A stretch of 49,684 nucleotides of DNA from an uncultured Candidatus Poseidoniales archaeon (GTDB lineage Archaea > Thermoplasmatota > Poseidoniia > Poseidoniales > Thalassarchaeaceae), in the NCBI GenBank assembly GCA_964556195.1, contig CAZKVK010000002.1:5054-54737 (forward strand), written 5' to 3'. Made by a program: the position numbers and the translations under genes. Under the pieces are notes generated by a model that was not told where the DNA came from, ran no database searches, and saw only the letters and a list, made by a program, of their open reading frames with translations. The stretch's first letter is position 1. Every line of letters starts with the position of its first letter. This document shows, piece by piece, positions 1-49,684 of the stretch.

Positions 1-807
1 ACTCTACGAATAACCGGTGGAAAGCCGATTGGTAAGGTTAATTCTGTAATTGGAGCGGTCGATGGGGCCTTTATTCACATTCATCCAATAGCTGAGGAAA
101 TAGAAGGCACCAGCGCAATCGGTTCACCAGTTGAAATTGCTCCAAGAGAGAGGCGAGAGAATCGTGGAAGGGATAGATACTCCAAAGGAGATAATCGACG
201 TGACGATCGACGTGGAAGAAATGATGGCGGAAAAGGAGGAGACTGGACCTGCCCCAAGTGCAATAATTCCAATTTTGCCTTCCGAAAGAAGTGTAACCGC
301 TGTGAAGCCGACCGACCTCGAGATGGGGGAGGGCGATATGAAAGAAAATCTGATGCAAGGGGAAATAATGGGCAAAAGGCAGGAGATTGGACGTGTCCAA
401 AGTGTAAGAATTCTAATTTCGCTTTCCGCAAAAAGTGCAATCGTTGCGAAACTGAGAGGCCGCAAGGAGCGAGACATGGCGGACGACGAAATGAACGTCG
501 ATCGGGAGGAAGAGACGAAAAAGGGCGGAAACCCGGTGATTGGACTTGCCCAAAGTGTAAGAACTCAAATTTCTCCTTCCGTGATAAATGCAACAAATGT
601 AAAGCAGACAAACCTAGTTCTGATTCTAAGTCCGGAAATAGAGGGGGATTTGAGCGTCGAAATTCAAGACCTTCTGTTGGCCGTTCAGAACGCGGAAGAG
701 GGCGATCACCGGGGAGTGCTAGCCGACCACGTAGATCTGGATTCAGAGGCACTGGTAGAGGTGGCCCCAAGGGCAATCGGCCAGGAAGAGGCAGCGGTAG
801 ACGATGA
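1..807 (+). CDS. 5'-truncated RNA-binding protein: putative Gar1/Naf1-like domain + 3 RanBP2-type zinc fingers + RG-rich regions
   Basis: Frame +1 is open from base 1 to TGA at 805-807 (not in the ORF track because it has no start codon in the window). It reads ...GKPIGKVNSVIGAVDGAFIHIHP..., then GDWTCPKCNNSNFAFRKKCNRC, GDWTCPKCKNSNFAFRKKCNRC and GDWTCPKCKNSNFSFRDKCNKC, with R/G-rich linkers and tail. Confidence 0.88.
   Translation, partial: TLRITGGKPIGKVNSVIGAVDGAFIHIHPIAEEIEGTSAIGSPVEIAPRERRENRGRDRYSKGDNRRDDRRGRNDGGKGGDWTCPKCNNSNFAFRKKCNRCEADRPRDGGGRYERKSDARGNNGQKAGDWTCPKCKNSNFAFRKKCNRCETERPQGARHGGRRNERRSGGRDEKGRKPGDWTCPKCKNSNFSFRDKCNKCKADKPSSDSKSGNRGGFERRNSRPSVGRSERGRGRSPGSASRPRRSGFRGTGRGGPKGNRPGRGSGRR
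238..600 (+). repeat. Three copies of a ~66-nt zinc-finger coding unit (238-303, 382-447, 535-600)
   Basis: Near-identical peptide W-T-C-P-K-C-x-N-S-N-F-[AS]-F-R-x-K-C-N-[RK]-C with synonymous DNA divergence between copies. Confidence 0.9.
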
Positions 808-854
808 GTCGCGGCCACCCCAGCATTCTTCTTGTCTAAACCCGAGCAAGCCCC

Positions 855-1889
855 ATGGCGAGTAAGGCGGATATGCTCTGGGAGGATGTTCTTGAGCTTG
901 AAGAGTCTGATGAGAGGGAAGAGGCCCTCAATTTATGCCGCCAAATTACACGAATGGAGCCTGATCACGCCGCCGCTTGGAAAATGACTGCAAGGATGAT
1001 TCTACCAGCCGCGAGGAGGGGCGTGCAAGACATGCCTACTCTACCACAAGCGGCTAGCGCTTATGCTGCATTACAAAACGTCGTGAGGCTAGAACCAGAG
1101 GATTCAGAATCATGGGCACTAGGAGGTATTCTACTCGTTGATCACCTAGGAATGCTAGAAGAGGCCCTCGAGTGGTGGCAGCGAGGAAGACGCGTTAATC
1201 CCAAAGATGTGACACCACTAATCGAACAAATTGCCATTCTTGTACGCCTAGGGATGTATTCTGAAGCTGGCGAGTTGTTGGAAATAATGTTCGATTCGGA
1301 AATGGAACAACCCGACAGGAAGCAACTCGTGAATATGGATCGAGTTAGGCAGATGGTTGACAAGGCGGCCAAAATGGAGAAAGAGGAAATATTCAGACCG
1401 CAAAATCCCAAACATCCTCGATGGGAGATAATCGGACGAATGAAAACTCGTAAACCACTCTCTGATACTTTCTTTCTGTTCACTTTTGTCGCACCAATCG
1501 TGTTCTTGATTGGAACTGTAGCCATGCAATTACTTGGAGGATTGAAGCCCCCTTACGGATTCATATTTGTATTCATAATAATTCTAGGTCTTTTTACGGG
1601 AATAAGTAAAGCCGGTGCTGGATTATTACAAAAACTCAACAGACACGCACTCGACCTAGAAAGGGCCATCGATATTGAGGCGACTTCAGGAAAGGTCTGT
1701 GTGCCATCAGACATACGTGGAAGTAAACTCTACAATCATACGATTGGAAATCGAACTGAAGCTTTCCAAGACCGGCATGGTAGAATAATTGAGTCTGACG
1801 AGATTATTGGACAAAAGTGGAAACCTAACCTACCCGATTTTTCAAACACAGATAGTTGGTGGGGAGAGGACGAAGAATCAGAAAATTAA
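855..1889 (+). CDS. TPR-repeat membrane protein
   Basis: TPR-like helices (EPDHAAAW, EPEDSESWALGG, EEALEWWQRG), two hydrophobic TM segments in the C-terminal half and an acidic tail. Confidence 0.75.
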   Translation: MASKADMLWEDVLELEESDEREEALNLCRQITRMEPDHAAAWKMTARMILPAARRGVQDMPTLPQAASAYAALQNVVRLEPEDSESWALGGILLVDHLGMLEEALEWWQRGRRVNPKDVTPLIEQIAILVRLGMYSEAGELLEIMFDSEMEQPDRKQLVNMDRVRQMVDKAAKMEKEEIFRPQNPKHPRWEIIGRMKTRKPLSDTFFLFTFVAPIVFLIGTVAMQLLGGLKPPYGFIFVFIIILGLFTGISKAGAGLLQKLNRHALDLERAIDIEATSGKVCVPSDIRGSKLYNHTIGNRTEAFQDRHGRIIESDEIIGQKWKPNLPDFSNTDSWWGEDEESEN

Positions 1890-1903
1890 CTCTGAAATGT
1901 AAC

Positions 1904-3169
1904 TTATGTCCCTACTGAATAATCTTCGAGATAGGCTAGTTGCTCATCTGTCAAGCTATCGATGCTAATTCCTTCTGCCGTCAGTTTCAAGCTTGCCAAT
2001 TCGCTATCTTGTTCGGCACTAATATCGTAGACGATGTTGTCGAACCCCTCACCTTCAGCCGCTAATCGGCAGAGTGCTAGGAATTGATTGGCGAATGACA
2101 TATCCATCACTTCGCTTGGATGGCCCTCTGCTGCAGCTAGATTCACTAGTCTTCCACGGGCAAGTAAATGTATAGTGCGTCCATCTTTGAGTTGGAAGGC
2201 TTCGTTATCATCTCTAATTGTGTAAATCTTGTTGGCCCTCTCCTCTAGATCTGAAATTTTGATTTCACAATCGTAATGTCCAGTATTGCACACGATTGCT
2301 CCTTCTTTCATAGTGTCAAAGTGGCGACCTATGATAACATCCTTCATTCCAGTCGCAGTGCAGAATACGTCACCAATCTTTGCTGCATCATCCATCTTCA
2401 TCACACGGAATCCATCCATAACCGCTTTCAGAGCAGCTATTGGGTCGATTTCTGTGACGATTACATTGGCTCCCATACCACGTGCACGGTTGGCTAATCC
2501 CTTGCCACAATGCCCGTATCCTGCAACCACGAAGGTCTTGCCCGCGAGCAAGACGCTGGTCGCGCGGATGATTCCATCAAGGGTTGATTGACCGGTTCCG
2601 TGCACATTGTCGAAGTCCCACTTGGTGGATGCGTCGTTGACTGCAATGACTGGATAGAGAAGTTCTCCTGCTTGGCCCATCGCTCTGAGTCTGTGAACAC
2701 CGGTAGTGGTTTCTTCGGTTCCTCCGATTACCGCTTCAGCTAGTTCTGGAAATTTACTGTGAACTCGATAAATTAGATCTGCACCATCGTCGAGAGTCAG
2801 TGTTGGATTAATCTGAAGAGTGCGGTCAATAGATTGGTAGAACTCCTCGGTATTTTGACCATACCAAGCATGAACATCATAGCCCTCAGAGGCAAGCCAA
2901 GCCGCTACATCATCCTGTGTAGATAGGGGGTTACAACCGGACCAAGAGACCTTGCCGCCAGCGGCTTCAATCGTCTCAATTAGTACTGCAGTTTCCTTCG
3001 TAACATGCAAGCATCCAGCAATTCTCTGACCTGCTAAGGGTTGGACTTTCTCGGCTTTGGCACGTAACATAGCGAGAGCTGGCATTCTACTTCGAGCCCA
3101 GTCTACCTTCAGGCCACCAGCCTTTGCCAGAGAGAGATCTGCCACAGTGTATGTGTCCCCTTCGTCCAT
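1904..3169 (-). CDS. ahcY: S-adenosylhomocysteine hydrolase
   Basis: GCLHVTKETAVL, CNPLSTQDDVAA, EETTTGVHRL, GRLVNLAAAEGHPSEVMDMSFANQ motifs. Confidence 0.97.
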   Translation of the reverse strand: MDEGDTYTVADLSLAKAGGLKVDWARSRMPALAMLRAKAEKVQPLAGQRIAGCLHVTKETAVLIETIEAAGGKVSWSGCNPLSTQDDVAAWLASEGYDVHAWYGQNTEEFYQSIDRTLQINPTLTLDDGADLIYRVHSKFPELAEAVIGGTEETTTGVHRLRAMGQAGELLYPVIAVNDASTKWDFDNVHGTGQSTLDGIIRATSVLLAGKTFVVAGYGHCGKGLANRARGMGANVIVTEIDPIAALKAVMDGFRVMKMDDAAKIGDVFCTATGMKDVIIGRHFDTMKEGAIVCNTGHYDCEIKISDLEERANKIYTIRDDNEAFQLKDGRTIHLLARGRLVNLAAAEGHPSEVMDMSFANQFLALCRLAAEGEGFDNIVYDISAEQDSELASLKLTAEGISIDSLTDEQLAYLEDYSVGT

Positions 3170-3193
3170 AACCTAAGGCGGTCACCGCGGGGT

Positions 3194-3199
3194 CTTCAA
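3194..3199 (-). promoter_or_regulatory. Putative TATA-like box TTGAAG for ahcY
   Basis: Begins 30 nt upstream of the ATG at 3169; the same motif and spacing recur at five other genes. Confidence 0.5.
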
Positions 3200-3216
3200 G
3201 GTGCGTTTTGAGCAAC

Positions 3217-3229
3217 CCCCTTTCAGGGG
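3217..3229. terminator. CCCCT-TTC-AGGGG hairpin just downstream of the surface-protein stop
   Basis: 5-bp stem, 3-nt loop, 5 nt from the stop codon; a terminator role is inferred only. Confidence 0.3.
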
Positions 3230-3234
3230 TCTAC

Positions 3235-6200
3235 TCAATTGGCGCCGCCTTTGCCTTGCTGGGCATAGTATGCTGCGTAATACTGCTCGGCATATTCCCT
3301 CGCAGTAGCCTCGTCATAGCCTTGGCCAACCATCTGTTGGACGTATGCCTCTACTGGGTCCATTTGCTCTACACCACCGAACTGTTGCACTGTATCGTCT
3401 GCCTGGTCTGACTTACCTCTCGATTTAACTACGACTAAGGTAACTCCTACAATTGCTAGAATCAAGATAATTCCAACAGCGGCGAACATGATAATATCAG
3501 TACTTCCACTTTCTGACGCACAACCGTCAGCAGAAGGATTCAGGGTACAAGGATCGCTAGGTCGAGGTAGTAAATCGATTGTGAATTGGTTATCCAATGT
3601 GTATCGACTTCCGTCGCCTTCGACAATTCTCCAGTATACTGTGACTTGAACTCCAGTTGTCTCCGAATATAGATCTGCAATGTTCAGAGTTAGAGTGAAG
3701 GAATCACCATCTCCAAGTACGGCAGGGCCAGTTGAGTTGTACTTTCCGAGTGTCTTTTGAGTAGCCTTAGGCGATGGCGTCAAATCCAAAACGTCGGCTT
3801 CCAAAGCAACCTCAATTTCCACGCCATTTTCAGCACCTGAGTTTACTATTCCATTGATTGTGACCAAATCTTGGCTCTGTGAATCAGTGGAACGCGGCGA
3901 TGTTATCTCCACAACTGGAGGTTCGTCTCCGAAATCTTCACCAACTACGATGAAGTAAATTCGTGCCTTTTCGGATTGCTTTCCTGCTCGATCGTAAACA
4001 ATCAATTCAAGCCTAATCTGATTCTCTAGAGTTCCATCGCTGGTCATGTTTCGGAATACATAATTCCACATGTCTCCACCAGCTGCATTTGGAACTTGAT
4101 AGGTGTGCCCTTCTAGAGTTGGATTGGACGAATCTACTGGATAATCGAAGAATACTCGATACTCGAACATCTCAATTCCTCTCTCTCCCTCGGGCGCGTC
4201 AGCGTCAGAGCTTGCCGAGGAGTCGAAGGACAAACTGATGTCACCACTGTCGGTCAATCGGACGCGATAAATCGGCCACTCTATGCCGCCGACTGTCTTG
4301 CTTCCTTCAAGAACCACGAACTCGTCTGTAACACTGTCCTCAACCAATTGTAGATCTGCGTTCGGTCGGAATTCGTCCGCCAATGTATCATCAGTTACTA
4401 GATTGATGTAGGTGATTCGTGTGTGACCATTCTCATCATGGAGATATAGAGTGAGAAGCCATTCTGCACCTATTCTACATCCCGTTGAAGAACTTGTATC
4501 CCCGACGCAGAAGTTACCAAGAGCAGGGATGCTCGGACTATTCTGACGAATATGGCTAATCTCACCGAAATCGATAATCTCTCCTTCCCATCCTGTTACC
4601 GACTCGTTCATGTCTGTAGATTGTAATGTCCAATCTGCAGTGATACTGTCAGCCAAGGATGAATCAGAAGTCAAGAACGAGAAATCGAGTTCTGAGTTCG
4701 ACTTGATGTACATGGTTGCGTAAGCACCTGTTACTGTGTCAATCGAAGGAGCCTCTCCATTTACAGTCAGGTCAAATCCATCACCTGCAATTCCAAAGTT
4801 GGAAGGATATGGACTGAGATGATATCCTAGCATGTTGGATAGTAGTGGCATCGATGTTCCGCCAAGTGGTTGGGAGAAGCTTGGATTCTCTACATCGAGG
4901 GTGGTGACAATCATTCCTCCGGCACCGCGGTTACATGTCGAAAGTAATGACTGGGAATCAAATGACTCACTGCGCATGAGTGTATGGAATGTTCCGGTTG
5001 GATCACTTATTCGGCCTCCACAAACTTGTGGGATTTGGTCGAATTGCACCTGTGCAGTATCGAGACCAGCAAGTGCGACGTATTCGCCGCCATGTACACC
5101 AGCGAACGCTGCAGTATCGACGTTGGCAAGCAATGGGTGGTATGCATCGACCATTACTAGGTCTTCATTTGTGACAGTGTTATTCCATTGGTTTCGCATT
5201 GCGATATCCATTCCGAAAGGTAGCCTGTTTGGCTGGTAATCGTTACGATACGGGCCTAGGTGAATCTGAACCGTTCCACCATTGACCATGTACGCCTCTA
5301 GGACTTCTGTGACTGAAAGGCCATCAGATTCCCTAGTAGCAGCTAGTGTCTCGTAATATTCACCATACTCGACATTGTAATCGGTCTGCCATGGTAGTAG
5401 GATTTTCTCATAGTGAGACATCCAGTTCTCGGTTGCATATCTATCCCAATCGCTTACCGCCAACTGAGTGTAAGTCTTCCCCATTGCCTCTAGGTCCTGC
5501 TTTACTCTCTGCAAGCGATTCTGGTCAGTAGGATTAGACAGAATCGCGACATCAACAGTGTCAAAGAACTCTATTTCGAAGAAACGATCGTTACCCGAGG
5601 GGTCCCCATCCTCTGTCAATATTGCATAGAAACTGATGTTGTATTGATGTCCATCGTACCAGCCGTTGTAGGGTGCACTCCAGTTAGCGAAATCACGAGC
5701 ATGGGGGTCAAGGTCGAATGGACCATTATCAGCGGCTTGTTCGTAGACAGTCTGACCCGTTGTCATATCTACAATCTTCATGTTCACCTCGTACTCTCCG
5801 GCGATTACACCATTCAGCAGAGGAACGGTGAATGAGTGCTGAGAGACCGAATCATATGTGTACACACACTTGTATGTGATATCGGACACACAATCAAGCA
5901 CATTTGGTTGCATCAAAGTGATGTCCGCGCTTGCGATGCTGAAGATAATCTGGGTGTGATTGTTTGCAGTAGTAATCTCAGATTTATTGTACCAAGATGT
6001 TCCTTCAATTGAACTATTGAATAGTGTGGTAGCATCGATTCGGTAAATTCCAGATTGGAAGTCATGCGTTGCCACCGTCACGTCTTGGCGTTCGGATGCA
6101 TCTAATCCATTGATGTCGTTGATGTAGGTTCCATCATTCTCGAAAGTGAATTCGTCGATGCGAATGTTATCGACTGCAAATCCGGCAAGACCTGCATTTC

Positions 6201-9200
6201 CGTTAACACCATCGTCGTTTGATTGGAATCTCCATGTCAAAGTGACTTCTGCGCCTGAAAGGTCTGTACACTCAGTTCTCCACTGGAAGGTGTCATTCGA
6301 TGTTTGGTTCAGTAGAGTTATGTGGGTCATATCGATTATGACGGACTTAACCAGACTCTCTGAATCAAACCAAACTACAGACTCGTAGCGGTCGGAGTGG
6401 TCTCCCATGTATTCTACCTCATCATATCGGCCATTATTGTCGAAATCCTCACATTCTCCAAGGCCACTACCATCTCGGAAGGGCCTAAGTCCATTTTCGT
6501 TCAAATCGGTCCAACTTCCCCAAACAGTTCCTCGGTAGATTTCCCCTCCCATTGACCATTCAATTTCTAGGCCAGCAGCATCACGTATTGCTAAGATGTT
6601 ACCTTGAGAATCTGAGAGGAAATCTCCCTCCGCGAAGTAGTCGAATGTTAGGTAAGTGAAATCGGTTCCACCGGATGCAACTTGGAAAGGATCCAAGGTT
6701 AGAGTCTCATCCCAATTGTCGCCATAACCTGTGTCTGGATCGCCTAACCAATATGCAAAGGAATTGAACACACCTCTACTCTGTGGGAGCATTGGATGGT
6801 CGCCATTCGTGTCATCTAGGCGGCTACCATTTTCATTTCCGTCGTCTTCCCAAATCGGTTCTAATCCTGAGAAATCCTCGATGGCGATTAGATCAGGTAG
6901 GGCGTTCTTGACCACAGTTTCTAACTGGAAGTCGGTCAAAGTGTTTCCAAAGTTCTGCACTCTAATATCTATGTCTCGGTCACCCGATGCATATCTCAAT
7001 CCATTCTCAAGACTAATCCATGGTTCCTCTGCAACACCAGGGTCGAAGAGGTTCTTGACAGTAATTTGGAATTTTACCTCATCATTAGTAGCATCTGCAT
7101 TGTTGAACCCACTAGGATTGGTTAGTTCGGTCTTGATGTAGTAGGTTCGGTTGTCGATGAAATCAGCAGTTAGGGATACTTCCTCGGTAGCACCAGCTGC
7201 GAAATCAGAGAATGTCAATGTTTGGCTTACCATTTCCTCGGAACCGAAAATAACATCGGTTTTTCGAATCGAAATATTGTCAAAGGCGAATCCATCAAGT
7301 CCAGTTCCCTGAGATGAACCGTCTGGACCAACGCTTCCCATCAGACCGCTGCGGAAGCGGAAGCGGATATCGACGACCTCACCAGCATAGCGAGTAAGAT
7401 CGATGGCATCGTCACCAGAAAGACTAACCCAAGGGTAGATTGTTTCTGTGTTGAAGTTTCCATTGTAAGTGTTGTATTCTGGATCATATCCTAGACCATA
7501 AAGTCGGAATAATCTCTCCGCATCCCAACCGCCTGTGAAGAATACTTGTTCCCATCCATTTCCATCACTCCATACCTCAATACCACAAGAGTCCTCATAC
7601 AACCATCTTTCAACCACAGCGTACTGTTCAGCAAGATACAACTCAAAGAAAGCAGCGCTACAGAATAAATCCAAATCGAGATATGCTGCATCGGAGCCCG
7701 TTAAATCGACATTCTCGATGATGAAGGCCTCGTCCATATTGTTGTAGTAACCGGATTGGTTATCCTCATCTTCATGGTCCATTCCAGCCCACATGTAGGT
7801 AGTTGGATTAGTGTCTGCTTCCCACCAATCATCAGTGGCTGAACCATTAGAATCAGTCGATGCATTCCATTCTTCGTGCCATGAAGATGCACCTTCGTTA
7901 TACTCACCTGTGTAGGACTTTAGGACGATGGCACAAGCAGAGCAATTGGTATTGTCGATGTTGCCCTCAAAGTCGTTGGAATACACTAGGGTGTCGATTC
8001 CATCAAGGACTTCCTTGACTTCCAAGTCGACATCAATTGAACCAGAAATAGGGTTTAGACCAGTGTTTTTCACTGTCAAGTTGACAAATCTGTTACCCTC
8101 GCCAATCATGGCGGCTCCAGTCGCTGGATCATATGCCGCCGGTGCAATGCTAACCTCGGTAATCCCCACATCCTCATTATCTAGACTTAGTACAGATAGG
8201 AAATCGCCTGCTCCGGCCCATCCTTGAGTATCTAGCCACATAGCGCTATTTGCGAATCTGTATGATCTGTCTCGCTGGCCTATGGCAATCTCGAATGCAC
8301 TGTTTTCTCCGCCAGCCAATTGACCTGGGACAGCCATGGTTGGTCGGCGACCTACATCGAAGGAAAGCGATGAAAGATATCCGTTGCCGTTTGGATTACC
8401 AAGAATAATTTCTACTGTATTCACTTCCCTTAGGTTATCCACGAGCAAGTATGTTTGGTTCTGTGCAGTGGAGTCCTGTAAGCGAGTTAGAGTGACTTCG
8501 GTTGGAACGAAGAAATCCATGTGTCCATCTTGATTTACATCAGCAATGGTAATCGAGGCACCTAGATAGTCACCAAGAGTGACGTAATTCTGAGTGTTCC
8601 ATGATGACCCAGATCTAGTAGCATAGGATAGATTGCCTGTAATTCCATCTACGGCAGCGATTAGGTCAATCTCTCCATCATCGTTGGTGTCGGAAATATC
8701 GATTCCATACAAAGGATAGTTGTGTTCTGCATCAAGCTTGAAATTATGGACCCCATTTGCTGTTGCGTCTAATGGATTTGGATAAGTTCCAAGCGTACAG
8801 TCGTATTCAAGGACGGTCATATTGTCATAGTGTCCATTCGAGAATCCAACACCGGTGTTGTACGGAGGCGTGCGGAGCAACCAAATGTCCAGATCCTCAC
8901 AATCACCTAGAGAGCCGCCTATTCCTCCGCCGAGTACATCTTCTCCCCAATGGCCTAGAATTAGATTCGTGTATAGACCATTAGTTAGCGGCACTGGTAT
9001 GGTTTGTTGGGCCGTTAACTGAGTTGGGTCTGGGCCCTTGTATATGTTGAGGTAATTATTTGTGAAAGTAGGGTCAACTACGTTCATCACAATATCTGCG
9101 TTTCCATCTCCGTCGATATCCTTTACATCCATGTCCTGAAGATATGGATTACTAACTGTGATTGCTGGCGATGGATTCCAGTTGTTGATTCTCTCGTTAC

Positions 9201-9660
9201 AATCTCCCCAAAGGACGGTTAGGTTTCCTGGAACCATAGGACCTCCTACGAATCGAATGTTTTGTTGATAATACACAACATCGTTGACACCATCTCCGTC
9301 TATATCTGCAACATAGACTCTAGTTCCGTCAGCTGTATCCCTGAAACCAGCACGGTGTGAGTCATTGTTTGAAATGAAGACGTCCTGCCTATCTCCAAAT
9401 CCGCCCAAACCATCATTGTACAGTGCTGTAATGAAGTGACCCATGGAACTGGCCGACAAAATGTCGTTGTCGTTATCACAGTCGATATCACCAATCGAAA
9501 TGAAAGAGGGGTCTCGCTGGACCGCATATTGAGTAATGTGGGATGCTGAGACAGATGGAACCAAGGATAACATTGGTGAACTTAACATCAGCATAACCAA
9601 GAAAATCGCGATTCGGCCTCCTTTGGATTCGTTTCGGGTGTTCTTAGACAGGGTCATCAT
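3235..9660 (-). CDS. Giant (~2140 aa) acidic cell-surface protein: FG-GAP/VCBS-type repeats, Ig/CARDB-like and jelly-roll modules, C-terminal TM anchor
   Basis: Signal peptide (IAIFLVMLMLSSPMLSLVPSVSA), DIDGDGxxD and DVNQDGHMD Ca-binding repeats, two RFxS...GFAxDNIxI modules, TM helix near the C-terminus. Start moved from TTG 9714 to ATG 9660. Confidence 0.85.
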   Translation of the reverse strand: MMTLSKNTRNESKGGRIAIFLVMLMLSSPMLSLVPSVSASHITQYAVQRDPSFISIGDIDCDNDNDILSASSMGHFITALYNDGLGGFGDRQDVFISNNDSHRAGFRDTADGTRVYVADIDGDGVNDVVYYQQNIRFVGGPMVPGNLTVLWGDCNERINNWNPSPAITVSNPYLQDMDVKDIDGDGNADIVMNVVDPTFTNNYLNIYKGPDPTQLTAQQTIPVPLTNGLYTNLILGHWGEDVLGGGIGGSLGDCEDLDIWLLRTPPYNTGVGFSNGHYDNMTVLEYDCTLGTYPNPLDATANGVHNFKLDAEHNYPLYGIDISDTNDDGEIDLIAAVDGITGNLSYATRSGSSWNTQNYVTLGDYLGASITIADVNQDGHMDFFVPTEVTLTRLQDSTAQNQTYLLVDNLREVNTVEIILGNPNGNGYLSSLSFDVGRRPTMAVPGQLAGGENSAFEIAIGQRDRSYRFANSAMWLDTQGWAGAGDFLSVLSLDNEDVGITEVSIAPAAYDPATGAAMIGEGNRFVNLTVKNTGLNPISGSIDVDLEVKEVLDGIDTLVYSNDFEGNIDNTNCSACAIVLKSYTGEYNEGASSWHEEWNASTDSNGSATDDWWEADTNPTTYMWAGMDHEDEDNQSGYYNNMDEAFIIENVDLTGSDAAYLDLDLFCSAAFFELYLAEQYAVVERWLYEDSCGIEVWSDGNGWEQVFFTGGWDAERLFRLYGLGYDPEYNTYNGNFNTETIYPWVSLSGDDAIDLTRYAGEVVDIRFRFRSGLMGSVGPDGSSQGTGLDGFAFDNISIRKTDVIFGSEEMVSQTLTFSDFAAGATEEVSLTADFIDNRTYYIKTELTNPSGFNNADATNDEVKFQITVKNLFDPGVAEEPWISLENGLRYASGDRDIDIRVQNFGNTLTDFQLETVVKNALPDLIAIEDFSGLEPIWEDDGNENGSRLDDTNGDHPMLPQSRGVFNSFAYWLGDPDTGYGDNWDETLTLDPFQVASGGTDFTYLTFDYFAEGDFLSDSQGNILAIRDAAGLEIEWSMGGEIYRGTVWGSWTDLNENGLRPFRDGSGLGECEDFDNNGRYDEVEYMGDHSDRYESVVWFDSESLVKSVIIDMTHITLLNQTSNDTFQWRTECTDLSGAEVTLTWRFQSNDDGVNGNAGLAGFAVDNIRIDEFTFENDGTYINDINGLDASERQDVTVATHDFQSGIYRIDATTLFNSSIEGTSWYNKSEITTANNHTQIIFSIASADITLMQPNVLDCVSDITYKCVYTYDSVSQHSFTVPLLNGVIAGEYEVNMKIVDMTTGQTVYEQAADNGPFDLDPHARDFANWSAPYNGWYDGHQYNISFYAILTEDGDPSGNDRFFEIEFFDTVDVAILSNPTDQNRLQRVKQDLEAMGKTYTQLAVSDWDRYATENWMSHYEKILLPWQTDYNVEYGEYYETLAATRESDGLSVTEVLEAYMVNGGTVQIHLGPYRNDYQPNRLPFGMDIAMRNQWNNTVTNEDLVMVDAYHPLLANVDTAAFAGVHGGEYVALAGLDTAQVQFDQIPQVCGGRISDPTGTFHTLMRSESFDSQSLLSTCNRGAGGMIVTTLDVENPSFSQPLGGTSMPLLSNMLGYHLSPYPSNFGIAGDGFDLTVNGEAPSIDTVTGAYATMYIKSNSELDFSFLTSDSSLADSITADWTLQSTDMNESVTGWEGEIIDFGEISHIRQNSPSIPALGNFCVGDTSSSTGCRIGAEWLLTLYLHDENGHTRITYINLVTDDTLADEFRPNADLQLVEDSVTDEFVVLEGSKTVGGIEWPIYRVRLTDSGDISLSFDSSASSDADAPEGERGIEMFEYRVFFDYPVDSSNPTLEGHTYQVPNAAGGDMWNYVFRNMTSDGTLENQIRLELIVYDRAGKQSEKARIYFIVVGEDFGDEPPVVEITSPRSTDSQSQDLVTINGIVNSGAENGVEIEVALEADVLDLTPSPKATQKTLGKYNSTGPAVLGDGDSFTLTLNIADLYSETTGVQVTVYWRIVEGDGSRYTLDNQFTIDLLPRPSDPCTLNPSADGCASESGSTDIIMFAAVGIILILAIVGVTLVVVKSRGKSDQADDTVQQFGGVEQMDPVEAYVQQMVGQGYDEATAREYAEQYYAAYYAQQGKGGAN

Positions 9661-9711
9661 GGCTTCGCCGAATTTCATTTCATTATTATGCCTAATGGGA
9701 TGATGTTTTTC

Positions 9712-9728
9712 CAACCCCTTTGGGGTTG
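9712..9728. terminator. CAACCCC-TTT-GGGGTTG perfect hairpin
   Basis: 7-bp stem, 3-nt loop, about 20 nt downstream of the stop at 9748; function inferred. Confidence 0.4.
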
Positions 9729-9747
9729 ATGGCCAAAACTAGCGAAA

Positions 9748-10374
9748 TTAACTGGCTTCCAGCCAACTGGGATTGGGCGCATATTGAGTCTCGGCGCCGC
9801 CGTGGATTCGCTCCAACTTACCGAGTAGCCAAAGTCTGTCGAGGAACATCTGTAGCTCTACTCCCGAGCGGTTAATTCGATCACCCAATAGACTCTCAAT
9901 TGAGCCTACTGAAAGCGAGGTGTGACCGTGTTCTCGGACAACCAAGGTCATTACCAGCTGTATCCAAGATTCGGCCATTGGATCTCCGGATATATTATCG
10001 GACAAGGGCTCAGGATGTTCTTCTAATTCTTCAAGAAATAAACTGATTTCTGCTAGGTTTGGTTCACTTCTTTCTGGAACGCCTAACTCCTCTACCCCAG
10101 CGTCGATATCGAGGTCACCGATGACCCTTACTATGGAAGGTAAACGGCTTGGGTCTGGAGGGGGTCCGGGTAATTCTCTAACAACTTTGGAATCTGTAGA
10201 TTCGTCGGATGATTCCGAGCTTGAACCACTAACCGATTGAGTGTATCCAATATCGCCTTCTAGACCTATACGTTCACGATATAGGTTGACCCAAGATGGT
10301 GGGCCTTGGATTACAACTTCTACATCATGCTCGTTGGAGCGGAAGGAGAAACGGATGTTGTCCTCGTCAGTCAT
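9748..10374 (-). CDS. Hypothetical protein, possible C-terminal winged helix
   Basis: Start at MTDEDNIRF avoids overlap with acnA; C-terminal LSVGSIESLLG...LDRLWLLGKLERIHGGAETQYAP resembles a wHTH. Confidence 0.7.
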   Translation of the reverse strand: MTDEDNIRFSFRSNEHDVEVVIQGPPSWVNLYRERIGLEGDIGYTQSVSGSSSESSDESTDSKVVRELPGPPPDPSRLPSIVRVIGDLDIDAGVEELGVPERSEPNLAEISLFLEELEEHPEPLSDNISGDPMAESWIQLVMTLVVREHGHTSLSVGSIESLLGDRINRSGVELQMFLDRLWLLGKLERIHGGAETQYAPNPSWLEAS

Positions 10375-10405
10375 GTAATCACCGGTTGGGTTGTCAGATT
10401 TCAAT

Positions 10406-13090
10406 TCAAGCCTCAGCCAAATTACGTAAAACGGCCTGAAGGATTCCCCCATTTCTGTAGTAATCGACCTCCACAGGTGTGTCTAATCTGACGATTGCAT
10501 CGAATTCAATTACCTCTTGACTTTCCTTTGTCGCAGTGACCTTGATTGAGGAAAGTGGCACTAAATCAGCACTGGCAGGAATGTCGAAGGTTTCAGTTCC
10601 ATCAAGACCCAATGAATCAGCATTTTCACCTTCAGGGAATGTCAAGGGTAGCACACCCATTCCGACCAGGTTTGAGCGATGGATTCGCTCAAAAGAGGTT
10701 GCAATAACGGCCTTAACTCCTAGTAAAAGAGTACCTTTAGCCGCCCAGTCTCTACTACTGCCCGTGCCATATTGAGTGCCAGCTAAGACTACCAGAGGGG
10801 TTCCTTCGGCTTGATATCTCATACTGGCATCGAATATTGAGACTACTTCATTGGTTGGGAAATGAGTGGTGAAGCCACCTTCGGTTCCGGGAGCGATCTG
10901 ATTACGAATGCGGACATTAGCAAAAGTACCTCGCATCATCACTTCGTGATTACCACGACGGCTTCCAAAGGAGTTGAAATCTCGAGGCTCGACACCCTTT
11001 GAAATAAGGTACTGACCGGCTGGCCCGTGATGAGGAAATGCCCCAGCCGGACTAATGTGATCGGTAGTTACAGAGTCTCCGAGTTTCAGCAGAACTTTTG
11101 CTCCATGAATGGGCTCGATTGGGGAAGGTAAAGGAAGGATTCCTTCAAAGAAAGAAGGTAGGCGGACATAAGTCGATTCGTCGGCCCATGGATATAGGGC
11201 AGATTTGGAACTACTAATCGCATCCCAACGTGGCTCTTGCAGGACATCCGAGTAGCGCTTTCGGAACATTTCTGGGTCGATTGAAGTAGCAATGGTTTGT
11301 TTGATCTCTTCATCACTCGGCCATATATCGGTCAGCATTATTGGACCATATTTGCCATGACCAATCGGGTCGGTCTGAAAATCGATATCTAGAGTTCCAG
11401 CAATTGCATAAGCGACTACCAAAGGAGGGCTTGCTAGATAGTTTGCTTTGACCTTCTGGTGTATTCTTCCTTCGAAGTTTCGATTTCCAGATAGTACACT
11501 TCCAACAATCAAATCCGCCTCATCGATTGCTGCTTCTATATCAGCGTCTAAAGGACCCGAATTTCCAATACAGGTTGTGCATCCGTATCCTACTACGCTG
11601 AATCCGAGTGAGTCAAGATCTTCGGTAAGTCCAGCAGCATCAAAATACTCGGTAACAACTCTAGAACCCGGAGCCAAGCTTGGTTTGACACTTGGTGCGA
11701 TTGACAGGCCGGCTTGTCTAGCCTTTCGAGCTAGTAGACCGGCGGCAATCATCACACTTGGATTACTGGTGTTGGTACAACTTGTGATTGCGGCAATAAC
11801 AATATCGCCGTGCTTCAGTTTGACGCCCCGAGAACCCACTTCAGCAGAGTCATCATTCCTGCTCTCATCAATGCCATGTCCACTGTGTCCAAGAGGTGCA
11901 TTGAGGCTTTCTCTCCAATGATCTTTCATGGCTGAAAGGTCGACCCTGTCCTGAGGGCGCTTTGGGCCGGCAAGTGCAGGTTCAACAGTAGATAAATCAA
12001 GAGATAGAGAACTTGTAAATGAAGGCTTAGGAGTTTGCGATGTATGGAACATCCCCTGTGCTGTAAGATAGCGTTTAACATCCTCAATGTGAGCTTCTTC
12101 TCTGCCAGAAAGACGCATGTAATCTAGAGTGGTTTCGTCGACTGGGAAGAATCCACAAGTCGCACCGTATTCTGGGGCCATGTTAGCAATGGTTGCCCTG
12201 TCGGGAAGACTTAGATTTGCAAGCCCTGAACCATGGAACTCCACAAACTTACCAACCACACCATGCTCCCTCAACATCTGTACTATTCTGAGAGTCATAT
12301 CGGTGGCTGTTACTCCGGGCCTAAGCGAGCCTGTTAACTCAAAACCACAGACTTCTGGCAGTAGCATGTAAATTGGCTGGCCCAGCATTACTGCCTCAGC
12401 CTCAATTCCACCGACGCCCCAACCTAATACTCCAAGTCCGTTGATCATGGTTGTGTGGCTATCTGTGCCAACTAGGGTGTCGGGCAACCAAGTACCATTT
12501 TCTTCTCTGGCTACGCTAGCGATCCACTCTAGATTCACCTGGTGAACAATACCACGTCCGGGGGGAACGGCACGGAAATTATCCAAACTTTGCTGACCCC
12601 ATTTAAGGAATTCATAGCGCTCCATATTTCGTTGATATTCAATCTCCAAATTTCTCTCTCTTGCATCTGGGAATAAGCCGGATACATCTACCTGAACGGA
12701 ATGATCGATTACCAAATCCACGGGAACCTGTGGATTAACTTTCTCAGGATCTCCGCCCAACTCTACCATAGCATCCCTGAGTGCGGCAATATCAACAACA
12801 GCAGGAACTCCAGTGAAGTCCTGTAAAATTACTCTGCTAGGTGAGAAGGGGATTTCTTCAGGAGTCATTTTCGGAGACCAAGATGCAATGCGTTCAACAT
12901 CTTCACAGGTAATGAGAAATCCATCACACTTTCGCAATGCAGCTTCCAGCAATAATCGAATAGTGAAGGGAAGAGAATCAAGGTCACAGAGACCTAATTC
13001 TTGCAGATGTGAAAGTGAGTGAAAGTCGGCGTCAGTACCATCAGATTTGCTAAATGACCTAAGCGAATCAAAGCCTTCTGAATCGTCCAT
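10406..13090 (-). CDS. acnA: Aconitate hydratase AcnA
   Basis: [66 protein letters not shown] at 13090 chosen as start. Confidence 0.97.
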
Positions 13091-13200
13091 CTCAACGCCT
13101 CTCAATTTCTTGGGCTAGGGACCCCTCCATCAATGTGACTATTGGAAGTATTCTAGCAACTGATAGGTGGCAGTTCTAGGCTTAACTTCTGTAGCCTGAA

Positions 13201-14274
13201 TTAGTCGATGAGACTGACGCTTTCGATTGTAACGGGGTAAGTTGACAATTTGTTACTATCAGTACAGGTGTCTTGATTTTGACCGCAGCCGACCTGTGAA
13301 ATTGCATCAATCACAGTAATGCCATCGACTTCTTGGCCATCGATTTCACCCATGTAGGCCTTTCCGAAAGCCGTGTATTGGCCATCAAGATTTGGGGCAC
13401 CGTTAGAATCGACAAGATAGAATTGGGATCCTGCTGAATTTTGATGGCTGGAACGCGCCGCAGCAATGACGCCAGGATCATGAGTTTGGCCAAATTCAGC
13501 AGGAATGACCCAATTGGTCATGTCATTCTCACAGATAGTCGATGCTTCAAATCCTGCATTCGCACAGTAGCCAAAGTATTGGCCAGCATGTCCGCCCGTA
13601 CCATCGCCATTTTCAAAATCGCCACCTTGAATCATGAAGCCGTCCACAATTCTATGGAATATGGTTCCATCATAACGCGCGGCGTCTGCATTCGCCCGGA
13701 ATGATGCCGAATGCATTGGAGTTTCATTGTACAATTGAATCCAAATCTTGCCATTGTGGGAATTACCATTGGTGTCGGTCCAACTGAGTTCCATCAGTAC
13801 ACTTCCTGAGGTGCCCTCGATATTTTCTACTTCAAGTGCCTCTCCTGCAAATTTGAAGGCCACTAAGAACACCATTACCCCTACAAATACAGCAGCGAGT
13901 CCTGCTGGAGTAGGATTACCATCATCAAATAATTGCCAACCCTTGCCGAGTGAAATCGATTGCTCATCCATCATTGATGCCAATTTGTTTTGAGAGCGGC
14001 GGATTTCTTTGTTTGATGGTTCAAGTTTTAGGGCACGTTGGTAACTATTGTGCGCATCTTGCCAATGCATCTTTCGATTTGTCATGTCAATATCACCTTT
14101 GGCAACCTTTGCCTCGGCCGCCAAGGAAATCACCTGTACCTTGTGAGAGTTGCTTTCAGCCGCAGCCCATGCTTCGGTTCGAAGGAGTTCCAGAGCATCG
14201 TCTATATCACCAGAGTCAACCATTGATTGAGCTCGCGAGAGGGCTTCTTTCAGAGCGCTCGGCAATGGAGGCAT
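13201..14274 (-). CDS. TPR-like domain + TM helix + cyclophilin-type peptidyl-prolyl isomerase
   Basis: FHRIVDGFMIQGGDF, SAGSQFY and LDGQYTAFG motifs; YQRALKLEPSN TPR-like segment; central TM helix. Start at 14274 avoids the korA overlap and has TTCAAG 27 nt upstream. Confidence 0.88.
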   Translation of the reverse strand: MPPLPSALKEALSRAQSMVDSGDIDDALELLRTEAWAAAESNSHKVQVISLAAEAKVAKGDIDMTNRKMHWQDAHNSYQRALKLEPSNKEIRRSQNKLASMMDEQSISLGKGWQLFDDGNPTPAGLAAVFVGVMVFLVAFKFAGEALEVENIEGTSGSVLMELSWTDTNGNSHNGKIWIQLYNETPMHSASFRANADAARYDGTIFHRIVDGFMIQGGDFENGDGTGGHAGQYFGYCANAGFEASTICENDMTNWVIPAEFGQTHDPGVIAAARSSHQNSAGSQFYLVDSNGAPNLDGQYTAFGKAYMGEIDGQEVDGITVIDAISQVGCGQNQDTCTDSNKLSTYPVTIESVSLID

Positions 14275-14469
14275 GAGCCCGCCGACCACACACCCCTTGA
14301 AAACCGCAACGGATGGAAATTCAAACCTGTTAATCGTGATTATGACCTCTTGGTGGCTATCATATTGGGGAATTACGGAACGGGAACGGCTAATACCGGA
14401 CTTAACACGGCGCACGTTGCGCAAGCATACCGCAGGTGCGTCTAGACCCCCCCGGAGACCCCGATAAGG

Positions 14470-16272
14470 ATGGCAAAAACCGTCAACGATTTCACAATCA
14501 ATATCGCAACGGCAAATGGAACAGGGTCGCAGTCTGCGAACCTGATTCTGCTTCATTCAATGTTTGAAATGGGAGTTCCAGTTAGTGGTAAGAATCTCTT
14601 CCCAAGCAACATTTCTGGACTACCAACTTGGTTTATCATCAGGGCTAGTGACGAGGGGTATCAGGCCCCAGGTGACACCACGCACATTCAGGTTGTAATG
14701 AACAAGGACACTTGGCTAGCAGATGTGGAAAAGGCTGAGGCGGGAACAATTATCATTCACAACTTGGATGTCAAACTACCAGTTGAAAGAGATGATTGCA
14801 TTGTACTTGGAATGCCAATGACCAAGATGGCTCGTTCGATTAATCCAAAACTTGCGAGAATGATTGCAAACATGTATTATGTTGGAGCCTTGGCTGAAAT
14901 ACTCGGTATCGAGGAATCAGCAATCACTTCTGCAGTCGCTCAGCAATTCAAGGGTAAAGAAAGGGCAATTGAGTTGAATCTTCAAGCAATTTCTGAGGGT
15001 AGAGAATTTGCCCGGGAAAACTGGGATTGCGATATCAGCTATGCAGTTGAGGCACGAGATAAAGATCCAAACACATTCCTAATCGAAGGTAACGAAGCAG
15101 CGGCTTTGGGGTGCATATTTGGTGGAATTAACATGCTATCTTGGTATCCGATTACACCTTCTTCTTCACTTGCTGAAGCGATTATCGCTTGGCTACCAAA
15201 ACTTCGCCAAGCAGAAGACGGTGGCGCTACCTGTGCGGTAATCCAAGCTGAGGATGAATTGGCAGCTGCCGGAATGGTCGTCGGAGCCGGTTGGGCTGGT
15301 GGAAGAGGGATGACCTGTACCAGCGGCCCTGGTATTTCCTTGATGTCCGAGTTTATTGGATTGGCTTACTTCGCAGAGGTTCCTGGAGTGATTTGGGATA
15401 TCAATCGCGTAGGACCTTCAACTGGACTACCAACTAGAACCCAGCAAGGTGACCTAACTTTGCTATACGAAGCCAGCCATGGAGATACTCAACACATTGT
15501 GTTGATTCCGGGAACTGTGGATGAGTGCTTCGAATTTGGTTGGAAGGCTTTCGATGTAGCAGAACAATTCCAAACCCTTGTCTTTGGATTCTCTGACCTA
15601 GATCTGGGAATGAATCGATGGGTTACAGCGGGATTCGAATACCCCGATCAGAAATTAGACAGAGGTAAAGTAATCCGAACCCAAGAACAACTCGATGCTA
15701 TCGAGAACTTTGGTCGCTATCGAGATGTAGACGGAGATGGAATCCCATACCGCACTCTCCCTGGTAGCGGATTAGAACCGATTCTTTACAGAGGAACTGG
15801 TCACGATGAAGACGGAATTTACTCGGAAGATCCAGCAGTATATGCTGCAACGGTTGCACGCTTGAAGCGCAAGATCGAAGGGGCAAGAGACAAACTTCCT
15901 GCTCCAATTCTTCGCCAGGAAACCAATAAGCAGGTCGGAATAATCTACTATGGGTCGGTGGAGAATACGATTACAGAGATCGATGATATTCTCGAATCAA
16001 CTACTGGCATGAAGGTTAGCACCTGTAGAGTGAGAGCGTTACCATACCATTCCGAGGTAGAGCGCTTCGTAGCAGAACACAACCAAGTGGTAGTATTGGA
16101 AATTAACAGAGACGGACAACTATACGGAATCCTCCGCAAAGAGTTGCCTGTTGAACACCTCAGTAAGTTGCATTCTGTCGCCTTTAGTGATGGGATCCCC
16201 CCACGCGCCCGCGTATATGCTGAGATGATTTTGGAAACCTTGTCTGGCGATACAAAAGAGGTGATTGCATGA
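14470..16272 (+). CDS. korA: 2-oxoacid:ferredoxin oxidoreductase alpha subunit (fused gamma domain)
   Basis: ANGTGSQS, WYPITPSS, QAEDELAA, TSGPG and GPSTGLPTRTQQGD motifs; substrate specificity uncertain. Confidence 0.92.
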   Translation: MAKTVNDFTINIATANGTGSQSANLILLHSMFEMGVPVSGKNLFPSNISGLPTWFIIRASDEGYQAPGDTTHIQVVMNKDTWLADVEKAEAGTIIIHNLDVKLPVERDDCIVLGMPMTKMARSINPKLARMIANMYYVGALAEILGIEESAITSAVAQQFKGKERAIELNLQAISEGREFARENWDCDISYAVEARDKDPNTFLIEGNEAAALGCIFGGINMLSWYPITPSSSLAEAIIAWLPKLRQAEDGGATCAVIQAEDELAAAGMVVGAGWAGGRGMTCTSGPGISLMSEFIGLAYFAEVPGVIWDINRVGPSTGLPTRTQQGDLTLLYEASHGDTQHIVLIPGTVDECFEFGWKAFDVAEQFQTLVFGFSDLDLGMNRWVTAGFEYPDQKLDRGKVIRTQEQLDAIENFGRYRDVDGDGIPYRTLPGSGLEPILYRGTGHDEDGIYSEDPAVYAATVARLKRKIEGARDKLPAPILRQETNKQVGIIYYGSVENTITEIDDILESTTGMKVSTCRVRALPYHSEVERFVAEHNQVVVLEINRDGQLYGILRKELPVEHLSKLHSVAFSDGIPPRARVYAEMILETLSGDTKEVIA

Positions 16273-17306
16273 GTATGAGGCCGATTCAACTCAATGTTAT
16301 CGACCTACCAAAGGCAGACTACACTGGAGGACCCTCCTCTCTGTGCCCTGGTTGTGGACACGACCAAATTTCCAACGTAATCATTCAAGCGGCTTGGGAA
16401 AATGGTATCGCACCAGAAACAATTGCCAAGATGTCCGGTATCGGATGTTCATCCAAGACTCCTGCTTACTTCCTAGGTAAGTCACACGGATTCAATACAG
16501 TACACGGTAGAATGCCCTCGGTTACAACTGGCGCAAACATGGTCAACAAGGACTTGGCCTTCCTTGGTGTATCAGGTGACGGAGACACTGCTTCGATTGG
16601 AATTGGTCAATTCATCCACGCCATTCGACGCAATCTGAACATGGTTTACATTATCGAAAATAATGGAGTTTATGGATTGACAAAGGGTCAGTATTCTGCC
16701 ACAGTAGAGAAAGGCTCGAAGAAAAAGAAGGGGGTAACTAACGAAAACCCTCCAATTGATCTTTGCAAAATGGCAATCAACCTTGGATGCGGATTCGTAG
16801 CAAGGTCATTTTCGGGTTCAAAGAAGCAGTTAACCGCACTACTGAGGGCCGCCCTATCACACAAAGGAATGGCGGTAATCGATGTGATTTCACCTTGTGT
16901 TACTTTCGCAAATAATGATGAGTCATACCGCTCTTACAGCTACGTCAAGGGGAACGAAGAGGAACTGCACACAGTTGATTACATCCCACACTTTACCCCG
17001 ATTGAAGAGGTAGAAGTTCCCGAAGGTCAGTACGAGGATATCAAGCTCTTCGATGGCTCGACATTGAGATTGGAAACTCTTGGACAGGACCACGATCCAA
17101 GTAATGCAGTTGCCGCTTTGGCTGCAATTCATGATGCAGAGCAAAATGACAAGCACGTCACTGGAATTCTCTATTATGATTCAGAGATGAAGACCGCCGA
17201 TGAGGCACTGGGCTTGACTGAGACTCCTTTAGTTGACCTGTCTGAGGATGAACTCAGGCCTAGTAAGGATGCCTTGAAAGAACTCAACCAATCCTTCCGC
17301 GTATGA
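16269..17306 (+). CDS. korB: 2-oxoacid:ferredoxin oxidoreductase beta subunit
   Basis: CPGCGH, GIGCSSK, TPP-binding GDGD...NNGVYGLTKGQ and SPCVTF; ATGA overlap with the alpha subunit. Confidence 0.92.
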   Translation: MSMRPIQLNVIDLPKADYTGGPSSLCPGCGHDQISNVIIQAAWENGIAPETIAKMSGIGCSSKTPAYFLGKSHGFNTVHGRMPSVTTGANMVNKDLAFLGVSGDGDTASIGIGQFIHAIRRNLNMVYIIENNGVYGLTKGQYSATVEKGSKKKKGVTNENPPIDLCKMAINLGCGFVARSFSGSKKQLTALLRAALSHKGMAVIDVISPCVTFANNDESYRSYSYVKGNEEELHTVDYIPHFTPIEEVEVPEGQYEDIKLFDGSTLRLETLGQDHDPSNAVAALAAIHDAEQNDKHVTGILYYDSEMKTADEALGLTETPLVDLSEDELRPSKDALKELNQSFRV

Positions 17307-17371
17307 GTGATTTAGTCGATTATCTATCGGGCGGTTTCGTTGAAATATACGACCCGACTCGGCGAGTCGCT

Positions 17372-17447
17372 AGTCCCTTAGTGTAGCGGTCCATCATATG
17401 GCACTCTGGATGCCATGACCCTGGTTCAAATCCGGGAGGGACTACCA
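17372..17447 (+). tRNA. tRNA-Gln (anticodon CTG)
   Basis: Acceptor stem AGTCCCT/AGGGACT, anticodon arm TGGCA-CTCTGGA-TGCCA, T arm CCTGG-TTCAAAT-CCGGG, encoded CCA, no intron; AATATA box upstream. Confidence 0.96.
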
Positions 17448-17453
17448 AACAAA

Positions 17454-17633
17454 TCACAGTGCACGGTTGAGTAATCTAGAGGCGAATGAAATCATCAGGA
17501 TAATCATGAACCAAGCAACTGCATATCTTGCCCACGGAGTCTCTTTCTTTGGTTCAGGAAATGGGTCAATGCCCGCCTCGATAGCTTCTGCAAAGAGAGC
17601 TAATTCTTCCTCAATTGTCTCCGGCTCTCTCAT
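17454..17633 (-). CDS. Small single-TM membrane protein (59 aa)
   Basis: MREPETIEEEL... with a C-terminal hydrophobic helix; starts 10 nt after the aldo/keto reductase stop. Confidence 0.65.
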   Translation of the reverse strand: MREPETIEEELALFAEAIEAGIDPFPEPKKETPWARYAVAWFMIILMISFASRLLNRAL

Positions 17634-17643
17634 TATTTTTCCC

Positions 17644-18507
17644 TCAAGGTTCAGCAGTAGGATTCCAACCAGAAACATATGCTTCCTCCATCGCATTGAA
17701 TGCAGATTCAGTGCCACTGAGATTGACTTTCAAACTTGCAAGATTCTCATCAATTCTACCTGAGTTGCTAGACTTTGGAATTGTTATTGCTCCGGTGTCG
17801 TAAACCCACTTTATTGCTGCCTGCGCTGGTGTGCAACCAAGGGATTCTGAAATATTTGCAAGATTACTGCAACCCACCTTGTGACCCCTTGCCAATGGTG
17901 AGTAAGCCATCACCTGGGCCCCTATTGCTTCAGTAGCGGCTCGGAGCGCAGGTCGTTGATTCCAAGGATGTAATTCGACCTGATTTACTGCGGGTAAAAT
18001 GGTTGCATAGGCTCGCATATCATCGAGATGATGTGCTCCATAATTACTGACTCCAATCGACCTAGTCCATCCACGATCGAGACATTCTTCCATTCCTTTC
18101 CAAACTTCGGCTCTTGCGTTGATATCTTCCGGTGGAGCGTGCACAAGATACAGGTCAATACAATCCAAACCAAGCATATCTAGACTACTTCGACAGTGCT
18201 CTAGAGCCGCTTCATAACTCGTCGCATGGGGCCTCCTTAGTTTCGTCACCACAAAGATCTCCTCTCTTGCAACTCCGCTATCACGGATTGCCGCTCCCGT
18301 CTCGGTTTCGTTTGCGTAGGATCTTGCAGTATCGATTAGTCGATATCCACTGTTGATTGCATGCTGAACAGCGCTACGACATTCACCTCCCTCGGACATT
18401 TGCCAAACTCCGAGGCCAAACCTTGGCATATGCACTTCATGCTCTCGTTGACCTGTGGCTGTGTTGGTGTGTCCAATGGTTATGGTGTCAAACTCGCCAA
18501 CGCTCAT
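17644..18507 (-). CDS. Aldo/keto reductase
   Basis: GLGVWQ, GYRLIDTARSY, FVVTK, IDLYLVH, IGVSNY, NQVELHP, AYSPLARG and IPKS motifs. Confidence 0.95.
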   Translation of the reverse strand: MSVGEFDTITIGHTNTATGQREHEVHMPRFGLGVWQMSEGGECRSAVQHAINSGYRLIDTARSYANETETGAAIRDSGVAREEIFVVTKLRRPHATSYEAALEHCRSSLDMLGLDCIDLYLVHAPPEDINARAEVWKGMEECLDRGWTRSIGVSNYGAHHLDDMRAYATILPAVNQVELHPWNQRPALRAATEAIGAQVMAYSPLARGHKVGCSNLANISESLGCTPAQAAIKWVYDTGAITIPKSSNSGRIDENLASLKVNLSGTESAFNAMEEAYVSGWNPTAEP

Positions 18508-18593
18508 ATCGAGTCCTGAGAGACGCTTGACTTGAGTTTACTGTGAGGCGACGCTCAGGGCTGGATTGAAGCGTTTGACCCCCTCGTTGAGAC

Positions 18594-20105
18594 ATGGGTG
18601 AGTTGCCAGAGGGGGTCGAGTTTCCCTCGGCGGAGGTCGTAAAACCACATCCTTCTGCGGCTGCAGTAATCAGTAGAAATTCAGGAGATGAATTGGAAAT
18701 TCTACTCTGTCATAGAGTCTCAGAAGTTCCGAGTTTTCCCGATTTTTGGGCATTTCCGGGTGGCGGGATTAGTAGAGTTGACAGAGAAGTAGTAGAATCT
18801 GAACCCTTCTGGTTTTCTCAAAGAGATGATCGCGATTCGCTAATCGCTCTATTGAGAGAAATGGTGGAAGAAGTAGGAATTGCCCCCGATGGTAATGGAG
18901 GATTCCTAAATGTGCAAGTTGAAATTATGGACAAAGTCAATCTCAACAAGTCAGAATGGTCAAACCTAGTTTCGAAAGGAGAATTATCGATTGAAAATTT
19001 CGACCCCATACTGATTACACAAAGAACTACTCCTCCCGTTGCACCAATTCGTCACAGAAATAGGTTCTATCACGTTCCCACGGGAAATTATGCAATAAAA
19101 CCAAAATTACCCACAGGCCGTTCGGAATTTGATGAATTTCAGTGGTGGAAACCAGCTGATCTCCTCGATGCTTGGCTTTCTCACGAGGTTAAGTTACCTC
19201 CTCCTCAAGTTACGCTAATTCGTGACATAGTTAATTTAGGATTTACAGAATTGGCAAAAAATCCGCCAAGCGGATATCACAGAATCGAATATGCAAACGG
19301 CGTGGAGTTAGTGCCAATACCAACGGCAACACTTCCGCCAGCTACTCATACTGATTGCTATGTTTTAGGCCACCCTGGTGGCAGCAGAATCCTAGTAGAT
19401 CCTGCTGCTAGGTCGGGAGCGGCCTTAGAAATCCTAAGAGCTAAAGTGGCAGAGATAGAGGATTCTGGAAGCAAAATAATTGCTACTATTTTTACTCATA
19501 AACATCTCGACCATATAGGGGATATGTCTGAGATTTCCAAGATTTACCAAGCTCCTATTTTTGCGAGTGAAGAAACTCTCTCGGTAATTCCGAAATACGA
19601 AACACACAGGACGCTTAGAGAGGGGGATGTTGTCGAGAACGATGATGAATCTTGGACAGTTATCGAAACGCCTGGCCACTGTCCAGGACACATTTGTTTG
19701 GTTGGTGAAGCAGGAGTCGTAAGTGGAGATAACGCTGTTTTGTTCGGAACAATCCTAGTTCCCTCTTCAGATGGAGATATGAATGAATATCTAGCTGGAT
19801 TGGAACGGTTGAGAGACTTAGACCCAGCTCTACTTTTCCCAGGTCATGGGCCTATGGTTGCGAATCCAAAGAGGTTGCTGACACATTATTTGAATCACCG
19901 GAAGGATCGTCATTTGAGAGTGCTAAATGCGGTGAAATCAGGGAATAGAAGCCTAGATTCGATTACCCGTGAAGCCTACGAGAATACTCCAGAAGCACAT
20001 CCAAGTCTTGCTATGGATCAGACCTATTCCCACTTGCTCGCGCTTGAGAAATCAGGTGAAATTCAGCAAGAGAATGGAAATTGGCGGTTTGCTAAGGGGA
20101 ACTGA
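18594..20105 (+). CDS. NUDIX hydrolase + metallo-beta-lactamase-fold (LACTB2-like) fusion
   Basis: WAFPGG...REMVEEVG Nudix box; THKHLDH, TPGHCPGH, SGD and PGHG MBL motifs; C-terminal wHTH-like segment. Confidence 0.88.
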   Translation: MGELPEGVEFPSAEVVKPHPSAAAVISRNSGDELEILLCHRVSEVPSFPDFWAFPGGGISRVDREVVESEPFWFSQRDDRDSLIALLREMVEEVGIAPDGNGGFLNVQVEIMDKVNLNKSEWSNLVSKGELSIENFDPILITQRTTPPVAPIRHRNRFYHVPTGNYAIKPKLPTGRSEFDEFQWWKPADLLDAWLSHEVKLPPPQVTLIRDIVNLGFTELAKNPPSGYHRIEYANGVELVPIPTATLPPATHTDCYVLGHPGGSRILVDPAARSGAALEILRAKVAEIEDSGSKIIATIFTHKHLDHIGDMSEISKIYQAPIFASEETLSVIPKYETHRTLREGDVVENDDESWTVIETPGHCPGHICLVGEAGVVSGDNAVLFGTILVPSSDGDMNEYLAGLERLRDLDPALLFPGHGPMVANPKRLLTHYLNHRKDRHLRVLNAVKSGNRSLDSITREAYENTPEAHPSLAMDQTYSHLLALEKSGEIQQENGNWRFAKGN

Positions 20106-20106
20106 A

Positions 20107-20967
20107 ATGCAGTCAGAATTGTGGCAAGAAATTCCAGAATTTGGCGGAGCAACGGTGGAACAGAAATGGATCGAATCGAAATCAGGATACAATCTTCGGG
20201 TGCTGAGCTGGAAACCTAAAGAGGAATCATCCAAACATGCTAGAACTCTGGTAATGATTCCGGGTTGGAATTCGGTTCCAGAGGGATGGTTTCCAATCCT
20301 ATCAGAGTGGGTTAAGCAGAGGCCTGTTGTTTACGTCGAAACTCGCGAGAAGGGGAGTTGTATAATTGACTCGGCAATTTCTAAGGAATCCTTCCAAATC
20401 CAAAATATCACATCCGATTTACCACTCATCTTGGAAAAAATGGAACTCGACCCCTCAAAATGTGACGCCATGGGTTCATCATTGGGTGCCACATTATTGC
20501 TTGAGGGGCTTCGAGAGGAAAGTCTGGTTTTTCGAAGCCTTGTAGTGCTATCTCCGAATCTCGTATTCGTTCCTCCGATTTGGGCAAGACCGCTGATTCC
20601 AGCGCCATTATTCATGTACAGTGCTCTGGTTAAATTTGTGATTTGGTATCTCGATAAGAGGTTGAAAGAAGAGGGGCAAAGAATACGCTACCGTCGAACC
20701 TTATTGGCCGCACCAATCGATAGATTGCGACTTTGCTCAATCGTATTCAGAAAATACAAAATGAATCTAGATTTCTCCCATACAAGCGCTCCAGTAGGTA
20801 TCCTGAGAGCATCTTCAGACACACTACACGACCACTCTGATGCAGGTAAACTCAGTAAACAAATTCCAAATTCCACATTAATTGAAATCGAAAGTAATCA
20901 ATTTGCACACGAGGCGGCCGCGATACCAGTTATCGAGAATTTTATGCAAGGTATCTCTGAATTTTAG
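20107..20967 (+). CDS. Alpha/beta hydrolase
   Basis: IPGW oxyanion region, GSSLG nucleophile elbow, late Asp and His candidates; ATG 1 nt after the upstream stop. Confidence 0.8.
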   Translation: MQSELWQEIPEFGGATVEQKWIESKSGYNLRVLSWKPKEESSKHARTLVMIPGWNSVPEGWFPILSEWVKQRPVVYVETREKGSCIIDSAISKESFQIQNITSDLPLILEKMELDPSKCDAMGSSLGATLLLEGLREESLVFRSLVVLSPNLVFVPPIWARPLIPAPLFMYSALVKFVIWYLDKRLKEEGQRIRYRRTLLAAPIDRLRLCSIVFRKYKMNLDFSHTSAPVGILRASSDTLHDHSDAGKLSKQIPNSTLIEIESNQFAHEAAAIPVIENFMQGISEF

Positions 20968-21968
20968 GCTAAGGAGCCAAATGGAGCATCTCCATCCCAA
21001 GAGTCGGTTGCTCCGTCATCATAACCTCCCAACTGGTCGTAGAGATTCTCGATGATTGCATATGGCCAATCTGGATTTGTAGGACCGTATCGATCAGCCA
21101 TCCTGTTGGCCTCTCCACCATGGAAATGCATCGGCACCTCTAGCCGGCGGAGCATGCCGTCAGGCACACCACCCATGGCAAACAGATGTTCAGTTCCGCT
21201 CCTACCGAGTACTCGGTCTGGAGTCCAGTCTTCATCTGTAGTTAACTCACAGGCATCGACAATTGAATCCACTAGGGTGTCGTATGCAGCGTCTAGCCCA
21301 CCTTCGTGAGTGATTGATTCCATTACAGGAATGATACTAAGTGGGTCCAATTCCCCTGTCAAAATCTGCAACCATGTATGATGCGCTAGACAATTGAATT
21401 TCCAAGGGTCAGTGGCAACAAATTGCCAAGTCGCGTATGGTCCTCGTGAGCGGTCACCGGGTTCAGGTAGTAATCCGTGCTCGATGAAGGCTTCCTTCAA
21501 CCCACCAAGTCTAGTAGGATCCATCGCAATATGCGCATTTGCAAGGGTTTCTTCGGTCAATAACCACCATTCAGGGCCCTCTCTGCGAGTCGAAATTGAA
21601 TCATGCAATTCTTCGTAATCACCAAAATTCGTAGGCAAAGAGCCAGTTTGAGCATGAGTTCGCATCACATGGGAAGTCACACCTGAATCGAAGCGATGGT
21701 GGAAATATTCGTGGTCGAATCCGAAAATAAATGCTAAATCCAAAGCCAGCATCTCAGCTTCTTCAATCCCCTCCGCATTCATTCGATTTGCAATTACTGC
21801 CGCTTGCTCAGCCAATGCGTCTGCATTGCAATGAATACCCCAATCGTGATCTACTTCAACCTCAATAGAATTCCGAAGTAGCATTGGCCGATACCAAAAG
21901 GCTCTGAGACCAACATCCACCTCACCCATTGTTTCAGGACCATGGACGAAGGGAACACCGTCGTCCAT
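20964..21968 (-). CDS. Hypothetical protein with HExxH zincin motif
   Basis: FDHEYFHH followed by EETLANA; start uncertain (ATG 21968, or the in-frame ATGs 15-24 nt upstream). Confidence 0.65.
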   Translation of the reverse strand: MDDGVPFVHGPETMGEVDVGLRAFWYRPMLLRNSIEVEVDHDWGIHCNADALAEQAAVIANRMNAEGIEEAEMLALDLAFIFGFDHEYFHHRFDSGVTSHVMRTHAQTGSLPTNFGDYEELHDSISTRREGPEWWLLTEETLANAHIAMDPTRLGGLKEAFIEHGLLPEPGDRSRGPYATWQFVATDPWKFNCLAHHTWLQILTGELDPLSIIPVMESITHEGGLDAAYDTLVDSIVDACELTTDEDWTPDRVLGRSGTEHLFAMGGVPDGMLRRLEVPMHFHGGEANRMADRYGPTNPDWPYAIIENLYDQLGGYDDGATDSWDGDAPFGSLA

Positions 21969-22066
21969 GCGAAGGCCCCCCATACCAGTCATTGCCTTCG
22001 GGCCTGAGCCGTCAGATATCAAGCGATTGTCTGATGAAGGGCACGCTTGCCCTCGTAACGAGAGCC

Positions 22067-24208
22067 ATGCGTGCGCAGTCTTCCTCATTCGACGTCGCCC
22101 GCATGGTTAGAGAGCTGCGTGGGATGATTGGAACACGTGCACGTAAAGCCTACCAGCCACATCACGAACAGGTTGTATTGAGGCTTAATCCCAAGGGAGA
22201 ACCCTCTGTAGATTTGGTGATTGTGCGGGGAAAGAGGCTGTACCTGTCAAGAAGAGATAGGCCAATGCCGAATAATCCGTCACCATTTGCCATGATATTG
22301 AGGAAACATCTAGCAAATTCGCGCTTGGTTGAAGTTGAGCAAATCGGCTTTGATAGAGTGATATTCTTGACCTTCGAACATGGAGGTGGTCAATACAAAC
22401 TAGTCATTGAGTTGTTTAGAGATGGAAATGTTTTGCTTCTGGATGATAATGATGTAATTATTCAGCCACTAACACACGCCAAATACGCAAGTCGGGCCCT
22501 AAAGAGAGGTGAACTCTACACTCCACCTCCAGAAACATTGGATCCTAGAGAACTAGACAAAAGCGGCCTAGACAAATTGTTGGATGATTCAGACCATTCT
22601 TTGATTCGAACTCTCGCGGCGCGTGCAAACCTTGGACGTATCTATGGAAATGCGGTTTGTAGCGCCGCTGAAATCGATTTAGAAGACCCTGCCGACTCTC
22701 TTGATGAAGATCAAAGGCTGGCTCTCAGTGAATCGATGAACAAGTTACTAAGTGAGTTAGCAGATGGCCAAGGAGCGTATATTTGGTTTGAAGAAAAAGA
22801 CGGATTGAATTCTTGGAAATCTGCAGAAGATGATCCTCAATTAAGAGGCTCTGCGAGTGGGATGATTAGCGAATTTTCACCAATCAATCTTCCATTCATG
22901 GATTCTAGCCTTAGGGCAAATATCGACAATCTATCAGAAGCCTATGATGTGATATTCGGTGCGCACGATGCAATCGCCTACATCCGTCGGGAGGAAGAGA
23001 AACTAGCCGCGGCGGGAGAAGATGAGGAAGAACAGAAAGCAAAGCTTGACAGAAGGGCAGCTCAGCAACGTTCCGGGATAGAGAGATTTGAATCTCAAGC
23101 TGCTTTGACACAGGAATTAGCGAAGTCGATCCAAGATAACTGGACTCATGTCGACGACCTTCTGGGGCAAGTCAATTCATTGATTGAAAGCGAAGGTTGG
23201 CAAACTCTAGATTCCAAGATTAGGGATGTTTTGTGGATAGACAGAGTTGACCCCGCTAAACGCACGATTTTGGCTCGTTTACCAGACGAGGATAACGAGC
23301 CGGGAGCAAGTGTGACGCTGTCGGTAGAGAATACTGTTCACCAAAATGCCCAGACTTATTTTGAACGGGCTCGAACTCTAAAAGATAAGGCCAAAGGGGC
23401 AAAAATGGCTTTGCAAAGAACAGAGACTCAAGTCGCCAAGGATGCAGCCAAGAGAGAAAAAGAAGCCGCCGCTGGAAGAGTCAGGATAGGTAAGCGAAGC
23501 AAGAGGTTCTGGTTTGAAAAACATCGATGGGGAGTTTTGTCAGACGGTAGAATGGTTATTGGAGGTCGTGATGCCAAGGGCAACGACACCGTCGTGAGGA
23601 AGTATCTGCGTTCCACCGACCTATATGTTCATGCGGATTTACATGGAGCCCCATCTTGCTCGTTGAGATTGCACGATGGACTAGAGACAGATCCCAATCC
23701 GATCGGATTCAGGCCTGAAGGAGTTGCGTCATTGCGAATCTCTCAAGACTTTGCTGGGTCGATAGAAGATGCACAGAATTTACCTAGCAAGATTATCCAA
23801 GAAGCAGCACAACTGGCGATTTGCTGGTCACGTGCATGGGGTAGTGGTAGCGCCGCAGCAACCGCTTTCCATGCCCGACCAACGCAAGTCTCGAAACAAA
23901 CTGAGAGTGGTGAATCACTTGGTCGAGGAGCATTTGTTGTTAGGGGTCAGAGAACATGGTATCGTGATGTCGAAATGGAGGTAGCAATCGGATTCGCTAT
24001 AGTCAATAACATTCCAATTCCCATCTCAGGTACTGCCGAAGGAGTTTCTAATCTATGCCAGCGATGGGCGATAATTCGGCCCGGAAGAGAAAAGAAGGAA
24101 ACTATCGCTAATCGAATTGCCAAGGCAACTGGACTCGCTCAAGACGATGTTCTTGCAACAATACCATCAGGTACTTGTGAAATCATAGACCATGGTCTAT
24201 TGGGTTGA
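22067..24208 (+). CDS. rqcH: NFACT family ribosome quality-control factor (Rqc2/RqcH homologue)
   Basis: FAMILRKHL, QIGFDRV, IELFRDGNV, NAQTYF, WFEKHRW, GGRDAKGND, HADLHGAP and GAFVVRG motifs. Confidence 0.93.
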   Translation: MRAQSSSFDVARMVRELRGMIGTRARKAYQPHHEQVVLRLNPKGEPSVDLVIVRGKRLYLSRRDRPMPNNPSPFAMILRKHLANSRLVEVEQIGFDRVIFLTFEHGGGQYKLVIELFRDGNVLLLDDNDVIIQPLTHAKYASRALKRGELYTPPPETLDPRELDKSGLDKLLDDSDHSLIRTLAARANLGRIYGNAVCSAAEIDLEDPADSLDEDQRLALSESMNKLLSELADGQGAYIWFEEKDGLNSWKSAEDDPQLRGSASGMISEFSPINLPFMDSSLRANIDNLSEAYDVIFGAHDAIAYIRREEEKLAAAGEDEEEQKAKLDRRAAQQRSGIERFESQAALTQELAKSIQDNWTHVDDLLGQVNSLIESEGWQTLDSKIRDVLWIDRVDPAKRTILARLPDEDNEPGASVTLSVENTVHQNAQTYFERARTLKDKAKGAKMALQRTETQVAKDAAKREKEAAAGRVRIGKRSKRFWFEKHRWGVLSDGRMVIGGRDAKGNDTVVRKYLRSTDLYVHADLHGAPSCSLRLHDGLETDPNPIGFRPEGVASLRISQDFAGSIEDAQNLPSKIIQEAAQLAICWSRAWGSGSAAATAFHARPTQVSKQTESGESLGRGAFVVRGQRTWYRDVEMEVAIGFAIVNNIPIPISGTAEGVSNLCQRWAIIRPGREKKETIANRIAKATGLAQDDVLATIPSGTCEIIDHGLLG

Positions 24209-24209
24209 A

Positions 24210-24815
24210 TCAGGAAGAGCGTTTTTCATCCCACTCTGGCTTTGTGATAGCGTATAATTTGGCATCAACATAGTGATCGTATAGCCATTCTCTGTCCTTA
24301 GTAATGCCTTCCAACCTCATTCCTATTCTCTCTGCTATCTCACAGCTAGGGGCGTTTTCTACTGCGGCCTCCAGCACAAATCTGTGTAGATTTAGGTCGT
24401 CGAAACAATGTTCCATCAATCGAATACAGGATTTCGTCGCGTACCCATTTCCAGTTTGTTCCTCGGCTAGCCAATAACCGACTCCGCAACCTTTGTTTCC
24501 CCAATCAATCCAATTCAGGCTAATTGTTCCTATTAGATTGCCTTCTAGACGAATAGCGTAGATTATTCCCTCTCGCTTCTCATACTGTTCTAAACTCATA
24601 GAAATGAACGAAATTTCGTCCTCGATACTTTTTGTTCCATCTAACCATGCAAGCCACTCCCTAAGGTGCATTCTGTTGGAGTCGACTACTGAAAATAACT
24701 CGGGTGCATCGTCTATTCCAATCAAAGAAAGTTCTAGTCCGGCTTCTACATCCATGCGCGTTGCTGGTCGTAGGTCGCCGTCACCTTCCCGTGGCCCTCC
24801 GCATCTACCAGACAT
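24210..24815 (-). CDS. GNAT N-acetyltransferase, RimJ/RimL family
   Basis: HLREWLAW, GYWLAEEQTGNGYAT, NAPSCEIAERIG motifs; true start may be ATG 24755. Confidence 0.9.
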   Translation of the reverse strand: MSGRCGGPREGDGDLRPATRMDVEAGLELSLIGIDDAPELFSVVDSNRMHLREWLAWLDGTKSIEDEISFISMSLEQYEKREGIIYAIRLEGNLIGTISLNWIDWGNKGCGVGYWLAEEQTGNGYATKSCIRLMEHCFDDLNLHRFVLEAAVENAPSCEIAERIGMRLEGITKDREWLYDHYVDAKLYAITKPEWDEKRSS

Positions 24816-24906
24816 GATATAGGGGCTAAATTCGGTGGTTTAGAGGGTTCGGAGTCGGAACTGTGGCTTGGGTAACGATTCAAGCGTGAAGCGTCATCCG
24901 GACAGC

Positions 24907-25989
24907 ATGGGCGGCTCAGGCAGCGAGGGCAATTGGACATACGGAGACTATCTACAATTACCTGCTTTGTTAGAACTTCAAGGTGAAGAAAGAGGGGTTA
25001 GCCCCGATGAAATGCATTTCATTATCGTCCACCAAACTTTCGAACTTTGGTTCAAGCAGGTTATTCGTGAACTAACCGAGGTTCGCGATATTCTGGCACA
25101 AGACCACGTTCCTGAGGACGATATTCCGAGGGCTGTTGACCACCTTGGACGCACAACCGAGATTTTTCGATTGATGGCAAATCAATGGACAGTATTGGAA
25201 ACGTTGACGCCCCAGGGATTCCTAGCATTCAGAGACGGTCTTGGAACTGCATCGGGATTTGAATCCTATCAAATGCGTGAATTCGAGATGTTACTCGGCT
25301 TGGCCAATGAAGACCGCCTGTATGGAATGGATCCCATCAGTACATTCAGAAAATTGGCGGAACACTCCGAAAGAGATGCTGAGATTCTCGCCCGGTTGGA
25401 GGATGTGGCTTCCAAACCATCACTAAGCGAGTCTCTCTTGCGATGGGTGACTAGAACGCCAATAATGGGTTCATTGCCAGGAACAGATGGAGATGATGCT
25501 ACCGTTACAGAGTATATCGACGCTCATCTGAATTCGCACGAAGACATCGGAAAACAGGCAGCATCGAGAATGTCTGGCTATGGTGCTTCTACTCCCGAAA
25601 AAGCAGCAGAGCGCTTTGCTGCATCTCATCAAGGAGCCATTGATTTCCTGAAGCCTGATGGAAAAGTAAGCCGCGCTCGCGCTGGACTGTTATTCATAGA
25701 GTCATACAGGGAATTGCCATTATTGACATGGCCTAGAACTCTAATAGATGCAATTGTAGAACTTGAGGAGTCGATGGTCAAGTGGCGACATGCACACGCA
25801 AGAATGGTGGAGAGAATCATGGGTAGGAGAATTGGAACGGGAGGTACAAGTGGCGTTGATTATCTCGATGCTACCTCTCAGTATCGTATCTTCAAGGATC
25901 TCTGGGCAGTTCGAACAATACTACTCAAGCCTGATTCAAGACCCGAATTGAAGAATTTAGAATTTTACGGTTATTCGTCCGAAAACTGA
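24907..25989 (+). CDS. kynA: Tryptophan 2,3-dioxygenase
   Basis: YGDYLQL, DEMHFIIVHQTFELWFK, ASGFESYQMRE, KWRHAHARMVERIMG and GTGGTSGVDYL motifs. Confidence 0.95.
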   Translation: MGGSGSEGNWTYGDYLQLPALLELQGEERGVSPDEMHFIIVHQTFELWFKQVIRELTEVRDILAQDHVPEDDIPRAVDHLGRTTEIFRLMANQWTVLETLTPQGFLAFRDGLGTASGFESYQMREFEMLLGLANEDRLYGMDPISTFRKLAEHSERDAEILARLEDVASKPSLSESLLRWVTRTPIMGSLPGTDGDDATVTEYIDAHLNSHEDIGKQAASRMSGYGASTPEKAAERFAASHQGAIDFLKPDGKVSRARAGLLFIESYRELPLLTWPRTLIDAIVELEESMVKWRHAHARMVERIMGRRIGTGGTSGVDYLDATSQYRIFKDLWAVRTILLKPDSRPELKNLEFYGYSSEN

Positions 25990-26048
25990 GGGATAGCGGC
26001 GGTGCATCCATCGCACCTTTCAAGGGGAGTAACTCACTCGCCTCGCCT

Positions 26049-27206
26049 GTGTCGACTCCGGTCATCTGCGCATACGCGAGAACTCCTTTTGGTCGCTTTC
26101 GCGGAGCATTAGCCAATTACACTGCGGTGGAATTGGGTACATTGGCTGTAAAGGGTGTATTGGAAAGGGCTGGAATTGACCCTAGTAGCGGTATCGTCGA
26201 TCAAGTCTACATGGGTCAGGTGCTTCAAGCAGGAGCTGGACAGGCACCTGCTCGCCAAGTAGCGATGGTCGCTGGACTACCCTACTCTACTCCATGCACT
26301 ACGGTGAACAAGGTCTGTGGTTCCAGTCTCAAGGCTGTGATGATTGCTGCAACAGAAATTATGGCTGGAAGATCTGATGTTGTAATTGCTGGTGGAATGG
26401 AATCCATGAGTCAAGCACCACACTTCATCCGGGGAGCAAGACGTGGTGATGAAATCTCATTTGCTAACCTAACTGGAACACTAAGCCACGATGGCCTGAA
26501 GGATGCTTACGATGGCTCGATGATGGGAATTACAGGTGAAACAATCGCCCAAGAAGCAGATATCTCACGATCAGAATCAGACAGTTATGCGCTTAGATCC
26601 CATACGCTTTCCAACTCTGCATGGGAAAGTGGGTGGCTTGCAGAAGAGTGTGTTTCCATGGATGAACTCGATCGAGATGAAGGAATTCGCATAGATACTT
26701 CAATGGAAGGCCTCGCTGGGCTACGAACCGTCTTCAAGGATGATGGGCAGGTCACCGCTGGTAATGCAAGTCAGGTATCTGATGGCGGCTCGGCCGTACT
26801 AATTGCGTCTGAGGAGGCCGCCAAAGCAAATGGTTGGCCAATGCTTGCTAAAATCATCGATTTTACCACATCTGGTGTAGAACCAAACAGGGTTATGTCC
26901 GCCCCCATCCCAGCGGTGCAAATGTTACTTGATCGAAATCAATTGGAAATTTCTGATATCAGCATTCTAGAGCATAATGAGGCATTTGCAGCCGCCTCGT
27001 GTGCCATTCAGAATGCATTTGATTTCCCTGAAGAGGGATTCAATCCACATGGCGGAGCAGTAGCGGTTGGGCACCCACTTGGAGCAACAGGAACACGTTG
27101 CCTGATGACCCTCACTAATGCCCTAAATCGCACTAGTGGTAGTCGTGGAATTGTAACAATTTGCCTCGGTGGCGGCAACGCTGTTGGGATGCTGATTGAG
27201 GCCTGA
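26049..27206 (+). CDS. Acetyl-CoA C-acyltransferase (thiolase)
   Basis: NKVCGSS, GGMESMS, TAGNASQVSDG, NEAFA, GHPLGATG and CLGGG motifs. Confidence 0.96.
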   Translation: MSTPVICAYARTPFGRFRGALANYTAVELGTLAVKGVLERAGIDPSSGIVDQVYMGQVLQAGAGQAPARQVAMVAGLPYSTPCTTVNKVCGSSLKAVMIAATEIMAGRSDVVIAGGMESMSQAPHFIRGARRGDEISFANLTGTLSHDGLKDAYDGSMMGITGETIAQEADISRSESDSYALRSHTLSNSAWESGWLAEECVSMDELDRDEGIRIDTSMEGLAGLRTVFKDDGQVTAGNASQVSDGGSAVLIASEEAAKANGWPMLAKIIDFTTSGVEPNRVMSAPIPAVQMLLDRNQLEISDISILEHNEAFAAASCAIQNAFDFPEEGFNPHGGAVAVGHPLGATGTRCLMTLTNALNRTSGSRGIVTICLGGGNAVGMLIEA

Positions 27207-27221
27207 AGTCGACTAGAAATC

Positions 27222-27238
27222 CGCCCCCATAGGGGGCG
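27222..27238. terminator. CGCCCCC-ATA-GGGGGCG perfect hairpin
   Basis: 7-bp stem, 3-nt loop, 15 nt after the thiolase stop; function inferred. Confidence 0.4.
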
Positions 27239-27285
27239 AGGGTTGGCCGGTGGGCTAATAGGGAGGTCTTGGGTCGCCGCCCTCG

Positions 27286-27546
27286 ATGGTTACTCCAATA
27301 CGGCAGCACACTCGCTTCGAGAAGGCTAGAATCATAGGTGCACGAGCATTGCAAATTAGCATGGGCGCACCGCTATATGTGTCCGAAGATGAACTCCGTG
27401 AGAATTTCATGGAAGAACTCATCCAACTCTACGGAACAGAGGATGCTCAAGCAAGATTCGTGCTTGACCCACTAAAAATTGCAATGCTAGAGTACGAGTC
27501 TCACCGCATTCCAATCGACGTAGACCCTCACACCGAGGAAAAGTGA
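27286..27546 (+). CDS. rpoK: DNA-directed RNA polymerase subunit K (Rpo6)
   Basis: [21 protein letters not shown] signature and C-terminal [13 protein letters not shown]. Confidence 0.95.
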
Positions 27547-27585
27547 GGGCTCTACCACTTATCGTCTATTCAGAGGTGATAAGCA

Positions 27586-28647
27586 ATGCTTGAGAAAGTC
27601 GATACGAAGCGACTGACTGCTGGTCTAATCGTACTCACCTTTCTGGTAATTGCTGTTGGCGGTTTGATTAGAGTCTCAGATGCTGGAGAATCCTGTCCGG
27701 ACTGGCCTACTTGCTTTGGCACATGGGGCTTCGACATCAGTCAAGAAGAACAGGGATTATGGTATAGTGAAAATCCTGACGAAATAGATTCTGGAGGGTG
27801 GAATCAACGATACACTACTTTTGAGATTTTTACTGAATGGTTCCACAGACTCTTGGCGGGAGTGATTCTCGGCCCTCTTGTGATTCTAAACTGGCTGGTT
27901 ATTCGTCGAAATGAAGAGTCCTCAACAAGCACCAATTTCGCATCTAATTTGGCTCTGGGACTAATTATTTGGCAAGGAGCACTTGGTTGGCTAACCGTCA
28001 AAATTGATAATGTTCATTGGAGTGTAGCACTGCATCTATCAAGCGCTCTGGTATTCATATTGTCGCTAATTTGGTTATGGATTTGCATTAATCGCGATGA
28101 AGGAAATCAACCGGCCTGGTTCGAATTTGATCCTGTTCTCGCTTCTAAGTGGAAGAATCGAATTATGGGCTTAGGAATAGGAACCTTCAGTACCGTATTC
28201 ATCGGAGTATTTGTCGCTACAACAGGTCAAGCTGACCAAATTTGCGGAGTTTCGGGTGGGGCGGATTCATGGCCCCTTTGCAAAGGTGAATTGCTTCCGG
28301 AAATTTATGATTTGGAAAGACAATCACAAATTATCCACAGGTGGGCAGTGGCAATTGTAGCCATTGCCCTCTTCATCGCTTGTGGTGTTGTTCGAAATGA
28401 ACAGGTGCAACACCAGCACGGGATTGTATTGAGAAATTGGATTTGGGCGGCAACCGGGTTCTTTGTTTTGAATATCGCAATTGGCGCTCTTTACATTCTC
28501 TCTTGGTCAGAGGATAGCGAAACATTTCGTGAAATGTTATCTCTGATTCACCTGTTGGTTGGCAGCACATCATTCCTAACTCTTGCAACCGCCTGGTTAG
28601 CAATCTCTGCCTTCACTTTACATAATTCGAAACCAGAGACCTTGTGA
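27586..28647 (+). CDS. ctaA: Heme A synthase (COX15/CtaA)
   Basis: GESCPDWPTC, EWFHR, ALHL, second-half WPLC and IIHR, IHL; about 8 TM helices. Confidence 0.9.
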   Translation: MLEKVDTKRLTAGLIVLTFLVIAVGGLIRVSDAGESCPDWPTCFGTWGFDISQEEQGLWYSENPDEIDSGGWNQRYTTFEIFTEWFHRLLAGVILGPLVILNWLVIRRNEESSTSTNFASNLALGLIIWQGALGWLTVKIDNVHWSVALHLSSALVFILSLIWLWICINRDEGNQPAWFEFDPVLASKWKNRIMGLGIGTFSTVFIGVFVATTGQADQICGVSGGADSWPLCKGELLPEIYDLERQSQIIHRWAVAIVAIALFIACGVVRNEQVQHQHGIVLRNWIWAATGFFVLNIAIGALYILSWSEDSETFREMLSLIHLLVGSTSFLTLATAWLAISAFTLHNSKPETL

Positions 28648-28685
28648 TGAGTCGAATTGAAGGGCACACGCCCGAAGGGCGTGCT

Positions 28686-29771
28686 ATGTCAGAGACTGCG
28701 AGTGGGGCAAAGGCATGGTTTACTCTAACTAAGCCAGGAGTGGTTGTTCTTCTGCAGATTACCGCACTCTGCGCGGTATTATCTCATGATTTACTTGAAG
28801 CGTCCGGATTCACCGAGATGGATTGGAACGAATCGCTCCGGACAATGGTAATTGTTTTCGTAGGAGGCTATCTGACAGCAGGAGGCGCTAATGCAATCAA
28901 TATGTGGTACGATCGAGATATTGATCCAATTATGCGAAGAACCTCACAAAGACCGATTCCAACAGGAAGTATAAGTGCAAATGGGGCGCTTTTTTTCGGA
29001 ATCATTATTTCGGTAGTTGGAGTTTTTTGGTTCCTTGAATTTGCTAATCAAGTGGCCGCGTTTTGGGCTGCATTTAGTATCTTATTCTATGTCTTCATTT
29101 ACACTATTTGGTTGAAGCGTACTTCGGTTCAAAACATAGTCATCGGAGGTCTAGCAGGGGCTACCCCACCAGTAATCGGTTGGGCTACTGCAGTAGGTAA
29201 TTTGAGCATCAATGTAGATTCAGTGGAGGATTTTGGAATCTCGATTTTTGACTTAGGAAGCTTGATGCCTTGGTATCTACTCCTACTGATTTTTCTATGG
29301 ACTCCACCCCATTTCTGGGCTCTGGCACTCTATAGATCTGAGGAATACGACTCTGTAGGGATTCCGATGATGCCCGGAGTTAAGGGTGCAAGTAGAACAC
29401 TATTAGAGATGAAGTTATACTCGATATTGTTGGTAATTCTAGCAGTATTTGCACCTACAGCTATGGGGGGAATGGATAGACATGATACAATCTACCATCT
29501 CTTTGGTTGGACCACGGTTGTAGTCACTCTGTGGTACGCTAGGACTGTATTCATAATCGACCCTGATGAGCCTAGAACTGCATCTGGTCGAATCCCTACC
29601 GCGGCCCGATCTTTCTTTGTCTCAATGTTATATCTCGCACTAATGTTTGCAATTGTGGTTGCAGCCAGCGCTGGCTTACAGGGAGCAATTCTCGGAGCGG
29701 TGTTGGCAGTAACAATGATTCTTCGAGATGAGTGGAACGCAAGAGCGCCTTCAGAGGATTTTTCAGCCTGA
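28686..29771 (+). CDS. ctaB: Protoheme IX farnesyltransferase (heme O synthase)
   Basis: LTKP, NMWYDRDIDPIMRRTSQRPIP, QNIVIGGLAGA and WTPPHFWALA motifs; start moved to ATG 28686 (TTGAAG 29 nt upstream). Confidence 0.95.
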   Translation: MSETASGAKAWFTLTKPGVVVLLQITALCAVLSHDLLEASGFTEMDWNESLRTMVIVFVGGYLTAGGANAINMWYDRDIDPIMRRTSQRPIPTGSISANGALFFGIIISVVGVFWFLEFANQVAAFWAAFSILFYVFIYTIWLKRTSVQNIVIGGLAGATPPVIGWATAVGNLSINVDSVEDFGISIFDLGSLMPWYLLLLIFLWTPPHFWALALYRSEEYDSVGIPMMPGVKGASRTLLEMKLYSILLVILAVFAPTAMGGMDRHDTIYHLFGWTTVVVTLWYARTVFIIDPDEPRTASGRIPTAARSFFVSMLYLALMFAIVVAASAGLQGAILGAVLAVTMILRDEWNARAPSEDFSA

Positions 29772-29786
29772 ATTCAGGAAATCCTC
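29754..29786. terminator. Bulged hairpin spanning the ctaB stop
   Basis: GAGGATTT pairs with AAATCCTC and encloses the palindrome CCTGAATTCAGG. Confidence 0.35.
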
Positions 29787-29845
29787 AAACGCCTGCCCGC
29801 CTGTTCGACATCCGTAATACGCGTTAAGCGGCTGGAGGGGCAAGG

Positions 29846-31105
29846 ATGAATGAGCGAGAACTCATCTATGATTGGAATGTCATAGACTACGAAATTAAGC
29901 GTGATCCTGCGAACCACCCGCATGACGTTTGGTTTGATGACGAGACCCTCCGTGACGGACTACAAAGCCCCAGCGCGAGGAATCCAACGATTGAACAGAA
30001 AATCGAATTAATCGATTACATGGAGCGTCTTGGAATTCAGAAAGTAGACCTCGGTCTCCCCGGTGCTGGCCCATTCCATGTGAATCACATTGATGCGATG
30101 CTCTCCCATATGGGTGAGAATGATTACGACTTGAGACCAGGTTGTGCGGTTCGAACCGTTGTTGGAGATATCGAACCGCTGGTTGATTTGCAAGCCAAGC
30201 ACGAGAGGCAAATTCAGGCCAGTGCTTTCCTTGGAACTAGTCCAATTAGACAATTTGCAGAGGGTTGGACGATGGAACGTATCCTCAACACAGCTGAGAA
30301 AGCTGTTACTTTTGCGGTTGACAACGATATTCCTGTGATGTTCGTCACCGAGGATACTACCCGTTCAAAACCGGAAGAAATCAAAGCGGTGTACACAAGA
30401 GCAATCGAATTGGGTGCTGACAGGATTTGTGTTTGTGATACCTGTGGCCATGTGACCCCCAACGGTGTACGAAAATTGCTTACCTTCATTCAGGACGAAG
30501 TTATTCCAGACGCAGGAGTAAAGCGTAGAGATATCGAAGTTAATTGGCACGGCCATCAAGACAGAGGTTTGGGGGTTGCAAACAATCTCGCTGCTGTTGA
30601 GGTTGGTGCAGATGTGATACACGGAACTGCATTAGGTGTAGGTGAAAGAGCAGGAAATGCTCCGCTGGACCAGACCCTAGTCAACCTCTCTCTGATGGGA
30701 GTCATCGAAAACGACTTAACCGCCCTTAACGAATACATGAGAAAGGCGCATGAGTACGTCGAAGTTGCTCTACCCAGGAATTACCCCGTCTTTGGAGAAG
30801 ACGCTTTTGAAACTGGAACCGGAGTACACGCTAGCGCTGTAATCAAGGCAATGAAAAAGGGAGACAATTGGCTTGCAGACCGTGTATATTCAGGCGTGCC
30901 TGCTCAGGATTATGGACTTCAGCAGGTTATACGAATTGGACACATGAGTGGACGTTCAAACATCATCTGGTGGCTGGAACAACATGGATACGAAGCGGAT
31001 GATGATTTGGTTGCTCATATGTTTGAAGTAGCCAAAAATCAACGTCGATTGATGAGTGACGATGAAGTTCATCGGGAAATCTCGGAATACAAGCAAAACA
31101 ACTGA
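29846..31105 (+). CDS. DRE-TIM acyltransferase, LeuA/homocitrate/citramalate synthase family, no regulatory domain
   Basis: DETLRDGLQ, EDTTRS, HGHQDRG, GVGERAGNA and GHMSGR motifs; ends at 419 aa. Confidence 0.88.
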   Translation: MNERELIYDWNVIDYEIKRDPANHPHDVWFDDETLRDGLQSPSARNPTIEQKIELIDYMERLGIQKVDLGLPGAGPFHVNHIDAMLSHMGENDYDLRPGCAVRTVVGDIEPLVDLQAKHERQIQASAFLGTSPIRQFAEGWTMERILNTAEKAVTFAVDNDIPVMFVTEDTTRSKPEEIKAVYTRAIELGADRICVCDTCGHVTPNGVRKLLTFIQDEVIPDAGVKRRDIEVNWHGHQDRGLGVANNLAAVEVGADVIHGTALGVGERAGNAPLDQTLVNLSLMGVIENDLTALNEYMRKAHEYVEVALPRNYPVFGEDAFETGTGVHASAVIKAMKKGDNWLADRVYSGVPAQDYGLQQVIRIGHMSGRSNIIWWLEQHGYEADDDLVAHMFEVAKNQRRLMSDDEVHREISEYKQNN

Positions 31106-31185
31106 TTACATAGTGATTTGAGACGATGCGATAATCACCCATGCATCGGCAACGGCTAAAACCCCTACAATATCGAACACGACCC

Positions 31186-34100
31186 ATGCGTACGACAGCC
31201 ATGGTTCTTGTTCTGATGCTTGTATCACCTGTCGCCGCAACGATTGGTGGAGAACAAAATCTAGACATTGACTTTGAAATAAATGGAGAAGAAATTCTGC
31301 CAACTTATTCTAGAGCAGTCCAATTAGCCTTCGATAGAGTGGAAAATCTCGATCAGTATACGGAAGACGATATATCCCAAACAAACCATTGGTTGATTGT
31401 AACACAAATCCCTATCGAGAAACATTCTCTCACTTTAGCGAAGCCACAATTTGTTGAGCCAGCGCCGATACTTAGGGGAGCATATATTTGGTATTTTGAT
31501 AATCCATTAGAGGTTATTGACGATCTTGAAATGTTATTCCAAATTGGGCAAATAGAATCTTATTCCCCATTAGTAGAGCGTAAACAATTTCCTAGAGACA
31601 ATCCAAATGATCCTGAATTTCCCTCCCAATGGCATCTTGAAAATACAGGGCAAACGGGGGGGCTCAGTGGAGAGGATATCAATGCCACAGATGTATGGGA
31701 CAATTATCGCGGTGAAGGTGTGATAATCAGCATAGTCGATGATGGTTTAGACCACCAGCATCCTGACATTATCGATAACTACGATGCAAACTACTCTTAC
31801 GATTGGTGTAACGACGATACCGATCCCGCTCCAGATGCTTGGAATGGTCACGGTACCGCTGCCGCAGGTGTTGCCGCAGCGGTTGGGAATAACTCGCTAT
31901 ATGTGTCAGGAGCCGCTTGGGAGGCTACACTTGGTGGCTCTACCTTGATTGCATGTTGGGCAGGTGACAGTACGGAAGCCGATGCTTTATCCTTCGAGAA
32001 CGATGATATCGATGTTTACTCCAATTCTTGGGGACCATCGGATGATGGTTCCACACTATCTGGACCAGGGCCACTTACGCTAGCCGCTTTTGAGGAAGAT
32101 GCCTACAATGGGAGGAAAGGACTAGGCAATTCCATTACATGGGCTGCAGGTAATGGGTTAGGAAGTGATGATGATGCCAACAAAGATGGTTATGCGAACA
32201 GCCGATTTACCATTGCAGTAACCGCAATCTCTCACGACGGAGAACAATCATACTATGCGGAACCTGGTGCAAATATCCTCGTTGCAGCTCACTCAAATGG
32301 CGATGGTGAGGGAATAACCACCACCGACATAGTAGGAAGTGGAGGCTACAACGGTAGCGGAAATGTCACCCATACATTCGGAGGAACCTCCAGTGCCACA
32401 CCGTTAGCGGCCGGAGTAATCGCACTGATGTACGACGCCAATCCATTTTTGACCTGGCGCGATGTTCAGGAGATTTTAGTCCAAACTTCACGAATGAACG
32501 ACCCTAACGATTCTTCTTGGAACACTAATGGAGCGGGTCATGATGTCTCTCACAAGTATGGATTTGGTGCAGTAGATGCCGGAGCGGCAGTGTCCATGGC
32601 GTTGAATTGGACAACTCTAGATCAGGAAATTAACTCAACCTATGGGCCGTATTTGCCAAACTTTGACATTCCAGATGGAAATCAGTCCTGGAGCGAATTT
32701 CCAATCACTGTAACCACCGAACTGTCGATAGAAAGTGTAGACGTTATTGTAGATATCAACCACACTTACCGTGGTGACTTAGACATTGTATTGCAATCAC
32801 CAGATGGAACTGAATCGTGGTTGGCGGTAAGTAACGGCGATAGTAACGACGACTATTCTGATTGGCTATTCAATACCGTCCATCATTGGGGAGAATCAAG
32901 TGTTGGAGTTTGGACTCTGAAGGTTCGAGATTCGCCGAGTGCCGGCGCCGGGGGAAGTGGTACCCTGAATTCATGGGAATTAATTTTCCATGGAGTGGAT
33001 AATGATTGGGATCATGACGATGATGGCCTCTCCGATGAAAATGAAACTCAAATTTGGGGAACAGACCCCTATGATGCTGATTCCGACGATGATGGGTTGT
33101 CTGATTATGATGAGGTGATGATTCACGGAACCAACCCTCTAGCAAGTGATTCCGACACAGATGGATTAACCGATCTTCAAGAAATTTTCAACTACGCAAC
33201 AAATCCAATGAATTCAGATAGCGATAATGACGGGCTATCAGATGGAGTAGAAGTAAATTATTGGGGAACAGATCCTTTGGATTACGACCCTGATACAGAC
33301 AATGACTTATTCTATCATTTCCAAGATTGTAATGACAATAATCCGGATGTCAATCCGGGCACATACGAGAGATTGAATGGAATTGATGATGATTGTGACG
33401 ACTTCACAGATGAAGGATTCAACTTTACCGATAGGGACTCAGATGGACTTCTGGATTGGCCGGAATATCATATTCATGGAACGGATTTCGAAGACCCTGA
33501 CACCGATGATGATGGCTTGGATGACGGTATCGAAATAGAAACCCACGGCTCTGATCCTCTGACTTATGATCCGGATGCCGATGGAGATGGATACCATTGG
33601 TTCCTAGATTGTGACGATGAAGACGAATATCGCAATCCGGCCCTACCTGAATTACTTGACAACAAAGACAATGATTGTGACCTTGTAATCGATGATGGAT
33701 TCTGGGATTTAGATTCGGATTCAGATGGACTAGATGATTACGAAGAATATCACAACATCACAAGTAACCCATATGATGGCGATACCGATGATGATGGATT
33801 GCCCGACGGGCTAGAGGTAAACACGTACGGTTCGAATCCTCTATGGGCTGACCCAGACGATGATGGAGATGGTTGGTATTGGTTCCAAGATTGTCAGGAT
33901 GATGATGCTGAGAGGGCCCCCCTACTGTCCGAATCCTTAGATGCAAAGGACAATGATTGTGATGATGAAATAGACGAAGACTTCCGTGCTCTTGATTCAG
34001 ATCAAGATGGTCTATGGGATTACGATGAGTTCCACAATCTATCCACTAATCCAAACGACTTCGATTCGGATGATGATGGATTGAGTGATGGAAAGGAAGT

Positions 34101-34959
34101 CAAGGAGATGGGCTCGGACCCATTAGTCTTCGATCATGATCGTGATGAAGACGGATTCTATGCCTTCGAAGATTGTGAGGATTTGATTGAAACAATCAAC
34201 CCAGATGCAAGCGAGACGTGGAACGGATGGGATGATGATTGCAACGACATCGTCGATGATTCCTTGAATCGAGCGGACCTAATCCAATCATCCCCTAGCA
34301 AAACCAGTATTCTATATTGGGATTCTGTAAATGAGACTCTGCGTATCGACATCCAAGGCATTCCAAATACAGTTAGTAAGGTAATCGTCTGGGAGATGGA
34401 AGGGGTAATTTTGTCGGGCAATTTGAGTGAAAACGGCCAGACCTTGATTGTGGAGGAAATCGATTGCAAATCGAAAGATTGGCAATTAGCAGAAATTCTC
34501 TGCTCGGAACGCAGTGGAATGCGAGAACTAAATGTCACAATAACAGATTCTGGAATTGAAACTACACTACAATTGATGGTCGATGTAGAGGTTTACATCC
34601 CACCCCTAACTTTGATTGAATCTTTGTTCTCATTCCTTGGTTCCACTTCGGGAATTGTTGTGGTTCTTGTGATTATTCTAGCTCTTGTTGGAGGAGTGGC
34701 TTTTGCTGGGATGAAGATTAGAGAGAACAGAATGATAGCCGAGGCTTATGCTGAATTCAGAGTAAACCAAAACCCCCCAGGTGTGACTCCCGAGCATCGA
34801 GGTGCTGAACTCCCTGCTGCCCCCGATCTAAGTGCCCTATTGAGTCAGCACAGTGACAATAATCCTCCTTTGGAAGAATCTATTCCGATGCTTGAATCGA
34901 CTGTAGTCACAGTTGATGCTACTCCTGTAATCAATGAAGATTTATTCGAAGAAGAATGA
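31186..34959 (+). CDS. Kexin/furin-like S8 peptidase with P domain, acidic Ca-binding repeats and C-terminal TM anchor
   Basis: Catalytic VDDG, HGT and GTSSATP, oxyanion AAGN, SNSWGPSDDG, LTWRDVQ; P domain HTYRGDL...HWGESSVGVWTL; signal peptide and TM helix. Confidence 0.93.
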   Translation: MRTTAMVLVLMLVSPVAATIGGEQNLDIDFEINGEEILPTYSRAVQLAFDRVENLDQYTEDDISQTNHWLIVTQIPIEKHSLTLAKPQFVEPAPILRGAYIWYFDNPLEVIDDLEMLFQIGQIESYSPLVERKQFPRDNPNDPEFPSQWHLENTGQTGGLSGEDINATDVWDNYRGEGVIISIVDDGLDHQHPDIIDNYDANYSYDWCNDDTDPAPDAWNGHGTAAAGVAAAVGNNSLYVSGAAWEATLGGSTLIACWAGDSTEADALSFENDDIDVYSNSWGPSDDGSTLSGPGPLTLAAFEEDAYNGRKGLGNSITWAAGNGLGSDDDANKDGYANSRFTIAVTAISHDGEQSYYAEPGANILVAAHSNGDGEGITTTDIVGSGGYNGSGNVTHTFGGTSSATPLAAGVIALMYDANPFLTWRDVQEILVQTSRMNDPNDSSWNTNGAGHDVSHKYGFGAVDAGAAVSMALNWTTLDQEINSTYGPYLPNFDIPDGNQSWSEFPITVTTELSIESVDVIVDINHTYRGDLDIVLQSPDGTESWLAVSNGDSNDDYSDWLFNTVHHWGESSVGVWTLKVRDSPSAGAGGSGTLNSWELIFHGVDNDWDHDDDGLSDENETQIWGTDPYDADSDDDGLSDYDEVMIHGTNPLASDSDTDGLTDLQEIFNYATNPMNSDSDNDGLSDGVEVNYWGTDPLDYDPDTDNDLFYHFQDCNDNNPDVNPGTYERLNGIDDDCDDFTDEGFNFTDRDSDGLLDWPEYHIHGTDFEDPDTDDDGLDDGIEIETHGSDPLTYDPDADGDGYHWFLDCDDEDEYRNPALPELLDNKDNDCDLVIDDGFWDLDSDSDGLDDYEEYHNITSNPYDGDTDDDGLPDGLEVNTYGSNPLWADPDDDGDGWYWFQDCQDDDAERAPLLSESLDAKDNDCDDEIDEDFRALDSDQDGLWDYDEFHNLSTNPNDFDSDDDGLSDGKEVKEMGSDPLVFDHDRDEDGFYAFEDCEDLIETINPDASETWNGWDDDCNDIVDDSLNRADLIQSSPSKTSILYWDSVNETLRIDIQGIPNTVSKVIVWEMEGVILSGNLSENGQTLIVEEIDCKSKDWQLAEILCSERSGMRELNVTITDSGIETTLQLMVDVEVYIPPLTLIESLFSFLGSTSGIVVVLVIILALVGGVAFAGMKIRENRMIAEAYAEFRVNQNPPGVTPEHRGAELPAAPDLSALLSQHSDNNPPLEESIPMLESTVVTVDATPVINEDLFEEE
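33010..34260 (+). repeat. Intragenic Asp-rich repeats: DxDxDGLxDxxE units interleaved with four DCxD...P...E...DxDCD units
   Basis: Visible in the translation as a roughly 95-aa super-repeat; boundaries approximate. Confidence 0.85.
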
Positions 34960-34962
34960 AAT

Positions 34963-36330
34963 TCAGGCCTCATCTGCCTCTTCTTCAGCAGCCGAGGGTA
35001 TATTTTCACCCCATTCTGCATCCGGTGAGCCACCTTCCCACTCTCCTTCAACTGAGATGTCCTCAATTTCGTCGTCCTCACGCCATGGAGGTTCGCCATC
35101 GGCACCGCTTAACACTAACACACCTTCATCGTCTAGACGTCTCTTTACCGTCTTGACTCCTTTTGAAATTGGTAGTAAGTGCCCTATTGGAGTTCCAGTA
35201 GTTACGAATGGATGGGTTGCGATACAAATCAAAAGTCCATCGGTAGGCGAGCGTATTTCCATTGAAACGCCTGGATGTTCTGGGTCTGATACAGTAGCCA
35301 CCAATTCATTCTCTTCCACCCAAGAACCAGCTGGAGTCAAAACATCTAGTAGGCCACCGTAATCGGAGCGAATCCAAACCGAACCAGAAGCGAGTAGCCG
35401 AAATCGTGGTCGACTAGAATAACCTGGAATCACCTTGAGGCTTCTCAACACATTGAGGACTCCATACATAGCAATCTGGATAGATTCAGGGTCTGCCTCA
35501 TCGGCTCCGCCGCCTTCATAGGTTATGCAACTGATTCCATGATCGTCGGAGGTTCTTCTGAGGGAGCCTTTTGGTCCCTCACTGTCTAGAATTACTTCGA
35601 TGCCGAAGGAACGAGCTACTCGATTACTAGCTGGATTAGCCAAATTAGCCCGAATTTGGGGCATATTTGTGCGACCCAATGCAGCGGTGTGTAGGTCGAG
35701 GATATGGTCGGAATTGGAAAATATCTCATTCCACAATCTGTTTGCTACCCTAGATGTTGTGTTCGAATCATCCTTGCCCGGGAAGAAACGATTGAGGTCT
35801 CTACCGTCTGTCATGTATCTGCTTCGGCGACGGTATCCCGGCATATTCACAATTGGAATAATTCGAATGGTTCCTGCAACCGTGGTAGGATCTATTGGCT
35901 TATCCTCTCCCAAGATCGCATGCGATTGTAAGTAGGTCAATGCTAAGGGGCCGACTAATTCGTTACCGTGAAGTGCTCCGATTAAGGTAATCACTGGTCC
36001 TGGCCGAGAACCATGAATTACGGTAATTGGGATTGGCCAAGATTCCCCAATTTCTACGTCCATTAAGTCGTATTCTATTTGTCTAATTGTTCCGGGTTTC
36101 ACAAGCTTGCGACCAATTCGATGTGATTTCCAGCCACTAGCACGTGACCATGATTTCGGAGTACTGCTAGGCTCTTCCAAGGCTTTTTCAATCTCTTTCC
36201 TACGCCTGGTTGGGATTTGATTTGAGACTTTTATTGGCTGATGGCGGCGCCTCTTTGCCCTTGAAACTCGAACGTTCCCGTCATCTTTTTTGGATGACTT
36301 AGGTGTCTCTTCGGAATCCACCAATACCAC
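34963..36330 (-). CDS. Succinylglutamate desuccinylase/aspartoacylase family protein (M14-like)
   Basis: GALHGNE, RDLNRFFPG, LDLHT and TYEGG motifs; basic N-terminal extension and acidic tail. Confidence 0.9.
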   Translation of the reverse strand: MVLVDSEETPKSSKKDDGNVRVSRAKRRRHQPIKVSNQIPTRRRKEIEKALEEPSSTPKSWSRASGWKSHRIGRKLVKPGTIRQIEYDLMDVEIGESWPIPITVIHGSRPGPVITLIGALHGNELVGPLALTYLQSHAILGEDKPIDPTTVAGTIRIIPIVNMPGYRRRSRYMTDGRDLNRFFPGKDDSNTTSRVANRLWNEIFSNSDHILDLHTAALGRTNMPQIRANLANPASNRVARSFGIEVILDSEGPKGSLRRTSDDHGISCITYEGGGADEADPESIQIAMYGVLNVLRSLKVIPGYSSRPRFRLLASGSVWIRSDYGGLLDVLTPAGSWVEENELVATVSDPEHPGVSMEIRSPTDGLLICIATHPFVTTGTPIGHLLPISKGVKTVKRRLDDEGVLVLSGADGEPPWREDDEIEDISVEGEWEGGSPDAEWGENIPSAAEEEADEA

Positions 36331-36434
36331 GCTGTGGAGTCAACCAAATAAGAGGATTAGGATACAGGGATTGAGTGAAATTTACATGTATTCTTGGGTA
36401 ATTGTTGTATTCCACTTATTCTGTCGAATAGACA

Positions 36435-36911
36435 ATGAGCGCGGCACAGGAGTCCTCAGTTCAGGAATTACATGCTCCAAATAGCATCTGTTTTGGTTGT
36501 GGTCCGGCAAACTCAGAAGGTCTGCGGATTCGCTCTTTCAGGAGCGAAAATGGCCTACAAATGAAATTTAATCCCTTATCTGAGCACCAAGCATTTCCGG
36601 GTATGATAAACGGGGGGATAATTGGAGCATTGATGGATTGTCATGGTAATTGGACTGCTTCAATCGCACTAATGGATCAATCAGGGGATTCTGAACCCCC
36701 ATGCACAGTTACCGCGAATTATAGTATCAAACTTCGCAGACCCACTCCTTTCGGACATGAACTACACGTAACCGGTGAGGTCACAGAATTGGCCGATGAT
36801 CGAGCCAAAGTAAAGATGGAATTACGCGCTGATGGGAATATATGTGCCATTGGAGAAGGTCTGTTTGTTGCCGTGAAAGAAGGGCACCCGGCTTATCATC
36901 GATGGAATTAG
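36435..36911 (+). CDS. PaaI-family hotdog thioesterase
   Basis: CFGCGPAN..GL, GMINGGIIGALMD and VTANYSIKLRRPTP motifs. Confidence 0.88.
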   Translation: MSAAQESSVQELHAPNSICFGCGPANSEGLRIRSFRSENGLQMKFNPLSEHQAFPGMINGGIIGALMDCHGNWTASIALMDQSGDSEPPCTVTANYSIKLRRPTPFGHELHVTGEVTELADDRAKVKMELRADGNICAIGEGLFVAVKEGHPAYHRWN

Positions 36912-36950
36912 ATTCGGTATCCTTTAGAACGGCGGATTCTAAGTCAAAAC

Positions 36951-39503
36951 GTGGCAGTAGACGAAGACCTTCCAGAGGTAAGTCTCGCAGACTTGGAAGT
37001 TGATGAAAGAATCATCGAGTACCTTCGGTCTGAATGGGGTATTGAGGAGCTCTTTCCCCCTCAACGTGAAGCCCTACCTTACGCACTCGCCGGGCACAAT
37101 GTAATGCTCACAATACCTACTGCTAGCGGAAAATCATTAGTTGCACACCTGACAATGATTCAACGGTTAATTTCAGACCTAAATGGAGCAAGGGGGCTGT
37201 ATATCGTTCCACTGAAAGCGTTGGCCTCGGAGAAAGTCGAGGAATTACAAGAATTGGCCAGTTTGGTCGGACTTAGGGTAGGTATCGCAATTGGAGATAG
37301 GAGTGGAGAGGCCAGTAGTATTGATGACTCGGATATTCTCGTTTGCACGAGTGAGAAACTCGATTCAATATTACGAACTCGTGATGGAGTAATGGAAAAA
37401 ATTGGTGTAGTTGTAGCTGATGAATTCCATCTGCTACACGATATATCTAGAGGGCCAACTTTGGAAGTTCTTCTTTCCAGAATTCGCCACTCTCAACCCG
37501 AAGCCCAACTCATTGCTCTCTCGGCAACGGTTGGGAATTCTCAAGAGATGGCAGATTGGTTAGATGCTAAACTGATACAATCCAATTGGAGACCGATACA
37601 ACTTCACTCTGGAACTTTGACTGGACTAAATGTGAAAATTCACCGTATTGATGGTCCCGACCATGTCGAATGGCCAGAACCTAGAATGATTGAAGGAAGG
37701 ACCACAAAACGGCTGCAAGCAGTTCTGGATGATTCATTTTCAACTGGAGGACAAATGCTGGTATTCGTAAACTCTAGAGCATCCGCACAGAAAGAAGCCC
37801 GAGAGTTGTCCAAACACATTAGAAAACATATTACCGATGATTCGATGAAGTATGATGCTGAACTAATCGATAAATGGGATAAAATTGCTGAACTAATGAC
37901 TCGTCGAGAGGATACTTCTGTTATGGGAAGATCACTTGCACAGGCAATTAGAGGAGGGGTGGCTTTCCACCACGCTGGACTAACTCATACTCAACGAAAG
38001 ACTGTGGAAGAGGCGTTTAGGGAGGGAACATTGCTAGCGATTGTGGCAACACCAACCCTTGCACAGGGAGTAAATCTACCAGCGAGAAGAGTAATCATTC
38101 GAGATCATCGCAGATGGAGTTCTATTGGCGGAGGTTCGATGCCTCTTCCAGTTATGGAAATACGCCAGATGTTGGGGAGAGCTGGAAGACCAAAATTTGA
38201 CGATTCGGGTGATGCATGGATACTGGCCAAAGACGAGGATGATGAATTGAATATCGTTGAATTGTATATGCTTAGTGAACCTGAAGAAGTTACCTCGAAA
38301 TTGGCTAATCCTTCGGCAATTCGTGCTGAAGAGGACCCCGCACTGCTGACCCATCTTCTTTCGATTGTGGCTACAGGAGGAATACGAGATAGGGACTCAG
38401 TATCACGATTCTTTGACCGAACTTTCCTAGCTACTCACATGGATGAACAAAGTTTAGAAGCACGTCTCGACGATGTTATTGGCTGGTTGGCTGAAAATGG
38501 AATGATTACTAGAGAAGGTGAATCTGATGAGGTCTTATCAAGAATTAAGGGAAGAGAGAACTCAACATCTGAGACAGAAGATTGGCAAGATGAAATGCCT
38601 CAATGGGCAAAGACGGGACAAAGTGTACCTGGCTTAGAGATATCAAAATCAGAAATCGAATCTCCTACTACACTATCTCCTAGGAAAGGGCCGGCAATCT
38701 TCGGATTTGCAAGAGCTAGTCAACGGATTACTAGTGAGCCGAGTCTTCCTGACCCTGCCTCGATGACATACACCTCCACGGCTCTTGGGCATCGTGTTGC
38801 TAGATTGTATCTCAATCCAATTTCTGGTAGAATGATACACGATGGAATGCAAAGAGCCATGAGAATAATGATTGGAACCGACGATGTACACCAACTATCC
38901 CCAATGAGTTTGCTCCACCTAGTAGCTTGCACTCCAGATTTCTTAGCCCTTTGGCCAAGAAAGGAAGAGGCCGAAAGAATCCATGCAGCCATCCATTCTC
39001 ACCAGCGTGAGTTCCTCACAGAAGCAGTTGATGCTGACATAGAACGTAGAATGAAGGGCGTTTTGGTGCTTGAGGATTGGATTAATGAAGCGAGGATGGA
39101 GGATCTCGAAAATAATTGGAATGTTCAACCAGGAGATGTACGAAGCCGAGTTGATTTGGCCGAATGGTTACTTTATGCCATGAGAGAAATTCTCAACGAT
39201 GATGACGAGTTGAAGCAATTGGACCCCTCACAACACAAGGTCCTAGTCGATTTGGTTAGCGAATTACACAGAAGAGTTAGGCATGGATGTAAAGCAGATC
39301 TACTAGGCTTGGTTACAATTAGAGGAATTGGTCGGACAAGGGCTAGAGAGATGGCTGATTTACTAGGCGTTGAGAACGCCTCAGATATCGCTTCTTTGAC
39401 CGGGAAGGACAGAGAGAATCTCGCAAGTCTCAGAGGTTGGAGTATTCGCTTGGTTGACAATTTGGTAGAGGCTGCAGCTAGATCGATAAGGCGACAAGGC
39501 TGA
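36951..39503 (+). CDS. hel308: Ski2-like DNA helicase Hel308/Hjm
   Basis: PTASGKS, PLKALA, DEFH, SAT, FHHAGL, TPTLAQGVNLPA, QMLGRAGRP and C-terminal HhH GIGRTRAR. Confidence 0.94.
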   Translation: MAVDEDLPEVSLADLEVDERIIEYLRSEWGIEELFPPQREALPYALAGHNVMLTIPTASGKSLVAHLTMIQRLISDLNGARGLYIVPLKALASEKVEELQELASLVGLRVGIAIGDRSGEASSIDDSDILVCTSEKLDSILRTRDGVMEKIGVVVADEFHLLHDISRGPTLEVLLSRIRHSQPEAQLIALSATVGNSQEMADWLDAKLIQSNWRPIQLHSGTLTGLNVKIHRIDGPDHVEWPEPRMIEGRTTKRLQAVLDDSFSTGGQMLVFVNSRASAQKEARELSKHIRKHITDDSMKYDAELIDKWDKIAELMTRREDTSVMGRSLAQAIRGGVAFHHAGLTHTQRKTVEEAFREGTLLAIVATPTLAQGVNLPARRVIIRDHRRWSSIGGGSMPLPVMEIRQMLGRAGRPKFDDSGDAWILAKDEDDELNIVELYMLSEPEEVTSKLANPSAIRAEEDPALLTHLLSIVATGGIRDRDSVSRFFDRTFLATHMDEQSLEARLDDVIGWLAENGMITREGESDEVLSRIKGRENSTSETEDWQDEMPQWAKTGQSVPGLEISKSEIESPTTLSPRKGPAIFGFARASQRITSEPSLPDPASMTYTSTALGHRVARLYLNPISGRMIHDGMQRAMRIMIGTDDVHQLSPMSLLHLVACTPDFLALWPRKEEAERIHAAIHSHQREFLTEAVDADIERRMKGVLVLEDWINEARMEDLENNWNVQPGDVRSRVDLAEWLLYAMREILNDDDELKQLDPSQHKVLVDLVSELHRRVRHGCKADLLGLVTIRGIGRTRAREMADLLGVENASDIASLTGKDRENLASLRGWSIRLVDNLVEAAARSIRRQG

Positions 39504-39539
39504 CCTGAACAATTCATCAATCAGACCCCATCGGAAAGC

Positions 39540-40130
39540 ATGGCTGAGGACCATAGAGTGCCTTGGTTCCCCGCCTGGGGGATACGATTTCCTGAGCCAT
39601 TGGATGACCTACAAAATGTAATTTCAATCTTCAATGAATGGCGACCAAATCAACGCTGGTTGTTACTCTCCTACTCCGCCGCGGCTAGCGAGGTTCATCT
39701 ATGGACGGTCTGGCATGCTCTACGAAGAAAGGAATTACGTGATTCAATGGTTGGCAATAATGTCGACACCGAGTTTCTGCGATTGATATCAGGCACTCAT
39801 CAAATACGAATTGCTTTCGAGCGTGCTGGACTAATGCAAGGTGATGAAACCGCTTGGATTGTCTATCTTCCAGAATTCGGAACAGAGGACCCGTTTACAA
39901 GCGAAGGTGATACTTCCTTGGAAATTCCCAGAAGCACGTACAATGATGCCACTAAAGAGGCAAATAGGTTGATGCTTCACCTCAAATCCAATCTCGTAAC
40001 TGAGAGACCAATACCAACTACCAATGGACTGCAAAGATTAGGATATGAATATGATATTCAAGATTCCACTCCATTGGAGCTTGAATCTGCGTTTATGTTA
40101 CACGCAGCTATGGCAGATATGAGCACTTGA
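39540..40130 (+). CDS. cgi121: KEOPS subunit Cgi121-like protein
   Basis: EFLRLISGTHQIRIAFERAG matches the Cgi121 core; position after hel308 is a known euryarchaeal linkage. Confidence 0.72.
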   Translation: MAEDHRVPWFPAWGIRFPEPLDDLQNVISIFNEWRPNQRWLLLSYSAAASEVHLWTVWHALRRKELRDSMVGNNVDTEFLRLISGTHQIRIAFERAGLMQGDETAWIVYLPEFGTEDPFTSEGDTSLEIPRSTYNDATKEANRLMLHLKSNLVTERPIPTTNGLQRLGYEYDIQDSTPLELESAFMLHAAMADMST

Positions 40131-40145
40131 CCCCTATGGGGTCAA
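40127..40145. terminator. TTGACCCC-TAT-GGGGTCAA perfect hairpin overlapping the stop codon
   Basis: 8-bp stem, 3-nt loop; includes TGA 40128-40130. Confidence 0.4.
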
Positions 40146-40182
40146 ACTGATAGACGAGAGTCTCTAGGGTTCGATTGAGAAT

Positions 40183-40431
40183 ATGTCGAGATTTCATGGA
40201 TTCCGAACCTGCAATGTCTGCGATGAAGGCTGCACACCAGGTAATTTTGTTGACCACGAAGGAAAGAGGTTCTGTACCGCATGTTGGATTGAAAAGGAAA
40301 ATCCCAAGCACGATGGACTTGCAGAAATCAGAGCCGCAAACCGAGAGGCTGCGGCAAAGTGGAAACGACAGAAATACAGTCGGGGAGAAGGGCCATTACC
40401 AAATGGGCCGATGTCATCTAGGAAAGATTGA
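40183..40431 (+). CDS. Small CxxC...CxxC zinc-finger protein (82 aa)
   Basis: CNVC-x17-CTAC plus basic tail; fills the gap and ends 9 nt before the M3 peptidase. Confidence 0.7.
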   Translation: MSRFHGFRTCNVCDEGCTPGNFVDHEGKRFCTACWIEKENPKHDGLAEIRAANREAAAKWKRQKYSRGEGPLPNGPMSSRKD

Positions 40432-40440
40432 GGGGGACAG

Positions 40441-42123
40441 ATGAGTTTCGTTCCAGATAACCTAGATGGTTCATGTTGGGAATCCATCGAACCATACATG
40501 AATGACTTACGAGACCGTAAACTAAGTTGCTCAAATTGTCTAGAAGCTTTCATCGCTGACAGATCTAGTCTATCCGAAGTTATCTCGGAAGCCAGAGCAA
40601 GACTCTACATCGATATGACTTGCCACACAGATGACGAAGACATACAAAAGTCTTGGATGGAATTCGTAGAAAATGTTCAACCTAAACTATCAGAGTACAG
40701 CGACATCCTGAATCGTCGTCTCGTCGAACACAAGGCCGTCGATGAATTACCCGATAGATTCGATATTTTGGTTAAGGGCCTAAAGACAGATATCGAAATT
40801 TTCCGTGAGGAGAATATACAACTTAGCACACAGGCAACAAAACTCGTAACGGAATACAATGAAATTTGTGGTGCGCAAATGGTAGAATTTGATGGAGAGC
40901 AGAAGACATTTGCTCAGATGGCGATTTACTTTGAAAATACAGATCGGTCAATTCGTGAGGCGGCTTGGAAAACAGTCTCTGAGAGGCGATTTGAAGACAA
41001 TGAGAGAGTTTCAGAGATCTACGACGAACTGATTCAGATTCGTCATAAAATTGCCACAAATGCAGGTTTTGAAGGCTATCAACAGTATATGTTCGCCTCT
41101 ATGCACCGATTCGATTACAGCATCGAAGATTGTTTGGAATTCCATGACTCAATCGAATCGGTCTGCCAACCATTGCGCCACCGAACAGATGAGGAAAGGA
41201 TGCAGGATTTGGGGCTTGATTCGTTAAGACCGTGGGACATGGGTGTCGATGTGAAAGGACGTCCTCCTCTTCAGCCATTCAATGATGTCCAAGAAATGGT
41301 AGATGGTTGCTCCCGAATATTTCACAAAATGTCTGCAGAACTTGGGAATTACTTCGATCAACTCGATGCTAATGACTGCCTAGATTTGGATAGCAGGAAG
41401 GGAAAAGCACCTGGCGGATACCAGTATTATTTGCAAAAGAGTAGAATGCCATTTATTTTCATGAATGCGGCCGGGACTCAACGAAATGTAGAAACAATGA
41501 TTCACGAAGCCGGCCACGCTTTCCATTCATTCTATTCTGGTAACTTAGACCTAATTCATGAGAGGGATTCTCCAATTGAATTCGCAGAAGTAGCCAGCAT
41601 GTCAATGGAACTTCTAACGCACCCTCATTGGGAGGAATTCTATGATGATAAGGATGCAGATAGAGCTAGACGGAAGCACCTAGAAGACATCATTTCCTTC
41701 ATGCCATGGATGGCTACGATCGACGCCTTCCAACATTGGATTTACGCGAATCCGAATCACTCCAGAGAAGAGCGAGCTGAGAAGTGGCTGGAACTAGGAG
41801 ATCGTTTTGGAGCTAAAATAGATATGACTGGTTTTGAGGATATTCACAAAGTTTCTTGGCAACGTCAAGGACATCTCTTCGGAGTACCTTTCTATTATGT
41901 TGAATATGGTATTGCACAACTCGGTGCACTACAAATGTGGAAGTATCACCGAAGGGACACAGAAGACGCACTTACACGATACAAAGCGGGCCTTTCATTG
42001 GGCTACACTAGAGGCCTTACCGAATTGTTTGAGGCAAGTGGATTGGAACTATCCTTTTCCGAATCCTACGTCGGCGGACTCATCGGTGAAATCGATGAAG
42101 CTCTAGCAGAATTACCAGCATAA
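40441..42123 (+). CDS. M3 family oligoendopeptidase (PepF-like)
   Basis: RKGKAPGGY, HEAGHAFH, EFAEVASMSME and PFYYVEYGIAQ motifs. Confidence 0.94.
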   Translation: MSFVPDNLDGSCWESIEPYMNDLRDRKLSCSNCLEAFIADRSSLSEVISEARARLYIDMTCHTDDEDIQKSWMEFVENVQPKLSEYSDILNRRLVEHKAVDELPDRFDILVKGLKTDIEIFREENIQLSTQATKLVTEYNEICGAQMVEFDGEQKTFAQMAIYFENTDRSIREAAWKTVSERRFEDNERVSEIYDELIQIRHKIATNAGFEGYQQYMFASMHRFDYSIEDCLEFHDSIESVCQPLRHRTDEERMQDLGLDSLRPWDMGVDVKGRPPLQPFNDVQEMVDGCSRIFHKMSAELGNYFDQLDANDCLDLDSRKGKAPGGYQYYLQKSRMPFIFMNAAGTQRNVETMIHEAGHAFHSFYSGNLDLIHERDSPIEFAEVASMSMELLTHPHWEEFYDDKDADRARRKHLEDIISFMPWMATIDAFQHWIYANPNHSREERAEKWLELGDRFGAKIDMTGFEDIHKVSWQRQGHLFGVPFYYVEYGIAQLGALQMWKYHRRDTEDALTRYKAGLSLGYTRGLTELFEASGLELSFSESYVGGLIGEIDEALAELPA

Positions 42124-42138
42124 CTTCACGCTCGGACC

Positions 42139-42176
42139 CCGAGGGCCTCTCAGGAATCAATCCCTGAGACCCTCGG
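42139..42176. terminator. 14-bp bulged hairpin between the convergent M3 peptidase and radA genes
   Basis: CCGAGGG-CC-TCTCAGG / AATCAATC loop / CCTGAGA-CCCTCGG; the radA stop codon lies in the loop. Confidence 0.5.
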
Positions 42177-43164
42177 CAGTCACGGTGAACACAGCCTCTC
42201 CCTCAGGTAGGTTGGGGCTGTCAACTAGGCGGGCAATTCTTCGGCCGCCCTTTGACTTCCTGAGGTAGAGACGAAAAGTACTGGCGTGACCAACAATATG
42301 GCCTCCAATGGCCTTGGTTGGGTCCCCCCACATAGCATCTGGCTTCGACATGACTTGGTTAGTCACCAAAACCAAAGCATTGTGAACATCTGATAATTGC
42401 TTGAGTTCTTTCAAATGTCTATTGAGTTTCTGTTGTCTTGGAGCTAACATCCCTCGTCCAACATATTCGGCTCGGAAATGACTGGTAAGAGAATCTACGA
42501 TAATCAGCTTGACATCAATATTCTTGGAGAGTTTCTTAATCTCGTCTACTAGTAACATCTGATGAGCAGAATTGTATGCACGTGCTACGTGTATCCTGTC
42601 AAGAACCGCGTTGGGATCTAAGCCGACGGCTTCTGCCATCTGGGCAATTCTTTCTGGGCGGAAGGTGTCTTCGGTGTCAATATAGAAAATCTCGCCATCG
42701 AATCCACCTTGCTCAATAGGCAGAATTGTATTGACGGCTAATTGGTGACCGATTTGCGTCTTTCCGCTTCCGAACTCACCATACACCTCAACGATTGCTT
42801 GGGTTTCAAATCCACCACCAAGTAATTCGTCTAGTGCAGCAGATCCTGAGGTTAACTTCTGTACCTCTCTGCGGCGCTCTAAGAGTTTGTTTCCTGAGAT
42901 GAATCCACCAATATTTGCCATCTTCTTGGCGCCTTGAATGATTTTAGACGAGACTGCTTCACCCAATTCAGCCTGCTCGGCTAGTTCATTGGGGCTCATT
43001 ACTGCGATTGCAAGTAATTCTTCGAACCCTGCTTCGCGCAGTTTTTCCGCAGTCGCGGGACCCACACCAGGCAAATCATCTATGGTTGCCTGCTCTTCAT
43101 CTGCATCTATCACTATGGAGCCATCTTCTTCGTCTAACTTCTCACTTGCTGTCTTGTCGGCCAT
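42157..43164 (-). CDS. radA: DNA recombinase RadA
   Basis: N-terminal Hh[39 protein letters not shown] and RIARLVDSP; GGTGA RBS before ATG 43164; no intein. Confidence 0.98.
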
Positions 43165-43339
43165 CTTTCTCACCTGTCCTTCACTAGCCCTCAGAGTTAG
43201 ACGGTATATGAACAACCGAAGGACCCCTTTTGCATTATTGAAAGTGATTTCTGAATCAATAGGCTTGCAATGTCACTATTTTTCACTTTCAGTTTTCATT
43301 TATTTTCTAACATTACAATACACTTACTTGCTATGAAAT

Positions 43340-43417
43340 TGGTAGCGAGTGGTGGATTTGAACCACCGGTCTCCGGGTTATGAGCCCGACGAGATAACCT
43401 GGCTACTCCAACTCGCT
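43340..43417 (-). tRNA. Initiator tRNA-Met (CAT)
   Basis: AGCGAGT/ACTCGCT acceptor stem with A1-U72, three consecutive G-C pairs (GGG/CCC) around CT-CAT-AA, TTCAAAT T-loop, encoded CCA. Confidence 0.96.
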
Positions 43418-43526
43418 GCCCACCGCTCAAGCATTGGTTATTTGAAGCGAGCGGGAAGGCATAATTCCGATTCTGAGATGGGAACAGTCTTGAGATGTCA
43501 GCATTCCGACAGCATCTGAACCAACC

Positions 43527-44879
43527 ATGGAAGGCAATGTCCTGATTCAGAATGCCTCTCTTGTTTTGGCAAATCACATTGTGGAGGGAGACCTACGAGT
43601 AGCGAATGGTTCCATCCACAAAGTAGCAGAGGGAGGTGGTTTGGAAGCCACTAACGGCGAACGGGTTATCGATGCTACAGGACTGCATCTTCTTCCGGGT
43701 GCAATCGACCCACACGTTCATTTCAGAGAGCCTGGTAATACCGAAAAAGAAGATTTGCAAAGTGGAAGCCGGGCGGCTGCATCTGGAGGAGTTACCGCAT
43801 TCTTGGATATGCCAAACAATGTACCCAATGCAACAAACCGCACAACTATTGAAGCAAAGATCGCCCTTGCTGGTCAAAAGGCGGTAACCCATCATGGGTT
43901 CTTTGTTGGTGCGACAAAAGACAATGTCAGTGATCTACAAGATGTAGAAGGAATGGATGGGGTTTGCGGAATCAAGATATTCATGGGAAGTAGTACCGGA
44001 GATTTACTGGTTCATGAACAAAAGGATTTGGAAAATATATTCGCAAACACAGGCGGAATAATTGCAACACACGCTGAAGATGAAGATCGACTTCAACAAC
44101 GTATTGCAGAGTTCGGAAATCAAACAGACATCAGATTACATGCTGAATGTCGAGATGTAGAATGTGCTTTCTTAGCAACAAAGAGGGCTGCGGCACTATC
44201 CAAAGATCATGATCATCGCCTACACATAGTTCACTTAACCAGCGCAACCGAAGCTGACTGGTTATACAAAAACAAAGGGGACCTCATCACTACCGAAGTT
44301 TGCACTCAACACCTTACTTTCGACCAAGATGATGTCGAATCTCTAGGTGTTAGGGCTCTAATGAATCCTCCAATTCGCTATACTGAGGACCGAGACACTC
44401 TATGGAAGCGACTCAAGGATGGTACAATTGATTGTGTTGTAACCGACCACGCGCCTCACACTTTGGAAGCAAAATCCGTAGGGTACCCAAACGCCCCTGC
44501 AGGTATGCCAGGCGTTGAGACGTCCCTACCATTGATGCTTACACACGCAATTAATGGAAAGTGTAGCATCATGGATGTTGCAAATTGGATGTGTTCTGGC
44601 CCTGCAAGAGTCTACGGTATGCAAAACAAAGGTTCGCTTATCGAAGGATATGACGGTGATTTGACCTTGGTTGATTTGGATAATTACCAAACGATAACTG
44701 ATGCGGATACTTGGACCAAAGTTGCCTGGACACCATACGCAGGTATGGAGCTAACAGGGTGGCCAATGTACACCATAGTTGATGGTAACTTGGTCCACAA
44801 GCGCGAGGCTGGTGGCCCCCTAAGGGGCACACCTATTGCCAAGCCAGGAAGCACTGGTAGAGTTCTGAAATTCAACTAA
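43527..44879 (+). CDS. pyrC: Dihydroorotase (cyclic amidohydrolase family)
   Basis: DPHVHFREPG, DMPN, KIFMGSSTG, HAED, MNPPIR and TDHAPH motifs. Confidence 0.85.
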   Translation: MEGNVLIQNASLVLANHIVEGDLRVANGSIHKVAEGGGLEATNGERVIDATGLHLLPGAIDPHVHFREPGNTEKEDLQSGSRAAASGGVTAFLDMPNNVPNATNRTTIEAKIALAGQKAVTHHGFFVGATKDNVSDLQDVEGMDGVCGIKIFMGSSTGDLLVHEQKDLENIFANTGGIIATHAEDEDRLQQRIAEFGNQTDIRLHAECRDVECAFLATKRAAALSKDHDHRLHIVHLTSATEADWLYKNKGDLITTEVCTQHLTFDQDDVESLGVRALMNPPIRYTEDRDTLWKRLKDGTIDCVVTDHAPHTLEAKSVGYPNAPAGMPGVETSLPLMLTHAINGKCSIMDVANWMCSGPARVYGMQNKGSLIEGYDGDLTLVDLDNYQTITDADTWTKVAWTPYAGMELTGWPMYTIVDGNLVHKREAGGPLRGTPIAKPGSTGRVLKFN

Positions 44880-47251
44880 TTTGATTCTGAGTCCACCGAT
44901 CCATCATCGGAACCTTGGGATTCAGATTCTTCAACACCATCTTCTTCGTAGTAATACCAATCAGGCATTTCATGACCTGGAATTTCCAATTCTTGGATTG
45001 GGTTTAGATCAGAAGTGCTGTGAATAGTTACTCCAAGAGCTGAGAAAGCGTAGACATAGTCTCCCATGAAGATTGAACGCCGAATGCTGGTAGAGTAAGA
45101 GAACCACCAATATGCATCTGCATCGTCGTTATTGTAGAACGGGGAATGGTCAACTTCTCCGTGTTCGGAAAGACTCAGGTTCTCTGCATCTACGTTGACC
45201 AATTTCAGCATAGAGACATACTCGTAGCCGCCGTATCCTCCATCTTCCTCGTAGACATATCGGTATGTGGAAAGAGGTACTGCGAGCATATTCTCAGGAG
45301 CCCAGTAGGTGAATGCCTTGTGCTCATATGTAGCTTCTGACCATGACCATGACCAACCACATGTTCGAACATCATCGCAGTTCTCGTCTGTGTATGCAGG
45401 AGAAAGAGGTAGCGAATCTGCCAGAGTTGGATTAGTTGGATCACTGACATCGAAAAGTGATACCTGAGTCATAGACCAGTCCAATCCTAATCCATCTTCA
45501 CCCGGTCCAATGCCGATTGTAAGTAGGGTATTTTCATCCACAGGATGAATGTAAGTCGAGACTCCAGGAACTTCCAATTCTCCAAGAATGGTCGGATTGG
45601 TTGGGTCTGAAAGATCGATTACCCATAGTGGGTCAATGGTTTCGAAGGTTACAAGGTATCCTCTCTCACCTATGAAACGGGCACTCCAAATTGTCTCTCC
45701 TGGAGCGATGCCATCGACTTTACCGACCTCTTCTAGAGTGACCTGCCCATCGTGTTGTAGAACGGTAACTCCGTTGGTTGGACCATCGAAGACTAGTTCT
45801 CCGGTTTCTGGGTCAACCTCGTCAATTAGCCACCATCGGCCCCAAATATCCGAGGTAGTTGCTATTCTGATTGAACCGTCATATTCAGACATAGAGAATT
45901 GGTCCTGGACAGTTCCATCTACGCGACCTGATCCTAGGTAGCTGGTTGTTGTCGTATCTGAGATATCGAAAGCGTGGATATTTGTTGCATCATCAAAATC
46001 TGTGTTTTGCCAGAACCACCACCAATCGTTAGCAGGTTCTGCAAGGATTAGCATATCTTGTGAGGCATATACATGTACCCAAGAGGAAGCGATGTGATCG
46101 ACTTCCATCTCAACATCTGAGTCCAATAATTGGAAAGTGATGATTGAGGTGAATCCCTTGGAGACACTGTCAGTGCTGGCAGCGAATTCTGAACAATCCT
46201 CGGATGTTATTGGAAGGGATGAGATTCCCGAATCTGTCATTTCGTACATCTGAGGAGCGAAATCTGCTAGGGTTAGTCCATTGATTACATCTTGATTGTG
46301 CTGGATTGTCTCTTGTAGATGATATTCCCATGCTGCAATTCTATCGTCTTCGTTTTCTATTTCCCAATAATCGCTAGGTAGGTCAACCCAGTATCGTAGT
46401 CCATCGAAGTTGGCGTAGTTGTGGGTGACCGAGCGGACTGTGCCATCGACCATTCGTGCGGTGTGGTAGTAACCCTCAATGTACAATTCACGATCTACTT
46501 CAGGAGCAGTTCTGTCGGTGATATCGACTATTGTGTACTTCACTAGGTTCTGAGTGCGATAATAGGTATAGGACTCCTTACCATCACCCCATTGGACCTC
46601 CTCGATTAGAAGGTCGCGAAGAGGATGGTCTTCGGGGAGATTCCAAGCATAAATCATCGAAGCGATGACAAGTTTGTCTCCGTCAATCATCATTTGCAGT
46701 GGGCTACCTTCGATTTCCATCTCTGATGAAAGCCCGATTTGACCAAACTCTGGAACGTCCATGATAACCAGACTCTGACCGTTTAACATGTAAATGTGGA
46801 ATCCATCTGTCTTGAGGAAGTCCGCCTCATCAACACCAACTTCCTGATTATTTGTTCCTGAGAATTCCCCTTCTCGGGATGTTGAACCTGAATTAGACCC
46901 CGAATCGTCTGCCGCCGACTCTGCTACAGCAACGTCTCCGTCAAACATTACTCCCCCTTCTCTCCACATCCATGGGCCACCTATCCAGTGGTAGTAGGAT
47001 TCCTGATCTAATCGTACTAACATTTCATCGAACAGAGAGTTCCTGAGGTCCAGCAACAAGGCATCACATTCGTCATATGTTTGCAAAGTTGGTTGGCTTC
47101 GAGTCCTCTCTGGAAGATCTAACTTTGGATAATCTTCTACGATAATTTCGATTGTTCGATCTAGTTCATCTTCAATGTCTTCAATTGCACCGAGGCACCC
47201 AGATGTTAGCATCATTGCGAGCACAAGAATGGCAGCGTTTCGTTGCGTCAT
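44876..47251 (-). CDS. Secreted beta-propeller-domain lipoprotein
   Basis: Lipobox-like LTSGCLG; SGTNNQEVGVDEADFLKTDG, DQFSMSEY..IRIATT, GETIWSARF and DPLWVIDLSDP motifs of the Beta_propel family. Confidence 0.85.
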   Translation of the reverse strand: MTQRNAAILVLAMMLTSGCLGAIEDIEDELDRTIEIIVEDYPKLDLPERTRSQPTLQTYDECDALLLDLRNSLFDEMLVRLDQESYYHWIGGPWMWREGGVMFDGDVAVAESAADDSGSNSGSTSREGEFSGTNNQEVGVDEADFLKTDGFHIYMLNGQSLVIMDVPEFGQIGLSSEMEIEGSPLQMMIDGDKLVIASMIYAWNLPEDHPLRDLLIEEVQWGDGKESYTYYRTQNLVKYTIVDITDRTAPEVDRELYIEGYYHTARMVDGTVRSVTHNYANFDGLRYWVDLPSDYWEIENEDDRIAAWEYHLQETIQHNQDVINGLTLADFAPQMYEMTDSGISSLPITSEDCSEFAASTDSVSKGFTSIITFQLLDSDVEMEVDHIASSWVHVYASQDMLILAEPANDWWWFWQNTDFDDATNIHAFDISDTTTTSYLGSGRVDGTVQDQFSMSEYDGSIRIATTSDIWGRWWLIDEVDPETGELVFDGPTNGVTVLQHDGQVTLEEVGKVDGIAPGETIWSARFIGERGYLVTFETIDPLWVIDLSDPTNPTILGELEVPGVSTYIHPVDENTLLTIGIGPGEDGLGLDWSMTQVSLFDVSDPTNPTLADSLPLSPAYTDENCDDVRTCGWSWSWSEATYEHKAFTYWAPENMLAVPLSTYRYVYEEDGGYGGYEYVSMLKLVNVDAENLSLSEHGEVDHSPFYNNDDADAYWWFSYSTSIRRSIFMGDYVYAFSALGVTIHSTSDLNPIQELEIPGHEMPDWYYYEEDGVEESESQGSDDGSVDSESN

Positions 47252-47306
47252 GTAAATCCGGAATTGAGTTTTAGATATCAAGCGGTTGGTTCATTGATTT
47301 GACAAA

Positions 47307-47507
47307 TCAATAATCCAAGGATGGACCAACATTGTTCGGATTTCCTAGATTCAACTCAATTGATGGGGCGGGATCATCTGTATCATCCTCATCAATTTCC
47401 TGGGCTTTCGTCTCTTCAGCTACGCCCACCTCCAATACGGAGGCTAGGCCTCCTGCGCCGACCATGAAAATCAGCGCAGCAAAATGCATGTCCGCGTTAT
47501 AGGTCAT
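47307..47507 (-). CDS. Small single-TM protein with acidic tail (66 aa)
   Basis: Hydrophobic helix then a D/E-rich tail; co-oriented with both neighbours; CTTAAG about 30 nt upstream. Confidence 0.55.
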   Translation of the reverse strand: MTYNADMHFAALIFMVGAGGLASVLEVGVAEETKAQEIDEDDTDDPAPSIELNLGNPNNVGPSLDY

Positions 47508-47642
47508 CAAACGGACCTCATTGTGGTCTTCGACTTAAGCAACTTCCATTCCTGCATCAAAGCCACTTCACCTCTATTCGTAGGACTGCGGGGCTGTGGT
47601 AAAGTGGTTTCCGGAATGCGGAGAAGTGCGCCGAAATCTGGC

Positions 47643-48491
47643 TTAACCGGCGGCCTCAAGTCGAGCAACATCACGACTGTTGATGAGGGCTGCTAATCCG
47701 ACGGATGAGAGACGCCAATTTGGCCTTCGAGAATCACTTGCTGCCTCAACGAGTTCTGATGACCTCAACTCCGATAGATGGTGGCTCAACAATTGTCGGG
47801 AAATCTGCAACTTGGTTCGAATTTCACTTCCCTTCAAGCCTAGTTGGCCGGAATCCGACAATACCTCAAGAATCGCTAGGCGTGTTCCAGCAATCGGGTT
47901 GCGGATTCTGCTCAATTCCTCCTTAGTCAGGCTTGATACTGCGTAGCGGCGAAGTTTTCCATCTCTCCATGAAATAACCTCGCCTTGACCCTCAAGGGTG
48001 TGAAGGTGGTACGCTGAGACACCATTTGCTAGGCCTAAGGCATCTCTAAGCGCAGAGAAGTGGATTCCTGCATTCGCCTCTAGGTAACCTAGGATTCGAC
48101 CGCGGGTTAGCATATCATCCCGATTTGCTTTCATCCTAGCCAATAGCGGGGTAGCGAGGGCAATCAGGACAGTGACCCGCATCGCCTCAAACAAAAACGA
48201 ACCCAAAGCGAGTGAACCGAGAGCTGCGCCCCCTCCAGCGACTAAGCTTGTCGGAAGATCATAGACGAAACCGTCGCTTTCCTCCTCTCCGCCACCTCGT
48301 CTAAGTTCGGGAGAATCGTCATCTCCACCTTGTTCCTCTGTAGATGCAGGGAGGGCATCTGTATCTCCGAATAGAAGCTGTTTATCGTCCTCAATTTCTT
48401 GAGTCGGTGCCTCATTTAGCATCCATCCTCCGGCCAATAAGGCCAGCACCGCAATTAGCGTGTAGGCCCTAACTGCGGACACTCCGTCCAT
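47643..48491 (-). CDS. Membrane-anchored transcriptional regulator with two winged-HTH (ArsR-like) domains
   Basis: Two hydrophobic segments, then RGRILGYLEANAGIHFSAL...YHLHTLE and RLAILEVL...SRQLLSHHLSEL. Confidence 0.82.
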   Translation of the reverse strand: MDGVSAVRAYTLIAVLALLAGGWMLNEAPTQEIEDDKQLLFGDTDALPASTEEQGGDDDSPELRRGGGEEESDGFVYDLPTSLVAGGGAALGSLALGSFLFEAMRVTVLIALATPLLARMKANRDDMLTRGRILGYLEANAGIHFSALRDALGLANGVSAYHLHTLEGQGEVISWRDGKLRRYAVSSLTKEELSRIRNPIAGTRLAILEVLSDSGQLGLKGSEIRTKLQISRQLLSHHLSELRSSELVEAASDSRRPNWRLSSVGLAALINSRDVARLEAAG

Positions 48492-48592
48492 GATGAGGCG
48501 TGTGATAGGGAGAATAAGAGGCGCTTGGTTAGATGATTTGACATTCCGGAGCGGCTTTCAATAAGGGGGAGCGCCCTCAGGAGGTTGTAGAG

Positions 48593-49624
48593 ATGAGCGA
48601 AGCAGATGAGACTCAACCGGATGCTGATGAGCTACATGAGGAAGCAATGCTGACGGCCGCGCGTTCGGTTGTTCGAACCTGTATGCAAGTGAGATCTGTT
48701 GAGTCCGTGTTGATTCTAACAGACCCAGAGTCCTCAGAAGTTGGAAGAGCCCTCTACGAAGCAACCGCGAGAGTTACAGATAGAGTGCTAATGATGATGA
48801 TGCCACCAAGTCTACGAGAAGGGAATGAACCCCCTAATCCAGTAGCGGATCTAATGCGGCGACAGGATGTTGTATTGATGGCTACTAAGTACTCGCTTAC
48901 ACATACTCGCGCTAGGGCAAATGCATCTCGCGAAAATGTCCGAATTGCATCACTTCCAGGAATAGATTCTGAGACGTTTGCAACAGGAGGTATGACTGCA
49001 GATTACAATGCCTTGCAGAAGGAAATTTCTGGATTAAACTCGATCCTTCGCAGGAGGCGCGAAGTTCACGTCACTAGTGAATCAGGAACCGATCTCAAAT
49101 TCACTACGGGAGGACGCTGGATATTGGAAGATAATGGAATCTGTAATCGACCTGGGGCGATAACAAATCTACCTGCAGGAAAGGTTTTTGTTTTACCAAA
49201 AGAAGGTACTGCGAGCGGTAGAATCGTTATCGACGGATCTTGGGAAGGTGCGAAATTGGAAAAGCCAATCTCAATGTTGGTCGAAGATGGGATTGTCACA
49301 GATATCAGCGGGGACGAGACCGCAGAAAATATCTGGAAGCAACTAGAGGACGCTCGTTCCGGATTGAGGCCCTCGAAGGCAGCATTGGTTGGGAATCTTG
49401 CCGAATTTGGCTTTGGAATGAATCCCAGAGCCAAACTAATTGGTAATCCTCTGGAGGATTTGGTGACCAGAGGCGCGATTTACTTCGGTATCGGCAACAA
49501 CATGGCTCTGGGTGGGACTGTCAATGTCCCAATACACATCAGAGGTGTTTGTAGAAAAGCCAGTGTAGCGTTGGAAGATGTTGACCTACTAATCGAAGGT
49601 AAAGTGACTGCAAAGGTGAGATGA
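48593..49624 (+). CDS. M29/AmpT-like aminopeptidase homologue, probably catalytically degenerate
   Basis: SLTHTRAR, GTDLKF, NLPAG, GRIVIDGS, AEFGFGMNP and GGTVNVPIH motifs. Confidence 0.82.
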   Translation: MSEADETQPDADELHEEAMLTAARSVVRTCMQVRSVESVLILTDPESSEVGRALYEATARVTDRVLMMMMPPSLREGNEPPNPVADLMRRQDVVLMATKYSLTHTRARANASRENVRIASLPGIDSETFATGGMTADYNALQKEISGLNSILRRRREVHVTSESGTDLKFTTGGRWILEDNGICNRPGAITNLPAGKVFVLPKEGTASGRIVIDGSWEGAKLEKPISMLVEDGIVTDISGDETAENIWKQLEDARSGLRPSKAALVGNLAEFGFGMNPRAKLIGNPLEDLVTRGAIYFGIGNNMALGGTVNVPIHIRGVCRKASVALEDVDLLIEGKVTAKVR

Positions 49625-49684
49625 TGCGTGCGATTCTCTGGTGCAATGGAGATTCCCCGAACCTCACTATGATCAGCGAATTAC
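49621..49684 (+). CDS. 3'-truncated CDS, possibly thiamine diphosphokinase
   Basis: ATGA overlap with the upstream stop; MMRAILWCNGDSP resembles ThiN N-termini, but only 21 codons are visible. Confidence 0.4.
   Translation, partial: MMRAILWCNGDSPNLTMISEL

What the first reader, a model, noticed from the sequence alone, without database searches (positions are those of the whole stretch)
1..807. Unannotated archaeal FUS/TAF15-like RNA-binding protein: Gar1-like domain + three RanBP2 zinc fingers + RG-rich tracts
Seen: frame +1, absent from the ORF track, has three GDW-x-C-x2-C-x3-N-F-[AS]-F-R-x2-C-N-x-C fingers separated by R/G/D-rich linkers, with an RG-rich tail. Known: the GDW...NFxxR..CN pattern is the ssRNA-binding subclass of RanBP2 fingers (ZRANB2, FUS, EWS, TAF15), which is mainly eukaryotic. 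Archaeal Gar1 is normally a bare small barrel without the GAR tracts of eukaryotic Gar1. Inference: the upstream IGKVNSVIGAVDGAFIHI resembles the Gar1/Naf1 core (IGKVxDVxGPVxxPY). This may be an H/ACA pseudouridylation subunit with added sequence-specific RNA readers and a condensate-prone region.
Basis: partly seen in the sequence, partly recalled or inferred. Interest (0 to 1): 0.85.

Follow-up and report, generated by a model that had tools for sequence, protein, structure and literature searches.

The report
Archaeal Gar1 with RanBP2 zinc fingers
Abundant marine archaea (Marine Group II) have extended a small subunit of their RNA-modifying machine, Gar1, with eukaryote-style RNA-reading zinc fingers and arginine/glycine-rich tracts that textbooks treat as eukaryote-specific for this protein.

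Summary
Window 1-807 is the 3' 90% of a 297-aa gene whose ATG lies 87 nt upstream of the window (contig C2:4967). It was missing from the ORF track only because it runs off the window edge.

The N-terminal 78 aa are a divergent Gar1 barrel. They fall below Pfam's cut-off (15.5 vs 29.3 bits), but other evidence supports Gar1:
- The confident model (pLDDT 90) matches P. furiosus Gar1 best (TM 0.78/0.83).
- The family profile reaches stand-alone proteins that pass Pfam's Gar1 cut-off.
- It is the only Gar1 candidate in a genome that encodes Cbf5, Nop10 and L7Ae.
- A complex model with the genome's own Cbf5 scores 0.82, against 0.00 for the best control.

Three Pfam-significant RanBP2 fingers follow. 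They carry the FUS/EWS-type GGU-contact residues (D4, N14, F17, F19, R20, N24). They sit in R/G-rich linkers predicted to be disordered, and the protein ends in a conserved RG tail.

The architecture is order-wide in Poseidoniales, with 0-4 fingers in species genomes. It was almost absent from the rest of the phylum sample (1 of 237 genomes, an unrelated ribbon).

RNA binding, the role in the H/ACA particle and condensation are inferred, not shown. No paper describing it was found. I rate it a new variant of a known kind.

The parts
1..147 (+). C-terminal two thirds (residues 30-78) of the Gar1-like six-strand barrel. Residues 1-29 and the ATG lie upstream of the window, at contig C2:4967-5053 (L002:4967-5053).
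   Evidence: AF2 model of residues 1-80 has pLDDT 90. Foldseek's best hits are P. furiosus Gar1 chains, TMq 0.78 and TMt 0.83. hhalign against stand-alone Gar1 proteins gives 98.8%. The predicted Cbf5 interface lies on residues 9, 11-13, 17, 24-27, 44-53 and 55.
148..237 (+). Linker 1, R/D/G/N-rich, predicted disordered
   Evidence: pLDDT is below 50 for residues 80-108. Composition. Identity among close orthologues is 57-80%.
238..318 (+). RanBP2-type zinc finger 1 (C4), FUS/EWS-like contact set
   Evidence: PF00641 scores 42.2 bits at C2:5291-5371. The finger reads D4 N14 F17 F19 R20 N24.
319..375 (+). Linker 2, R/G-rich, predicted disordered
   Evidence: pLDDT is below 50 for residues 138-155. 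Orthologue identity is 52-71%.
376..465 (+). RanBP2-type zinc finger 2
   Evidence: PF00641 scores 43.6 bits at C2:5429-5518. It aligns to the FUS finger 6g99_B at E 4e-7. It has the same contact set.
466..528 (+). Linker 3, R/G-rich, predicted disordered; the fastest-evolving part
   Evidence: pLDDT is below 50 for residues 185-207. Orthologue identity is 21-75%.
529..618 (+). RanBP2-type zinc finger 3
   Evidence: PF00641 scores 34.9 bits at C2:5582-5671. It has the same contact set.
619..804 (+). RG-rich C-terminal tail, ending in a conserved GRGR..SGFRG..GRGSGRR motif
   Evidence: There are 12 RG/GR dipeptides and 2 RGG in 68 aa. pLDDT is below 50 for residues 237-297. Orthologue identity is 68-79%, and R262 through G283 include many invariant columns in A2.
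805..807 (+). Stop codon TGA

Best explanation
The gene encodes the Gar1 subunit of the H/ACA pseudouridylation particle of a Marine Group II archaeon (Poseidoniales, Thalassarchaeaceae/MGIIb). It carries a lineage-specific C-terminal RNA-binding extension.

Proposed working, with each step marked:
(1) The 78-aa barrel docks on the catalytic domain of Cbf5, as in solved Cbf5-Nop10-Gar1 complexes. There it governs the thumb loop and so substrate loading and product release. This is inferred from fold, conservation and a complex model; the Gar1 role itself is taken from PMC8096250.
(2) Three zinc-bound RanBP2 fingers are spaced by flexible, strongly basic R/G-rich linkers of about 21-30 aa and followed by an RG tail. 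Each finger is predicted to grip a short single-stranded G-G-U/N element. The predicted mode is an aromatic at position 17 stacked between guanines, with D4, R20, N14 and N24 hydrogen-bonding. This is inferred from residue identity with ZRANB2, FUS and EWS fingers.
(3) Together they would give the particle multivalent, low-specificity affinity for single-stranded RNA. This would most plausibly hold it on nascent or unfolded rRNA and tune substrate capture and release. That is the job proposed for the RGG domains of eukaryotic Gar1, and it is inference.

Finger number changes between lineages (0 to 4 in species genomes, 5 in one metagenome protein). So the module is accessory and tunable, not essential to Gar1's core role.
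For: Gene and start:
- Searches give the gene and its start. MSFSG is invariant in 12 of 12 orthologues.

Gar1 identity:
- The AF2 model has pLDDT 90.0 and pTM 0.79.
- The 12 rows Foldseek lists at ranks 1-13 are all chains of Gar1 size from H/ACA RNP or telomerase H/ACA-lobe entries. The best is 2ey4_D (E 4.9e-4, TMq 0.78, TMt 0.83, rmsd 2.4 A). Naf1's Gar1 domain comes at rank 25. One search names 2hvy_B, 3u28_C and 9g25_C as Gar1.
- A1 profile against 1.84 billion proteins gave 130 hits at E<=1e-3. They include stand-alone P0238 (E 3.8e-5) and P0242 (6.4e-4). These pass Pfam's Gar1 cut-off at 33.5 and 29.9 bits against 29.3.
- hhalign of A1 against five such proteins gives 98.8%, E 1.3e-16, over 76 columns.
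- Gar1 is the top Pfam and NCBIfam match for the N-terminus.

Genomic logic:
- There is no other PF04410 match in the genome.
- Nop10 scores 50.3 bits.
- Cbf5 has DKCLD+TruB_N+TruB_C_2+PUA domains.
- Two L7Ae-family genes are present.
- The domain has exactly one match in each of 41 of 41 genomes of the order.

Cbf5 docking:
- The complex score is 0.82 in all 3 runs, with 0.00 for the best of 3 controls. That mark was reached by 58 of 80 solved complexes and 2 of 110 mismatched pairs. Contact agreement is 100% and partner pLDDT is 88.
- The interface residues include the family's invariant S11, E13, P25, L27, V45, G47 and H55.

Fingers:
- PF00641 scores 94.3 bits.
- The contact positions are taken from PMC6384913 (passages). 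The numbering was checked against the FUS alignment.
- In 117 fingers from 83 loci, D4, W5, N14, N16 and an aromatic at 17 are present in 117 of 117, and N24 in 116 of 117. Position 20 is R in 72 and K in 45.

Selection:
- The three finger units are 72-74% identical in DNA but only 30-44% identical at third codon positions.
- No tandem DNA repeat was found.
- Among close orthologues the core is 85-90% identical, the fingers 74-96% and the linkers 21-80%.

Disorder:
- The full-length model has folded beads (pLDDT 74-80) and linkers and tail below 50.

Not an assembly artefact:
- The same upstream gene is present in 77 of 80 named loci, and the same downstream gene in 61 of 80.
Against: - The single sequence fails the curated Gar1 thresholds: Pfam 15.5 vs 29.3 bits, NCBIfam 19.4 vs 107.
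- The A1 profile against PDB sequences is not significant. The Gar1 hits have E 0.15-1.4, and an archaemetzincin has E 0.1.
- Only 3 Foldseek matches have E<=0.001, and small beta-barrels resemble each other.
- The A3 proteins used in hhalign were picked from A1's own hit list, which favours a match.
- Cbf5-Gar1 complexes are solved, so the complex score may be memory of those structures and does not show that this copy binds.
- The genome is 87.6% complete, so a second Gar1 could be unassembled.
- 16 of 64 complete named loci have no finger at all. The fingers are therefore dispensable in some lineages.
- 45 of 117 fingers have K20 and a C-x4-C ending, a variant whose RNA binding has no tested precedent that I saw.
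- Nothing here measures zinc, RNA binding or pseudouridylation.
- No H/ACA guide RNA was sought in the genome.
Confidence: 0.72

Rival explanations
1. The fingers bind something other than RNA: a protein partner, as Nup153/RanBP2 fingers bind Ran or NZF/TRABID fingers bind ubiquitin, or DNA. The extension would then recruit or regulate the particle through that partner.
For: RanBP2-type fingers as a class bind proteins as well as RNA (PMC6384913 and PMC6509490 passages). Nup153, Nup358 and TRABID fingers are among the PDB sequence hits, though weaker (E 4.7e-5 to 0.14). 45 of 117 fingers have K instead of R at position 20.
Against: D4, N14, the aromatic at 17 and N24 are invariant or nearly so in 117 fingers. 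These are the RNA-contact residues. According to the paper, the non-binder ZRANB1-B has K19/S20, and the ubiquitin-binding class lacks this set. The best solved relative is the RNA-bound FUS finger. The surrounding R/G-rich, +41 context suits nucleic acid.
Confidence: 0.12
2. The protein no longer works in the H/ACA particle. The barrel is only a scaffold, and the protein is a free-standing FUS-like RNA chaperone or RNA-binding protein.
For: The core is divergent enough to miss the curated Gar1 thresholds. The extension makes up 219 of 297 residues.
Against: It is the only Gar1 candidate in a genome that keeps Cbf5 (with PUA), Nop10 and L7Ae. It is single-copy in 41 of 41 relatives. The family-invariant residues coincide with the predicted Cbf5 interface. 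Fingerless orthologues look like ordinary Gar1 with a basic tail.
Confidence: 0.08
3. The extension is a largely neutral, expansion-prone low-complexity repeat with no specific role.
For: Finger number varies from 0 to 4 between species genomes, and up to 5 in a metagenome protein. The linkers evolve fast, with 21-80% identity. Whole lineages lack fingers.
Against: The finger copies are old: 30-44% identity at third codon positions, against 72-74% overall. No DNA tandem repeat is found. The contact residues are invariant across both families of the order. The C-terminal RG motif is conserved.
Confidence: 0.05
4. It is a chimeric assembly or eukaryotic contamination joined to an archaeal gene.
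For: The finger class is mainly eukaryotic. A likely non-archaeal multi-finger protein (P0089) appears in the hit list.
Against: The same gene sits between the same neighbours in 77 of 80 (upstream) and 61 of 80 (downstream) independently assembled named records. Judging by their record titles, these include single-cell isolates. It is also present in genomes assembled into 1 contig (G023, G026).
Confidence: 0.01

Closest known systems
Archaeal Gar1 (H/ACA RNP subunit; e.g. Pyrococcus furiosus Gar1 in 2ey4 and 2hvy)
   Same: The six-strand barrel is the same and covers the whole chain (TMt 0.83, rmsd 2.4 A). The G-x-V-x-x-V-x-G core motif is shared. The set of partner genes is the same. It is predicted to dock on the Cbf5 catalytic domain.
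   Different: Sequence identity is about 22% and falls below the curated family cut-offs. It carries a 219-aa extension with three zinc fingers and R/G-rich tracts. PMC8096250 (passages) describes the archaeal protein as lacking RGG domains.
Eukaryotic Gar1 (yeast Gar1p, human GAR1) with flanking GAR/RGG domains
   Same: It has a Gar1 core plus arginine/glycine-rich disordered regions. Some Poseidoniales members (L085, L089) have long (RGGN/RGGD)n tracts. The supposed accessory RNA-contact role is the same.
   Different: The eukaryotic RGG tracts flank the core on both sides and contain no zinc fingers. Here the extension is C-terminal only, is interrupted by fingers, and in the window protein has few strict RGG triplets (2). 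The extension was found only inside one archaeal order, so it most likely arose independently.
ssRNA-binding RanBP2 fingers of ZRANB2 and the FET proteins FUS/EWS/TAF15
   Same: It belongs to the same Pfam family with high scores. The FUS finger is the best PDB match (E 4e-7). The pattern D4, N14, aromatic 17, aromatic 19, R20, N24 matches that described for FUS/EWS, which bind GGU. As in FET proteins, the fingers are embedded in R/G-rich disorder.
   Different: The first knuckle is C-x2-C, not FUS's C-x4-C. There are three tandem fingers instead of one. There is no RRM, no prion-like domain and no nuclear context. RNA binding has not been measured. A second subtype in the family (C-x4-C ending, K20; 45 of 117 fingers) has no characterised counterpart that I saw.
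Naf1 (Gar1-domain assembly factor of eukaryotic H/ACA RNPs)
   Same: It has the same barrel fold (2v3m_A, rank 25, TMq 0.67).
   Different: It is a clearly poorer match than Gar1 proper. No archaeal Naf1 is known to me (recalled). Here the protein is the genome's only barrel of this kind.

Membership tests
Gar1 (Pfam PF04410 / NCBIfam PRK13149 models) | Score at or above the curated profile cut-off | tested here: not met
   PF04410 scores 15.5 bits (N-terminal 78 aa) and 12.1 bits (whole protein) against a cut-off of 29.3. NF009632 scores 19.4 against 107. Gar1 is nevertheless the top hit in both libraries. In the tool's own control, the Pfam model passed its cut-off in only 2 of 14 genomes, although 4 of the 14 are archaea.
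Gar1 | Homology to bona fide Gar1 demonstrable by profile methods | tested here: met
   The A1 profile reaches P0238 (E 3.8e-5) and P0242 (6.4e-4) in a 1.84-billion-protein library. Both pass the PF04410 cut-off. hhalign gives 98.8%, E 1.3e-16. Caveat: the comparison set was drawn from A1's own hits.
Gar1 | Six-strand Gar1 barrel fold | tested here: met
   The model has pLDDT 90. The best structural matches are Gar1 chains: TMq 0.71-0.78 for the rows at ranks 1-13, with non-H/ACA barrels at TMq <=0.60.
Gar1 | Binds the catalytic domain of Cbf5 | tested here: inconclusive
   The complex model scores 0.82, against 0.00 for the best of 3 controls. This supports binding but does not show it, and the pass may come from memory of solved complexes. 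No binding experiment was done.
Gar1 | Partner genes (Cbf5 with PUA, Nop10, L7Ae) in the same genome, and no other Gar1 | tested here: met
   The genome is 87.6% complete.
Gar1 | Stimulates H/ACA-guided pseudouridylation and product release | not testable with these tools
   This needs reconstitution.
RanBP2-type zinc finger (Pfam PF00641) | Profile score above the cut-off, and W-x-C-x2-4-C-x3-N-x6-C-x2-C spacing | tested here: met
   The protein scores 94.3 bits against 27. The three fingers score 34.9-43.6 bits. The spacing was read directly from the sequence.
ssRNA-binding (GGU) subclass of RanBP2 fingers (ZRANB2/FUS/EWS type) | Contact residues D4, N14, aromatic 17, R or aromatic 19, R20, N24 | tested here: met
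   All three window fingers read D4 N14 F17 F19 R20 N24. The positions come from PMC6384913 passages and were checked on the FUS alignment.
ssRNA-binding (GGU) subclass of RanBP2 fingers | Measured zinc-dependent binding to GGU-containing single-stranded RNA | not testable with these tools
   No experiment was done. According to the paper, T0B2.5 failed to bind RNA for no identifiable reason. Residues alone are therefore not proof.
GAR/RGG domain (as in eukaryotic Gar1, fibrillarin, nucleolin) | Clustered RGG/RG repeats in a disordered region | tested here: inconclusive
   The window protein has 21 RG/GR dipeptides but only 2 RGG triplets in 156 linker and tail residues. Disorder is predicted. 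Relatives L085 and L089 have clear (RGGN/RGGD)n arrays. The protein is R/G-rich, but in this copy it is not a classical RGG box.

The most novel reading that the evidence does not exclude
Poseidoniales have independently built, on their Gar1, the same two devices that eukaryotes use to organise nucleolar and FET-protein RNA granules: GGU-reading RanBP2 fingers and multivalent R/G-rich disorder. The extension would then drive RNA-dependent condensation of the pseudouridylation and rRNA-maturation machinery into a nucleolus-like body in an archaeal cell. Finger number would tune that behaviour between lineages. A variant of this reading is that the fingers were captured from a planktonic eukaryote by gene transfer at the base of the order.
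Probability: 0.12. Interest if true: 0.85.

Novelty: new variant of a known kind. Interest (0 to 1): 0.6.

Why it matters
RGG domains on Gar1 are described as eukaryote-specific, and their role there is called elusive (PMC8096250, passages read). Here a whole order of very abundant ocean archaea has a Gar1 with an R/G-rich extension. Most of its members add 1-4 fingers of the class that reads GGU in FUS, EWS and ZRANB2.

This offers three things:
- It is a natural series (0, 1, 2, 3 and 4 fingers, with or without long RGG-like arrays) for asking what such extensions do for an H/ACA particle.
- It is a simple, intron-free and nucleus-free setting in which to test finger-plus-RGG RNA recognition and condensation.
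- It is a case study of how 'eukaryotic' RNP features can arise outside eukaryotes.

It also corrects annotation: public copies are mostly labelled 'hypothetical' or 'zinc finger protein'. Marker or Pfam-based surveys would score these genomes as lacking Gar1.

Tried and rejected
1. Single-sequence family scans for Gar1 and the A1 profile against PDB sequences gave only sub-threshold or non-significant Gar1 hits. One unrelated archaemetzincin hit at E 0.1 matched a His-tag/linker-like stretch, and I disregarded it.
2. Tandem Repeats Finder found no DNA repeat over the gene, so a recent repeat expansion in this copy is rejected.
3. My first finger-counting pattern was wrong (all zeros for the window's own gene). 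It was replaced. Seven loci dropped out of that count because of strand or an S-Y-E-G-G variant. They were recovered with 1, 2, 2, 3, 2 and 3 fingers, plus one truncated.
4. Expression: only short Logan contigs from metatranscriptome libraries cover parts of the gene. X2 gave 166 nt with 0 differences, X3 gave 154 nt with 0, and X1 gave 269 nt with 3; X2 and X3 belong to one study and X1 to another. The tool warns that DNA can be present in such libraries. I do not count this as evidence of transcription. Parts without cover mean nothing.
5. Rfam at gathering thresholds found only two tRNAs in the window. The rest of the genome was not scanned for H/ACA guide RNAs.
6. The one RanBP2 hit outside Poseidoniales (G065) is a single C-terminal ribbon on a Pro-rich membrane protein without D4. 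It is unrelated.
7. P0089, a high-scoring hit without a Gar1 core, is an array of eight fingers of a different subtype (G-D-L-Q-F) with G/Q/P-rich linkers. Its origin is unknown, and it was not used.
8. I checked whether R/G-rich tails are a genome-wide habit. They are not: fibrillarin has none, and only one other frame, a membrane-protein tail on C38, qualifies.
9. A finger phylogeny against eukaryotic fingers was not attempted. About 27 alignable residues, most of them invariant, cannot resolve it.
11. Literature searches covered RanBP2+zinc finger+archaea+Gar1 (1 irrelevant paper) and 'Marine Group II'+Gar1 (0 papers). zf-RanBP+archaea gave 13 papers, none on this by title or abstract. Poseidoniales+'zinc finger' gave 5 papers with 4 listed, of which I opened one. 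'Archaeal Gar1'+zinc gave 2. The Gar1/RGG/Asgard terms gave 2. RanBP2-type+archaeal gave 10 listed. For Gar1 with the MGII terms, none of the 10 listed papers contains 'Gar1'.
Full report
WHAT IS THERE. Frame +1 of window 1-807 is open from the first base to a TGA at 805-807. The window is G000:C2:5054-54737, so the contig continues upstream. In the fetched stretch (L002) the frame reaches back to an ATG at C2:4967. That ATG lies 5 nt after the TGA of the preceding 665-aa gene. It gives a 297-aa protein, P0001. The first five residues, MSFSG, are invariant in 12 of 12 aligned orthologues, which supports this start. The gene was 'absent from the ORF track' only because ORFs that run off the source are not listed by default. 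The other long frames over the same DNA (for example 81-818 on the minus strand and 131-865 on the plus strand) are best read as by-products of the purine-rich, stop-poor composition. I found nothing that supports them as genes.

THE FINGERS. Pfam PF00641 (Zn_ribbon_RanBP) scores 94.3 bits for the protein, against a cut-off of 27. The three fingers score 42.2, 43.6 and 34.9 bits. These are the only matches over the cut-off in the genome. The model passed its cut-off in 0 of 14 control genomes. The best solved relative by sequence is the FUS finger (6g99_B, E 4e-7). Nup153, ZNF265/ZRANB2, RBM10 and RBM5 fingers follow.

PMC6384913 (passages read) gives the RNA contacts of ZRANB2 finger 2 as D4, N14, W17 (stacking), R19, R20 and N24. 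It says that FUS and EWS keep R20, N14 and N24, have W at position 19, and bind GGU. I fixed the numbering on the FUS alignment printed. On that numbering all three window fingers read D4, N14, F17, F19, R20, N24.

I then collected 117 fingers from 83 loci. These include the window's own gene and two same-genus loci that may duplicate named records. D4, W5, N14, N16 and an aromatic at 17 are present in 117 of 117, and N24 in 116 of 117. Position 20 is R in 72 and K in 45. The K20 fingers form a second subtype that ends in C-x4-C.

THE N-TERMINAL DOMAIN. On its own the sequence fails the curated Gar1 thresholds, although Gar1 is the top match in both libraries. Pfam gives 15.5 bits against 29.3. 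NCBIfam gives 19.4 against 107. Four further tests were made.
- (a) A profile of the first ~80 residues of 17 family members (A1) against PDB sequences gave four hits at E<=10. Three are Gar1 chains aligned in register (3u28_C 0.15, 9g25_C 0.53, 2hvy_B 1.4). The fourth is an archaemetzincin (0.1). None is significant.
- (b) AlphaFold2 on A1 gave a six-strand barrel with pLDDT 90.0 and pTM 0.79. Foldseek against the PDB put chains of H/ACA particles in all 12 rows listed at ranks 1-13. P. furiosus Gar1 came first (2ey4_D: E 4.9e-4, TMq 0.78, TMt 0.83, rmsd 2.4 A). Unrelated barrels (aIF5B domain, ribosomal proteins, ATPase N-domains) follow at TMq of 0.60 or less. Naf1 is at rank 25.
- (c) A1 against 1.84 billion representative proteins gave 130 hits at E<=1e-3. 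The weak tail contains stand-alone proteins of 75-95 aa. I scanned ten of these distant hits. P0238 and P0242 pass Pfam's Gar1 cut-off (33.5 and 29.9 bits). Five more have Gar1 as top sub-threshold hit, and three have no Gar1 hit.
- (d) hhalign of A1 against five of those stand-alone proteins gives 98.8% probability and E 1.3e-16 over 76 columns. The caveat is that the set was drawn from A1's own hits.

I conclude that the domain is a divergent but genuine Gar1 barrel.

GENOMIC LOGIC. No other PF04410 match exists in the genome, which is 87.6% complete. The genome does encode Nop10 (50.3 bits). It also encodes a Cbf5 with DKCLD, TruB_N, TruB_C_2 and PUA domains and two L7Ae-family proteins. 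The A1 domain has exactly one match in each of 41 of 41 genomes of the order that were searched.

A complex model of the genome's own Cbf5 with the barrel scored 0.82 in all three runs. The best of three controls scored 0.00. That mark was reached by 58 of 80 solved complexes and 2 of 110 mismatched pairs. Contact agreement was 100% and partner pLDDT was 88. Because Cbf5-Gar1 complexes are solved, this shows likeness to them and does not prove that this copy binds. The predicted interface (residues 9, 11-13, 17, 24-27, 44-53, 55) includes the family's invariant S11, E13, P25, L27, V45, G47 and H55.

THE EXTENSION. Residues 79-297 are 20.5% R and 16.4% G, with a net charge of +41. Without the fingers, the 156 linker and tail residues are 25.6% R, 23.1% G and 3.2% hydrophobic. 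They contain 21 RG/GR dipeptides but only 2 RGG triplets. The full-length model shows folded beads (barrel and fingers, pLDDT about 67-80) joined by segments below 50 (residues 80-108, 138-155, 185-207, 237-297).

The three finger units are 72-74% identical in DNA but only 30-44% identical at third codon positions. No tandem DNA repeat is detected. They are therefore old copies kept alike by selection on the protein. Among four close three-finger orthologues the core is 85-90% identical, the fingers 74-96%, the linkers 21-80% and the tail 68-79%. The C-terminal RG motif is strongly conserved.

R/G-rich tails are not a habit of this genome. Fibrillarin has none, and only one other open frame, a membrane-protein tail on C38, has a comparable window.

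DISTRIBUTION. A word-index search found 548 related proteins. Several are labelled by JGI 'predicted nucleic-acid-binding Zn-ribbon protein/rRNA processing protein Gar1', and by NCBI 'zinc finger protein' or 'hypothetical protein' of Euryarchaeota or Poseidoniaceae archaea. In species-representative genomes, 194 stretches encode a relative. The 80 kept are titled Ca. Thalassarchaeum/Thalassarchaeaceae (closest, 90% identity), Poseidoniales, Poseidonia or Marine Group II. Two sit in bins labelled as bacteria and are probably mis-binned.

Of these 80 loci, 16 are cut by a locus end. The 64 complete genes have 0 fingers (16), 1 (11, two of them with runs of N inside the gene), 2 (25), 3 (11) or 4 (1). 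Six further same-genus loci have 1-3 fingers. One metagenome protein has 5 (P0062). The fingerless forms keep an R/G/K-rich tail. L085 and L089 have one finger plus roughly 150 residues of (RGGN/RGGD)n.

In an even sample of 301 genomes of the phylum, PF00641 passes its cut-off in 54. These are G000, 12 of 21 others of its family (f1) and 40 of 42 of the second family (f3). Elsewhere it passes in 1 of 237 genomes, and in 0 of 8 of the sister family in the same class. The one outside hit is an unrelated ribbon on a membrane protein.

Four genomes showed fingers at two loci. There the second locus has its own Gar1 core (G310) or is a contig-end fragment.

I built a tree of the core from 65 rows. 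16 truncated rows and 2 N-containing rows were left out. It has 80 columns and a midpoint root, and many forks are unresolved. It needs 2 changes for the fingerless state. It places the 13-row fingerless clade inside a 53-row clade supported at 100/99 whose other 40 rows all carry fingers. This suggests secondary loss, but I hold that loosely.

Gene order is stable. The upstream 665-aa gene (no Pfam match) is found in 77 of 80 loci. The downstream TPR/membrane gene is found in 61 of 80, and the convergent S-adenosylhomocysteine hydrolase in 44 of 80. The last two counts are limited by 3-kb flanks. The neighbours give no functional hint.

HOW IT MOST LIKELY WORKS.
- Shown: the architecture, the fold class, the residue conservation and the distribution.
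- Inferred from established knowledge (PMC8096250 passages): Gar1 does not touch the guide RNA. It sits on Cbf5 and controls the thumb loop and product release.
- My inference: the fingers each bind a short G-G-U/N element of single-stranded RNA. The basic R/G linkers add non-specific affinity. Together they give the particle multivalent grip on unfolded substrate RNA, most plausibly rRNA precursors, so that capture and release are tuned.

For eukaryotic Gar1, the same paper reports that removing the RGG domains changes turnover in hairpin-specific ways. It suggests contact with substrate RNA. That makes the analogy concrete, though unproven here.

My estimates are about 0.9 that this is the lineage's Gar1, about 0.65 that the fingers bind ssRNA, and about 0.4 for the specific substrate-tethering role.

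NOVELTY. The parts are known and the combination is new. PMC8096250 treats RGG domains on Gar1 as eukaryote-specific. A RanBP2-type motif has been noted in one archaeal protein, ArnA of Sulfolobus (PMC6509490 passage). So the fold is not unheard of in archaea, although the Pfam model did not pass its cut-off in the Sulfolobus control genome. None of my nine answered literature searches turned up a description of a Gar1-finger fusion or of Gar1 in Marine Group II. Automated JGI labels already pair 'Zn-ribbon' with 'Gar1', so the architecture is visible in databases but, as far as I could see, undiscussed. I rate it a new variant of a known kind, with an interest of 0.6.

Noticed in passing
window 81-818 (-), 131-865 (+), 124-477 (-): Several long alternative-frame ORFs (245, 244 and 117 aa) overlap the gene on both strands. 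They look like by-products of the purine-rich, stop-poor R/G/K/D codon composition and not like genes.
   Followed up: no
window 855-1889 (+): The downstream gene encodes a 344-aa protein with N-terminal TPR repeats (TPR_14, 29.4 bits) and a hydrophobic C-terminal half. It is conserved next to gar1 in 61 of 80 related loci.
   Followed up: partly
L002:2965-4962 (contig C2, upstream of the window): The upstream gene encodes a 665-aa protein with no Pfam match and a hydrophobic C-terminal segment. It is conserved upstream of gar1 in 77 of 80 loci. Its stop is 5 nt before the gar1 ATG.
   Followed up: partly
window 1904-3169 (-): S-adenosyl-L-homocysteine hydrolase (AdoHcyase 225 bits, NAD domain 195 bits), convergent with the TPR gene.
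   Followed up: no
window 3235-9714 (-): A very large ORF (2159 aa) with an N-terminal and a C-terminal hydrophobic segment, presumably a giant surface protein. It was not analysed.
   Followed up: no
window 17372-17444 (+) and 43343-43417 (-): Two tRNA genes, the only Rfam matches at gathering thresholds in the window.
   Followed up: no
L069 and L071 (named records): Contigs carrying this archaeal gene and its archaeal neighbours sit in bins titled Rhodobacteraceae bacterium and Gammaproteobacteria bacterium. They are probably mis-binned contigs.
   Followed up: no
L085, L089 (also L086, L090, L092, L093): This sub-lineage has a single finger of the W19 type. In L085 and L089 the finger is followed by about 150 residues of near-perfect (RGGN/RGGD/RGGY) repeats. 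This is the closest thing in the family to a classical eukaryotic GAR domain.
   Followed up: partly
L094, L097, L098, L103, P0113, P0117: Many Poseidoniaceae-like members end in a conserved short motif, G-H-A-H followed by a basic N-P-F/P-R-x-F stretch. It is distinct from the GRGSGRR ending of the window's clade and may be a short linear motif.
   Followed up: no
G310:C37:5954-6616 and G310:C38:28086-28922: One Poseidoniaceae genome holds two complete Gar1-finger genes (284- and 461-aa frames). This is either a true duplication or two strains in one bin.
   Followed up: partly
P0089 (439 aa): A protein with eight RanBP2 fingers of a different subtype (G-D-L-Q-F) in G/Q/P-rich linkers and no Gar1 core. 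It came from a 1.4-kb contig of unknown origin and shows that finger arrays in low-complexity linkers exist elsewhere in the same data.
   Followed up: no
G000:C38:7983-8861 (+): This is the only other frame in the genome with an R/G-rich window. It is a membrane protein whose C-terminal tail is RGR/RSR/GGR-rich.
   Followed up: no
P0226, P0213, P0229: Fingerless proteins of 154-191 aa with the family's S-H-E-G-G-L-L core and long basic tails, of unknown lineage. Together with the short basic tails on the stand-alone Gar1 proteins P0235, P0236 and P0238, they suggest that basic C-terminal tails on archaeal Gar1 are wider than this order.
   Followed up: no
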